Virus record (IMG/VR): IMGVR_UViG_2925914267_000008
Coordinates: 1 to 11,263 of that record
DNA: 11,263 bases
DNA from: a virus
Taxonomy: Duplodnaviria > Heunggongvirae > Uroviricota > Caudoviricetes
Strand: one strand, 5' to 3'
Shown here: one piece after another, positions 1 through 11,263 of the stretch
Position numbering within the stretch: position 1 is the first letter of the stretch
How the letters are laid out: each line of letters opens with the position of its first letter
Made by a program: the position numbers and the translations under genes
The notes under the pieces: model-generated
Database searches by the model: none
What the model saw: the letters and a program-made list of their open reading frames with translations, nothing else
Told to the model about the DNA's origin: nothing

Positions 1-1066
1 GTGGCCCTCAGTGATACCAAACTTCGTAGCATCAATGGTAAGCCCTACAGCGGCGCACCCGAAGTCACAGATGGTGACGGTTTGAGTGTGCGTATTACTC
101 CGACTGGAACGATTACATTTCAGCATCGATATCGCTGGAACGGTAAGCCTGTTCGCCTCTCTGTCGGCCGGTATCCTGCAATGTCCCTCAAAGAGGCCCG
201 CGTTATCGTCGGTGAGATGCGCGAATTGTACCTCAAGGGGCTAAACCCTAAAAATTATTTTGCCAAAGAAGATGGCGAGCTAACGCTCAAAGAGTGCCTG
301 GATCAGTGGTGGACTAAGTATGTTGAAACGCTGAAGCCTAATACCCAGACGCTGTATAAGTCGGTTGTGTACAACACCATGTACACAGAGTTCCCGGACG
401 CACCGGTCGTAAACATCCCCGTTTCGGCTTGGGTAAGGTTCTTCGACAAGCAGGAGAAGAAAAACGGGAAAAAGGCTCGGGTGCTGCTGCTCCAACTCCG
501 ATCCGTAATGAACTGGTGTATCAGCCGTCAGCTGATCCCTTCGTGCGAGGTGCTGAAACTCAGCGTTAAGACCATCGGCAAGAAACCAGACGTTGGTAGC
601 CGGGTACTCACTTATACCGAGCTGGCAAAAATCTGGTTAGCGCTGGAAAACAATAAGGTCGTTAGCTCCAATAAGGTTCTTCACCAGTTGCTGTTGCTCT
701 GGGGTGCGCGATTATCCGAACTGCGCCTGGCCACCGCAAGTGAGTTCAATATGGGCGATCTGATTTGGACGACGCCAGCCGAGCATTCCAAAATGGGAAA
801 TGTTATTCGTCGGCCTATATTCGACCAGGTTAAACCTTACATTGAAAGGCTTCTCAATGCTGGGAACGATATTCTTTTCCCGGGTCAGGAACTGGACAAG
901 GCTATAGATCGCTCCTCAGCCAATCTCTACATGAAAAAGTTAAGGGATAAAATTGATATACCGGAATGGCGAACCCACGACTTCAGGCGTTCTCTGGTAA
1001 CGAATTTGTCAGGGGAGGGGGTTATGCCCATAAGCGCTAACTTAAGGGTTGTGGTATTACGCCTGA
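1..1066 (+). pseudogene. P4-family tyrosine integrase, 3'-truncated by IS1
   Basis: GTG start at position 1. The N-terminus (MALSDTKLRSINGKPY...GDGLSVRITPTGTITFQHRYRWNGK...GRYPAMSLKEARV) fits the arm-binding domain pattern of P4-type integrases. An HxxR-like box (THDFRR) is present near the end, but the frame runs into the IS1 inverted repeat and stops at 1069-1071 before any catalytic tyrosine. Confidence 0.8.
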
Positions 1067-1089
1067 GGTAATGACTCCAACTTATTGAT
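1067..1089. repeat. IS1 terminal inverted repeat (insB-proximal end)
   Basis: Matches the canonical IS1 terminus as recalled; it is the imperfect inverted partner of 1812-1834. Confidence 0.85.
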
Positions 1090-1585
1090 AGTGTTTTATG
1101 TTCAGATAATGCCCGATGACTTTGTCATGCAGCTCCACCGATTTTGAGAACGACAGCGACTTCCGTCCCAGCCGTGCCAGGTGCTGCCTCAGATTCAGGT
1201 TATGCCGCTCAATTCGCTGCGTATATCGCTTGCTGATTACGTGCAGCTTTCCCTTCAGGCGGGATTCATACAGCGGCCAGCCATCCGTCATCCATATCAC
1301 CACGTCAAAGGGTGACAGCAGGCTCATAAGACGCCCCAGCGTCGCCATAGTGCGTTCACCGAATACGTGCGCAACAACCGTCTTCCGGAGCCTGTCATAC
1401 GCGTAAAACAGCCAGCGCTGGCGCGATTTAGCCCCGACGTATCCCCACTGTTCGTCCATTTCCGCGCAGACGATGACGTCACTGCCCGGCTGTATGCGCG
1501 AGGTTACCGACTGCGGCCTGAGTTTTTTAAGTGACGTAAAATCGTGTTGAGGCCAACGCCCATAATGCGGGCAGTTGCCCGGCAT
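1082..1585 (-). CDS. insB: IS1 InsB reading frame (expressed as InsAB' by -1 frameshift)
   Basis: The translation ...[70 protein letters not shown]... matches IS1 InsB. It overlaps the insA 3' end in the -1 frame. Confidence 0.85.
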
Positions 1586-1779
1586 CCAACGCCATTCATG
1601 GCCATATCAATGATTTTCTGGTGCGTACCGGGTTGAGAAGCGGTGTAAGTGAACTGCAGTTGCCATGTTTTACGGCAGTGAGAGCAGAGATAGCGCTGAT
1701 GTCCGGCGGTGCTTTTGCCGTTACGCACCACCCCGTCAGTAGCTGAACAGGAGGGACAGCTGATAGAAACAGAAGCCAC
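1504..1779 (-). CDS. insA: IS1 InsA (transposition inhibitor, N-terminal part of InsAB' transposase)
   Basis: The 91-aa translation [43 protein letters not shown]... is the IS1 InsA sequence as I recall it. Confidence 0.9.
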
Positions 1780-1811
1780 TGGAGCACCTCAAAAACACCA
1801 TCATACACTAA

Positions 1812-1834
1812 ATCAGTAAGTTGGCAGCATCACC
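1812..1834. repeat. IS1 terminal inverted repeat (insA-proximal end)
   Basis: Reverse complement reads GGTGATGCTGCCAACTTACTGAT, the canonical IS1 left end. The insA start lies 55 nt inside it. Confidence 0.85.
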
Positions 1835-2907
1835 CGACTTACGGTGAGCTGAAAGTCTGTGTTGACGGAGAATTTCGGGTCAGCACATCGAAGAGTGAAG
1901 GGCGTATTGTCCGCTTTGACCTGAAGTTTGTCGAAGCGGGAGAACTCTCTTACCCCACATCAGGTGCGGCGACGGCGCAGACGCTGATGTCATCCTGTTC
2001 TGCACTGGATGACTGCATCAGTGACAGTTTCAGTAGTTTCAGTATCGATGGCGTGGCAGATTTTGTGCAGAACGATGTCGTCGGTAATGCCAGCACAATG
2101 CTTGGGTATGTTTCTGATGCGATGAAAGTGGTGGATTCTGCCGTATCGGATGCCGCCAGGCTGTTGCAGGGGGATATCTCGGTACTTCTGCCGCCGCCAT
2201 CGTCAGGCAAAAATTTCGTTGAGCAGGTGCAGAAAATGTGGCGTACCGGGAAACGCCTTTATGGTAACGCCAGCGACCTGGTCACCATGATCAAAACGCT
2301 TTCCGGTGTCAGCCTCGGCAGCGATCTGCAACCGCGCGGCGTCTGGAAAACGGACAGTAAAACCACCGCCACGGCGACGCAGCAGCGTAACGTGGTTGCC
2401 AGCACCCTTCGTATGACCGCAATCAGCGAAGCGGCGTATGCCGTTACCCGATTGCCTGCGCCAACAACTTCTGCGGTGATGCAGAATGCCGCAGTGGGGC
2501 AGTCAACAACACCCGCGCAGAGCTCCGGCTGGCCTGCCGTCACGCATCCGGTGCTGAACAATGCACCGGCGGTGAAAAACACGGTTGACCTGCCAACGTG
2601 GGAAGAACTGACCGACATTCGCGACACACTGAATATGGCAATTGATAAGGAGTTGTCCCGTACAACCAGTGATGCGCTGTTTCTGGCGCTGCGCCGGGTG
2701 AAAGCAGATCTGAATGCGGATATCAACACGCGCCTTGAACAGTCTGCTCGGATCATTCAGCGCACGCCGGATGAGGTTTTACCCGCGCTGGTGCTGGCGG
2801 CGACCTGGTTTGATAACGCGGCGCGTGACGCGGACATTATCCGGCGTAATGCCATTACGCATCCCGGCTTTGTGCCGGTGATCCCTCTGAAGGTGCCAGT
2901 GCAATGA
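1835..2907 (+). pseudogene. Mu-type DNA circulation protein (N/gp43-like), 5'-truncated at the IS1 junction
   Basis: Frame 1 is open from the IS1 boundary at 1835 through the stop at 2905-2907. The first ATG is at 1987, with no plausible start or RBS before it. It sits directly upstream of the gp44/P-like gene, as in the Mu order N-P-Q. The family call rests on synteny and general resemblance, not on a search. Confidence 0.55.
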
Positions 2908-3983
2908 ACGACAATGTCACGCTACGGGTAAATGGCCGGGAGTGGAATGGCTGGACATCGGTGCGCATCGGTGCCGGTATTGAACGGCTGGCGCGGGATT
3001 TCAGCGTGGAGATCACCCGCCAGTGGCCGGGAGATGAGGGTATCACCACGCTTCAGCCGCGCATTAAAAATGGTTCAAAAGTGGAAGTGCTGATTGGTGA
3101 TGAGCTGGTGATCACCGGCTGGGTGGAGGCGACCCCCGTTCGTTACGATGCCCGTTCGGTCAGCACCGGTATTGCCGGACGTAGTCTGACTGCTGACCTG
3201 ATTGACTGTGCAGCCGAACCGACACAGTTTAACGGACGATCGCTGGTACAGATTGCGCAGGCGCTTGCTGCGCCTTTCGGCATTGAGGTGGTGAACAACG
3301 GTGCGCAGTCGGGTGTTATTCCTGACGTCCAGCCCGATCACGGTGAAACGGTGATTGAGGTAATCAACAAAATACTCGGTCAGCAGCAGGCACTGGCTTA
3401 CGACGACCCGCACGGCAGGCTGGTGATTGGTGGTATTGGCTCAACGCGGGCACATACTGCGCTGGTACTCGGGGAAAACATCCTTTCCTGCGATACGGAG
3501 AAGAGTATCCGGGAGCGGTTTTCAGTTTACCAGGTGGCGGGGCAGCGTGCCGGAAACGACGATGATTTCGGTGAGGCCACCACCACCGCGCTGCGGGCCC
3601 GCACAGAGGACGCATTTATTGCCCGTTACCGTCCGATGTATATCAGGCAGACAGGGCAGGCTACGGGGGCAGGCTGTATTGCCCGTGCGGACTTTGAAGC
3701 CCGACAACGGGCGGCGCGGACGGATGAAACCACCTATGTGGTGCAGGGCTGGCGACAGGGTAACGGTACGCTGTGGCAGCCCAACCAGCGGGTGATTGTC
3801 TTTGATCCGGTCTGTGGTTTCGACAATACCGAACTGCTTGTTTCGGAAGTCACGTTTACTCAGGACCAGAACGGCACCCTGACGGAAATCCGTGTCGGCC
3901 CGCCTGATGCTTATCTGCCTGAACCCGAAGCCCCCGGCGCGCGGAAAAAGAAAAAAGCCAGAGTACAGGAGGACCCGTTCTGA
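2904..3983 (+). CDS. Mu gp44 (P)-like baseplate hub protein
   Basis: 359-aa ORF whose start overlaps the upstream stop (ATGA at 2904-2907). Size, position and sequence character fit the Mu P/gp44 baseplate family. Confidence 0.75.
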   Translation: MNDNVTLRVNGREWNGWTSVRIGAGIERLARDFSVEITRQWPGDEGITTLQPRIKNGSKVEVLIGDELVITGWVEATPVRYDARSVSTGIAGRSLTADLIDCAAEPTQFNGRSLVQIAQALAAPFGIEVVNNGAQSGVIPDVQPDHGETVIEVINKILGQQQALAYDDPHGRLVIGGIGSTRAHTALVLGENILSCDTEKSIRERFSVYQVAGQRAGNDDDFGEATTTALRARTEDAFIARYRPMYIRQTGQATGAGCIARADFEARQRAARTDETTYVVQGWRQGNGTLWQPNQRVIVFDPVCGFDNTELLVSEVTFTQDQNGTLTEIRVGPPDAYLPEPEAPGARKKKKARVQEDPF

Positions 3984-4531
3984 TGAGGACGATTGAAGCC
4001 ATGCAGCGACAACTCCTCGGCCTGATTGGGCGGGCCGTGGTGAAAAGCATCAGTGCCGCCACGAAATGTCAGACCGTGGATGTGTTCCTGATTGCCGGTG
4101 AACCCAAAGCCGGGGTTGAACATCTTGAACCCTACGGTTTTACCGCAAGGGCAAACAGCGGTGCGGAAGCGGTGGTGTTGTTTCCGGATGGCGACCGTTC
4201 TCATGCGGTGGTTGTTACGGTGTCGGACCGTCGCTACCGCCTGAAAGGGCTGCAGACGGGTGAGGTGGCTGTCTATGACGATCAGGGGCAGTCCGTGACG
4301 CTGACCCGGGAGGGGATCGTGGTGGACGGTGCAGGTAAAACGATCACGTTTCGCAATGCACCTGAAGCACGTTTTGAAATGGACCTAGAAGTGACAGGAC
4401 AGGTGAAAGACCTGTGCGACTCCGGCGGCACCACCATGTCAGCGATGCGGCTTGCCTATAACGGGCATAGTCACAGAGAGAACGGTCAGGGCAGTAACAC
4501 CGACAAACCGGATAAAGCGATGGAGGCATGA
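3983..4531 (+). CDS. Mu gp45-like baseplate spike/assembly protein (gpV-type)
   Basis: 182-aa ORF whose start overlaps the upstream stop (TGATG at 3981-3985). Size and position fit Mu gp45. Confidence 0.75.
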   Translation: MRTIEAMQRQLLGLIGRAVVKSISAATKCQTVDVFLIAGEPKAGVEHLEPYGFTARANSGAEAVVLFPDGDRSHAVVVTVSDRRYRLKGLQTGEVAVYDDQGQSVTLTREGIVVDGAGKTITFRNAPEARFEMDLEVTGQVKDLCDSGGTTMSAMRLAYNGHSHRENGQGSNTDKPDKAMEA

Positions 4532-4956
4532 TGGAACTGTGGCTGACGGTGAACGGTAAACGCACCTGCGCCAGCGCACCGCTGGATCCGCTGACCCGCG
4601 CCGTGGTGATTTCCCTGTTTACCTGGCGGCGGGCGGAGCCTGATGACAACGCCGACGTCCCGATGGGATGGTGGGGGGATACCTGGCCTGCGGTACAGAA
4701 TGACCGTTACGGCTCCCGACTGTGGCTGCTTCAGCGCAGCAAACTGACCAATCAGCTGGTGCAGACGGTAAGGGGGTATATCCGCGAATGCCTGCAATGG
4801 ATGATTGATGATGGCGTGGTGTCCCGTATTGATCTGGATATCCGCCGCACCGGGATTAATGAACTGGGTAACAGTATCACTCTCTGGCGTCGTGACGGAC
4901 CGGTAATGATTTCTTTTGATGATCTGTGGAGTGCGATAACGCATGGCGGACAGTGA
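4528..4956 (+). CDS. Mu gp46-like baseplate protein (GP46 family)
   Basis: 142-aa ORF with ATGA overlap to the upstream gene. Size and synteny fit Mu gp46. Confidence 0.75.
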   Translation: MMELWLTVNGKRTCASAPLDPLTRAVVISLFTWRRAEPDDNADVPMGWWGDTWPAVQNDRYGSRLWLLQRSKLTNQLVQTVRGYIRECLQWMIDDGVVSRIDLDIRRTGINELGNSITLWRRDGPVMISFDDLWSAITHGGQ

Positions 4957-6001
4957 ATTTCAGCGCCCGACGCTGGCAGAAAATATCAGTATGCTCCGTA
5001 ACGATTTATTCGCCAGGCTGGACGTCAGCGACACGCTCCGGCGCATGGATGAAGACGTGCGGGCAAAGGTGTATGCGGCGGCGCTGCATACGGTTTACGG
5101 GTACATCGATTATCTGGCAATGAACATGCTGCCTGACCTGTGCGATGAGTCCTGGCTGGCGCGACATGCTGCGATGAAACGGTGTCCGCGCAAGGGGGCC
5201 ACGGCTGCCAGCGGGTATATGCGCTGGGAAGGTGTCAGCGATGGCCTGAAGGTGACCGCCGGGAGTGTTATTCAGCGCGATGACCTGGTTCAGTACACGG
5301 CAACTGCTGATGCAACCAGCTCCGGTGGTGTCCTGCGCGTGCCGATCACCTGCTCAACTACAGGCGTGGTCGGTAACGCTGACGACGGTACGGCATTAAT
5401 CCTGGTCACGCCGGTGAATGGTCTGCCGTCTTCCGGCGTGGCAGATACACTGACAGGTGGATTTGATACTGAAGAGCTGGAAACGTGGCGCGCCCGCGTC
5501 ATTGAGCGGTATTACTGGACGCCTCAGGGCGGGGCTGACGGGGACTATGTCGTCTGGGCTAAAGAAGTACCCGGCATTACCCGCGCATGGACATACCGAC
5601 ACTGGATGGGAACGGGGACTGTCGGTGTGATGATTGCCAGCAGTGACCTGATTAATCCCATTCCGGAAGAGTCAACGGAAACGGCGGCAAGACAACATAT
5701 CGGGCCACTGGCCCCGGTGGCAGGCTCTGATTTGTATGTATTCAGGCCGGTGGCGCATAAAGTGGATTTTCATATCCGCGTGACGCCGGACACACCGGAA
5801 ATACGGGCTGCCATCACCGCCGAGTTGCGTTCGTTCCTGCTGCGTGATGGTTATCCGCAGGGAGAACTGAAGGTGTCACGTATCAGTGAAGCGATTTCCG
5901 GTACGAACGGGGAATACAGCCATCAGTTGCTTGCCCCGGCGGACAATATCTCCATTGCAAAAAATGAGCTGGCGGTTCTGGGGACGATTTCATGGACGTG
6001 A
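4943..6001 (+). CDS. Mu gp47-like baseplate wedge protein (Baseplate_J family)
   Basis: 352-aa ORF overlapping the previous gene by 14 nt. Size and synteny fit Mu gp47 / P2 gpJ-type proteins. Confidence 0.8.
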
Positions 6002-6576
6002 CAAACGATGATTATATCCGTCTGTTGTCGGCACTGTTGCCGCCCGGTCCGGCGTGGTCAGTCAGCGATCCGGCGATTGCCGGTGCGGCACCGTCATTAA
6101 CCCGCGTTCATCAGCGTGCGGATGCCCTGATGCGGGAGCTGGATCCGCGCACCACCACTGAACTGATAAACCGCTGGGAGCGTCTGTGCGGTCTGCCGGA
6201 TGAATGTATTCCCGCAGGGACACAGACCCTTCGCCAGCGTCAGCAACGGCTGGATGCGAAGGTTAATCTGGCGGGCGGCATCAATGAGGATTTTTATCTT
6301 GCACAGCTTGCTGCCCTGGGCAGACCAGACGCCACTATCACGCGATACGATAAAAGCACGTTCACCTGCTCATCGGCCTGTACTGACGCAGTGAATGCGC
6401 CGGAATGGCGGTATTACTGGCAGGTCAACATGCCAGCCGCCACCAACACCACCTGGATGACATGTGGCGATCCCTGTGATTCCGCACTGCGTATCTGGGG
6501 CGACACCGTTGTCGAGTGCGTGCTTAACAAACTCTGCCCTTCGCATACCTACGTAATTTTTAAATATCCGGAGTAA
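5992..6576 (+). CDS. Mu gp48-like tail protein (DUF2313 / YmfQ-like)
   Basis: 194-aa ORF overlapping the previous gene by 10 nt. It resembles the YmfQ/gp48 family found just upstream of tail-fibre genes in Mu-like and e14-like tails. Confidence 0.75.
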
Positions 6577-6579
6577 TCC

Positions 6580-7092
6580 ATGCATCGTATAGACACGAAA
6601 ACCGCGCAGAAGGATAAGTTCGGCGCGGGTAAGAACGGTTTTACCCGTGGTAACCCCCAGACCGGCACACCTGCCACCGATCTGGATGATGACTACTTTG
6701 ACATGTTGCAGGAAGAACTTTGTAGCGTTGTTGAGGCATCCGGTGCCAGTCTGGAGAAGGCGCGGCACGACCAGCTGCTTACCGCACTTCGTGCGCTGCT
6801 GTTAAGCCGCAAGAATCCGTTTGGCGATATCAAATCGGATGGCACTGTGCAAACGGCTCTCGAAAACCTTCAATTGCGAGAATCATTCACAGGTGTGGTT
6901 GGTCAGGCCGTTAACCAGAAAATGAGCGTGGCAATAGCGTCGGCATCAGCAACATTCACCGCTGACCAGGTTATTGTTGGTGAGTCATTATCTGGCAAGC
7001 AGTACCGTGTAAGTTCGGTAAGCGAAACTATCAACCTCACCACGACTGGGGCGGGCGGGATGGATACAGGAGCAGCCCCTGCCAGTGGTTGA
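6580..7092 (+). CDS. Phage tail fibre protein, N-terminal part, ending at an in-frame TGA
   Basis: The start [47 protein letters not shown] is a conserved tail-fibre N-terminus. The ATG is 4 nt after the gp48-like stop, with GGAG upstream. The frame ends at TGA 7090-7092. Confidence 0.7.
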
Positions 7093-7626
7093 GTTGCTAT
7101 TTACCTTATTTACAACCCAACGACCAACACCTCAGCATTACTTGGTGTTAACACGACAACCGTCGTTGCGCCCACAGTCTACGGCGGTGCAAACATGCCA
7201 GCGGGATATACGGCGAGCGCACTCGTATCCGTCTGGAGAACAACAAGCGGCTCTTTGCTTCTGAATGGGTACCAGCGAGGTCGAAAATTTTGCATCCCGC
7301 GTGTAGATGTACTGACCACAAGCAGTAACCCAGGACCATACTCACCAATCCCTCTTAGCGCAGCCGTACCGCTAAACGCTATAGCAGCGAGTGGTTACGC
7401 ATTCTGTAACTCAGGCTCTGGTTCTGGGTTTGCGGTTTTGTCTGTCGGGTCTGATGCAAATGGGCTTGGGTATTTTCAGGTGTATGCCGGGCTGGTTGGT
7501 TCGCTAGGGAGCGATATCTATTTTGAGAATACCCTCGCTGAACCTCAAAAACTTTACTACACGTTTACCTGGACAACGCCAGCAGTGTCAAATGCCACCA
7601 TTGGGATAAGCGGTTATACGATCTAA
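7093..7626 (+). pseudogene. Tail fibre distal part, in the same frame as 6580..7092 across one TGA
   Basis: Same frame as the upstream tail-fibre ORF, with no further stop from 7093 to 7626. The 34 codons between the TGA and the first ATG (7195) read as Thr/Asn/Ser/Val/Gly-rich, fibre-like sequence, and there is no RBS ahead of 7195. Confidence 0.45.
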
Positions 7627-7636
7627 GGAGTGAATT

Positions 7637-7804
7637 ATGTCTGTTGTATATGTGCAGTTCTCTGATGAGAAAGAAACAGAAATTGTCTCTGTTTTTGCAT
7701 CTCCGGCCGACCCGGATTACTACCAGTTTTTGGGGGAGGTAGAGGGGGATGATGAGCGGCTTAAAATCTTTTGGAAGCAATTCCCTCAGCATGCCGTAGG
7801 TTGA
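7637..7804 (+). CDS. Hypothetical small protein (55 aa), not in the ORF track
   Basis: ATG at 7637 is preceded by AAGGAG at 7625-7630 with 6-nt spacing. Translation: MSVVYVQFSDEKETEIVSVFASPADPDYYQFLGEVEGDDERLKIFWKQFPQHAVG. It sits directly after the tail fibre, where assembly chaperones or cargo genes usually lie. I do not recognise a family. Confidence 0.4.
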   Translation: MSVVYVQFSDEKETEIVSVFASPADPDYYQFLGEVEGDDERLKIFWKQFPQHAVG

Positions 7805-7994
7805 TTGGATAATAAGTCGCTAGGTGAGAACTGGCGGATAATTTTTCTAGATAAGTTTTTAGCAACCAGCATTCCTGTTTTTTATATCCAGGATTTTGGT
7901 TTACAGTACTTATTTTTAACTGTATTGAGGATGGCGAAAACAGATTGAAAATTACATCCAGATCACCCAATCGATAATCAACCATTATAAAAAA

Positions 7995-8014
7995 GGCTCC
8001 CTTTTTAGGGAGCC
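7995..8014. terminator. Intrinsic terminator hairpin between convergent genes
   Basis: Perfect 8-bp stem GGCTCCCT / AGGGAGCC with a TTTT loop. On the minus strand it is followed by TTTTTTATAA, 9 nt downstream of the acyltransferase stop. On the plus strand it is preceded by an A-run, with only a weak T-tract after it. Confidence 0.65.
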
Positions 8015-8022
8015 TTGTGTGG

Positions 8023-9273
8023 TTATATTTTTGCTTTGCTGATAAAATTATCTAGGGTTTTTCCTACGGTGCGGCTAAGTATCACTGATTTTTTCTCTAT
8101 TAATTGATAAAATATCATTGAACCAATTAAAGAAAGAGTGACGAATACTAAAAAGGAAGCAATGTATGCTAAATAAACGTTATTTGTATGAATATATACA
8201 TATAGGTTTATTGGCATTATTGCAGATGAAAGAACTAACCAGTGAACAAGGTATAAAGAGAAAGAAATTTTCCCAAAAAATTGAACAAGTTTAGTGGATA
8301 GGAAATCGCGAATGTATCCTCTGGACATTACTAGAATTAGCAATAATATTGCACCGACACCACGTAAAAACTCGTATGGGTGGTAAGGGAACATCCCAGG
8401 AATCGATAAGTCTTGCATGTTTATTAATGGGGCAACAAAATAGTTCCCTGGTATAAAAATCCAACCCCAGGGATAGAATACCGGGCAACTTTGAAGTATC
8501 ACTATAGCTAATATCATTAGCAAAGTAATAACGTATTTTTCTTTGTTGTTAAATAAATTGCTTGTTTTTTCGTCGGCAAACAAGATGGATATCCATGCGC
8601 CAATGAGAAGAAAAAACACATAATATCCGTAACTAAAGATAGTAAATAAAAATAATAAAAGAATGCCATGCCTTGAGTTATTTCTTCCTACCTGAGCAAC
8701 AATTAATAGTAACAGCGAGCCCATAAACTCAGTCGACATTGACCATATTACAGGGTTAAGAAATCTAGTTGAAAAATCTGTGGTATATAGCGTAAGAATG
8801 CCTTGCTTTATTACTTCATCGAAAGCTACATTTTCATCGTGATCATAACGAAATCCAGATTTTACTAAGATATATCCAATAATACAGGAAGCAAATACAG
8901 GAACACCAAGTCGAATAAAACGACGTATTAATGATGCTATAAATGTTGTATTTGCTTTGAAGGCGCCAAGAAGAATTGCGCCAGATAAGATGAAAAAAAC
9001 TATAGTAGCAAAATTACCATTGATAGTGAATACGAATGGTGTCGTTTCAGTAAATTCGTAGAATTTTGAAAGCCAATAAGGGAATGCATCTGGGTAGTGT
9101 GAAAGCATAAAAAGCTTTGTTTCACCAAAAAAATGACCATAAGCAACAATTATAGCCATTAGTCCGCGTAACCCATCAAAATATAGGATTCTGTTCTTTT
9201 TTTGTTCCAATTTATTGAACCTCATCATTTCAAAATAGTGAGCAATGATAGTGTTAAGAGTGTAGTAAAGCAA
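8023..9273 (-). CDS. Acyltransferase family 3 integral membrane protein (Oac/OafA-like O-acetyltransferase candidate)
   Basis: The N-terminal motif RILYFDGLRGLMAIIVAYGHFFGE and the later FFILSGAIL segment are typical of the acyltransferase-3 family. The protein is very hydrophobic with many predicted helices. The gene is AT-rich (roughly 30% GC) against GC-rich neighbours. The start is uncertain: TTG at 9273 with GAAGG upstream, or ATG at 9228 or 9225. Confidence 0.85.
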   Translation of the reverse strand: MLYYTLNTIIAHYFEMMRFNKLEQKKNRILYFDGLRGLMAIIVAYGHFFGETKLFMLSHYPDAFPYWLSKFYEFTETTPFVFTINGNFATIVFFILSGAILLGAFKANTTFIASLIRRFIRLGVPVFASCIIGYILVKSGFRYDHDENVAFDEVIKQGILTLYTTDFSTRFLNPVIWSMSTEFMGSLLLLIVAQVGRNNSRHGILLLFLFTIFSYGYYVFFLLIGAWISILFADEKTSNLFNNKEKYVITLLMILAIVILQSCPVFYPWGWIFIPGNYFVAPLINMQDLSIPGMFPYHPYEFLRGVGAILLLILVMSRGYIRDFLSTKLVQFFGKISFSLYLVHWLVLSSAIMPINLYVYIHTNNVYLAYIASFLVFVTLSLIGSMIFYQLIEKKSVILSRTVGKTLDNFISKAKI

Positions 9274-9396
9274 TGCCTTCTGGAATCGAAGTTAAAACAA
9301 CGGAGCTTAAATTAGTTGAAGTGAGATTTGCTAATAAAGGTAATAAATTCAATCAATTACTTCTTGAGGGCGTATTGGTGTTAAGAAGATTTTAAC

Positions 9397-9405
9397 ATTG
9401 TATCA
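9397..9405 (-). promoter_or_regulatory. Possible extended -10 element (TGATACAAT on minus strand) upstream of the acyltransferase
   Basis: TGnTACAAT motif about 125 nt upstream of the acyltransferase start in AT-rich DNA. No clear -35. This is a sequence-pattern guess only. Confidence 0.2.
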
Positions 9406-10232
9406 CATACCACGGGGGCATTCTGATGAAATCAGAAAAATAGACAGGGTAATAGCTATCGATTGATGATGGTGGTTGCTATGCTTCATATAGAGTTTCC
9501 GATACTATCACGCACATTATTAATGATAGCAGAACGGTGGAGTTTAATGGTTGGCCAAGCCTTGTTGAACAATGGTTAATCATGCTGTTTTAATATACCT
9601 TCTTTGGAGAAAAATGCTAACAACTCCAACGTGCATTGCCCGAGATTGGCTGTAACCATAATAATTTTATGGAGTTTATTGAATAAACCCGAGTTAGTAG
9701 ACAGGATGACGCCTACCGGAACACCCGTTATGCGATGCGGACGCTGTCCGGCATACCCAGCACGGTCATCCGGTTTAGCGCTTTGACCATCGCCGTTTCT
9801 GCCACTGAACGACGGTGATAACCCACTTTCTTTTTCCAAACATAATTGCTGGATAGGGTCAGGGTTATTATGATGCTTGGAATTATCGAACGCTGCCGCA
9901 GAATGTTAGAGAACGGAGCAATCCGGCAACGTGATCGGTGTGGGGGTAAAGACGATTTATAAATACTTTCCTGTCACAAGTCCAGCGCGTAATGCCAGTT
10001 CCCGAGTGTAGGTATGATCATGAAAAAGTGGTGCGCACCTAAATATCTTTAATACAGGCGTAGGATGCCATGCATTAGGATCGGGTTAAACAGGGATGTT
10101 TACGTTCTGGAAAACTGCCCGCAGATAGCCGGCGTGATCTAGAATGATTTTTGTGTACATATATGTGTACTGTACAAAAGAAGATTTGGCTTTTAATTTC
10201 AATAAAAACAATAAATTGAATTGTTTTTAAAA

Positions 10233-10255
10233 TATATCCATTTAACTAAGAGGAC
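10233..10255 (-). tRNA. argW: tRNA-Arg (argW) 5' fragment, first 23 nt only
   Basis: The minus strand reads GTCCTCTTAGTTAAATGGATATA, identical to the first 23 nt of E. coli argW as I recall it, and lies 75 nt downstream of yfdC as expected. The next bases (TTTTAAAAACAATTC...) are AT-rich and cannot form the rest of a tRNA. Confidence 0.55.
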
Positions 10256-10330
10256 AATGCGGCATGAGTATACCCGCTAATGGAGTGCGGGGTAAGTACG
10301 CTGCCGCTCGATTGCTTAAACCCTCGCCAT

Positions 10331-11263
10331 TTATGCCGGGTTTTTATAATTTTTCTTAATGTTTTCCGCACGTTCTGCTTTTTGGCGTGCTTCTGCTTTA
10401 CGCTTATTGCTCATGTCGTTACGAATCTGTGCATGACTCATTAACGCGAAGATAAAGGTGCCGCCGCAGATGTTCCCCGCTAAAGTAGGTAGTGCGAAGG
10501 GCCAGATGAAATCGCTCCAGTGCAGCGTACCGTTAAACACCAGATAGAGGATTTCAACAGAACCGACCACGATATGGGTGGTGTCACCCAGGGCAATAAG
10601 CCAGGTCATCAATATAATCACCACAATCTTTGCCGCACCCGCTGCAGGAAACATCCAAACCATAGTGGCGATCAGCCAGCCGGAAATGATCGCGTTGGCA
10701 AACATCTCGCTGGGGGTGTTCTTCATCACATCCATGCCGATTTTGACAAATGCATCGCGAGTTTCTTCATTGAAGATAGGCATATATTCAAATGCCCACG
10801 CCGCAATACCTGTCCCGAGAATATTACCCAGCAGCACGACGCCCCATAACCGTATAAGTAAGCCGACGTTGCTCATTGTCGGTTTTTGCATGACGGGTAG
10901 TACCGCAGTCACGGTATTTTCGGTAAATAATTGCTGGCGGGCCATAATGACGATAATAAAACCAAAGGTATAACCGAGATTCTCCAGCAAGAAGCTGCCC
11001 GGCACACCTTCCAGTTCGACTTGAAATATCCCTTTTGCCAGTAACGAAGCGCCCATCGACAGACCCGCCGCAATGGCTGACCACAGTAGCGCCATTGCGT
11101 CGCGTTCCAGCTCTTTTTCACCATCCTGGCGGATATGCTCATGAATTGCCATCGCCCGGGAGGGGAGTCGGTCTTCATCTATTTCTATTTTTTTGCCGCG
11201 CTCTTTTTCTTCGCTCTCAACTTCAATTTCGTCGCTGTGTTGATCAATTTTGTCGTTGTCCAT
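10331..11263 (-). CDS. yfdC: Formate/nitrite transporter family inner membrane protein YfdC
   Basis: The 310-aa translation (MDNDKIDQHSDEIEVESEEKERGKK...NYKNPA) matches E. coli YfdC as recalled. It is a full-length ORF whose start codon is the last three bases of the window. Confidence 0.9.
   Translation of the reverse strand: MDNDKIDQHSDEIEVESEEKERGKKIEIDEDRLPSRAMAIHEHIRQDGEKELERDAMALLWSAIAAGLSMGASLLAKGIFQVELEGVPGSFLLENLGYTFGFIIVIMARQQLFTENTVTAVLPVMQKPTMSNVGLLIRLWGVVLLGNILGTGIAAWAFEYMPIFNEETRDAFVKIGMDVMKNTPSEMFANAIISGWLIATMVWMFPAAGAAKIVVIILMTWLIALGDTTHIVVGSVEILYLVFNGTLHWSDFIWPFALPTLAGNICGGTFIFALMSHAQIRNDMSNKRKAEARQKAERAENIKKNYKNPA

Follow-up and report, generated by a model that had tools for sequence, protein, structure and literature searches.

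Deletions made by IS1 are familiar from classical work on gal and lac. When an insertion sequence (IS) lacks a target-site duplication, adjacent deletion or recombination between two IS copies is a known cause, and the IS150 'IS-del' events of the Lenski LTEE leave the IS complete, precise at its ends and free of a duplication (PMC11708052). In such deletions one flank is retained and tens of kb alongside it are lost. The 11,263-nt stretch of DNA analysed here, referred to throughout as the window, is alike in all of these respects. It differs in that one deletion endpoint lies inside another IS (nt 38 of IS186), therefore two different ISs acted in sequence; the order of these steps is read from the sequence of the window, not from a time series.

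The window also resembles CPS-53/KplE1 of E. coli K-12, likewise a defective remnant of ~10 kb at yfdC/argW-dsdC with cargo of the O-antigen-modification type. However, the integrase family differs, att is the 3′ end of argW in CPS-53/KplE1 as against argW nt 6-23 in the window, and the two prophages lie on opposite sides of the complete tRNA. CPS-53 retains an intact intS and torI and can excise, in contrast to the window remnant with its dead integrase. The remaining close relatives are phages of the SfV group, whose att site is thrW (as opposed to the argW D-arm in the window) and whose integrase also differs. The module extending from N to the tail fibre is about 97.6-97.7% identical at the nucleotide level between the window and phages SfV, SfII, SfIV and SfI. 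In the SfV group and in the oacC-carrying SfII-like prophage of S. flexneri 6 (PMC4206707), a gene of the O-antigen-modification type is found past the tail-fibre genes and beside att, an arrangement shared by the window.

The window carries the degraded remains of a lambdoid prophage whose contractile tail is of the SfV/Mu type; these reside in argW of E. coli, within the dsdC-yfdC interval (Table 1). We consider it likely (probability roughly 0.85) that IS186 entered the integrase gene, that an IS1-associated loss of ~25-35 kb followed and that a dead remnant of ~10 kb was left at argW. The scar is an ordinary insertion-sequence scar, a phenomenon that is already known, and current understanding is not challenged; only two leads are of wider interest, namely that IS186 may contain a hotspot for IS1 and that the att site lies in the 5′ half of argW. 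The locus provides a clean worked example of two different insertion sequences domesticating a prophage stepwise, with the tail/baseplate module and a low-GC acyltransferase cargo surviving.

Table 1. Features of the window, with positions, strand and the evidence for each assignment.
Feature	Position	Strand	Evidence
P4-type tyrosine integrase, first 343 codons, pseudogene	1..1028	+	Pfam, alignments
Left copy of 10-bp IS186 target duplication GGGTTATGCC (inferred)	1019..1028	.	intact target in L023
IS186 left-end stub: 23-bp terminal inverted repeat + 15 nt = IS186 nt 1-38	1029..1066	+	identity
Complete IS1, 768 bp; IRR left, IRL right	1067..1834	-	termini, ORFs
insB′, 167 aa, overlaps insA	1082-1585	-	ORF in IS1
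insA, 91 aa	1504-1779	-	ORF in IS1
Mu-N-like DNA-circularization / tail gene, 3′ 1073 nt, codons 86-442	1835..2907	+	alignment to L004, L010
SfV/Mu-type baseplate and tail-fibre genes kept: gpP/gp44-like, gp45, gp46, gp47/J, gp48, tail fibre	2904..7626	+	Pfam; nucleotide identity to SfV-type phages
Cargo acyltransferase (Acyl_transf_3)	8023..9210	-	Pfam; att-proximal end of prophage
argW 5′ stub, tRNA nt 1-23	10233..10255	-	k-mer and sequence comparison, K-12 argW and L001
yfdC, chromosomal flank	10331..11263	-	Pfam Form_Nir_trans; K-12 annotation

Within the integrase pseudogene, Pfam recognised an Arm-DNA-bind_3 domain and a partial Phage_integrase domain (profile positions 2-145 of 172 covered), and integrase homology stops at 1028/1029. 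An intact allele was found on an IMG/VR contig (L023), which is 100% identical to the window over nucleotides 1-1029 and in which the ORF runs on (...HVTEKMLGHELGGVMAVYNKHDW...) to 389 aa. Comparison with this allele, and alignment to the 389-aa homologue of E. coli MB07152, reveals that the window copy ends after HDFRR...GVMP and is without the last 46 residues, including the LGH and AVYNKH segments and the catalytic tyrosine; it therefore lacks the complete catalytic set R-K-H-R-H/W-Y of a tyrosine recombinase. The original prediction that the C-terminus had been lost together with its tyrosine is thus borne out by alignment to full-length homologues, although the truncation is attributable to an earlier IS186 at G4N6C4 and not to the IS1 event that had been credited with it.

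A closer inspection of the 38 nt that precede IS1, a flank previously taken for the 3′ end of the integrase, revealed IS186 nt 1-38 (38/38 identical to K-12 IS186B, with divergence exactly at the IS1 start). An IS186 element has the 23-bp repeat CATAAGCGCTAACTTAAGGGTTG at both ends, a length of 1.34 kb and InsL; the window holds only the left 38 nt, with the transposase gene and right end gone, and this is a stub, not an element. Insertions such as K-12 IS186B are complete, but have in common with the stub their terminal sequence, a G4N6C4 target and a 10-bp duplication. Complete copies in K-12 and in an IncY plasmid (L019) occupy GGGG-N6-CCCC targets flanked by the 10-bp duplications GGAGTAATCC and GGATCTCTCC. 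The intact target in L023 is of the same type, reading GGGGGTTATGCCCCATGTC (GGGG-GTTATG-CCCC), and the window stub abuts ...GGGTTATGCC. We infer the duplication at the window IS186, because the right-hand duplicate has been deleted.

The annotated 356-aa 'integrase' ORF consists of 343 integrase residues and 13 more encoded by the IS186 end and across its junction with IS1, whose terminus supplies the stop codon (TAA). The annotation of WP_205717028.1, a 356-aa 'tyrosine recombinase', should therefore read chimeric pseudogene. At the level of gene annotation, an ORF that runs into IS1 and stops there is what would be expected if one IS1 event, without the help of any further element, had both cut the integrase short and fused it straight to N, which is how IS1 had first been interpreted. 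This version has virtually no likelihood left, being refuted by the 38-nt IS186 terminus before IS1 and by the end of integrase homology at 1028; what is joined to N is the 38-bp IS186 stub.

The IS1 copy has the length typical of the family and imperfect inverted repeats of ~23 bp (GGTGATGCTGCCAACTTACTGAT / GGTAATGACTCCAACTTATTGAT). Its terminal repeats are canonical (GGTAATGACTCC... and ...GGCAGCATCACC) and the A6C -1 frameshift motif is present (AAAAAAC at IS1 nt 307). It shows 4 differences from the IS1 of L004 and of L017, and 7 from that of L007. The element starts at 1067 and not at 1068 as initially proposed, and the left 9-mer given at that time (ACGCCTGAG) contains the first G of IS1. 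The correct flanks, TACGCCTGA (1058-1066, IS186 nt 30-38) and CGACTTACG (1835-1843, N nt 257-265), match at 0/9 positions, and no direct repeat arises when the IS1 boundaries are shifted by 1-2 nt or 8-bp duplications are assumed. The 9-bp (rarely 8-bp) target-site duplication that IS1 family members leave after simple insertion is thus absent, as first noted, and this IS1 copy is the junction of two different targets. Overall, the original observation of a complete IS1 without duplication, set between an integrase without its C-terminus and the interior of N, is upheld, with the exception of the IS1 start and the identity of the left flank.

On the right, the breakpoint falls at nt 257 (codon 86) of the 1329-nt gene found at full length in L004 and L010, confirming that this flank is the interior of an N-like gene; the first 256 nt (85 codons) are missing. 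Full-length copies match PF07157 (DNA_circ_N), whereas the truncated product (356 aa) has no Pfam match and is without the N-terminal DNA_circ_N domain that characterises Mu gpN within a full-length protein of ~442 aa. The truncated N ORF was not on record in an exact-protein look-up. A 4-nt microhomology between the IS1 end and N (CACC in L004) was dropped as a candidate, since the nearest relative, L010, has CATC.

L010, a metagenome scaffold, aligns without gaps to window positions 1835-11263, showing 6 SNPs in 9429 nt, and has the same yfdC/argW junction. It contains a full N, upstream of which are 8.9 kb of late genes encoding the tape-measure, assembly chaperone, tube, sheath, terminator, head-closure, connector, capsid and protease. 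In L023 the intact integrase is followed by Dam, Gp157, RecT, an S24 repressor, YdaT, O, P and Bro/Ant. Although on separate contigs, L023 and L010 probably represent two halves of one ancestor, judging from their identity to the window (100% and 99.9%, respectively), and the lost interval would be about 25-35 kb. Compared with L023 on the left and L010 on the right, the window lacks early, replication, lysis, head, sheath/tube and tape-measure genes, as had been anticipated. Moreover, the integrase and late genes of the window are co-oriented, as they are in the argW prophage of E. coli MB07152 (L006), which is intact and 45 kb long; therefore the two window flanks are colinear, as a deletion predicts. 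The intact relatives thus agree with the view that IS1 marks a deletion junction and no simple insertion: the left flank runs on in L023, late genes precede the right flank in L010, the orientation is that of the MB07152 prophage, and a defined interval lies between the flanks in intact relatives.

IS-bounded inversions are frequent in IS1-rich E. coli genomes, and recombination between IS1 copies could in principle have moved or inverted the prophage interior elsewhere in the chromosome. This is very unlikely, as an inversion would have left N and the integrase on opposite strands, yet the two share the + strand, just as they do in intact relatives, and a translocation requires extra events. 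Only a little less unlikely is an assembly artefact, in which two IS1 copies (one in IS186, one in N) flanking an intact interior were collapsed into one. Such a collapse would likewise leave IS1 without a duplication, and the only independent contig with the same left junction, a draft, stops 486 nt inside IS1. However, the chimeric 356-aa ORF is recorded for E. coli on two contigs, one of which is chromosome-sized (4.8 Mb), the reciprocal junction is absent from all searched collections, and a nonsense mutation in the tail-fibre gene fits a decaying remnant.

The deletion can be placed in a probable course of events. IS186 first inserted at integrase codon 343/344, in a typical GGGG-N6-CCCC target, and in doing so already took the His and catalytic Tyr segment out of the reading frame. 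IS1 then joined IS186 nt 38 to N nt 257. Both junctions coincide exactly with IS1 termini, which argues that IS1 transposase acted on a target in making each of them, in which case the two 9-bp flanks would be the targets. This second step would have removed the rest of IS186 (nt 39-1339), the final 46 codons of the integrase and nt 1-256 of N, together with the early-left, immunity, replication, lysis, head, sheath, tube and tape-measure genes. We favour loss of the interval in one step, by intramolecular replicative transposition (adjacent deletion) of an IS1 resident at one of the two sites. Alternatively, IS1 copies may have inserted in the same orientation in IS186 and in N, each with a 9-bp duplication, and then undergone RecA-dependent recombination. 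The latter route differs only in the manner of interval loss, with the other steps common to both, and predicts an identical product (a complete IS1, half of each duplication, colinear flanks); duplications are documented to go missing through IS-IS recombination (PMC11708052). The two-step route is a serious possibility but the less probable one, as it needs two insertions and a recombination against one insertion and one intramolecular event, and no relative with either single IS1 insertion was found.

Neither junction of an int::IS186 intermediate with a complete IS186 was found when both were searched for, and the N::IS1 right junction was absent from 5,426 complete E. coli genomes, GTDB representatives, JGI metagenomes and IMG/VR. 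Searches for the left junction in E. coli genomes and plasmids were negative except for an IncY plasmid analogue, and the junction predicted for IS186::IS1 with its right-hand duplicate (IS1-TACGCCTGA-IS186) was not found. The 9-mers first put forward for a partner search should be replaced by TACGCCTGA and CGACTTACG. The former is present in every IS186 copy and, because it is common to all of them, is not diagnostic.

A near-identical junction is found in 13 E. coli records, where IS186 nt 1-37 is followed by the IS1 IRR and the orientation is the same; this could suggest that a chimera of IS186 stub and IS1 formed once and spread, so that the window and IncY plasmids share it by descent. 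We regard this as extremely unlikely. The junctions are 1 nt apart (nt 37 versus nt 38), with IS1 termini of GGTTATG and GGTAATG; each stub occupies an IS186-type target of its own, and relatives keep a complete IS186 at the plasmid site. Moreover, many other plasmids also have the plasmid IS1 as a resident on the stbA side, and no transposase is known that acts on one IS186 end and one IS1 end. A search of plasmid p1506-1 for a cointegrate signature or reciprocal junction found no IS186 remainder. There are two independent IS186 copies with an IS1 junction, one in the prophage integrase (nt 38) and one in the IncY phage-plasmid backbone (nt 37), with the same orientation, different IS1 variants and different far-side partners. 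A rough calculation gives a chance of about 1/1000 that endpoints placed at random in 1339 nt would lie, as a pair, within 1 nt of each other and in the same orientation. We tentatively suggest that the IS186 left end (nt 29-38, TTACGCCTGA) might be a preferred IS1 target, doubtful as this still is; if true, IS186 copies would be landing pads for IS1-made large deletions or replicon fusions.

Both att cores survive in the window. The remnant, which has a dead integrase and retains neither xis nor an early region, is unable to excise by itself, in line with the original prediction, and the locus should be annotated as a fixed, non-inducible remnant, not as a prophage. The retained baseplate and tail-fibre genes share 97.4-98% nucleotide identity with the listed SfV-type phages, including SfV, SfII, SfIV and SfI. 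The tail-fibre gene carries a nonsense codon at 7090-7092 (W171* relative to L010), and in a third step the remnant decayed further through this mutation. Contigs with the W171* allele (L103-L105) end at window positions 2337 and 5361; nested IS1 deletions were considered there, but assembly breaks are more likely, as IS1 overlap is absent at these ends. A suspected invertase remnant at 9925-10008 had no Pfam match and a single weak 12-aa match by tblastn. The acyltransferase gene is of low GC (about 33-35%) and its protein is identical in L010; no Shigella-phage relative was found in the phage collection, where the best match was a Pantoea phage protein (26% identity).

Positions 10233-11263 are 100% identical to K-12. 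The att core corresponds to argW nt 6-23 (10233-10250), with K-12 argW and L001, which has a complete int-proximal tRNA, serving as the references for the argW comparison. Lying in the 5′ half of argW (the D-arm), this att site is an unusual one.

In all comparisons made, the integrase stays homologous to its relatives only as far as 1028/1029. The 38 nt that follow, CATAAGCGCTAACTTAAGGGTTGTGGTATTACGCCTGA, match the left end of the E. coli K-12 element IS186B at 38/38 positions, and the window and IS186B diverge precisely at the IS1 start; IS1 therefore adjoins IS186 nt 38 and not the integrase. The original prediction, in which IS1 itself touches and truncates the integrase, thus does not hold. 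At the insertion site, the IMG/VR contig L023 (UViG_2703718829_000006), in which the integrase is intact, reads GGGGGTTATGCCCCATGTCACTG, i.e. GGGG-GTTATG-CCCC. Complete IS186 copies have the targets GGGG-AGTAAT-CCCC in K-12 and GGGG-ATCTCT-CCCC in an IncY plasmid, each flanked by a 10-bp duplication of the form GG-N6-CC. The stub adjoins GGGTTATGCC, the same arrangement as in these complete copies, and this shared geometry shows that IS186 entered the integrase through its own normal mechanism.

The L023 integrase allele is 100% identical over window 1-1029, and the full-length protein is 389 aa both there and in the homologue from E. coli MB07152 (85% nucleotide identity). In the annotated 356-aa ORF, 343 integrase residues are followed by 13 encoded by the IS186 end and its junction with IS1, and the IS1 terminus provides the TAA stop. 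The 46 missing residues (HVTEKMLGHELGGVMAVYNKHDW...) contain the conserved His and nucleophilic Tyr, and the Pfam Phage_integrase match spans profile positions 2-145 of 172 only. The expectation that this integrase, which belongs to the known P4-type, is truncated and dead was therefore confirmed, with no full-length integrase or catalytic Tyr before 1066.

Direct reading of window 1000-1900 places the start of the IS1 right terminal repeat, GGTAATGACTCCAACTTATTGAT, at 1067 and the end of the complement of its left terminal repeat, ...AGTAAGTTGGCAGCATCACC, at 1834. The element of 768 bp retains the A6C frameshift motif and differs by 4-7 nt from IS1 copies at other E. coli loci; it had been described correctly except for its left boundary, which was set one base too far right. 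The 9 nt outside IS1, TACGCCTGA on the left (1058-1066) and CGACTTACG on the right (1835-1843), match at 0/9 positions, in agreement with the predicted absence of a target-site duplication.

To the right of IS1, alignment to the 'DNA circularization protein' (N) gene of SfV-type prophages (1329 nt) begins at window position 1835 and at nt 257 of the gene, which leaves N without its first 85 codons and one base. The truncated product has no Pfam match, whereas full-length copies match PF07157. A 4-nt overlap (CACC) with one relative at the junction was dismissed as meaningless, the closest relative having CATC. A related SfV-type prophage, at a tRNA-Pro site in E. coli EC_J_9, also contains an IS1 in the same orientation (L004 20001-20768), within the small ORF that separates the tape-measure gene from N. 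This independent insertion lies ~350 bp ahead of the N start codon, and the point at which N is broken in the window is ~600 bp downstream of it.

Two ENA metagenome scaffolds, L010 and L015, were recovered by looking up exact matches to the baseplate protein. L010 aligns gap-free to window 1831-11263, with 6 differing positions in the 9429 nt past the junction (1835-11263), and ends as the window does with the acyltransferase, argW stub and yfdC. Its N gene is complete and is preceded by an unnamed ORF and then by tape-measure, tail-assembly, tube, sheath, tail-terminator, head-closure, connector, capsid and protease genes. In L023 the intact integrase is followed by Dam, Gp157, RecT, a LexA-like repressor, YdaT, O, P and a Bro/Ant protein. 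In E. coli MB07152 the same site is occupied by a prophage of 45 kb whose integrase is related and lies on one strand with the late genes; the window IS1 flanks are therefore colinear and co-oriented, as expected of a deletion, which excludes an inversion. Together with the intact relatives L023 and L010, this upholds the view that IS1 marks a deletion. Sequence comparison puts the lost DNA at at least 10.0 kb on the left and at least 8.9 kb on the right, and the full extent of both contigs gives ~28 kb if they do not overlap. Since no single record has both halves, we infer that ~25-35 kb was lost in total, in addition to 1.3 kb of IS186, leaving ~9.6 kb of phage DNA compared with 37-45 kb in relatives.

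IS1 is joined to its flanks at its exact termini on both sides, and each junction is therefore the work of IS1 transposase on a target; the two targets were IS186 nt 30-38 and N nt 257-265. In the route we favour, adjacent deletion, an IS1 already at one site would have transposed replicatively into the other within the same molecule. The same product would arise if IS1 had entered both sites by simple insertion and the two copies had then recombined; the data do not separate the routes, and the one-step route is preferred only because it needs fewer events. Both processes are established causes of insertion sequences without duplications (PMC11708052). Searches for intermediates were negative throughout, covering 5,426 complete E. 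coli genomes, PLSDB, GTDB representatives, JGI metagenomes and IMG/VR. Assembly collapse of two IS1 copies into one would look identical to a deletion, and the left junction is independently recorded in a single contig (GCA_001912615.1), which stops 486 nt inside IS1. However, the chimeric 356-aa protein is on record from two E. coli contigs (WP_205717028.1), one of 4.8 Mb, which speaks against collapse, as does the tail-fibre nonsense mutation W171*.

Coordinates of features in the window and in related records
Feature	Position	Strand	Remarks
insB'	1082-1585	-	167 aa
insA	1504-1779	-	91 aa
Tail-fibre gene	6580-7626		TGG>TGA (W171*) at 7090-7092 vs L010
Acyl_transf_3 gene	8023-9210	-	low GC (~33-35%), adjoins att
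argW stub, yfdC side	10233-10255	-	tRNA nt 1-23 only
Complete tRNA-Arg(CCU)	L001 (GCA_001912615.1) 9731-9805	-	195 bp upstream of integrase, divergent
IS186/IS1 junction region, IncY-derived multiresistance plasmids	L017 4002-4807; L018
Complete IS186, same plasmid site, related IncY plasmids	L019/L020 3351-4689		10-bp duplication present

A parallel arrangement, in which IS186 nt 1-37 runs directly into the right end of an identically oriented IS1, occurs in 13 E. coli records, nearly all IncY-backbone multiresistance plasmids, with one copy in a chromosome record. On the far side of the plasmid IS1 is DNA in which, on plasmids of several backbones (two inspected), IS1 is resident at the same point. 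Here IS1 has clearly transposed into IS186. The plasmid junction differs from that of the window by one nucleotide (nt 37 vs nt 38) and its IS1 terminus reads GGTTATG vs GGTAATG; the two events are therefore independent. Two same-orientation junctions within one nucleotide (n=2) suggest that the IS186 left end is a preferred target, or hotspot, for IS1.

The repeated att core lies in the D-arm of argW (nt 6-23, CTTAGTTAAATGGATATA), and not at the classical argW 3′-end site used by Sf6, HK620, KplE1 and Kapi1. The 5′ end (U2C, U5C) and upstream region of the complete tRNA are phage-supplied. The same geometry is found in E. coli MB07152 and in 17/19 IMG/VR loci with 94-96% identical integrases. 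Each component of the remnant falls into an established category. It combines IS1 and IS186 with a P4-type integrase and an SfV-type tail module, and this decaying prophage has undergone an IS-associated deletion.

The tail module shares 97.4-98% nucleotide identity with the listed SfV-type phages, including SfV, SfII, SfIV and SfI. Apart from W171*, an allele found on 10 further contigs, the five remaining differences from L010 are synonymous, four of them in the acyltransferase gene. Next to att, where the acyltransferase gene lies, SfII/SfV-like phages have O-antigen modification genes of the gtr or oac type. The acyltransferase has its best protein match in the phage database at 26% identity (Pantoea phage PA-1), and none of the 5,426 complete E. 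coli genomes has a DNA match to 6871-10232 (3.4 kb); the gene may encode an O-antigen acetyltransferase not yet characterised. In a further assembly with the W171* allele (GCA_049983065.1, L105 3735-3811), an IS1 end in the opposite orientation adjoins the acyltransferase gene at window ~9094, and IS1 has therefore struck the remnant on at least two occasions within the population. Lastly, the peptide VGVKTIYKYFPV (9940-9975, + strand), also present in L010, resembles the extreme C-terminus of a Gin/Pin-type invertase beside the L012 tail-fibre genes. A Pfam search of this region gave zero matches and the similarity is weak (9/12, tblastn E = 0.035); the peptide may be a relic of a fibre-inversion system.

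Follow-up and report, generated by a model that had tools for sequence, protein, structure and literature searches.

Does the single TGA that interrupts the tail-fibre reading frame of this locus reflect ordinary gene decay, an error in the sequence, a stop codon that is meant to leak, or the boundary between two working genes? The window, by which we mean the whole 11,263-nucleotide stretch of DNA that was analysed, carries two tail-fibre ORFs that lie in the same frame and are parted by this one codon, as described in an earlier sequence-only reading. Their coordinates were confirmed, with 177 sense codons and a terminal TAA following the stop. We conclude with little doubt that the locus is an ordinary opal nonsense pseudogene, in which the substitution G7092A converted Trp171 to TGA in a decaying SfV/Mu-like myovirus prophage located at the argW-yfdC site of E. 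coli. The features on which this conclusion rests are collected in Table 1.

Table 1. Features of the window around the interrupted tail-fibre gene, in order of position.
Feature	Position	Strand	Basis
Truncated tyrosine integrase gene, 356 codons	1..1071	+	Pfam Arm-DNA-bind_3 and partial Phage_integrase (profile positions 2-145 of 172)
IS1, complete, 768 bp, insA and insB	1068..1835	-	Pfam DDE_Tnp_IS1, HTH_Tnp_IS1, Zn_ribbon_InsA
5′-truncated DNA-circularisation/baseplate-hub gene, first ~86 codons gone	1836..2907	+	PHROG matches: DNA circularisation, baseplate hub
Mu-like baseplate genes gpP/gp44, gp45, gp46, gp47/J and gp48, intact, directly upstream of the fibre gene	2904..6576	+	Pfam GpP, Mu_Gp45, GP46, Baseplate_J, Mu_Gp48; E. 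coli annotation
Ancestral tail-fibre gene, 348 codons	6580..7626	+	Homology to BcepMu gp52 and Yersinia phage fibres that runs unbroken through the stop
Truncated 5′ ORF, 170 aa, expected product if translation terminates at the opal codon	6580..7092	+	
Opal codon TGA in place of Trp171 (TGG); G7092A; next base G	7090..7092	+	
Downstream in-frame remainder, 177 sense codons and TAA (7624-7626), most of the β-rich distal region	7093..7626	+	
143-aa ORF from the first in-frame ATG past the stop; not an independent gene	7195..7626	+	
55-aa ORF (orf55) with a strong AAGGAG Shine-Dalgarno motif	7637..7804	+	phrog_20339, function-unassigned family
Acyl_transf_3 acyltransferase gene, intact, 33% GC	8023..9210	-	Pfam
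argW 5′ fragment of tRNA-Arg(CCU), 23 nt, right prophage-chromosome junction, adjoining yfdC	10233..10255	-	Alignment with L010

The fibre gene begins at an ATG preceded by a GGAG Shine-Dalgarno motif. Downstream of the TGA its frame is open between 7093 and 7623, and each of the other frames contains 7 stops over the same interval. Only 41 of 200,000 mononucleotide shuffles left the fibre frame open from 7093 to 7623, so the open downstream frame is coding sequence and not a product of chance. Two parts can be recognized in the complete reading frame: residues 1 to ~100 constitute an SfV/Mu-like N-terminal attachment region, and residues ~100-348 an exchangeable, all-β distal cassette.

The distal half of the gene had no match in 5,426 complete E. 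coli genomes (megablast with 5900-7900 and blastn with 6880-7900), and the intact allele was therefore located through a protein collection. A cluster look-up retrieved a 348-aa protein (P0144) that equals the read-through translation of the window at every residue and has Trp at codon 171. At least 24 contigs encode it, each at the argW-yfdC site, upstream of the acyltransferase gene and yfdC-mlaA. A second 348-aa protein (P0001), found by searching a large protein collection, is 99% identical over the whole read-through translation. At the nucleotide level, TGG stands at the equivalent of 7090-7092 in eight related loci (L011, L013, L014 and L016-L020). The nearest intact loci among them are L013, L017 and L020. 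Their alignments with the window span 6-9.4 kb and show 5 differing positions; within the fibre gene only base 7092 differs, with G in these loci and A in the window. Since no other base of the fibre gene separates the two alleles, the event is a single G-to-A transition from TGG (Trp171) to TGA.

More distant relatives lead to the same ancestral state. Among 42 full-length homologues the column of codon 171 holds only aromatic residues (27 Phe, 8 Tyr and 7 Trp), and when the 15 best matches were aligned, Trp was found in the 12 closest and Phe in the three most distant. The homologue alignment that the sequence-only reading had proposed thus returned a sense codon throughout, and the finding that would have spoken against a mutation, a natural end of homologous fibres at the equivalent position, was seen in none of the 42. 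The downstream codons, which had been described as fibre-like, are indeed continuous with the upstream part in P0144 and in the other homologues. The PHROG tail-fibre family phrog_11518 gives one continuous match over residues 86-347, and residues 1-110 have PHROG tail-fibre matches as well. Finally, blastn of the distal half against phage genomes recovered BcepMu gp52 and Yersinia phage fibre genes in alignments that cross the stop: the translations of these genes read ...GGMDTGTAPASG-F-VAIYAIYNPT... where the window has the stop followed by VAIYLIYNPT. With a sense codon one step away in the intact alleles and both flanks colinear with one uninterrupted protein, the two ORFs are, by homology, halves of one 348-aa tail-fibre gene.

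This gene lies directly after baseplate genes of the Mu gp44-gp48 type, its N-terminus matches tail-fibre families, and the DNA up to about 6880 is 96-98% identical to SfV-type prophages, which places its product among the fibres of SfV/Mu-like myoviruses. Its nearest relatives are not the same on the two sides of a sharp module junction at about 6870-6885 (codons 97-103). Upstream of the junction, SfV-type prophages of about 1,800 E. coli genomes match the window at 96-99% DNA identity. The Shigella phages SfV, SfI, SfII and SfIV, whose tail fibre is annotated as 'short tail fiber' (orf21), share 96-97% DNA identity in the upstream baseplate genes and the first ~100 codons. However, the similarity to the SfV type stops near 6870-6882, and the distal cassette of the window, which holds the TGA, is unrelated to that of SfV. 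The homologous cassette occurs instead in BcepMu (gp52) and in Yersinia phage vB_YenM_06.16-1 and its relatives, where the C-terminal ~250 residues are colinear with those of the window and both match phrog_11518. The GxVAxYxIYNP motif that holds the mutated codon is common to the window, BcepMu gp52 and the Yersinia phage fibres. The BcepMu and Yersinia genes are uninterrupted, with Phe at the site, and their N-terminal parts are different and longer (BcepMu gp52 has 786 aa). In the protein collection, the distal cassette was also found behind at least 4 other unrelated N-terminal fibre modules, always joined at the same short protein stretch. This junction looks, from the distribution of the modules, like a recombination hotspot for host-range cassettes.

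A difference of one base from a common intact allele could be a sequencing or assembly error over a genomic TGG, one of the possibilities raised by the sequence-only reading. However, TGA is present at the homologous position of L003-L009 and L022-L025, that is on at least 11 contigs besides the TGG loci; these stem from different isolates and metagenome studies that were assembled independently, and the change is a substitution and not a homopolymer indel. The probability of an error is therefore negligible. The identical 170-aa ORF is found on 7 contigs (three NCBI isolate assemblies and four ENA metagenome assemblies), and single-residue variants of it (P0130 and P0131) on 5 more contigs from other metagenome projects. 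In all, the intact allele is carried by at least 24 contigs versus about 12 for the TGA allele. The recurrence of the TGA allele on contigs from several isolate and metagenome projects shows that a group of closely related E. coli inherits it.

The TGA allele is linked to several upstream haplotypes. It is possible that the allele has persisted through recombination in the conserved baseplate and N-terminal region, or that some of the metagenome contigs are chimeric. Four TGA-bearing metagenome contigs (L022-L025) have, at the equivalent of 6669-6786 in the N-terminal part of the fibre gene, a block of 12-13 substitutions that are absent from the window; they include the replacement of Ala61 by Gly or Trp. 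The block could stem from an exchange with another SfV-like prophage or from metagenome contigs that were assembled as chimeras. All TGA-bearing contigs except the window break within the baseplate region. The assemblies GCA_049979185.1 and GCA_049979945.1 are among the carriers of the TGA.

In one TGA-bearing assembly (GCA_049983065.1; L005, 3735-3811), the contig end is an IS1 terminus that abuts the equivalent of window position 9094, within the acyltransferase gene. This suggests an extra IS1 copy or a rearrangement in that strain.

The consequence of the stop for the protein was considered on an AlphaFold2 model. The model was calculated for the monomer from the 42-sequence alignment, and the protein is probably trimeric. 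The mean pLDDT is 82, with values above 90 over most of residues 105-348. This region is modelled as all-β, and the N-terminal 100 residues are helical or disordered. Residue 171 opens the strand E170-179, and three of the sixteen predicted strands precede it. Translation would normally end at the TGA, giving a 170-aa fragment that would keep the N-terminal baseplate-attachment region and only the first ~3 strands of the β-rich region. According to the model, such a fragment could not form the distal, presumably receptor-binding, part of the fibre, most of which it would likely lack. Because the stop falls within one functional unit and not between units, we infer that the 170-aa product would not work as a fibre.

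The position of the stop in the model also bears on the idea that the two ORFs are working genes, a 170-aa N-terminal adaptor and a C-terminal piece initiated at ATG 7195, whose products assemble together. Gene callers annotate both ORFs in public assemblies, the second as a 143-aa product from ATG 7195 (P0145, on 12 contigs), and GGCGGTG stands five bases 5′ of this ATG. However, the 143-aa ORF aligns with residues 206-348 of the intact fibre, and no in-frame ATG, GTG or TTG occurs between the TGA and ATG 7195, so that residues 171-205 would be lost altogether. Moreover, the break and the restart would both fall in one predicted β domain, and none of the homologues is organised in this way. 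The second ORF had been said to have no ribosome-binding site of its own. This needs some qualification, as GGCGGTG is weakly Shine-Dalgarno-like, but the claim holds insofar as the same bases merely encode part of the conserved YGGANM motif. We regard two cooperating genes as extremely unlikely.

A further alternative is that the TGA is a functional leaky stop, decoded by Trp-tRNATrp at a low but useful level, which would produce a 170-aa short and a 348-aa long fibre. Several observations are in its favour. UGA is the leakiest stop codon of E. coli and its readthrough would put back the ancestral residue; the allele, found in several haplotypes, is inherited; and the downstream frame is intact. 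A known precedent is phage Qbeta, in which programmed UGA readthrough by Trp-tRNATrp extends the coat protein into A1. The window resembles it in having a UGA in a phage structural gene with an open in-frame extension after it. In Qbeta the stop is conserved and comes after a complete coat domain, and the phage needs both products, whereas the stop of the window is a rare allele in mid-domain; the fibre is thus not a member of the Qbeta class.

The context of the codon also argues against programmed readthrough. The stop is unconserved (0 of the 42 homologues have it, and the allele that is otherwise identical has a sense codon on at least 24 contigs), and it is placed within a predicted β-strand of a folded domain and not at a domain boundary. 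No stable RNA structure was found 3′ of the UGA: the minimum free energy of 7090-7150 is -8.2 kcal/mol, which 25 of 200 shuffles also reach (z = -1.09). An Rfam search returned nothing relevant. The G that follows the stop is reportedly not the weakest UGA context. Readthrough in E. coli reflects a competition between Trp-tRNATrp and RF2 (PMC10570021). In bacteria it is an uncommon event, and extended NudL and PheL have been observed only where RF2 was the defective K-12 variant (PMC5373646). On this evidence a natural stop with readthrough into long and short forms, which the sequence-only reading had offered as an alternative, is very unlikely.

Three other origins for the codon were considered and rejected. 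For selenocysteine recoding, neither a significant hairpin nor an Rfam match was found, and the 42 aligned homologues have F, Y or W at this position but never C. A UGA-reassigned code (table 4 or 25) or a phage suppressor does not agree with codon usage in the window, where TGA terminates five complete neighbouring genes and the truncated hub gene and Trp is encoded 51 times by TGG; the TGA at 7090-7092 is the only internal one in the 10 genes examined, and no tRNA genes were found in the window. Finally, an origin through a diversity-generating retroelement was dismissed, since the change is a G to A that does not affect a template adenine and since no reverse transcriptase is encoded in the window.

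The remaining part of the question concerns the prophage itself, which the sequence-only reading had taken to be decaying. In the window it is an IS1-truncated remnant. The integrase gene has 85% DNA identity to full-length relatives up to about position 1029. In comparison with a 388-aa relative, ~45 C-terminal residues are missing, a part that we take to include the catalytic tyrosine, and the last 13 residues are unrelated to those of full-length relatives. Some 39 nt of unexplained sequence (about 1029-1067) separate the end of the integrase homology from IS1. No target-site duplication was found at IS1, the 9-bp flanks at 1059-1067 and 1836-1844 being different, and the element therefore marks a rearrangement or deletion junction and not a simple insertion. 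On its other side, homology of the hub gene to L013 begins at position 5257 of that locus, within a 442-aa DNA_circ_N gene at 5000-6328. Upstream, the intact relatives have genes for sheath, tube, chaperone and tape measure and a complete hub gene, and a prophage with a related integrase at the argW-yfdC site measures 46 kb. In contrast, the element of the window is ~10 kb long and comprises int′, IS1, ′hub, five baseplate genes, the fibre gene, orf55, the acyltransferase gene and ~1 kb without ORFs; head, sheath, tube and tape-measure genes are absent from it. This architecture implies an IS1-associated deletion that would have taken most of the prophage, namely its early, lysis, head, sheath, tube and tape-measure genes.

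The ends of the element could also be placed. Another locus (L021) has the int′::IS1 junction with no difference from the window over 1,552 bases, and there it directly adjoins dsdC and tRNA-Arg(CCU). In this locus an intact argW is found on the far side of the integrase (L021, 5731-5805). Since only the 5′ 23 nt of the tRNA gene stand beside yfdC, the integrase type of the window interrupts argW within the 5′ half and brings a new 5′ part with it, unlike IntS-type prophages, which insert at the 3′ end of argW (L010).

Defective prophages with truncated or interrupted tail-fibre genes are known in E. coli, for instance e14, CPS-53/KpLE1 and Rac. As in these elements, a structural gene has been disabled by a point mutation in an integrated and partly deleted prophage; in the window the deletion is IS-associated. 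CPS-53 of K-12 even occupies the same argW-yfdC locus, and the intS-argW-yfdC arrangement was seen in another strain. However, the window differs from CPS-53 in its integrase, which shares ~85% identity with an integrase that restores argW at the left end, and in its fibre cassette.

Judging from its gene content, the remnant in this strain cannot build a virion, so the fibre gene would be free to decay. The absence of head and tail-tube genes likewise weighs against a useful leaky stop, as there would be nothing for the fibre to attach to. The other TGA-bearing contigs end in the baseplate region, and for this reason the TGA may have arisen before or after the IS1 deletion and some carriers might keep a complete prophage. 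The explanation preferred in the sequence-only reading, a nonsense mutation in a decaying prophage, is thus supported by both the intact TGG allele and the state of the surrounding element.

The five baseplate genes at 2904..6576 contain no internal stops, and the two changes that are private to the window in the acyltransferase gene, at 8071 and 8677, are both synonymous. The acyltransferase is probably a lysogenic-conversion gene for the acylation of surface polysaccharide. BcepMu has an analogous layout, a fibre gene followed by an opposite-strand acyltransferase gene. A fibre and acyltransferase module shared with BcepMu gp52/gp53 was nevertheless rejected, since the two acyltransferases are not detectably similar (E = 0.55); the likeness is one of layout only. 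orf55 adjoins the fibre gene in all related loci and may encode a fibre accessory protein or chaperone. The Yersinia phage fibre gene is likewise followed by a small ORF, of 68 aa.

Between the acyltransferase gene and argW lies a stretch of ~960 bp (9274-10232) with 41% GC and no ORF longer than 87 aa, which is kept in all related loci. No match to phage genomes was found for 7627-10232, and in complete E. coli genomes 9274-10232 gave only a match of 56-70 nt. The stretch may represent what is left of a gene, or else a regulatory or att-proximal region.

Inactivation of the fibre gene may not be absolute. Basal readthrough of the UGA by Trp-tRNATrp would restore the exact wild-type protein at a low level; since this tRNA decodes a leaking UGA, any leaked product would be authentic fibre. 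One may extend this to a mostly-off 'standby' state, in which an opal codon at a Trp position leaks small amounts of authentic fibre under low RF2 activity or high tRNATrp, a proposal that we consider a long shot. The several upstream haplotypes that carry the TGA are compatible with the recombinational traffic it supposes. If it were true, a single A-to-G reversion could bring the gene back, as could its recombination into co-resident SfV-like phages with the same upstream baseplate and N-terminal sequence, and the cassette would be a reservoir of host-range modules rather than dead DNA.

Under the preferred reading, a nonsense pseudogene in a prophage remnant, the 177 codons downstream of the TGA would still be open only because the mutation is recent, as the more than 99.9% identity of the flanking DNA to the intact alleles indicates. 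We infer that the gene is now a pseudogene under no selection for phage function. This is ordinary gene decay that involves no special decoding, and it opens no new mechanism or question. No pseudogene annotation of the mutation was apparent in the public records examined. Annotations should unite the 170-aa and 143-aa ORFs in a single entry, marked as a tail-fibre pseudogene, and should label the argW-yfdC element a prophage remnant. The acyltransferase gene kept intact while the virion genes decay corresponds to the usual pattern of prophage domestication.

Follow-up and report, generated by a model that had tools for sequence, protein, structure and literature searches.

What is encoded by a short reading frame that starts behind a strong ribosome-binding site immediately downstream of a phage tail fibre? 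The question arises from a stretch of 11,263 nucleotides of caudoviricete DNA (positions 1 to 11,263 of the IMG/VR record IMGVR_UViG_2925914267_000008), hereafter called the window. An initial annotation, made from the sequence alone, had pointed to an unannotated reading frame of 55 codons, here named ORF55, and had considered either a fragment of a tail-fibre assembly chaperone or a small cargo protein at the moron position. The features of the window, and those of the loci used for comparison, are collected in Table 1.

Table 1. Positions of the features in the window and in the compared loci (each locus in its own numbering)
Locus	Feature	Position	Strand	Remarks
Window	Tyrosine integrase	1-1071		Arm-DNA-bind_3 and Phage_integrase
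Window	IS1 transposase	1082-1585	-	
Window	Tail-fibre gene, pseudogene	6580-7626	+	348 codons in intact alleles
Window	Fibre C-terminal ~250-aa domain	6877-7626	+	TGAGGMDTG...YAIYNP...ASALVSVW...SGY-x-[FI] end
Window	Nonsense codon TGA replacing Trp171 (TGG)	7090-7092	+	Within the conserved fibre-tip domain
Window	Shine-Dalgarno sequence AAGGAG	7625-7630	+	6-nt spacer to the ORF55 ATG; overlaps the fibre TAA (7624-7626)
Window	ORF55, small ORF behind the fibre	7637-7804	+	55 aa; ATG 7637-7639; stop TGA 7802-7804
Window	AT-rich cassette	7805-9500		
Window	Terminator-like hairpin	7993-8016		
Window	Acyl_transf_3 gene	8023-9273	-	Convergent with ORF55; E=3.5e-21
Window	Stretch from acyltransferase to yfdC-like gene	9300-10330		~1 kb; only short ORFs
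BcepMu (L002/L178, NC_005882.1)	Unannotated family member	35264-35464		66 aa; good Shine-Dalgarno sequence
PE067 (L003, KT803877.1)	Unannotated family member	4001-4183		Good Shine-Dalgarno sequence; 3' end overlaps a convergent acetyltransferase gene
YeP1	Family member	18198-18380		60 aa
L006	Intact fibre allele	6944-7990		Trp171 present
L093 (Kluyvera cryocrescens, GCA_047779365.1)	Apparent invertible fibre segment	2505-5401		
L093	Serine resolvase/invertase	2505-3083	-	
L093	Short inverted repeats	3116-3130 and 5306-5320		
L093	Silent fibre-C cassette with family member	3124-4189	+	No fibre N-terminus; promoterless
L093	20-nt hairpin	4192-4241		
L093	Different 59-aa ORF	4258-4437	Opposite to silent cassette	Belongs to the active fibre
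L093	Active 320-aa fibre	4439-5401	Opposite to silent cassette	
L067 (IMGVR_UViG_2924902001_000004)	Two inverted fibre-C cassettes	2701-4896		Tail to tail
L067	Family member of one cassette	3716-3925	+	
L067	Family member of the other cassette	3938-4117	-	
L129 (Pseudomonas syringae group)	49-aa family member	3743-3892		Between 553-aa Rbp-like fibre and lysozyme/spanin genes
L146 (Pseudomonas syringae group)	49-aa family member	3752-3901		Between 553-aa Rbp-like fibre and lysozyme/spanin genes

ORF55 is a small gene under purifying selection

The 55-aa translation of ORF55 is MSVVYVQFSDEKETEIVSVFASPADPDYYQFLGEVEGDDERLKIFWKQFPQHAVG. The coordinates and the AAGGAG hexamer six nucleotides before the ATG were found as initially claimed, and the AAGGAG-N6-ATG pattern is unique in the window, with one occurrence against 0.07 expected from shuffles. 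The product has 6.37 kDa and is acidic, as described (pI 4.2). Neither a signal peptide nor a membrane segment was found in its sequence, and no promoter-like site was found between the fibre and ORF55. The position directly after the tail fibre holds for the distance, as a gap of 10 nt separates the fibre reading frame from the ORF55 start; however, an in-frame TGA breaks that fibre frame. Likewise, the term unannotated fits the homologues in the BcepMu and PE067 records, whereas for the identical 55-aa protein a record titled 'hypothetical protein [Escherichia coli]' exists. In the assembly collection, 350 index blocks contain this identical protein, and 162 contigs with an E. coli label were found to carry it. 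The ORF55 DNA was absent from all 5,426 RefSeq complete E. coli genomes and present in draft and other assemblies.

A search against PHROGs v4 matched ORF55 to phrog_20339 (E=2e-16), with residues 4-53 placed on profile positions 2-51 of 62. ORF55 shares both the profile match and the size class and is a member of this family. The PHROG itself is of unknown function and carries no functional annotation; the link to a fibre tip and to fusions with tail-fibre assembly (Tfa) proteins comes from the present analysis. Word-indexed searches resulted in 13 close relatives and then 106 wider ones, from Escherichia, Kluyvera, Yersinia, Pantoea, Dickeya, Burkholderia, Herbaspirillum, Collimonas, and Pseudomonas, and the named relatives were all labelled 'hypothetical'. 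An exhaustive profile search, with representatives defined as 50%-identity clusters, resulted in 583 representatives at E<=1e-3, and in 384 at E<=1e-10. One 741-aa protein (P0262) that fell into the 90% cluster of ORF55 is unrelated to it and was rejected as a clustering artefact. Most family members are stand-alone proteins of 48-90 aa, and eight positions are near-invariant (V6, Q7, F8, D10, F20, G33, D39, and R41), all of which are present in ORF55.

The reading frame is kept in the close relatives, with dN/dS between 0.08 and 0.24 over the 52-codon core. Residues 1-52 are conserved among them and everything 3' of residue 52 is swapped, the last residues being wholly different (AVG, ELEIIQERV, GLGSRSSTP, and others). 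As these C-terminal ends differ completely, a recombination junction with the downstream cargo is placed at the extreme 3' end of the gene.

The AlphaFold2 model built with the family alignment was confident (pLDDT 89.6) and consists of three strands followed by two short helices. The Pfam search of ORF55 found no family even at E<=1, including Caudo_TAP (PF02413), Phage_tail_APC (PF16778), and DUF4376 (PF14301). The NCBIfam scan gave no match, the sequence profile search of the PDB none at E<=10, and Foldseek of the model against the PDB nothing below E=2. The only Foldseek match in BFVD was an uncharacterised 59-aa protein of Pseudomonas phage PPpW-3 (E=6e-3), which is probably another member of the family.

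The window holds 128 ORFs of at least 30 aa, and a chance reading frame with a fortuitous SD-like hexamer might be expected among so many. Against a chance origin stand the phrog_20339 match, the 583 representatives, the confident model, the purifying selection, and the low expectation for the SD-ATG pattern, and the conservation data exclude it. ORF55 is a gene under purifying selection, and the initial annotation was right in treating it as a real small gene.

The fibre gene and the prophage around ORF55 are decayed

The window comprises the end of a decayed prophage of the SfV/Mu type. After the integrase and the IS1 transposase, homology to intact prophage copies resumes only at 1831, inside a tail gene, and continues with 99.9% identity to the L006 copy over 1831-11263. 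The prophage is thus an IS1-associated deletion remnant without the head genes and most of the tail genes. The baseplate genes past 1831 are of the Mu Gp45, Gp46, J, and Gp48 types, and they are followed by the fibre, ORF55, and an AT-rich stretch. At the far end of the window lies a chromosomal yfdC-like formate/nitrite-transporter gene, and ARAGORN found no tRNA in the window.

The first ~380 nt of the fibre gene are 94-98% identical to the 5' ends of the SfV, SfI, SfII, and SfIV fibres and of many E. coli prophages, and the N-terminal ~100 aa are common to SfV-type fibres. Both halves of the interrupted gene match the tail-fibre family phrog_11518 contiguously, and an intact 348-aa fibre gene is called in four copies (L005-L008). 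Codon 171 is Trp (TGG) in five near-identical copies (L005-L009), and the TGA of the window recurs in L010 (GCA_053164715.1); the aligned homologues have Tyr or Phe at this position. The fibre gene of the window is a pseudogene.

Just past ORF55, the GC content falls from ~52% to 31-36%, and the AT-rich cassette carries the acyltransferase gene. The selected part of the remnant is likely this O-antigen-type acyltransferase. Because the fibre carries the W171-to-stop change and the prophage is an IS1-truncated remnant, ORF55 in the window is probably an intact but idle relic.

The small gene belongs with one fibre-tip domain

A tblastn search of phage genomes gave ORF55 homologues in BcepMu and about 12 other Burkholderia phages, in Yersinia phages YeP1-3, and in Ralstonia phages. 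In YeP1, BcepMu, PE067, and Hyacinthe, each of which was inspected, the homologue starts 9-16 nt past the tail-fibre stop. The fibres of these four phages have 399-785 aa and unlike N-terminal parts, and they have the C-terminal ~250-aa domain in common. Their ends (BcepMu gp52, PE067_025, and Hyacinthe_030 in the latter three) are 41-46% identical to the C-terminal domain of the window fibre, with 58 invariant columns.

The converse synteny test was carried out with loci picked solely by the fibre C-terminal ~250-aa domain, in one viral and one genomic collection. A family member on the same strand, between -40 and +47 nt of the fibre stop, was present in 76 of the 79 viral loci and in 65 of the 79 genomic loci. 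Pooling the loci with at least 200 nt downstream of the fibre resulted in a same-strand family member at 141 of 155 (91%). The start offsets from the fibre stop were mostly -4 to +16 nt, with modes at -4 and -1, where stop and start overlap, and at +7 to +13. The short form (up to 90 aa) accounts for 123 of these 141 loci, with a median of 62 aa, and it occurs in Enterobacterales, Burkholderiales, and Pseudomonas; its carriers include phages whose complete genomes have been deposited. Among the 14 loci without a detectable member, five have in its place a Tfa-like protein whose N-domain is divergent, and another (L077) has a recognisably divergent short form.

Two different baseplate backbones were found to carry the pair of fibre and small ORF. 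When the divergence of the small protein was compared with that of the proximal and the distal fibre domain in a mirror-tree analysis, the correlations were weak and did not discriminate between the two domains. In a separate observation, three loci (L012-L014, 3760-3873) carry an AT-rich 37-aa truncated variant of the module behind the closest divergent fibre (74% identity to the tip domain of the window fibre); apparent frame-shifted fragments follow the variant, possibly a decaying two-domain version.

The gene that follows the small ORF is variable. The next large ORF is an Acyl_transf_3 gene in 21 of the 57 non-redundant viral loci (~37%), and the others include integrases, GDSL lipases, methyltransferases, and lysis genes. 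GDSL/SGNH enzymes stand in place of Acyl_transf_3 behind the fibre tip in Hyacinthe and in two of the 57 viral loci. This recurrent arrangement suggests a pairing of the fibre tip with acyl modification of surface polysaccharide, possibly for receptor masking.

These data bear on the cargo proposal, in which ORF55 would be a lysogen-expressed regulator or an immunity or exclusion factor of the acyltransferase cassette, unrelated to fibre assembly. ORF55 does lie at the fibre/moron boundary, where the base composition changes, and an Acyl_transf_3 gene adjoins the small gene not only in the window but also in BcepMu, PE067, and YeP1, besides being the next large ORF at the 21 viral loci given above. 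However, the small ORF accompanies the fibre domain at 91% of the loci, and the acyltransferase follows in far fewer. It has the orientation of the fibre gene, and in many cases its start overlaps the fibre stop codon (ATGA). ORF55 is convergent to the acyltransferase and is therefore outside the acyltransferase operon. The lack of a signal peptide, a membrane segment, and a promoter-like site of its own, and the conservation of residues 1-52 next to a swapped 3' side, also argue against a cargo gene. We consider this origin highly improbable, and the cargo suggestion of the initial annotation is not supported. As the family is present at 91% of the fibre-domain loci while the next gene varies, it belongs with the fibre and not with the cargo.

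Longer relatives join the module to known chaperone C-domains

Approximately 30% of the top 150 family representatives are longer proteins of 109-225 aa with the module at the N-terminus, and ORF55 is homologous to their N-terminal ~50 aa. Among 41 longer homologues scanned, 24 have a known fibre-chaperone domain C-terminal to the module: DUF4376 in nine, Phage_tail_APC in eight (best 1.7e-21), and Caudo_TAP in seven (best 1.7e-20). For example, the long relative P0133 matches Caudo_TAP with a score of 42.5 bits, the cut-off being 22.1. This Pfam family takes its name from the tail-fibre assembly proteins of Caudovirales, a class that includes Mu Tfa and P2 gpG.

The fibre chaperones gp27 of Alteromonas phage V22 and gp9 of A5 have DUF4376 as their C-domain (PMC10579305). 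In the published modular model of Tfa proteins, the N-domain is not conserved and attaches to the distal part of the fibre, whereas a conserved helical domain at the C-terminus forms the trimer (PMC9608196, citing North et al. 2019); the structures of Mu Tfa and Pam3 gp25 are in support of this model. The long relatives carry the ORF55 module N-terminal to C-domains of the Tfa type, and, on this basis and that of the modular model, ORF55 corresponds by homology to the fibre-specific N-module alone of modular Tfa proteins. The C-terminal helical oligomerisation domain of Tfa is absent from ORF55, which ends at residue 55. ORF55 is accordingly not a full-length Tfa, in line with the initial remark that it is much shorter than a tail-fibre chaperone.

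The comparison with known systems shows what is shared and what is not. The family resembles Mu Tfa (gpU/U'), P2 gpG, and lambda Tfa in that the gene lies directly downstream of the fibre. Relatives such as P0133 have a genuine Caudo_TAP C-domain fused to the same N-module, whereas ORF55 has neither this domain nor a Caudo_TAP match. Pam3 gp25, V22 gp27, and A5 gp9 have a variable fibre-binding N-domain and a conserved C-domain, and the modular logic is common to them and the family; however, ORF55 has only the N-module, which has no sequence similarity to their N-domains. The gp24 protein of Burkholderia phage E094 was rejected as evidence for the family, as it is a Mu-type Tfa of the classical kind that serves a T4 gp37-like tip (PMC8174754).

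ORF55 might instead be a functionless remnant of a full-length Tfa gene that the AT-rich cassette cut when it inserted. Its matches to the longer Tfa-like proteins are confined to their N-terminus, it lies at the short end of the family without the common ...LPxP tail, its close relatives have variable C-terminal tails, and the prophage around it is decaying. Nevertheless, the stand-alone form of 48-90 aa is the rule at the fibre-domain loci, complete phage genomes included, and its dN/dS is well below 1. Furthermore, no C-domain-like ORF or remnant follows ORF55 in the window, where the sequence past the stop is unrelated, and a C-domain-like ORF lies within 3 kb of only five stand-alone loci. 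A remnant is, in our judgement, very unlikely. From the initial suggestion of a chaperone fragment, the homology to the N-terminal ~50 aa of Tfa-type proteins is retained, whereas the idea of a truncation product is not, given that the short form is frequent and selected. The match to the N-terminus of longer proteins, which the initial annotation had connected with truncation, was indeed found; however, it loses that meaning with the short form being the majority.

The family in phages, inverted cassettes, and tailocin-like clusters

In BcepMu, the tail genes follow the P2 order (FI, FII, T, U, D, V, W, J, I, and H) with no annotated gpG/Tfa, and the 66-aa family member occupies the P2 gpG position. 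The six-frame translation of BcepMu had no match to the C-terminal tails of 41 Tfa proteins.

Like the Mu Tfa/Caudo_TAP class, which travels with the variable C-part of the fibre also in inverted or invertible cassettes, the family was found in two such arrangements. The Kluyvera locus L093 has a layout like that of the Mu G segment (Sv'-U'), with the small ORF in the U' position. The different 59-aa ORF of its active fibre had no Pfam match and was therefore rejected as a PF16778 protein; it may be another uncharacterised mini-chaperone. At locus L067, each of the two tail-to-tail cassettes has its own family member, and the cassettes are flanked by inverted repeats of 61-71 nt; the sole recombinase nearby is a tyrosine integrase.

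The gene layout around the two 49-aa members from the Pseudomonas syringae group is similar to that of the R-type syringacin cluster. According to the tailocin literature, Rbp and chaperone are both needed and are exchanged as a pair; the Pto2170 chaperone has 60 aa and that of USA011R 189 aa. Those papers based the chaperone role on synteny, and their deletions took out Rbp and chaperone together. The short chaperones of P. syringae R-type tailocins are likewise encoded by small genes that immediately follow the Rbp gene in a tail cluster of the Mu/SfV kind, and the two 49-aa members could be such short 'chaperone' alleles.

Proposed role of ORF55

The family gene has the same orientation as one fibre-tip domain and is in many cases translationally coupled to it, and its module is fused to three known chaperone C-domains. 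From this, we infer the fibre binding, the chaperone activity, and the stoichiometry discussed here for ORF55. ORF55 is probably a minimal tail-fibre assembly chaperone that has only the N-domain and binds the fibre tip.

In the proposed mechanism, ORF55 would be part of the late tail transcript and would be translated by way of a strong Shine-Dalgarno sequence of its own; since this sequence overlaps the fibre stop codon, the protein would be made alongside the fibre. The acidic 6.4-kDa domain is predicted to bind the conserved C-terminal domain of the fibre and to hold three fibre C-termini in register, so that folding of the trimer would start at the tip. Such tip-first registering was shown for Mu Tfa and Pam3 gp25 and is here proposed for ORF55. 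The protein may then stay on the finished fibre as a cap. Without a trimerisation domain, one copy of ORF55 per fibre chain might bind, or the fibre domain might rely on its own trimerisation. That a stand-alone module of ~55-65 aa is enough to chaperone or cap a trimeric fibre without the Tfa C-domain is a possibility that we advance tentatively.

The same data also fit a permanent accessory or adhesin of the fibre tip, in place of a folding helper or in addition to one, which would be bound to the mature tip and contribute to, or gate, binding of the LPS receptor; this role differs from that of a chaperone only in the events after folding. The positional coupling is the same for both, and Mu Tfa is reported to stay on the fibre and to assist LPS binding (PMC8174754; PMC9608196). 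The missing trimerisation domain would suit a cap with one copy per chain, and the genes behind this fibre type often modify surface polysaccharide, which suggests LPS as the receptor. However, the very small size and strong acidity of the ORF55 protein speak against this role, the searches detected no carbohydrate-binding fold in it, and the module and its versions with a classical chaperone C-domain are interchangeable. A permanent accessory is thus an unlikely role, and we favour the minimal chaperone.

Implications for fibre assembly and retargeting

For this window, ORF55 has no obvious consequence, and the finding is ordinary at this locus. A fibre with a cognate chaperone encoded downstream is well known, and short chaperone alleles had already been noted by synteny in tailocins. 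The present analysis adds a delimited, widespread, and unannotated family that is tied one-to-one to a specific fibre-tip domain. It also identifies the family as the N-module of modular Tfa proteins, which in most cases occurs without the C-domain that was supposed to be essential.

The pair of fibre and chaperone is the unit that is swapped in the retargeting of phages and tailocins. The family is missed or called 'hypothetical' in databases, and it is absent from the RefSeq BcepMu record; as a result, the transplant of a tip without the 150-200-bp ORF behind it may give no folded fibre. If the N-domain alone suffices, the Tfa model, which places the essential conserved activity in the C-domain, needs refining, and the 'conserved core' of Tfa would be dispensable for one widespread type of fibre tip. 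The module would then represent a new minimal chaperone fold, as it has no solved structural relative, and it could be transferred together with the tip domain for phage and tailocin retargeting.

Follow-up and report, generated by a model that had tools for sequence, protein, structure and literature searches.

A candidate surface-polysaccharide O-acyltransferase gene retained in a decayed SfV/SfII-type prophage at argW

We analysed a window of 11,263 nucleotides (the whole stretch of DNA considered here), in which a gene at the att end of an E. coli prophage probably encodes a lysogenic-conversion O-acyltransferase, carried as a moron, that would act on a surface polysaccharide, most likely the LPS O-antigen. 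This reading builds on the family, catalytic motifs and architecture of the protein, the location of the gene, the signs that it is under purifying selection and persists in decayed prophages, and relatives in polysaccharide clusters. An earlier sequence-only reading had proposed a candidate surface-polysaccharide O-acetyltransferase, which the PF01757 match, the polysaccharide-cluster relatives and the slot support; its caution that sequence does not reveal the substrate still applies. Positions of all features are collected in Table 1.

Table 1. Features of the window, in order of position.
Feature	Position	Strand	Remarks
Integrase gene of the prophage	1..1029	+	3'-truncated; C-terminal catalytic region (present in L001) missing
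IS1, 768 bp	1067..1834	-	InsA 1504-1779, InsB 1082-1585; both terminal inverted repeats present
SfV/SfII-type (Mu-like) baseplate module	1835..6576	+	5'-truncated inside DNA-circulation gene; Pfam Gp44/45/46/J/48
Chimeric tail-fibre gene	6580..7626	+	Inactivated: TGG->TGA nonsense codon at 7090-7092
55-aa ORF, phrog_20339	7637..7804	+	PHROG E = 2 × 10−16; function category unknown in PHROG
Intrinsic terminator	7993..8016	-	10-bp stem, 6 GC pairs, T-run; 6 nt past acyltransferase stop
Predicted AT3-only acyltransferase CDS	8023..9210	-	ORF, PF01757 match, E. coli exact protein, motifs, model
Leader/regulatory region upstream of acyltransferase	9211..9444	-	Includes GAGG 9220-9223
Candidate sigma-70 promoter TTGCTT-N17-TATCAT	9245..9273	-	Weak -35; kept by both SfV-type and P2-type copies
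IS5-family transposase remnant	9675..9849		In 1-kb spacer between acyltransferase and attR
attR core	10233..10330	-	Chromosomal yfdC-argW spacer + first 23 nt of tRNA-Arg-CCT
yfdC, a formate/nitrite-transporter family gene of the chromosomal flank	10331..11263	-	

The gene had been placed at 8023-9273; it is real, but these coordinates delimit the maximal ORF of the minus strand (416 codons counted from the first TTG), and the true start is probably TTG 9210 (8023-9210, 395 aa) or ATG 9228 (8023-9228, 401 aa). Two E. coli copies differ in alignment by a 1-nt indel just upstream of ATG 9228, which argues against coding beyond that codon and rules out the 416-aa reading. The conserved GAGG lies 9 nt before TTG 9210, the position of which is occupied by ATG in the P2-borne copy, and the 395-aa form is on deposit as 'acyltransferase family protein [Escherichia coli]' (P0013, exact protein). 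The GC content of the coding sequence is 33.4% (GC3 = 28.5%), and that of the block 7805-9600 is 34.1% vs. 56.4% in the tail module (1835-7626), which agrees with the roughly 30% GC and the sharp contrast to the tail genes reported before, as does the orientation of the gene, convergent to the tail-fibre operon. Among the marks of a moron, deviant GC (33% vs. 56%) and a strong terminator are present, and the promoter is a candidate that is conserved in both phage backbones; it agrees with the consensus at 8 of 12 positions and was not flagged by a consensus promoter scanner. The leader region accompanies the gene and is 77% identical to that of the P2-borne copy. No GATC site occurs in the conserved 490 nt upstream of the gene, which rules out phase variation of the Dam/OxyR type known from gtr/OafB operons.

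The protein contains a single Pfam domain, PF01757 (E = 3 × 10−21; 76.2 bits, well above the cutoff of 31), which spans residues 15-374 and profile positions 2-325 of 326, so that the profile check proposed in the sequence-only reading was positive. It also matches phrog_3333 'O-acetyltransferase' (E = 9 × 10−20); an NCBIfam search returned no named family. The R-x(n)-DGLRG signature described earlier is found in the translation as NRILYFDGLRG...H. The AT3 motif criteria comprise R/K-X10-H in TMH1, an FFXISG-type motif in TMH2, RXXR, and G202 in TMH6 (OafA numbering), of which the R/K-X10-H histidine is essential in OafA and RXXR in Oac, OafA and OafB (PMC7448272). In an 18-sequence alignment, H26 of R15-X10-H26 is invariant and R15 is at least 90% conserved, F72, F73, S76 and G77 of FFILSG are invariant, as are both arginines of the RXXR motif (R97-F-I-R100) and G204, the match of which to OafA G202 is assumed, OafA lying outside the alignment; a WSxSxE motif is also present. 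The motifs of the window protein agree with those essential in OafA and Oac. The AF2 model (pLDDT 85.5, pTM 0.86) has ~10 long TM helices and no extra domain, and the hydropathy profile agrees with this count, in keeping with the membrane protein that had been proposed; neither an SGNH/GDSL Pfam match nor, in the model, an 11th TM helix was found in the 395 aa, and the predicted architecture is AT3-only, of the Oac type. The top three Foldseek matches in the PDB were all human HGSNAT and weak (TM 0.37-0.41, E 0.26-0.41), and we know of no solved AT3 structure; a BFVD fold search gave one match, an unnamed protein.

Assignment to the Oac/OafA family is valid only at the level of the AT3 superfamily, because Oac, OacD and OafA are all distant from the protein. 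The suggested homology check against Oac and OacD turned out negative: none of the characterised O-antigen acetyltransferases has detectable pairwise similarity to it. Sf6 Oac gave 22% identity over a stretch of 192 aa (E = 0.002) and, in hhalign, a probability of 26%, and SfII_25, presumably OacD (6-O-acetylation of GlcNAc), gave a BLASTP E of 0.54 and an hhalign probability of 0.6%.

The argument from position is stronger than a sequence-only reading could show. The baseplate module is 98% identical to those of SfV, SfII, SfI and SfIV (the full DNA-circulation gene, found in L011, has 442 aa), and it is followed in order by the fibre gene, the 55-aa ORF, the convergent AT3 gene and attR. Positions 10255 to 10233 equal the first 23 nt of tRNA-Arg-CCT, where argW is interrupted, and records of Stx2a phages integrated at argW label the interval 10233-10330 attR or 'duplication due to insertion', confirming the att end of the prophage. 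In tRNA and Rfam scans of the window, in which an intact argW was expected and only its first 23 nt are present, there was no match. The spacer 9445-10232 was examined for gtr remnants, an sRNA and a hidden gene, and only the IS5-family fragment and the att arm were found. With its IS1, truncated integrase and nonsense codon in the fibre gene, the prophage is a disabled remnant. The slot of the acyltransferase gene holds gtr genes in SfV, SfI and SfIV and an acyltransferase (SfII_25, at the exact position) together with gtrII in SfII, and the cargo characterised in this slot of the SfV/SfII-type backbone modifies the O-antigen (PMC9558356). The earlier view that this is a position for O-antigen modification is thus upheld by the argW/yfdC site, the backbone and SfII_25, and since related Shigella phages carry O-antigen-modifying genes in the slot, the gene probably alters surface sugars.

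The fibre gene next to it combines an N-terminal 128 aa of the SfII_23 type (80%) with a distal part of the BcepMu/YeP1 type, which starts at ~6858 ('ENLQLRE'); an intact 348-aa version is found in L012-L015. The 55-aa ORF (dN/dS = 0.14) stands in place of the canonical Caudo_TAP fibre-assembly gene of SfII (SfII_24), and its homologues directly follow the fibre gene in YeP1, BcepMu, vB_E433, vB_PL1, IPK and Raharianne. Distal fibre domain and 55-aa ORF recur in Burkholderia, Yersinia and Ralstonia phages, usually with a non-orthologous AT3 or SGNH gene behind them, a recurrent layout that hints at a link of receptor binding and receptor masking. Tentatively, the fibre domain, the ORF and the acyl-modifying enzyme might form a coupled module for receptor recognition and receptor masking, in which the substrate of the enzyme would be the receptor of the fibre; this proposal refines the lysogenic-conversion O-acyltransferase that we consider the best explanation and is compatible with it. 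The module would be a conserved feature of temperate myoviruses with beta- and gamma-proteobacterial hosts (SfV-, P2- and BcepMu-type phages, YeP1 and Burkholderia vB_ phages), its enzyme slot being filled time and again by the AT3 lineage or SGNH enzyme that fits the local host glycan. An AT3 gene follows fibre tip and small ORF in E. coli SfV-type and P2-type prophages, BcepMu, vB_E433, vB_PL1 (which has a separate SGNH gene besides) and YeP1, and an SGNH/GDSL enzyme does so in vB_E159 and Raharianne. The AT3s behind this fibre type belong to at least four unrelated lineages, which indicates that the slot was refilled repeatedly. The background is low, with four AT3 lineages together matching no more than 87 records in a set of 50,697 from phages of all kinds, temperate or not. 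However, the fibre tip occurs without such an enzyme in three backbones (RS-CA1, vB_YenM and IPK), the stretch behind tail-fibre genes is in general a hot-spot for morons with any fibre type, and the records on which the proposal draws are phylogenetically non-independent. Moreover, dS between two E. coli cassettes is at least 2.8 in the fibre tip vs. 0.24-1.3 in the AT3 gene, so that the parts did not move as one recent block; transfer of fibre tip, ORF and AT3 gene as one mobile block between SfV-type and P2-type prophages in a single recent event is ruled out by this several-fold difference. Should the coupling be real, phage receptors and AT3 substrates could be inferred from each other, and this fibre class would be predicted to recognise an LPS sugar that can be acylated, the substrate of the enzyme.

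The closest non-phage homologues of the acyltransferase (55-61% identity) lie in surface-polysaccharide clusters and are not peptidoglycan enzymes, a distinction on which the earlier proposal had been made to depend. They belong to a tiny, isolated clade, the only non-E. coli members of which are from Pantoea, Duffyella and Leminorella, in clusters for ABC-exported polysaccharides with Wzm/Wzt, GT2, WavE and a capsule-biosynthesis phosphatase (EcbF/BcbF); the Pantoea stewartii cluster adjoins galE/galF/wzx. The capsule-type genes in these Pantoea-type clusters mean that the acceptor may belong to a capsule-like or teichoic-like class instead of being O-antigen. We consider it rather unlikely that the enzyme is active on an envelope glycan other than O-antigen (the LPS core, a K capsule, enterobacterial common antigen or periplasmic glucans). 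In favour of this alternative, many different glycans serve as acceptors for AT3-only enzymes (PMC9558356), the clusters of the relatives contain the capsule-biosynthesis phosphatase and exporters of the teichoic/galactan type, and the same fibre class is found in phages of beta- and gamma-proteobacteria, which could point to a conserved receptor, e.g., LPS core, over the hypervariable O-antigen. Conversely, WavE and Wzm/Wzt are equally typical of O-polysaccharide loci, and characterised cargo in this exact backbone and slot acts on the O-antigen (PMC9558356).

Comparison of the acyltransferase gene with a 90%-identical homologue gave a dN/dS of 0.07 (dS 0.72), which indicates strong purifying selection; together with the PF01757 match, this value excludes a chance ORF. 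In each of three structural forms of the prophage, namely the fuller one of L012-L015, the IS1-deleted window and an independent deletion in L001, the ORF is undamaged, with an identity of at least 99%. The protein is identical across ~100 contigs, whereas the fibre gene, integrase and tail module around it are broken. That the host kept the gene while the prophage decayed suggests that it now serves the bacterium and points to a fitness benefit. A non-functional passenger that decays with its prophage, as the IS1, truncated integrase, fibre nonsense codon and IS5 remnant of this defective element might suggest, is highly improbable given a full-length ORF with all catalytic motifs, the low dN/dS, the identical protein on ~100 contigs and survival through two independent deletion histories.

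The cassette is rare. Using megablast and blastn, we found 0 copies in 5,426 complete RefSeq E. coli genomes, distant mode included, and 0 in 50,697 phage records. Carrier assemblies, in the P0013 and P0002 clusters, number roughly 150-200. A scan of GTDB species representatives with the two best motifs of the clade yielded 124 pattern matches, of which 0 were true relatives. In an exhaustive HMMER search, the clade, E. coli copies included, fell into one cluster at 50% identity in a set of 1.84 billion representatives; its nearest outgroups were metagenomic singletons and provided no functional lead.

Under the preferred reading, the gene would encode an integral inner-membrane O-acyltransferase and act as a self-contained moron of foreign GC content (33%), with a promoter region, a ribosome-binding site and a terminator of its own, which would be expressed in the lysogen. 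As in characterised AT3 enzymes, acyl-CoA, with acetyl-CoA the likeliest donor, would enter a pore formed by the ~10 TM helices, where the Arg/His pair of TMH1 and the RXXR arginines would handle the acyl group. Transfer at the periplasmic face would then follow while a surface polysaccharide is being assembled, one of its sugars being the acceptor; the LPS O-antigen is the likeliest such polysaccharide. The surface antigenicity of the lysogen would be altered, and the receptor of the phage's own distal fibre domain would probably be masked, leading to superinfection exclusion; the host has retained the gene through the decay of the prophage, and it would now serve the bacterium.

In Shigella and Salmonella, phage-borne O-antigen acetyltransferases alter serotype, the epitopes of vaccines and susceptibility to phages. 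To our knowledge, O-acetyl groups encoded outside the O-antigen cluster are common in E. coli and mostly unassigned, and the acyltransferase, which represents a very rare AT3 lineage, is a concrete candidate for such O-acetylation in the lineages that carry it. It adds to a known kind of system, and its mechanism is not new.

Among the systems compared, CPS-53 (KpLE1) of E. coli K-12, which we take to be a decayed prophage that keeps O-antigen-modification cargo (gtrABS at argW) beside tail-fibre remnants, occupies the same yfdC-argW hot-spot, shown for the window from sequence. CPS-53 carries glucosylation genes in contrast to the acyltransferase here, and the window prophage differs from it by the interruption of argW after nt 23, the opposite orientation and a different integrase. 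The AT3s of Pantoea stewartii, Duffyella gerundensis and Leminorella grimontii share clade, length, a full-length match and all motifs, which are invariant, with the window protein, but are genes of chromosomal biosynthetic clusters rather than a prophage moron. The Salmonella AT3-SGNH proteins OafA and OafB share R/K-X10-H, FFxxSG and RXXR with it, whereas their 11th TM helix and SGNH domain are both absent here. The nearest phage-borne relative among deposited phages is ORF081 of Pantoea phage PA-1 (26% over 402 aa, hhalign probability 99.4%), which is of similar length and lies after tail fibre/spike genes near the integrase, but is distant, does not belong to the clade, is uncharacterised and has the same orientation as the tail genes. 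BcepMu (gp53), YeP1 (QCW23369), vB_E433 and vB_PL1 have the three-part layout in common with the window, usually with a convergent AT3 gene, and their distal fibre domains (40-50% identity) and small ORFs (35-46%) resemble those of the window. Their AT3s, which are Oac-like in vB_E433 and vB_PL1 (~30% identity, E ~10−30) and each distinct in BcepMu and YeP1, have at most 27% local identity to the window protein (BLASTP non-significant).

Sf6 Oac (OacA), the paradigm of serotype conversion and superinfection immunity (PMC9558356), is likewise AT3-only with the same motif set, and its gene, like the one in the window, is convergent to the receptor-binding protein gene, has its own promoter (a candidate one in the window) and terminator, and adjoins int/att. 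It has 333 aa vs. 395 aa here, a podovirus backbone and a known substrate, and tblastn of the window protein against the 50,697 phage records did not recover Sf6. SfII_25 shares with the window gene the backbone, the slot after the fibre genes, the convergent orientation, a terminator of its own and PF01757; it has 349 aa vs. 395 aa. SfII, on which oacD is located (PMC9558356), has gtrA/B/II in addition and a different integrase, whereas the prophage here is without gtr remnants, and SfII combines its fibre tip with the Caudo_TAP accessory gene vs. another tip and the 55-aa ORF in the window. The acyltransferase of the window adds a third AT3 solution, unrelated in sequence, to this slot in the SfV/SfII phage family.

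Over its full length, the product of the window's acyltransferase gene matched Pfam PF01757 (Acyl_transf_3, here AT3) at 76 bits (cutoff 31); it also matched PHROG 3333 'O-acetyltransferase', and no NCBIfam model gave it a name. For AT3 carbohydrate acetyltransferases that have been characterised, Pearson et al. listed four motifs as shared or essential (PMC7448272): R/K-X10-H in TMH1, FFXISG, RXXR and a glycine in TMH6. The counterparts in the window protein (R15...H26, F72-F73-x-x-S76-G77, R97...R100 and, presumably, G204) are invariant or nearly so in an alignment of 18 sequences with identities as low as 21%. The AlphaFold2 model (pLDDT 85.5, pTM 0.86) shows about 10 long helices and no extra domain; the protein is AT3-only and Oac-like in architecture. 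Its best matches among solved structures were three human HGSNAT entries with weak scores (TM 0.41, E > 0.1); such matches would fit a proposed common fold (PMC12423673).

The sequence-only reading had placed the gene at the tail-fibre/att end of a prophage, and this location is borne out: given the matches to an SfV-type module, yfdC, attR and tRNA-Arg-CCT, the gene has the tail fibre on one side and attR on the other, in a prophage at argW. Since only the first 23 nt of the tRNA gene are present, this prophage type and the Stx2a phages with the same attR recombine in the 5' part of that gene; the prophage junction expected to restore argW lies outside the window. CPS-53 in K-12 has the opposite orientation to the window prophage and to the Stx2a phages that share its attR. 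At the same site, O157:H7 and O111 genomes and the Stx2a phage Stx2_IB14005 have sequences 81-85% identical to the phage-side att arm, which holds near-palindromic TGTACA repeats that are possibly integrase or IHF sites.

Features of the window around the acyltransferase gene
Feature	Coordinates	Strand	Remarks
Integrase gene	1-1029		3'-truncated
Unassigned	1030-1066		37 bases between end of integrase homology and IS1 end
IS1	1067-1834		Complete; both inverted repeats, InsA/InsB
DNA-circulation gene	1835-2907		5'-truncated
Mu-like baseplate module	1835-6576		98% identical to Shigella phages SfV, SfII, SfI, SfIV
Tail-fibre gene	6580-7626		TGG->TGA at 7090-7092
55-aa ORF	7637-7804		phrog_20339; dN/dS 0.14; next gene after fibre
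Acyltransferase, maximal ORF	8023-9273	-	416 codons from TTG
A7 homopolymer	9197-9203	-	Codons 3-5 of acyltransferase CDS
Candidate promoter	9273->9245		TTGCTT-N17-TATCAT
IS5-family transposase fragment	9675-9849		About 200 E. coli genomes have copies at 82% identity
Phage-side att arm	10152-10232
tRNA-Arg-CCT (argW), first 23 nt	10233-10255	-	Exact; tRNA gene interrupted beyond; adjoins yfdC
attR	10233-10330		'Duplication due to insertion'; so annotated in Stx2a phages integrated at argW
yfdC	10331-11263		Chromosomal formate/nitrite-transporter gene

The ORF read from the sequence at the outset exists, as a maximal reading. Alignment of two homologous copies shows a 1-nt indel just upstream of ATG 9228, and a conserved GAGG stands 9 nt before the codon at 9210 (TTG in the window, ATG in the copy borne by a P2-type E. 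coli prophage), so the true CDS is 8023-9210 (395 aa) or 8023-9228 (401 aa). The 395-aa form is deposited verbatim for E. coli as an 'acyltransferase family protein' (P0013) on 97 contigs, one of 5.0 Mb. The GC content is 33.4% in the CDS (GC3 28.5%), 34.1% in 7805-9600 and 56.4% in the tail module (1835-7626). The A7 homopolymer, which closely follows the start codon in both E. coli copies, is probably not long enough to allow slipped-strand switching, and no GATC cluster suggesting Dam/OxyR phase variation, as in gtr/OafB operons, was found upstream of the gene.

About 330 nt upstream of the gene are kept between the SfV-type and P2-type backbones and hold the candidate promoter together with the ribosome-binding site GAGG; 6 nt past the stop lies a terminator (10-bp stem and T-run). 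The gene is best read as a moron that would be expressed on its own and that codes for an AT3-only O-acyltransferase of the inner membrane. If it works like the AT3 enzymes that have been characterised, the protein would take an acyl group from acyl-CoA in the cytoplasm and hand it to a surface-polysaccharide sugar on the periplasmic side. We infer the acceptor, as we do the acyl donor and the expression of the gene: it would most probably be the O-antigen, whose acylation would change antigenicity and probably keep the cognate phage from adsorbing.

The prophage copy in the window is dead. IS1 splits the truncated integrase gene from the truncated DNA-circulation gene, in what looks like an IS1-associated deletion that took out most of the prophage, and the fibre gene carries a single nonsense codon. 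The split fibre (170 + 143 aa) is also found in assemblies L017 and L018 and the gene is intact in L012-L015, so the nonsense mutation marks a sublineage. The IS5 fragment sits in an otherwise unmatched 1-kb spacer between the acyltransferase gene and attR, in which no gtr remnants were found. The E. coli assemblies L012-L015 have this acyltransferase unchanged at argW, within a far more complete prophage (sheath, tube, tape measure, 348-aa fibre), their region differing from the window at 4 of 3,830 positions. In a third state (assembly L001, 11682-11819), an independent deletion fuses the integrase 3' end, which keeps catalytic-region codons absent from the window, to window position 7530 inside the fibre gene, with the 55-aa ORF and the acyltransferase gene retained. 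An intact acyltransferase ORF in all 3 prophage states, together with a dN/dS of 0.07 at dS 0.72 (against the 90%-identical P2-borne copy), is the pattern that would be expected of a cargo gene held by host selection.

The clade has very few members. Among 5.8 billion proteins, a word-indexed search gave only seven clusters above 55% identity and then a gap down to 31%, and HMMER, run exhaustively over 1.84 billion representatives, gave one cluster at 717 bits, the next at 183 bits and only eight at E <= 1e-30; the nearest outgroups are metagenomic singletons. Searches of 5,426 complete RefSeq E. coli genomes and of 50,697 phage records found no copy; the nearest relative in the phage records is the acyltransferase of Pantoea phage PA-1 (26% identity). 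Members occur in two settings. One is E. coli prophages, either SfV-type at argW or P2-type downstream of rplS, the latter with the gene between the fibre and sheath genes, a position that corresponds to the Z/fun moron slot of P2. The P2-type prophage also has a 445-aa DUF4062 protein inserted between baseplate gene V and tail gene S (L002:15488-16825), which looks like another cargo gene, possibly for defence. The other setting is chromosomal, in Pantoea stewartii, Duffyella gerundensis and Leminorella grimontii, where all members lie within clusters of Wzm/Wzt-type ABC exporters, a GT2 glycosyltransferase, WavE, nucleotidyltransferases and an EcbF/BcbF capsule-biosynthesis phosphatase. The P. 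stewartii cluster (L009:11-11085) adjoins galE, galF and wzx and appears to be an uncharacterised ABC-exported polysaccharide locus, possibly phosphate-containing; of its two nucleotidyltransferase-like proteins, one is fused to a kinase-like domain, and two large proteins (597 and 346 aa) match no family. Outside phages, the nearest homologues are surface-polysaccharide genes, not the peptidoglycan enzymes that would have spoken against the original proposal.

The window fibre is chimeric: its first 128 residues are 80% identical to SfII_23, and the distal ~255 residues, from 'ENLQLRE' at ~6858, share 69% amino-acid identity with the P2-type E. coli prophage and 40-50% with fibres of Burkholderia, Yersinia, Ralstonia and Paraburkholderia phages. 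Homologues of the 55-aa ORF directly follow the related fibre gene in these phages. The one in BcepMu, a 56-aa ORF without annotation, is 41% identical (E about 1e-12) and stands between the genes for the fibre (gp52) and the O-acetyltransferase (gp53) (L023:2501-2668; NC_005882 35264-35428). An AT3 gene follows fibre and small ORF in both E. coli backbones, BcepMu (gp53), vB_E433, vB_PL1 and YeP1. The YeP1 gene (QCW23369, L022:4275-5390), annotated 'hypothetical protein', matches PF01757 at 88 bits and is co-directional with, and directly after, the fibre and small ORF. In vB_PL1 (L027:4372-6109), the AT3 gene is Oac-like and has a separate gene for a 199-aa SGNH/GDSL hydrolase behind it; the pair would amount to the two domains of an AT3-SGNH acetyltransferase spread over two genes. 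Just upstream of the fibre gene of this phage lies an ISL3 transposase. An SGNH/GDSL protein takes the place of AT3 in vB_E159 (L028:4596-5672) and Raharianne (gp50-gp51, L024:3501-4794), where gp50 fuses small-ORF homology to a DUF4376 domain; neither enzyme follows in RS-CA1, vB_YenM_06.16-1 or IPK.

At least four lineages that look unrelated to one another are represented among the post-fibre AT3s, with Oac-like enzymes in vB_E433 and vB_PL1; together, those four lineages match at most 87 of 50,697 phage records, a crude background that mixes temperate and other phages. This limited evidence suggests that the fibre class may be functionally tied to acyl modification of its own receptor. However, the phage records are not independent, the background count is not confined to temperate phages, and the post-fibre region is a general moron hot-spot. 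When the two E. coli cassettes are compared, dS varies widely along them, from at least 2.8 in the fibre tip to 1.7 in the small ORF and 0.24-1.3 in AT3; the cassettes are mosaics and did not move recently as one block. In the accessible literature, we found no description of a fibre-acyltransferase linkage, and the BcepMu enzyme is mentioned only as a potential pathogenesis factor (PMC2628397).

The proposal of a surface-polysaccharide O-acetyltransferase of the Oac/OafA family is supported in its functional part by PF01757, the slot and the polysaccharide-cluster relatives, but the protein falls outside the Oac, OacD and OafA/B subfamilies. By analogy, the gene is a putative surface-glycan O-acyltransferase, AT3-only, rare, uncharacterised and phage-borne, at a serotype-conversion slot. 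Its mechanism class is already familiar and its kind well known; what it adds is retention by the host, an isolated clade with polysaccharide-cluster relatives, and a recurring fibre-tip/small-ORF/acyl-enzyme layout that yields testable predictions. OafA, OafB and OatA are AT3-SGNH fusions, whereas the window protein has no SGNH part. SfII carries its own PF01757 acyltransferase, SfII_25, in the same slot of the same backbone, convergent to the fibre genes and with a terminator, followed by gtrII-gtrB-gtrA, attP and int, but with a Caudo_TAP chaperone where the window prophage has the 55-aa ORF; a review places oacD on SfII (PMC9558356). The similarity of SfII_25 to the window protein is negligible (BLASTP E = 0.54), and Sf6 Oac, whose gene has the same local layout as the SfII_25 slot, shares 22% identity with it over 192 aa (hhalign probability 26%).

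Follow-up and report, generated by a model that had tools for sequence, protein, structure and literature searches.

A kilobase without intact genes beside argW is probably the decayed attR end of an SfV-like prophage and carries predicted integrase arm sites of the Phi24B type

In the serotype-converting phages of the SfV group and in Sf6, the O-antigen modification genes gtr and oac are placed between the tail-fibre genes and the attachment site. The integration site described for the SfV group is thrW, and that of Sf6 is the 3' region of argW. Phage gtr operons have Dam/OxyR phase-variable control regions with paired upstream GATC sites, and IS ends are known to be able to create promoters. 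The integrase of the phage Phi24B uses a 24-bp crossover site, at which recombination was demonstrated experimentally (PMC7581858). According to that report, the minimal attP of Phi24B is between 350 and 427 bp long and has nearly equal arms, only this minimal length was mapped, and IHF is dispensable in vivo for integration (PMC7581858). In our literature search, we found no paper that maps the arm-type sites of the argW 5'-end integrases of the Phi24B family.

Here, a window of 11,263 nucleotides (the whole stretch of viral DNA that was analysed) was compared with these systems. The window starts with Mu-type tail and baseplate genes (Phage_Mu_Gp48 and Baseplate_J in Pfam), which are 96-98% identical to those of the Shigella/E. 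coli phages SfV, SfI, SfII, and SfIV up to position ~6880. It ends with yfdC (10331-11263, minus strand), 96-98% identical to yfdC of E. coli. Between the start codon of an acyltransferase gene (ATG 9228) and a 5' fragment of argW lies an interval of 1004 bp (9229-10232) without an intact gene, and its parts are listed in Table 1. We are fairly confident that this gap of about 1 kb is the decayed right (attR) end of an SfV-like prophage with a Mu-type tail, integrated in the 5' part of argW by means of a tyrosine integrase module of the Phi24B type. The tail-fibre gene of the prophage seems to be split into a 170-aa ORF that matches the N-terminal part of the profiles and a 143-aa ORF that matches the last ~140 positions of an 812-position PHROG (6580-7092 and 7195-7626, respectively). 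Since this gene looks broken, the prophage may be defective and its sites may be relics. Two small ORFs that overlap each other were also noted between the tail-fibre remnant and the acyltransferase terminator. One of them (7637-7804, plus strand, 55 aa) matches PHROG 20339 of unknown function (E 2e-16), and the other (7761-7985, minus strand, 74 aa) gave no match.

Table 1. Features of the acyltransferase-argW region, with positions in the window.
Feature	Position	Strand	Basis or remark
Acyl_transf_3 membrane acyltransferase	8023-9228	minus	PF01757, E 3.5e-21
Non-coding leader moving with the acyltransferase cassette	9229-9444	minus	76% identity to L018 5763-5983
S24 peptidase (UmuD-like) gene, putative remnant of the last 36 codons	9456-9563	plus	tblastn
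Truncated IS903-type MITE-like element (tentative)	9559-9669	plus	outer inverted repeat GCCTTGTTGAACAAT starts at 9559
IS5-family (IS903 group) 3' stub	9671-9851	minus	terminal repeat GGAGTTTATTGAATAAACC at 9671-9689; stop codon at 9728-9730
Pin/Gin/Hin-type serine invertase, last 48 codons (HTH_7), frameshifted	9861-10011	plus	tblastn
140 bp without match	10012-10151		blastn, tblastx
P' arm of Phi24B-type attP (attR side)	10152-10232	minus	homology to O157:H7 Stx2a prophage and p10A
Predicted integrase arm-type sites GTACACA	10170-10164 and 10158-10152	minus	12 bp apart, at +63/+75 from the core
IHF-like box AAACAATAAATTG	10206-10218		one mismatch from WATCAANNNNTTR
argW core duplication at attR, first 23 nt of tRNA-Arg(CCU)	10233-10255	minus	alignment to the annotated tRNA

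The initial annotation had reported no convincing gene between 9274 and 10232, and we reached the same result. The longest ORF lying wholly inside the interval encodes 87 aa (9576-9839, minus strand) and spans two IS remnants, and in none of the ten independent copies of the locus did gene callers place a gene in the gap. The gap is better taken to begin at 9229, because the acyltransferase most likely starts at ATG 9228 and not at an upstream TTG. This ATG is conserved in a 90%-identical homologue, and the collection contains, in 47 blocks, exactly the 401-aa product that starts there. The short ORFs of the interval had been described as devoid of recognisable domains, which agrees with the absence of any Pfam or PHROGs match among them. 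When raw frame translations of the interval were searched with Pfam, nothing was obtained but a chance match to Zn_ribbon (E 6), and it took particular relatives as queries to identify the remnants. Neither a megablast search of all complete E. coli genomes nor a blastn search of phages with the interval as query returned a match. The whole locus was found only in draft assemblies and metagenomes and is absent from finished genomes. Its ten other copies are at least 99.9% identical, and consequently they are useless for conservation analysis and allow no test of constraint within the lineage.

The mixed base composition described previously was reproduced, with a GC content of 31-39% at 9200-9699, 46-52% at 9600-10099, and 35-40% at 10100-10399. 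All of the interval except the 140 bp without match was assigned to parts, and its content is ordinary, as all the parts are of known kinds. Degraded phage DNA close to the attachment site was one of three explanations offered for the interval by the initial annotation, and it proved to be the main one: about 550 bp consist of stubs of an S24-like gene, two IS903-type elements, and a serine invertase. The GC-richer core is a pile of such gene and IS stubs, and it largely corresponds to frameshifted fragments of known genes. Going inward from yfdC, the proposed order would be the argW duplication, the 81-bp P' arm, a junkyard, and the 216-bp leader of the acyltransferase. The junkyard would be composed of 140 unassigned bp, a dead invertase tail, two IS903-type stubs, and a dead UmuD-like tail. 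IS insertions followed by deletions may have destroyed the accessory genes that lay ancestrally next to the attachment site.

The putative S24/UmuD-like remnant is moderately supported. It is 39% identical to a 153-aa ORF of a viral contig (L064; tblastn, E 9e-5), and the DNA identity is 78% over 9507-9557. The ORF of L064 matches Peptidase_S24 (5.9e-9) and is located directly beside a P' arm, with dinI, tfa, and tail-fibre genes coming after it. In the window, only the last 36 residues are left, and the catalytic part of the Peptidase_S24 domain with its Ser-Lys dyad is absent. The neighbouring stub would be the first part of an IS903-type MITE. This assignment is weaker than those of the other parts and is based on short, moderately significant matches, namely 80% identity over 60 nt to E. 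coli SMS-3-5 (L025 3001-3060) and 70% identity over 110 nt to a plasmid of K. michiganensis (L145). In these two sequences, we observed an element of ~175 bp with inverted GGCTTTGTTGAATAA repeats (L025 2998-3170 in the kps region of SMS-3-5, and L145 1500-1672 on the plasmid). It looks like a MITE derived from IS903-group elements, and in SMS-3-5 it is placed amid the IS debris of the capsule locus.

The second IS stub matches 54 plasmid records annotated as 'IS5 family transposase' with 80-85% identity, each in two pieces (blastn). The two pieces are separated by a 78-bp in-frame internal deletion between CATCGCC microhomologies (9785-9794 in the window). The complete transposase ends with ...GHHRRSVAETAM, 26 aa, and VKALNRMTLLGMPHSIRIA, and the window has GYHRRSVAETAMVKALNRMTVLGMPDSVRIA. 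The deletion exemplifies slippage or illegitimate recombination inside the dead element. Members of the IS903 group have GGCTTTGTTGAATAAATC-like terminal inverted repeats and a DDE transposase of ~307 aa. The stub has kept one repeat and the last ~30 transposase codons (~180 of ~1050 bp), so it is a remnant and not a functional member. The minus-strand peptide GYHRRS..., considered as an integrase fragment, is the tail of this IS903-group transposase. An 18-nt inverted match between 9666-9683 and 10198-10215 was treated as chance, because of its AT-richness and because its right arm belongs to conserved P'-arm sequence, also found in phages that lack the IS.

The invertase stub was identified by comparison with a 187-aa recombinase of E. 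coli p10A, residues 140-163 of which are encoded in frame 3 and residues 162-187 in frame 1 of the window (combined E 1e-10), with a DNA identity of 74%. The p10A recombinase has Resolvase and HTH_7 domains, and its gene adjoins the same P' arm in p10A. The stub itself is a frameshifted HTH_7 tail with no catalytic domain, and its translated frames have no Pfam match. A search for gix/hix-like crossover sites (AAACCNNGGTTT-type) and for long repeats gave nothing meaningful. For the 140 bp between the invertase stub and the P' arm, blastn found no match in complete E. coli genomes (E up to 0.1) and only 24-nt chance hits in phages (query 9995-10155), and tblastx found none in any comparison locus.

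On the other side of the stubs, the acyltransferase gene belongs to a cassette. The similarity to P2-like E. coli prophages covers 7983-9444 (84% overall) and then stops at 9444, which defines the cassette as an intrinsic terminator located after the gene (8016-7993), the gene, and the 216-bp leader. The leader resembles the region upstream of the 90% homologue in these prophages, where the homologue is located between the tail-fibre assembly and sheath genes. This acyltransferase 'moron' cassette was probably acquired as a unit. The acyltransferase has few homologues. The gene shows no similarity at the DNA level in the phage collection, and no relative was confirmed in a search of genome contigs. 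Homologues of 55-61% identity were observed in Pantoea stewartii (L023 and L024), in chromosomal ABC-transporter polysaccharide clusters, adjoining WavE-family and glycosyltransferase genes; such clusters are the likely origin of the phage-borne acyltransferase. We also observed that the cassette (84%) and tail-fibre/tfa DNA (68%) are colinear with the P2-like prophage (window 7000-7793 and 7983-9444; L018 5763-8160), in which tfa and the sheath gene flank the cassette in the classical moron slot. This colinearity suggests that the cassette and the tail-fibre module were exchanged as one. An acyltransferase cassette of the O-antigen type, equipped with its own leader and terminator, appears to move between P2-like and SfV-like prophages beside tail-fibre DNA.

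The initial annotation had also proposed that the interval might hold the promoter and control region of the acyltransferase. This is plausible for the leader, which was co-inherited with the gene in another phage family, but not for the rest of the interval. The acyltransferase promoter would thus be situated within the leader. A consensus promoter scan of the leader returned no passing -35/-10 match; an extended -10-like TGATACAAT (9405-9397, minus strand) is a candidate selected by eye and is not conserved in L018. The folding energy of the leader is not better than that of shuffled sequences. Two known modes of control were considered and rejected. Dam/OxyR phase variation does not fit, as no GATC is present between 8845 and 9932, and for RfaH control of the ops/JUMPStart type, no GGCGGTAG was seen on reading the leader alignment. 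Alternatively, the IS and MITE stubs could supply an outward promoter or a regulatory barrier for the acyltransferase, with a control region extending to ~9700. The ability of IS ends to make promoters speaks for this idea, as do the failure of the conserved leader to pass the promoter scan and a sigma-70-like TTAGCA-17-TATATT (9620-9592) that lies inside the MITE stub and points to the acyltransferase. We consider it unlikely, however, since such matches are no more numerous than expected by chance and this one is located ~365 nt upstream of the acyltransferase ATG, and since in the P2-like prophage the same leader precedes an intact gene with no IS material.

At the opposite border, the presence of an argW fragment was borne out. 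The minus strand of the core duplication reads GTCCTCTTAGTTAAATGGATATA and is the same, in 23 of 23 nt, as the beginning of the tRNA-Arg annotated beside yfdC in E. coli PK13. The window leaves the tRNA sequence at 10232, and ARAGORN detected no tRNA in the window. The core thus adjoins yfdC on one side and non-tRNA phage DNA on the other. In E. coli O157:H7, the piece shared with the window is the right end of the Stx2a prophage, and the left end of this prophage carries a tyrosine integrase gene and an intact argW. This layout indicates that the crossover of such phages takes place in the 5' part of argW, of which they bring along a copy. Judged by this comparison, the tRNA gene is regenerated at the integrase end, and a 5' fragment of 23-24 nt remains at the far end beside yfdC. 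In GenBank records of argW Stx2a phages, a 24-25 bp duplication or attL is annotated at this site. The cognate P4-type integrase (Arm-DNA-bind_3 and Phage_integrase domains) and the intact argW at the other end are those of relatives: in the prophage studied here, that end would be ~30 kb or more beyond the window, and the contigs with this locus break inside the prophage. We also observed that in O157:H7 (L015 2816-4209) the 3' side of the argW regenerated by the Stx2a prophage carries intS and a P22-like prophage remnant, so that both ends of one tRNA gene are occupied by different integrase systems.

The DNA that follows the core inward is homologous to the P' arm of characterised family members. 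It is 84-87% identical to the O157:H7 Stx2a prophage and to E. coli p10A over 10152-10330, and this similarity begins exactly at 10152. A sensitive blastn search showed that many complete E. coli genomes match the window from exactly this position on and share the 81 bp left of the argW fragment. At the inner border of this arm, the initial annotation had pointed out an operator-like TGTGTAC-ATATA-TGTGTAC-TGTACA at 10152-10176. The motif is exactly there, with TGTGTAC at 10152-10158 and 10164-10170 and TGTACA at 10171-10176. The number of TGTGTAC words in the window alone is insignificant (5 found, 1.9 expected; 9 of 200 shuffles reach 5), and hence the significance of the motif comes from the comparison with other phages. 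For this comparison, IMG/VR was scanned for the 23-mer core, and the 119 hits were sorted by the core flanks. The P' arm set consisted of 12 IMG/VR loci and the O157 and p10A copies (n = 14). GTAC was present at both +63 and +75 in 12 of the 14 arms and was shifted by 1-2 nt in the other two. Among the 11 non-redundant P' arms (mutually less than 85% identical), the mean pairwise identity was 0.73 at +60 to +82, 0.42-0.53 between the core and this block, and 0.32 just beyond it, so the similarity collapses right after the distal site. GTACnCA at +63 and +75, the other strand of the motif noted earlier, is the only strongly conserved block of the P' arm; its consensus atGTACtCAtatATGTACACA is the reverse complement of that motif. 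A weaker conserved box (atTGaTTTaa, +21 to +30) coincides with a match to the IHF consensus, from which the window deviates at one position and Phi24B and O157 at none. The reading of this box as an IHF site is tentative, because IHF was found dispensable for Phi24B integration (PMC7581858). The P' arm is apparently intact, as it keeps everything that the family conserves, i.e., two predicted arm sites and an IHF-like bend site.

The same motif was found on the other side of the core. In 22 distinct P arms, TGTACNCA is present at -183, -159, and -148, immediately before int. When 6-mers were counted without bias in the non-redundant arms, GTACAC, TGTACA, and TACACA ranked highest among the words common to both arms. 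The motif therefore occurs in both arms at fixed distances, and it is absent from the 23-nt core. The integrases of Phi24B and O157 have a PF13356 Arm-DNA-bind_3 domain in addition to the catalytic domain. Since position-locked repeats are combined with an arm-DNA-binding domain of the integrase, we read the motif as a pair of integrase arm-type sites, and the P'1/P'2 pair is the most likely identity of the operator-like repeat. The N-terminal domain of the integrase would bind the GTACnCA repeats and bridge to the core during excision (attL x attR), in a lambda-like manner. On balance, we slightly favour the broader proposal that the TGTACNCA repeats, three in P and two in P', are the arm-type sites of the Phi24B family, that their spread from -183 to +82 explains an attP longer than 350 bp, and that the Stx-phage module is a portable cassette shared with SfV-like serotype-converting myoviruses, intact here amid decay. 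The minimal attP of 350-427 bp (PMC7581858) would fit a requirement for the -183 site, as a 350-bp construct would lose this site if its arms were symmetric. Next to the P-arm repeats, an (A/T)TGGCAAGTGAAC block was observed at about -140 to -125, directly after the -148 site (L030, L031, L036, L113, L115, and L135). It is invariant in these six non-redundant P arms of the non-Stx subgroup, and Phi24B-type Stx phages have TTAGCAAGTGAAC there. This block might serve as an Xis site or belong to the int promoter.

The operator-like appearance of the TGTGTAC repeat was thus justified in one respect, as the repeat is very probably bound by a protein, but the comparison favours integrase arm-type sites over a transcriptional operator. 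Seen in isolation, two direct copies close together, overlapped by a TGTACA palindrome, do look like an operator, either of a phage repressor or of a regulator of the acyltransferase or yfdC. We regard this as very improbable. The repeat is ~920 bp away from the acyltransferase start, beyond four gene or IS stubs, and it lies downstream of the yfdC stop codon. Its distance from the argW core is fixed in phages with unrelated neighbouring genes (LPD38 protein, S24-like, invertase, and others), the same octamer occurs three times in the P arm beside int, and the cognate integrases carry the arm-binding domain. A functional small RNA, which the initial annotation had allowed for, or a micro-protein missed in annotation is scarcely credible in spite of ~1 kb without an annotated gene, several ORFs of 22-87 aa, 140 unassigned bp, and weak promoter-like hexamers on the minus strand (9620-9592 and 9909-9882), because an Rfam 15 covariance-model search of 9000-10500 on both strands gave no match (E up to 1), the interval contains no terminator-like site, folding z-scores of the leader (+0.7) and the 140 bp (-1.1 and -1.7) are no better than shuffles, the ORFs have no Pfam or PHROG match and the longest is a chimera of two IS stubs, 7 promoter-like sites were found, fewer than the 9.9 of shuffles, and the 140 bp have no homologue wherever searched.

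For annotation, the value of reading the motif as arm-type sites within a decayed attR end is that an empty kilobase can be described as prophage-end debris and an attachment-site arm, which guards against over-reading it as a regulatory RNA or an operator. The mildly new element, derived from sequence comparison, is that arm-type sites are explicitly predicted for the Phi24B/argW integrase family. This prediction is testable, and it concerns an integrase family that carries Stx2a phages in pathogenic E. coli.

The closest known system is that of Phi24B (vB_EcoP_24B, HM208303) and the argW Stx2a phages such as VT2phi_272, PA8, and PA28, which have the same 23/24-nt argW core and the same placement of the phage next to yfdC. 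The genome of Phi24B starts with the core (attP core at L148 18-40) and the P arm before int, and it ends with a matching P' arm. The P' arm block of Phi24B is TGTGTACATAAATGGGTAC, and the TGTGTAC-N5-TG(T/A/G)GTAC repeat and the IHF-like box are located at the same distances as in the window. Unlike in Phi24B, the module is carried here by an SfV-like, myovirus-type prophage with Mu-type tail genes and not by a short-tailed Stx phage, no stx genes are present in the window, there is an additional overlapping TGTACA, and the integrase is known from relatives only. The debris next to the arm also has known counterparts. The terminal repeat and the transposase C-terminus of the IS903 group match the window stub, and among the Pin/Gin/Hin invertases, known from tail-fibre switching, the HTH_7 tail of the window resembles the Pin-like recombinase of p10A, with 48 of 187 codons kept and no crossover sites. 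As in SfV, SfII, SfI, SfIV, and Sf6, a gene for O-antigen-type modification is located between the tail-fibre genes and the attachment site; in contrast to the SfV group and Sf6, the crossover is in the 5' end of argW, and the region close to the attachment site has decayed.

The predicted arrangement of sites resembles the attP of phage lambda, in which the N-terminal domain of Int acts on the arm sites P1, P2, and P'1-P'3 and IHF bends the DNA. In both systems, a repeated motif that differs from the core occurs in both arms at fixed distances, tandem P' copies are separated from the core by ~60-80 bp, in which an IHF-consensus box lies, and the integrase has an arm-binding domain. The differences from lambda are the motif itself (TGTACNCA), a layout of 3 + 2 sites instead of 2 + 3, an outermost P site at -183, which makes attP longer, and the dispensability of IHF reported for Phi24B integration (PMC7581858); the sites of the Phi24B family compared here are predicted ones.

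Follow-up and report, generated by a model that had tools for sequence, protein, structure and literature searches.

The window, by which we mean the whole stretch of 11,263 nucleotides that was analyzed, contains the remains of a prophage and the host gene yfdC, which borders it (Table 1). The prophage part begins with an integrase gene, which is followed by an IS1 element, a tail module and a cargo gene, and it ends in AT-rich DNA that runs directly into a short piece of the tRNA gene argW.

Table 1. Features of the window and composition of the attachment sites
Feature	Coordinates	Strand	Basis or composition
Predicted integrase pseudogene, P4-like tyrosine recombinase	1..1071	+	Pfam Arm-DNA-bind_3 and Phage_integrase
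37-nt segment between the end of integrase homology and IS1	1030..1066	.	
IS1, 768 bp	1067..1834	-	Pfam transposase; IS1 ends located
Mu-like tail module: 3' part of a DNA-circularisation/hub gene, gp44/45/46/47/48-like baseplate genes, tail-fibre fragments	1835..7626	+	Pfam, PHROGs
Acyltransferase_3 gene, putative O-antigen acetylase (lysogenic-conversion type)	8023..9273	-	Pfam, PHROGs
P' arm of the att site, AT-rich	10152..10232	-	
argW nt 1-23; host-derived att-core copy, or displaced 5' tRNA-gene fragment	10233..10255	-	Exact match
Native yfdC-argW spacer, host argW promoter region	10256..10330	-	Identical to the uninterrupted ER1709 locus
yfdC, host flanking gene	10331..11263	-	
attB			Host upstream DNA - core (argW nt 1-24) - tRNA remainder
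attP			Phage P arm - core (argW nt 1-24) - phage P' arm
attL			Phage P arm - core (argW nt 1-24) - tRNA remainder
attR			Host upstream DNA - core (argW nt 1-24) - phage P' arm

The two Pfam domains of the integrase were matched with E-values of 9e-18 (Arm-DNA-bind_3) and 6e-12 (Phage_integrase). Along 343 aa, its product shares 95% identity with the integrase of E. coli EC7, a protein of 389 aa. The homology to the 389-aa relatives stops at aa 343 (nt 1029), and the open reading frame ends at codon 356. The last 46 residues are missing, among them the GH...Y catalytic segment (GH...VY in EC7) with the C-terminal His and Tyr. Judged by its sequence, the gene is a pseudogene of the P4-like family; a homologue in phage 86 was labeled by its depositors as a "bacteriophage P4 like integrase". 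The similarity to IntS is weak (35% identity along 71 aa of the N-terminal part, E=7e-10).

The 37 nt that separate the end of the integrase homology from IS1 have a match, among the loci that we fetched, only in a sibling contig described below. Because of this segment, the truncation of the integrase cannot be attributed simply to the present IS1 insertion. The IS1 element connects the truncated integrase to a truncated DNA-circularisation/baseplate-hub gene. From about position 1835 to its end, the window is collinear with three other loci (L005, L006 and L008) with 4-6 mismatches, and in these the prophage runs on into genes for the tape measure, the tube and the sheath. Hence, IS1 marks a large internal deletion. 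The tail-fibre gene seems to be split into a 170-aa N-terminal reading frame (6580-7092) and a 143-aa C-terminal one (7195-7626), which appears to be a further sign of prophage decay. Just 3' of the acyltransferase gene, a terminator scan found a terminator-like hairpin at 8016-7993 on the minus strand. An 87-aa reading frame between this gene and the P' arm (9576-9839, minus strand) is called as a gene in one related assembly (L007) and has no match in Pfam or PHROGs.

The two ends of the prophage

The first 23 nucleotides of argW, GTCCTCTTAGTTAAATGGATATA, as given by the annotated tRNA-Arg of E. coli ER1709 (L015), have a single copy in the window, on the minus strand (10233-10255) and with 0 mismatches, and were matched in 0 of 200 shuffled windows. 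Position 24 of this stub is a T where argW has an A, and no likeness to argW is found beyond it. Even when up to 3 mismatches are allowed, the window has no match to nucleotides 24-61 of argW. ARAGORN detects no tRNA in it, and an Rfam search of 9800-10700 at E<=10 returned chance matches only and no tRNA. On the yfdC side, a comparison with ER1709 shows that the 100 nt next to the stub are the native yfdC-argW spacer. The unoccupied site can be seen in the K-12-like genomes among the matches listed, such as ER1709, which align with the window from exactly position 10233 and continue through a contiguous argW. The host argW promoter should therefore be within 10256-10330, where it would be orphaned and would point into the prophage.

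An earlier note on this DNA had argW cut after nt 23 with its promoter-side (5') part at the integrase-distal end of the prophage. The description is accurate. The stub is identical to nt 1-23 of the annotated ER1709 gene and is followed by nothing argW-like, the native upstream spacer adjoins the stub, and neither ARAGORN on the window nor Rfam on 9800-10700 detects a complete tRNA-Arg near it. The integrase is indeed about 10 kb from the stub and on the opposite strand.

The integrase-proximal junction lies beyond the reach of the window record, and it was read from a sibling contig, LRKM01000242.1 (L011), which was found by an exact look-up of the truncated integrase. The last 1552 nt of this contig are identical to positions 1-1552 of the window, and the identity spans the unique junction of the integrase, the 37-nt segment and IS1. 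The window's own junction or P arm is present at high identity in no complete RefSeq E. coli genome. In the sibling contig, a complete 75-nt tRNA-Arg(CCU) is located at 9731-9805. It is divergent from the integrase, has the same strand as the stub, lies 195 bp upstream of the integrase start and adjoins dsdC. As a full argW is present beside the integrase, nt 1-23 are duplicated in direct orientation. The earlier note had predicted nt 24-75 of argW upstream of the integrase; the remainder of the gene is there, but as a part of the full 75-nt gene.

A comparison of the two copies shows that the full argW begins with GCCCCCT, whereas the stub carries the host form GTCCTCT. This difference implies that the 5' end on the integrase side is derived from the phage and that the exchange took place 3' of nt 5. 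Together, two polymorphisms place the crossover, in all probability, between nt 6 and nt 23 of argW, in the D-arm region. In the full copy, C2 faces A71, and this acceptor-stem mismatch, seen in 1 of the 19 argW copies compared, would be a consequence of the phage-supplied 5' end. The tRNA may be impaired in the window-type lineage.

Prophages with the same integrase family have the same two ends. In EC7, the dsdC-side end of a siphovirus-like prophage carries a full argW that diverges from int, and the yfdC-side end carries an argW 5' stub with an AT-rich arm. The Stx2a prophage of O157:H7 strain ECP19-598 has the same two junctions. In both EC7 and O157:H7, the two junctions are read within single complete chromosomes. 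Records of Stx2a prophages in the LC6454xx series (e.g. LC645451) carry an annotated 24-bp "duplication due to insertion" at both ends. In a scan of integrase orthologues (at least 67% identity, one genome per species), a tRNA-Arg(CCU) is found in the divergent orientation about 195 bp upstream of int in 15 of 16, from about ten named genera that include Enterobacter, Pantoea, Erwinia, Salmonella, Xenorhabdus, Proteus, Tatumella, Rosenbergiella and Rouxiella; the contig that carries the remaining orthologue ends 208 bp upstream of int. Nucleotides 6-25 of argW are almost invariant across the hosts of these orthologues. More distant relatives of the integrase in Gilliamella and Orbus (L032-L034, 59-63% identity) lack a tRNA in the 3 kb upstream of them and presumably use another site. 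In ECP19-598 (L003, 816-3574), a single argW is located between intS on its 3' side and the second integrase on its 5' side, and so the DNA upstream and downstream of this argW is derived from prophages in both directions.

The phage form of the site was found in two genomes. In the circular genome of Stx2 phage 86 (AB255436), an attP with argW nt 1-24 lies between the late or cargo genes and int, and Hafnia phage yong2 (MZ516527) has an attP with argW nt 1-23 in the same position. For the set formed by O157 and phage 86, attB, attP, attL and attR agree with one another exactly. For the phage type of the window itself, a free genome was not found. Two records that seemed to contain a full tRNA-Arg within a phage, vB_EcoS-716R3 and 733R5, were considered as sources of attP and set aside, as they are partial, prophage-derived and contain host csc genes.

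Arms of the attachment site

At 10152-10232, an alignment of the window with the P' arms of EC7, O157:H7 and related prophages becomes possible. GTAC-containing repeats are found at 10153-10180, and the combination GTAC...ATATGTACAC is present 60-90 nt from the core in the P' arms of all four phage types compared. We infer that these repeats are candidate arm-type integrase sites; over the whole window the motif TGTACNC is not enriched (5 found, 4.6 expected), and the assignment is drawn solely from local clustering and conservation across phages. The geometry of the arm resembles the layout of H' plus P'1-3 in the attP of lambda.

The earlier note also described a 9-bp inverted repeat with a 7-nt loop next to the stub. 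The repeat is real and its loop was given correctly, but its perfect stem is one base longer, 10 bp (10203-10212 and 10220-10229). In shuffles of the 93-nt stretch (80% A+T), a perfect hairpin of at least 10 bp was formed in 0.7-0.8% and one of at least 9 bp in 2-3%, so that the repeat is modestly above chance in a test that was picked after the repeat had been seen. It is located 10-35 nt from the core, where it overlaps an IHF-like site with one mismatch. At the same offset, phage 86 has a perfect IHF consensus. We infer that the repeat marks an IHF-type bending site.

When the P arms of five integrase-proximal sites are aligned, three GTAC blocks are invariant, namely TATCCTGTACACA, ATTCTGTACTCAAT and TGTACGCA, and these are probably arm-type integrase sites as well. 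About 40 nt upstream of the tRNA start there is an element of the form TTGAT(G/T)-N18-TA(AC/TT)AT, which is conserved in four otherwise diverged P arms and which is a likely phage-borne promoter of the rebuilt argW. A crude promoter scan called no promoter for the rebuilt argW and missed the native argW promoter as well.

Origin of the junction

These findings are in agreement with ordinary site-specific entry of a phage into argW. With a probability of about 95%, a decayed prophage ends here in its integrase-distal att junction, which would be called attR in lambda, and the stub is the scar that phages inserting into the 5' part of argW normally leave at their far end. The tyrosine integrase would use an attB within the 5' part of the gene, with an identity block from nt 1 to nt 22-24, and the attP would combine an argW 5' segment with the phage's own upstream DNA. 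Recombination between the two would rebuild a complete argW beside the integrase, with the 5' part and the upstream DNA supplied by the phage and nt 24-75 and the downstream DNA by the host. The host promoter and the 23-nt stub would stay at the other end of the prophage, next to yfdC, and the AT-rich DNA beyond the stub would be the phage P' arm. Later decay would have removed the C-terminus of the integrase and left IS1 joining the truncated gene to the tail genes, with most of the prophage gone, and an element decayed in this way would not be excised by its own enzyme. The arrangement that we observe is a full argW at one end and, at the other, a 5' fragment in the same orientation and upstream of the full gene. 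The integrase is inside the element and near one of its ends (1-1071 in the window, 195 bp from the full argW of the sibling contig). This is the layout expected of an integrative element that targets a tRNA gene and leaves a 5' fragment.

The earlier note had preferred an inversion, or another chromosomal rearrangement, with a breakpoint at argW nt 23/24 that separated the promoter-proximal part from nt 24-75. The stub is indeed at the integrase-distal end with the rest of argW beside the integrase, and IS1 and the deletion are evidence of rearrangement elsewhere in the prophage. However, the argW on the integrase side is of full length and both ends carry nt 1-23 as direct repeats, and an inversion would neither duplicate these nucleotides nor keep their orientation. 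Moreover, the position of the breakpoint varies by no more than 1-2 nt among unrelated prophages and coincides with the end of the argW segment in the attP of free phages, and IS1 is about 8.4 kb away from the stub. We consider the inversion to be very improbable and reject it. An assembly artefact that joined yfdC and argW to phage DNA, which the note had also allowed for, would account for the unusual look of the junction and for nothing else. The identical junction is present, with the same acyltransferase, in at least five independent assemblies (L005, L006, L007, L009 and L010), which excludes such an artefact for practical purposes; homologous junctions are found in the complete genomes of EC7, p10A/B, O157:H7 and O111. 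There is hardly more room for a Mu-like transposable phage that disrupted argW by a more or less random insertion. The tail and baseplate genes are Mu-like, but no transposase gene other than the one in IS1 is present, the integrase is of the tyrosine type, and a full argW is regenerated. The junction is also fixed, being the same as in lambdoid and siphovirus prophages with this integrase and as in the attP of free phages. The chance of a random insertion of this kind is minute.

A different question is whether, given site-specific integration as described above, the inverted repeat might function as an RNA hairpin, a weak terminator or processing signal for transcripts that start at the orphaned promoter. 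The 10-bp perfect stem comes right after the stub, its 3' arm is U-rich, and it is rarer than expected by chance at roughly the 1% level. On the other hand, the stem has one G-C pair and no G-C-rich base, the terminator scan is negative there, and the RNA fold of the region is unremarkable (z = -1.15). The P' arms of EC7 and yong2 are without a comparable hairpin. The lack of conservation and the unremarkable fold make a role in RNA less likely than a role as a binding site in DNA, and a role at the DNA level is in better agreement with phage 86, which has an IHF-like site at this offset. We regard an RNA hairpin as quite unlikely, and the preferred reading of the repeat is that of a part of the P' arm.

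Site-specific integration into the 5' part of argW leaves the stub, the orphaned promoter and the acyltransferase gene on one strand. Between 10255 and 7993 on the minus strand, the terminator scan found no terminator-like site from the orphan argW promoter to the end of the acyltransferase gene. The host tRNA promoter could consequently drive lysogen-specific expression of the cargo, a case of promoter capture that we regard as possible but rather unlikely. A broader proposal, which we treat as doubtful, is that the integrase family defines a D-arm-centred crossover on the 5' side of the tRNA gene and leaves the host promoter aimed at the co-directional acyltransferase. If this were true, the crossover would fall outside the usually listed anticodon, T-loop and T/acceptor-junction sites, the phage would have to bring a replacement promoter for argW (the TTGAT(G/T)-N18-TA..AT element), and a host tRNA promoter would be left pointing into the prophage.

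Relation to known systems

The site itself is well known, argW being a standard integration site of Stx2a phages in O157:H7 and other STEC (PMC8309913, PMC9997748, PMC4587872, PMC7946995). The Stx2a prophages at argW (O157:H7 clade 8 and other STEC; phage 86 and the LC6454xx records) have the integrase family and the attB in common with the window element. Like it, they show a duplication of 22-24 bp of the argW 5' end with the stub beside yfdC, and like the window type they have, about 195 bp before int, a full argW that diverges from it. At the DNA level, the window integrase matches the integrase regions of Stx2a phages at about 75%. Unlike the lambdoid Stx phages, the window element combines a Mu-like contractile-tail module with an acyltransferase cargo, and it has an IS1-associated deletion and a truncated integrase. 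Hafnia phage yong2 has the same order of modules as the window, i.e. a tail fibre, a reverse-strand cargo of the acetyltransferase type, an attP with the argW 5' segment, and int. It differs in the host genus, in its cargo genes and in being a complete phage genome.

The integrases of the IntS type (KplE1 or CPS-53, HK620 and Sf6-type) share with the window element the target argW and a tyrosine integrase with arm-type sites. Integration by IntS takes place at the 3' end of argW, with a 16-nt core, CTGCAGGGGACACCAT (PMC2951348). The window has no copy of this core even when up to 3 mismatches are allowed, and the junction is thus not of the IntS/KplE1 type. Whereas IntS is located downstream of argW, is co-directional with it and leaves a 3' fragment, the window integrase targets the 5' part. 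The two integrase families are unrelated and act at opposite ends of the 75-bp argW, so that the gene can sit between two prophages, as in O157:H7. On the end of argW at which such phages integrate, a phrase search of the literature yielded the IntS paper only (PMC2951348). Divergent integrase-tRNA pairs are recognized there as a rare class (PMC2951348).

The earlier note had argued from the rule that tRNA-targeting elements leave a 3' fragment. This is what usually happens, but the rule is not universal, as islands with a 5' fragment have been catalogued. In the Islander collection, a 5' fragment of the tRNA gene lies upstream of the full gene in 159 of 3919 islands (PMC4383910). These "islands with 5' tDNA fragment" have the same layout as the window element, with a full tRNA gene and a 5' fragment upstream of it in the same orientation. 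The subsites in the Islander table are centred on the anticodon or on the T-stem/junction only, whereas the fragment in the window ends at nt 22-24, in the D-arm.

Targeting of the 5' side is a property of a minority of integrases, and the elements that do so must supply the promoter of the tRNA gene. For annotation, a 5' tRNA stub at the end of a prophage should be read as an expected scar and not as a rearrangement or a lost tRNA. The junction in the window contains little new biology, and its value is mainly for annotation and for scans. In summary, it is an instance of an already known, uncommon configuration at a known site.
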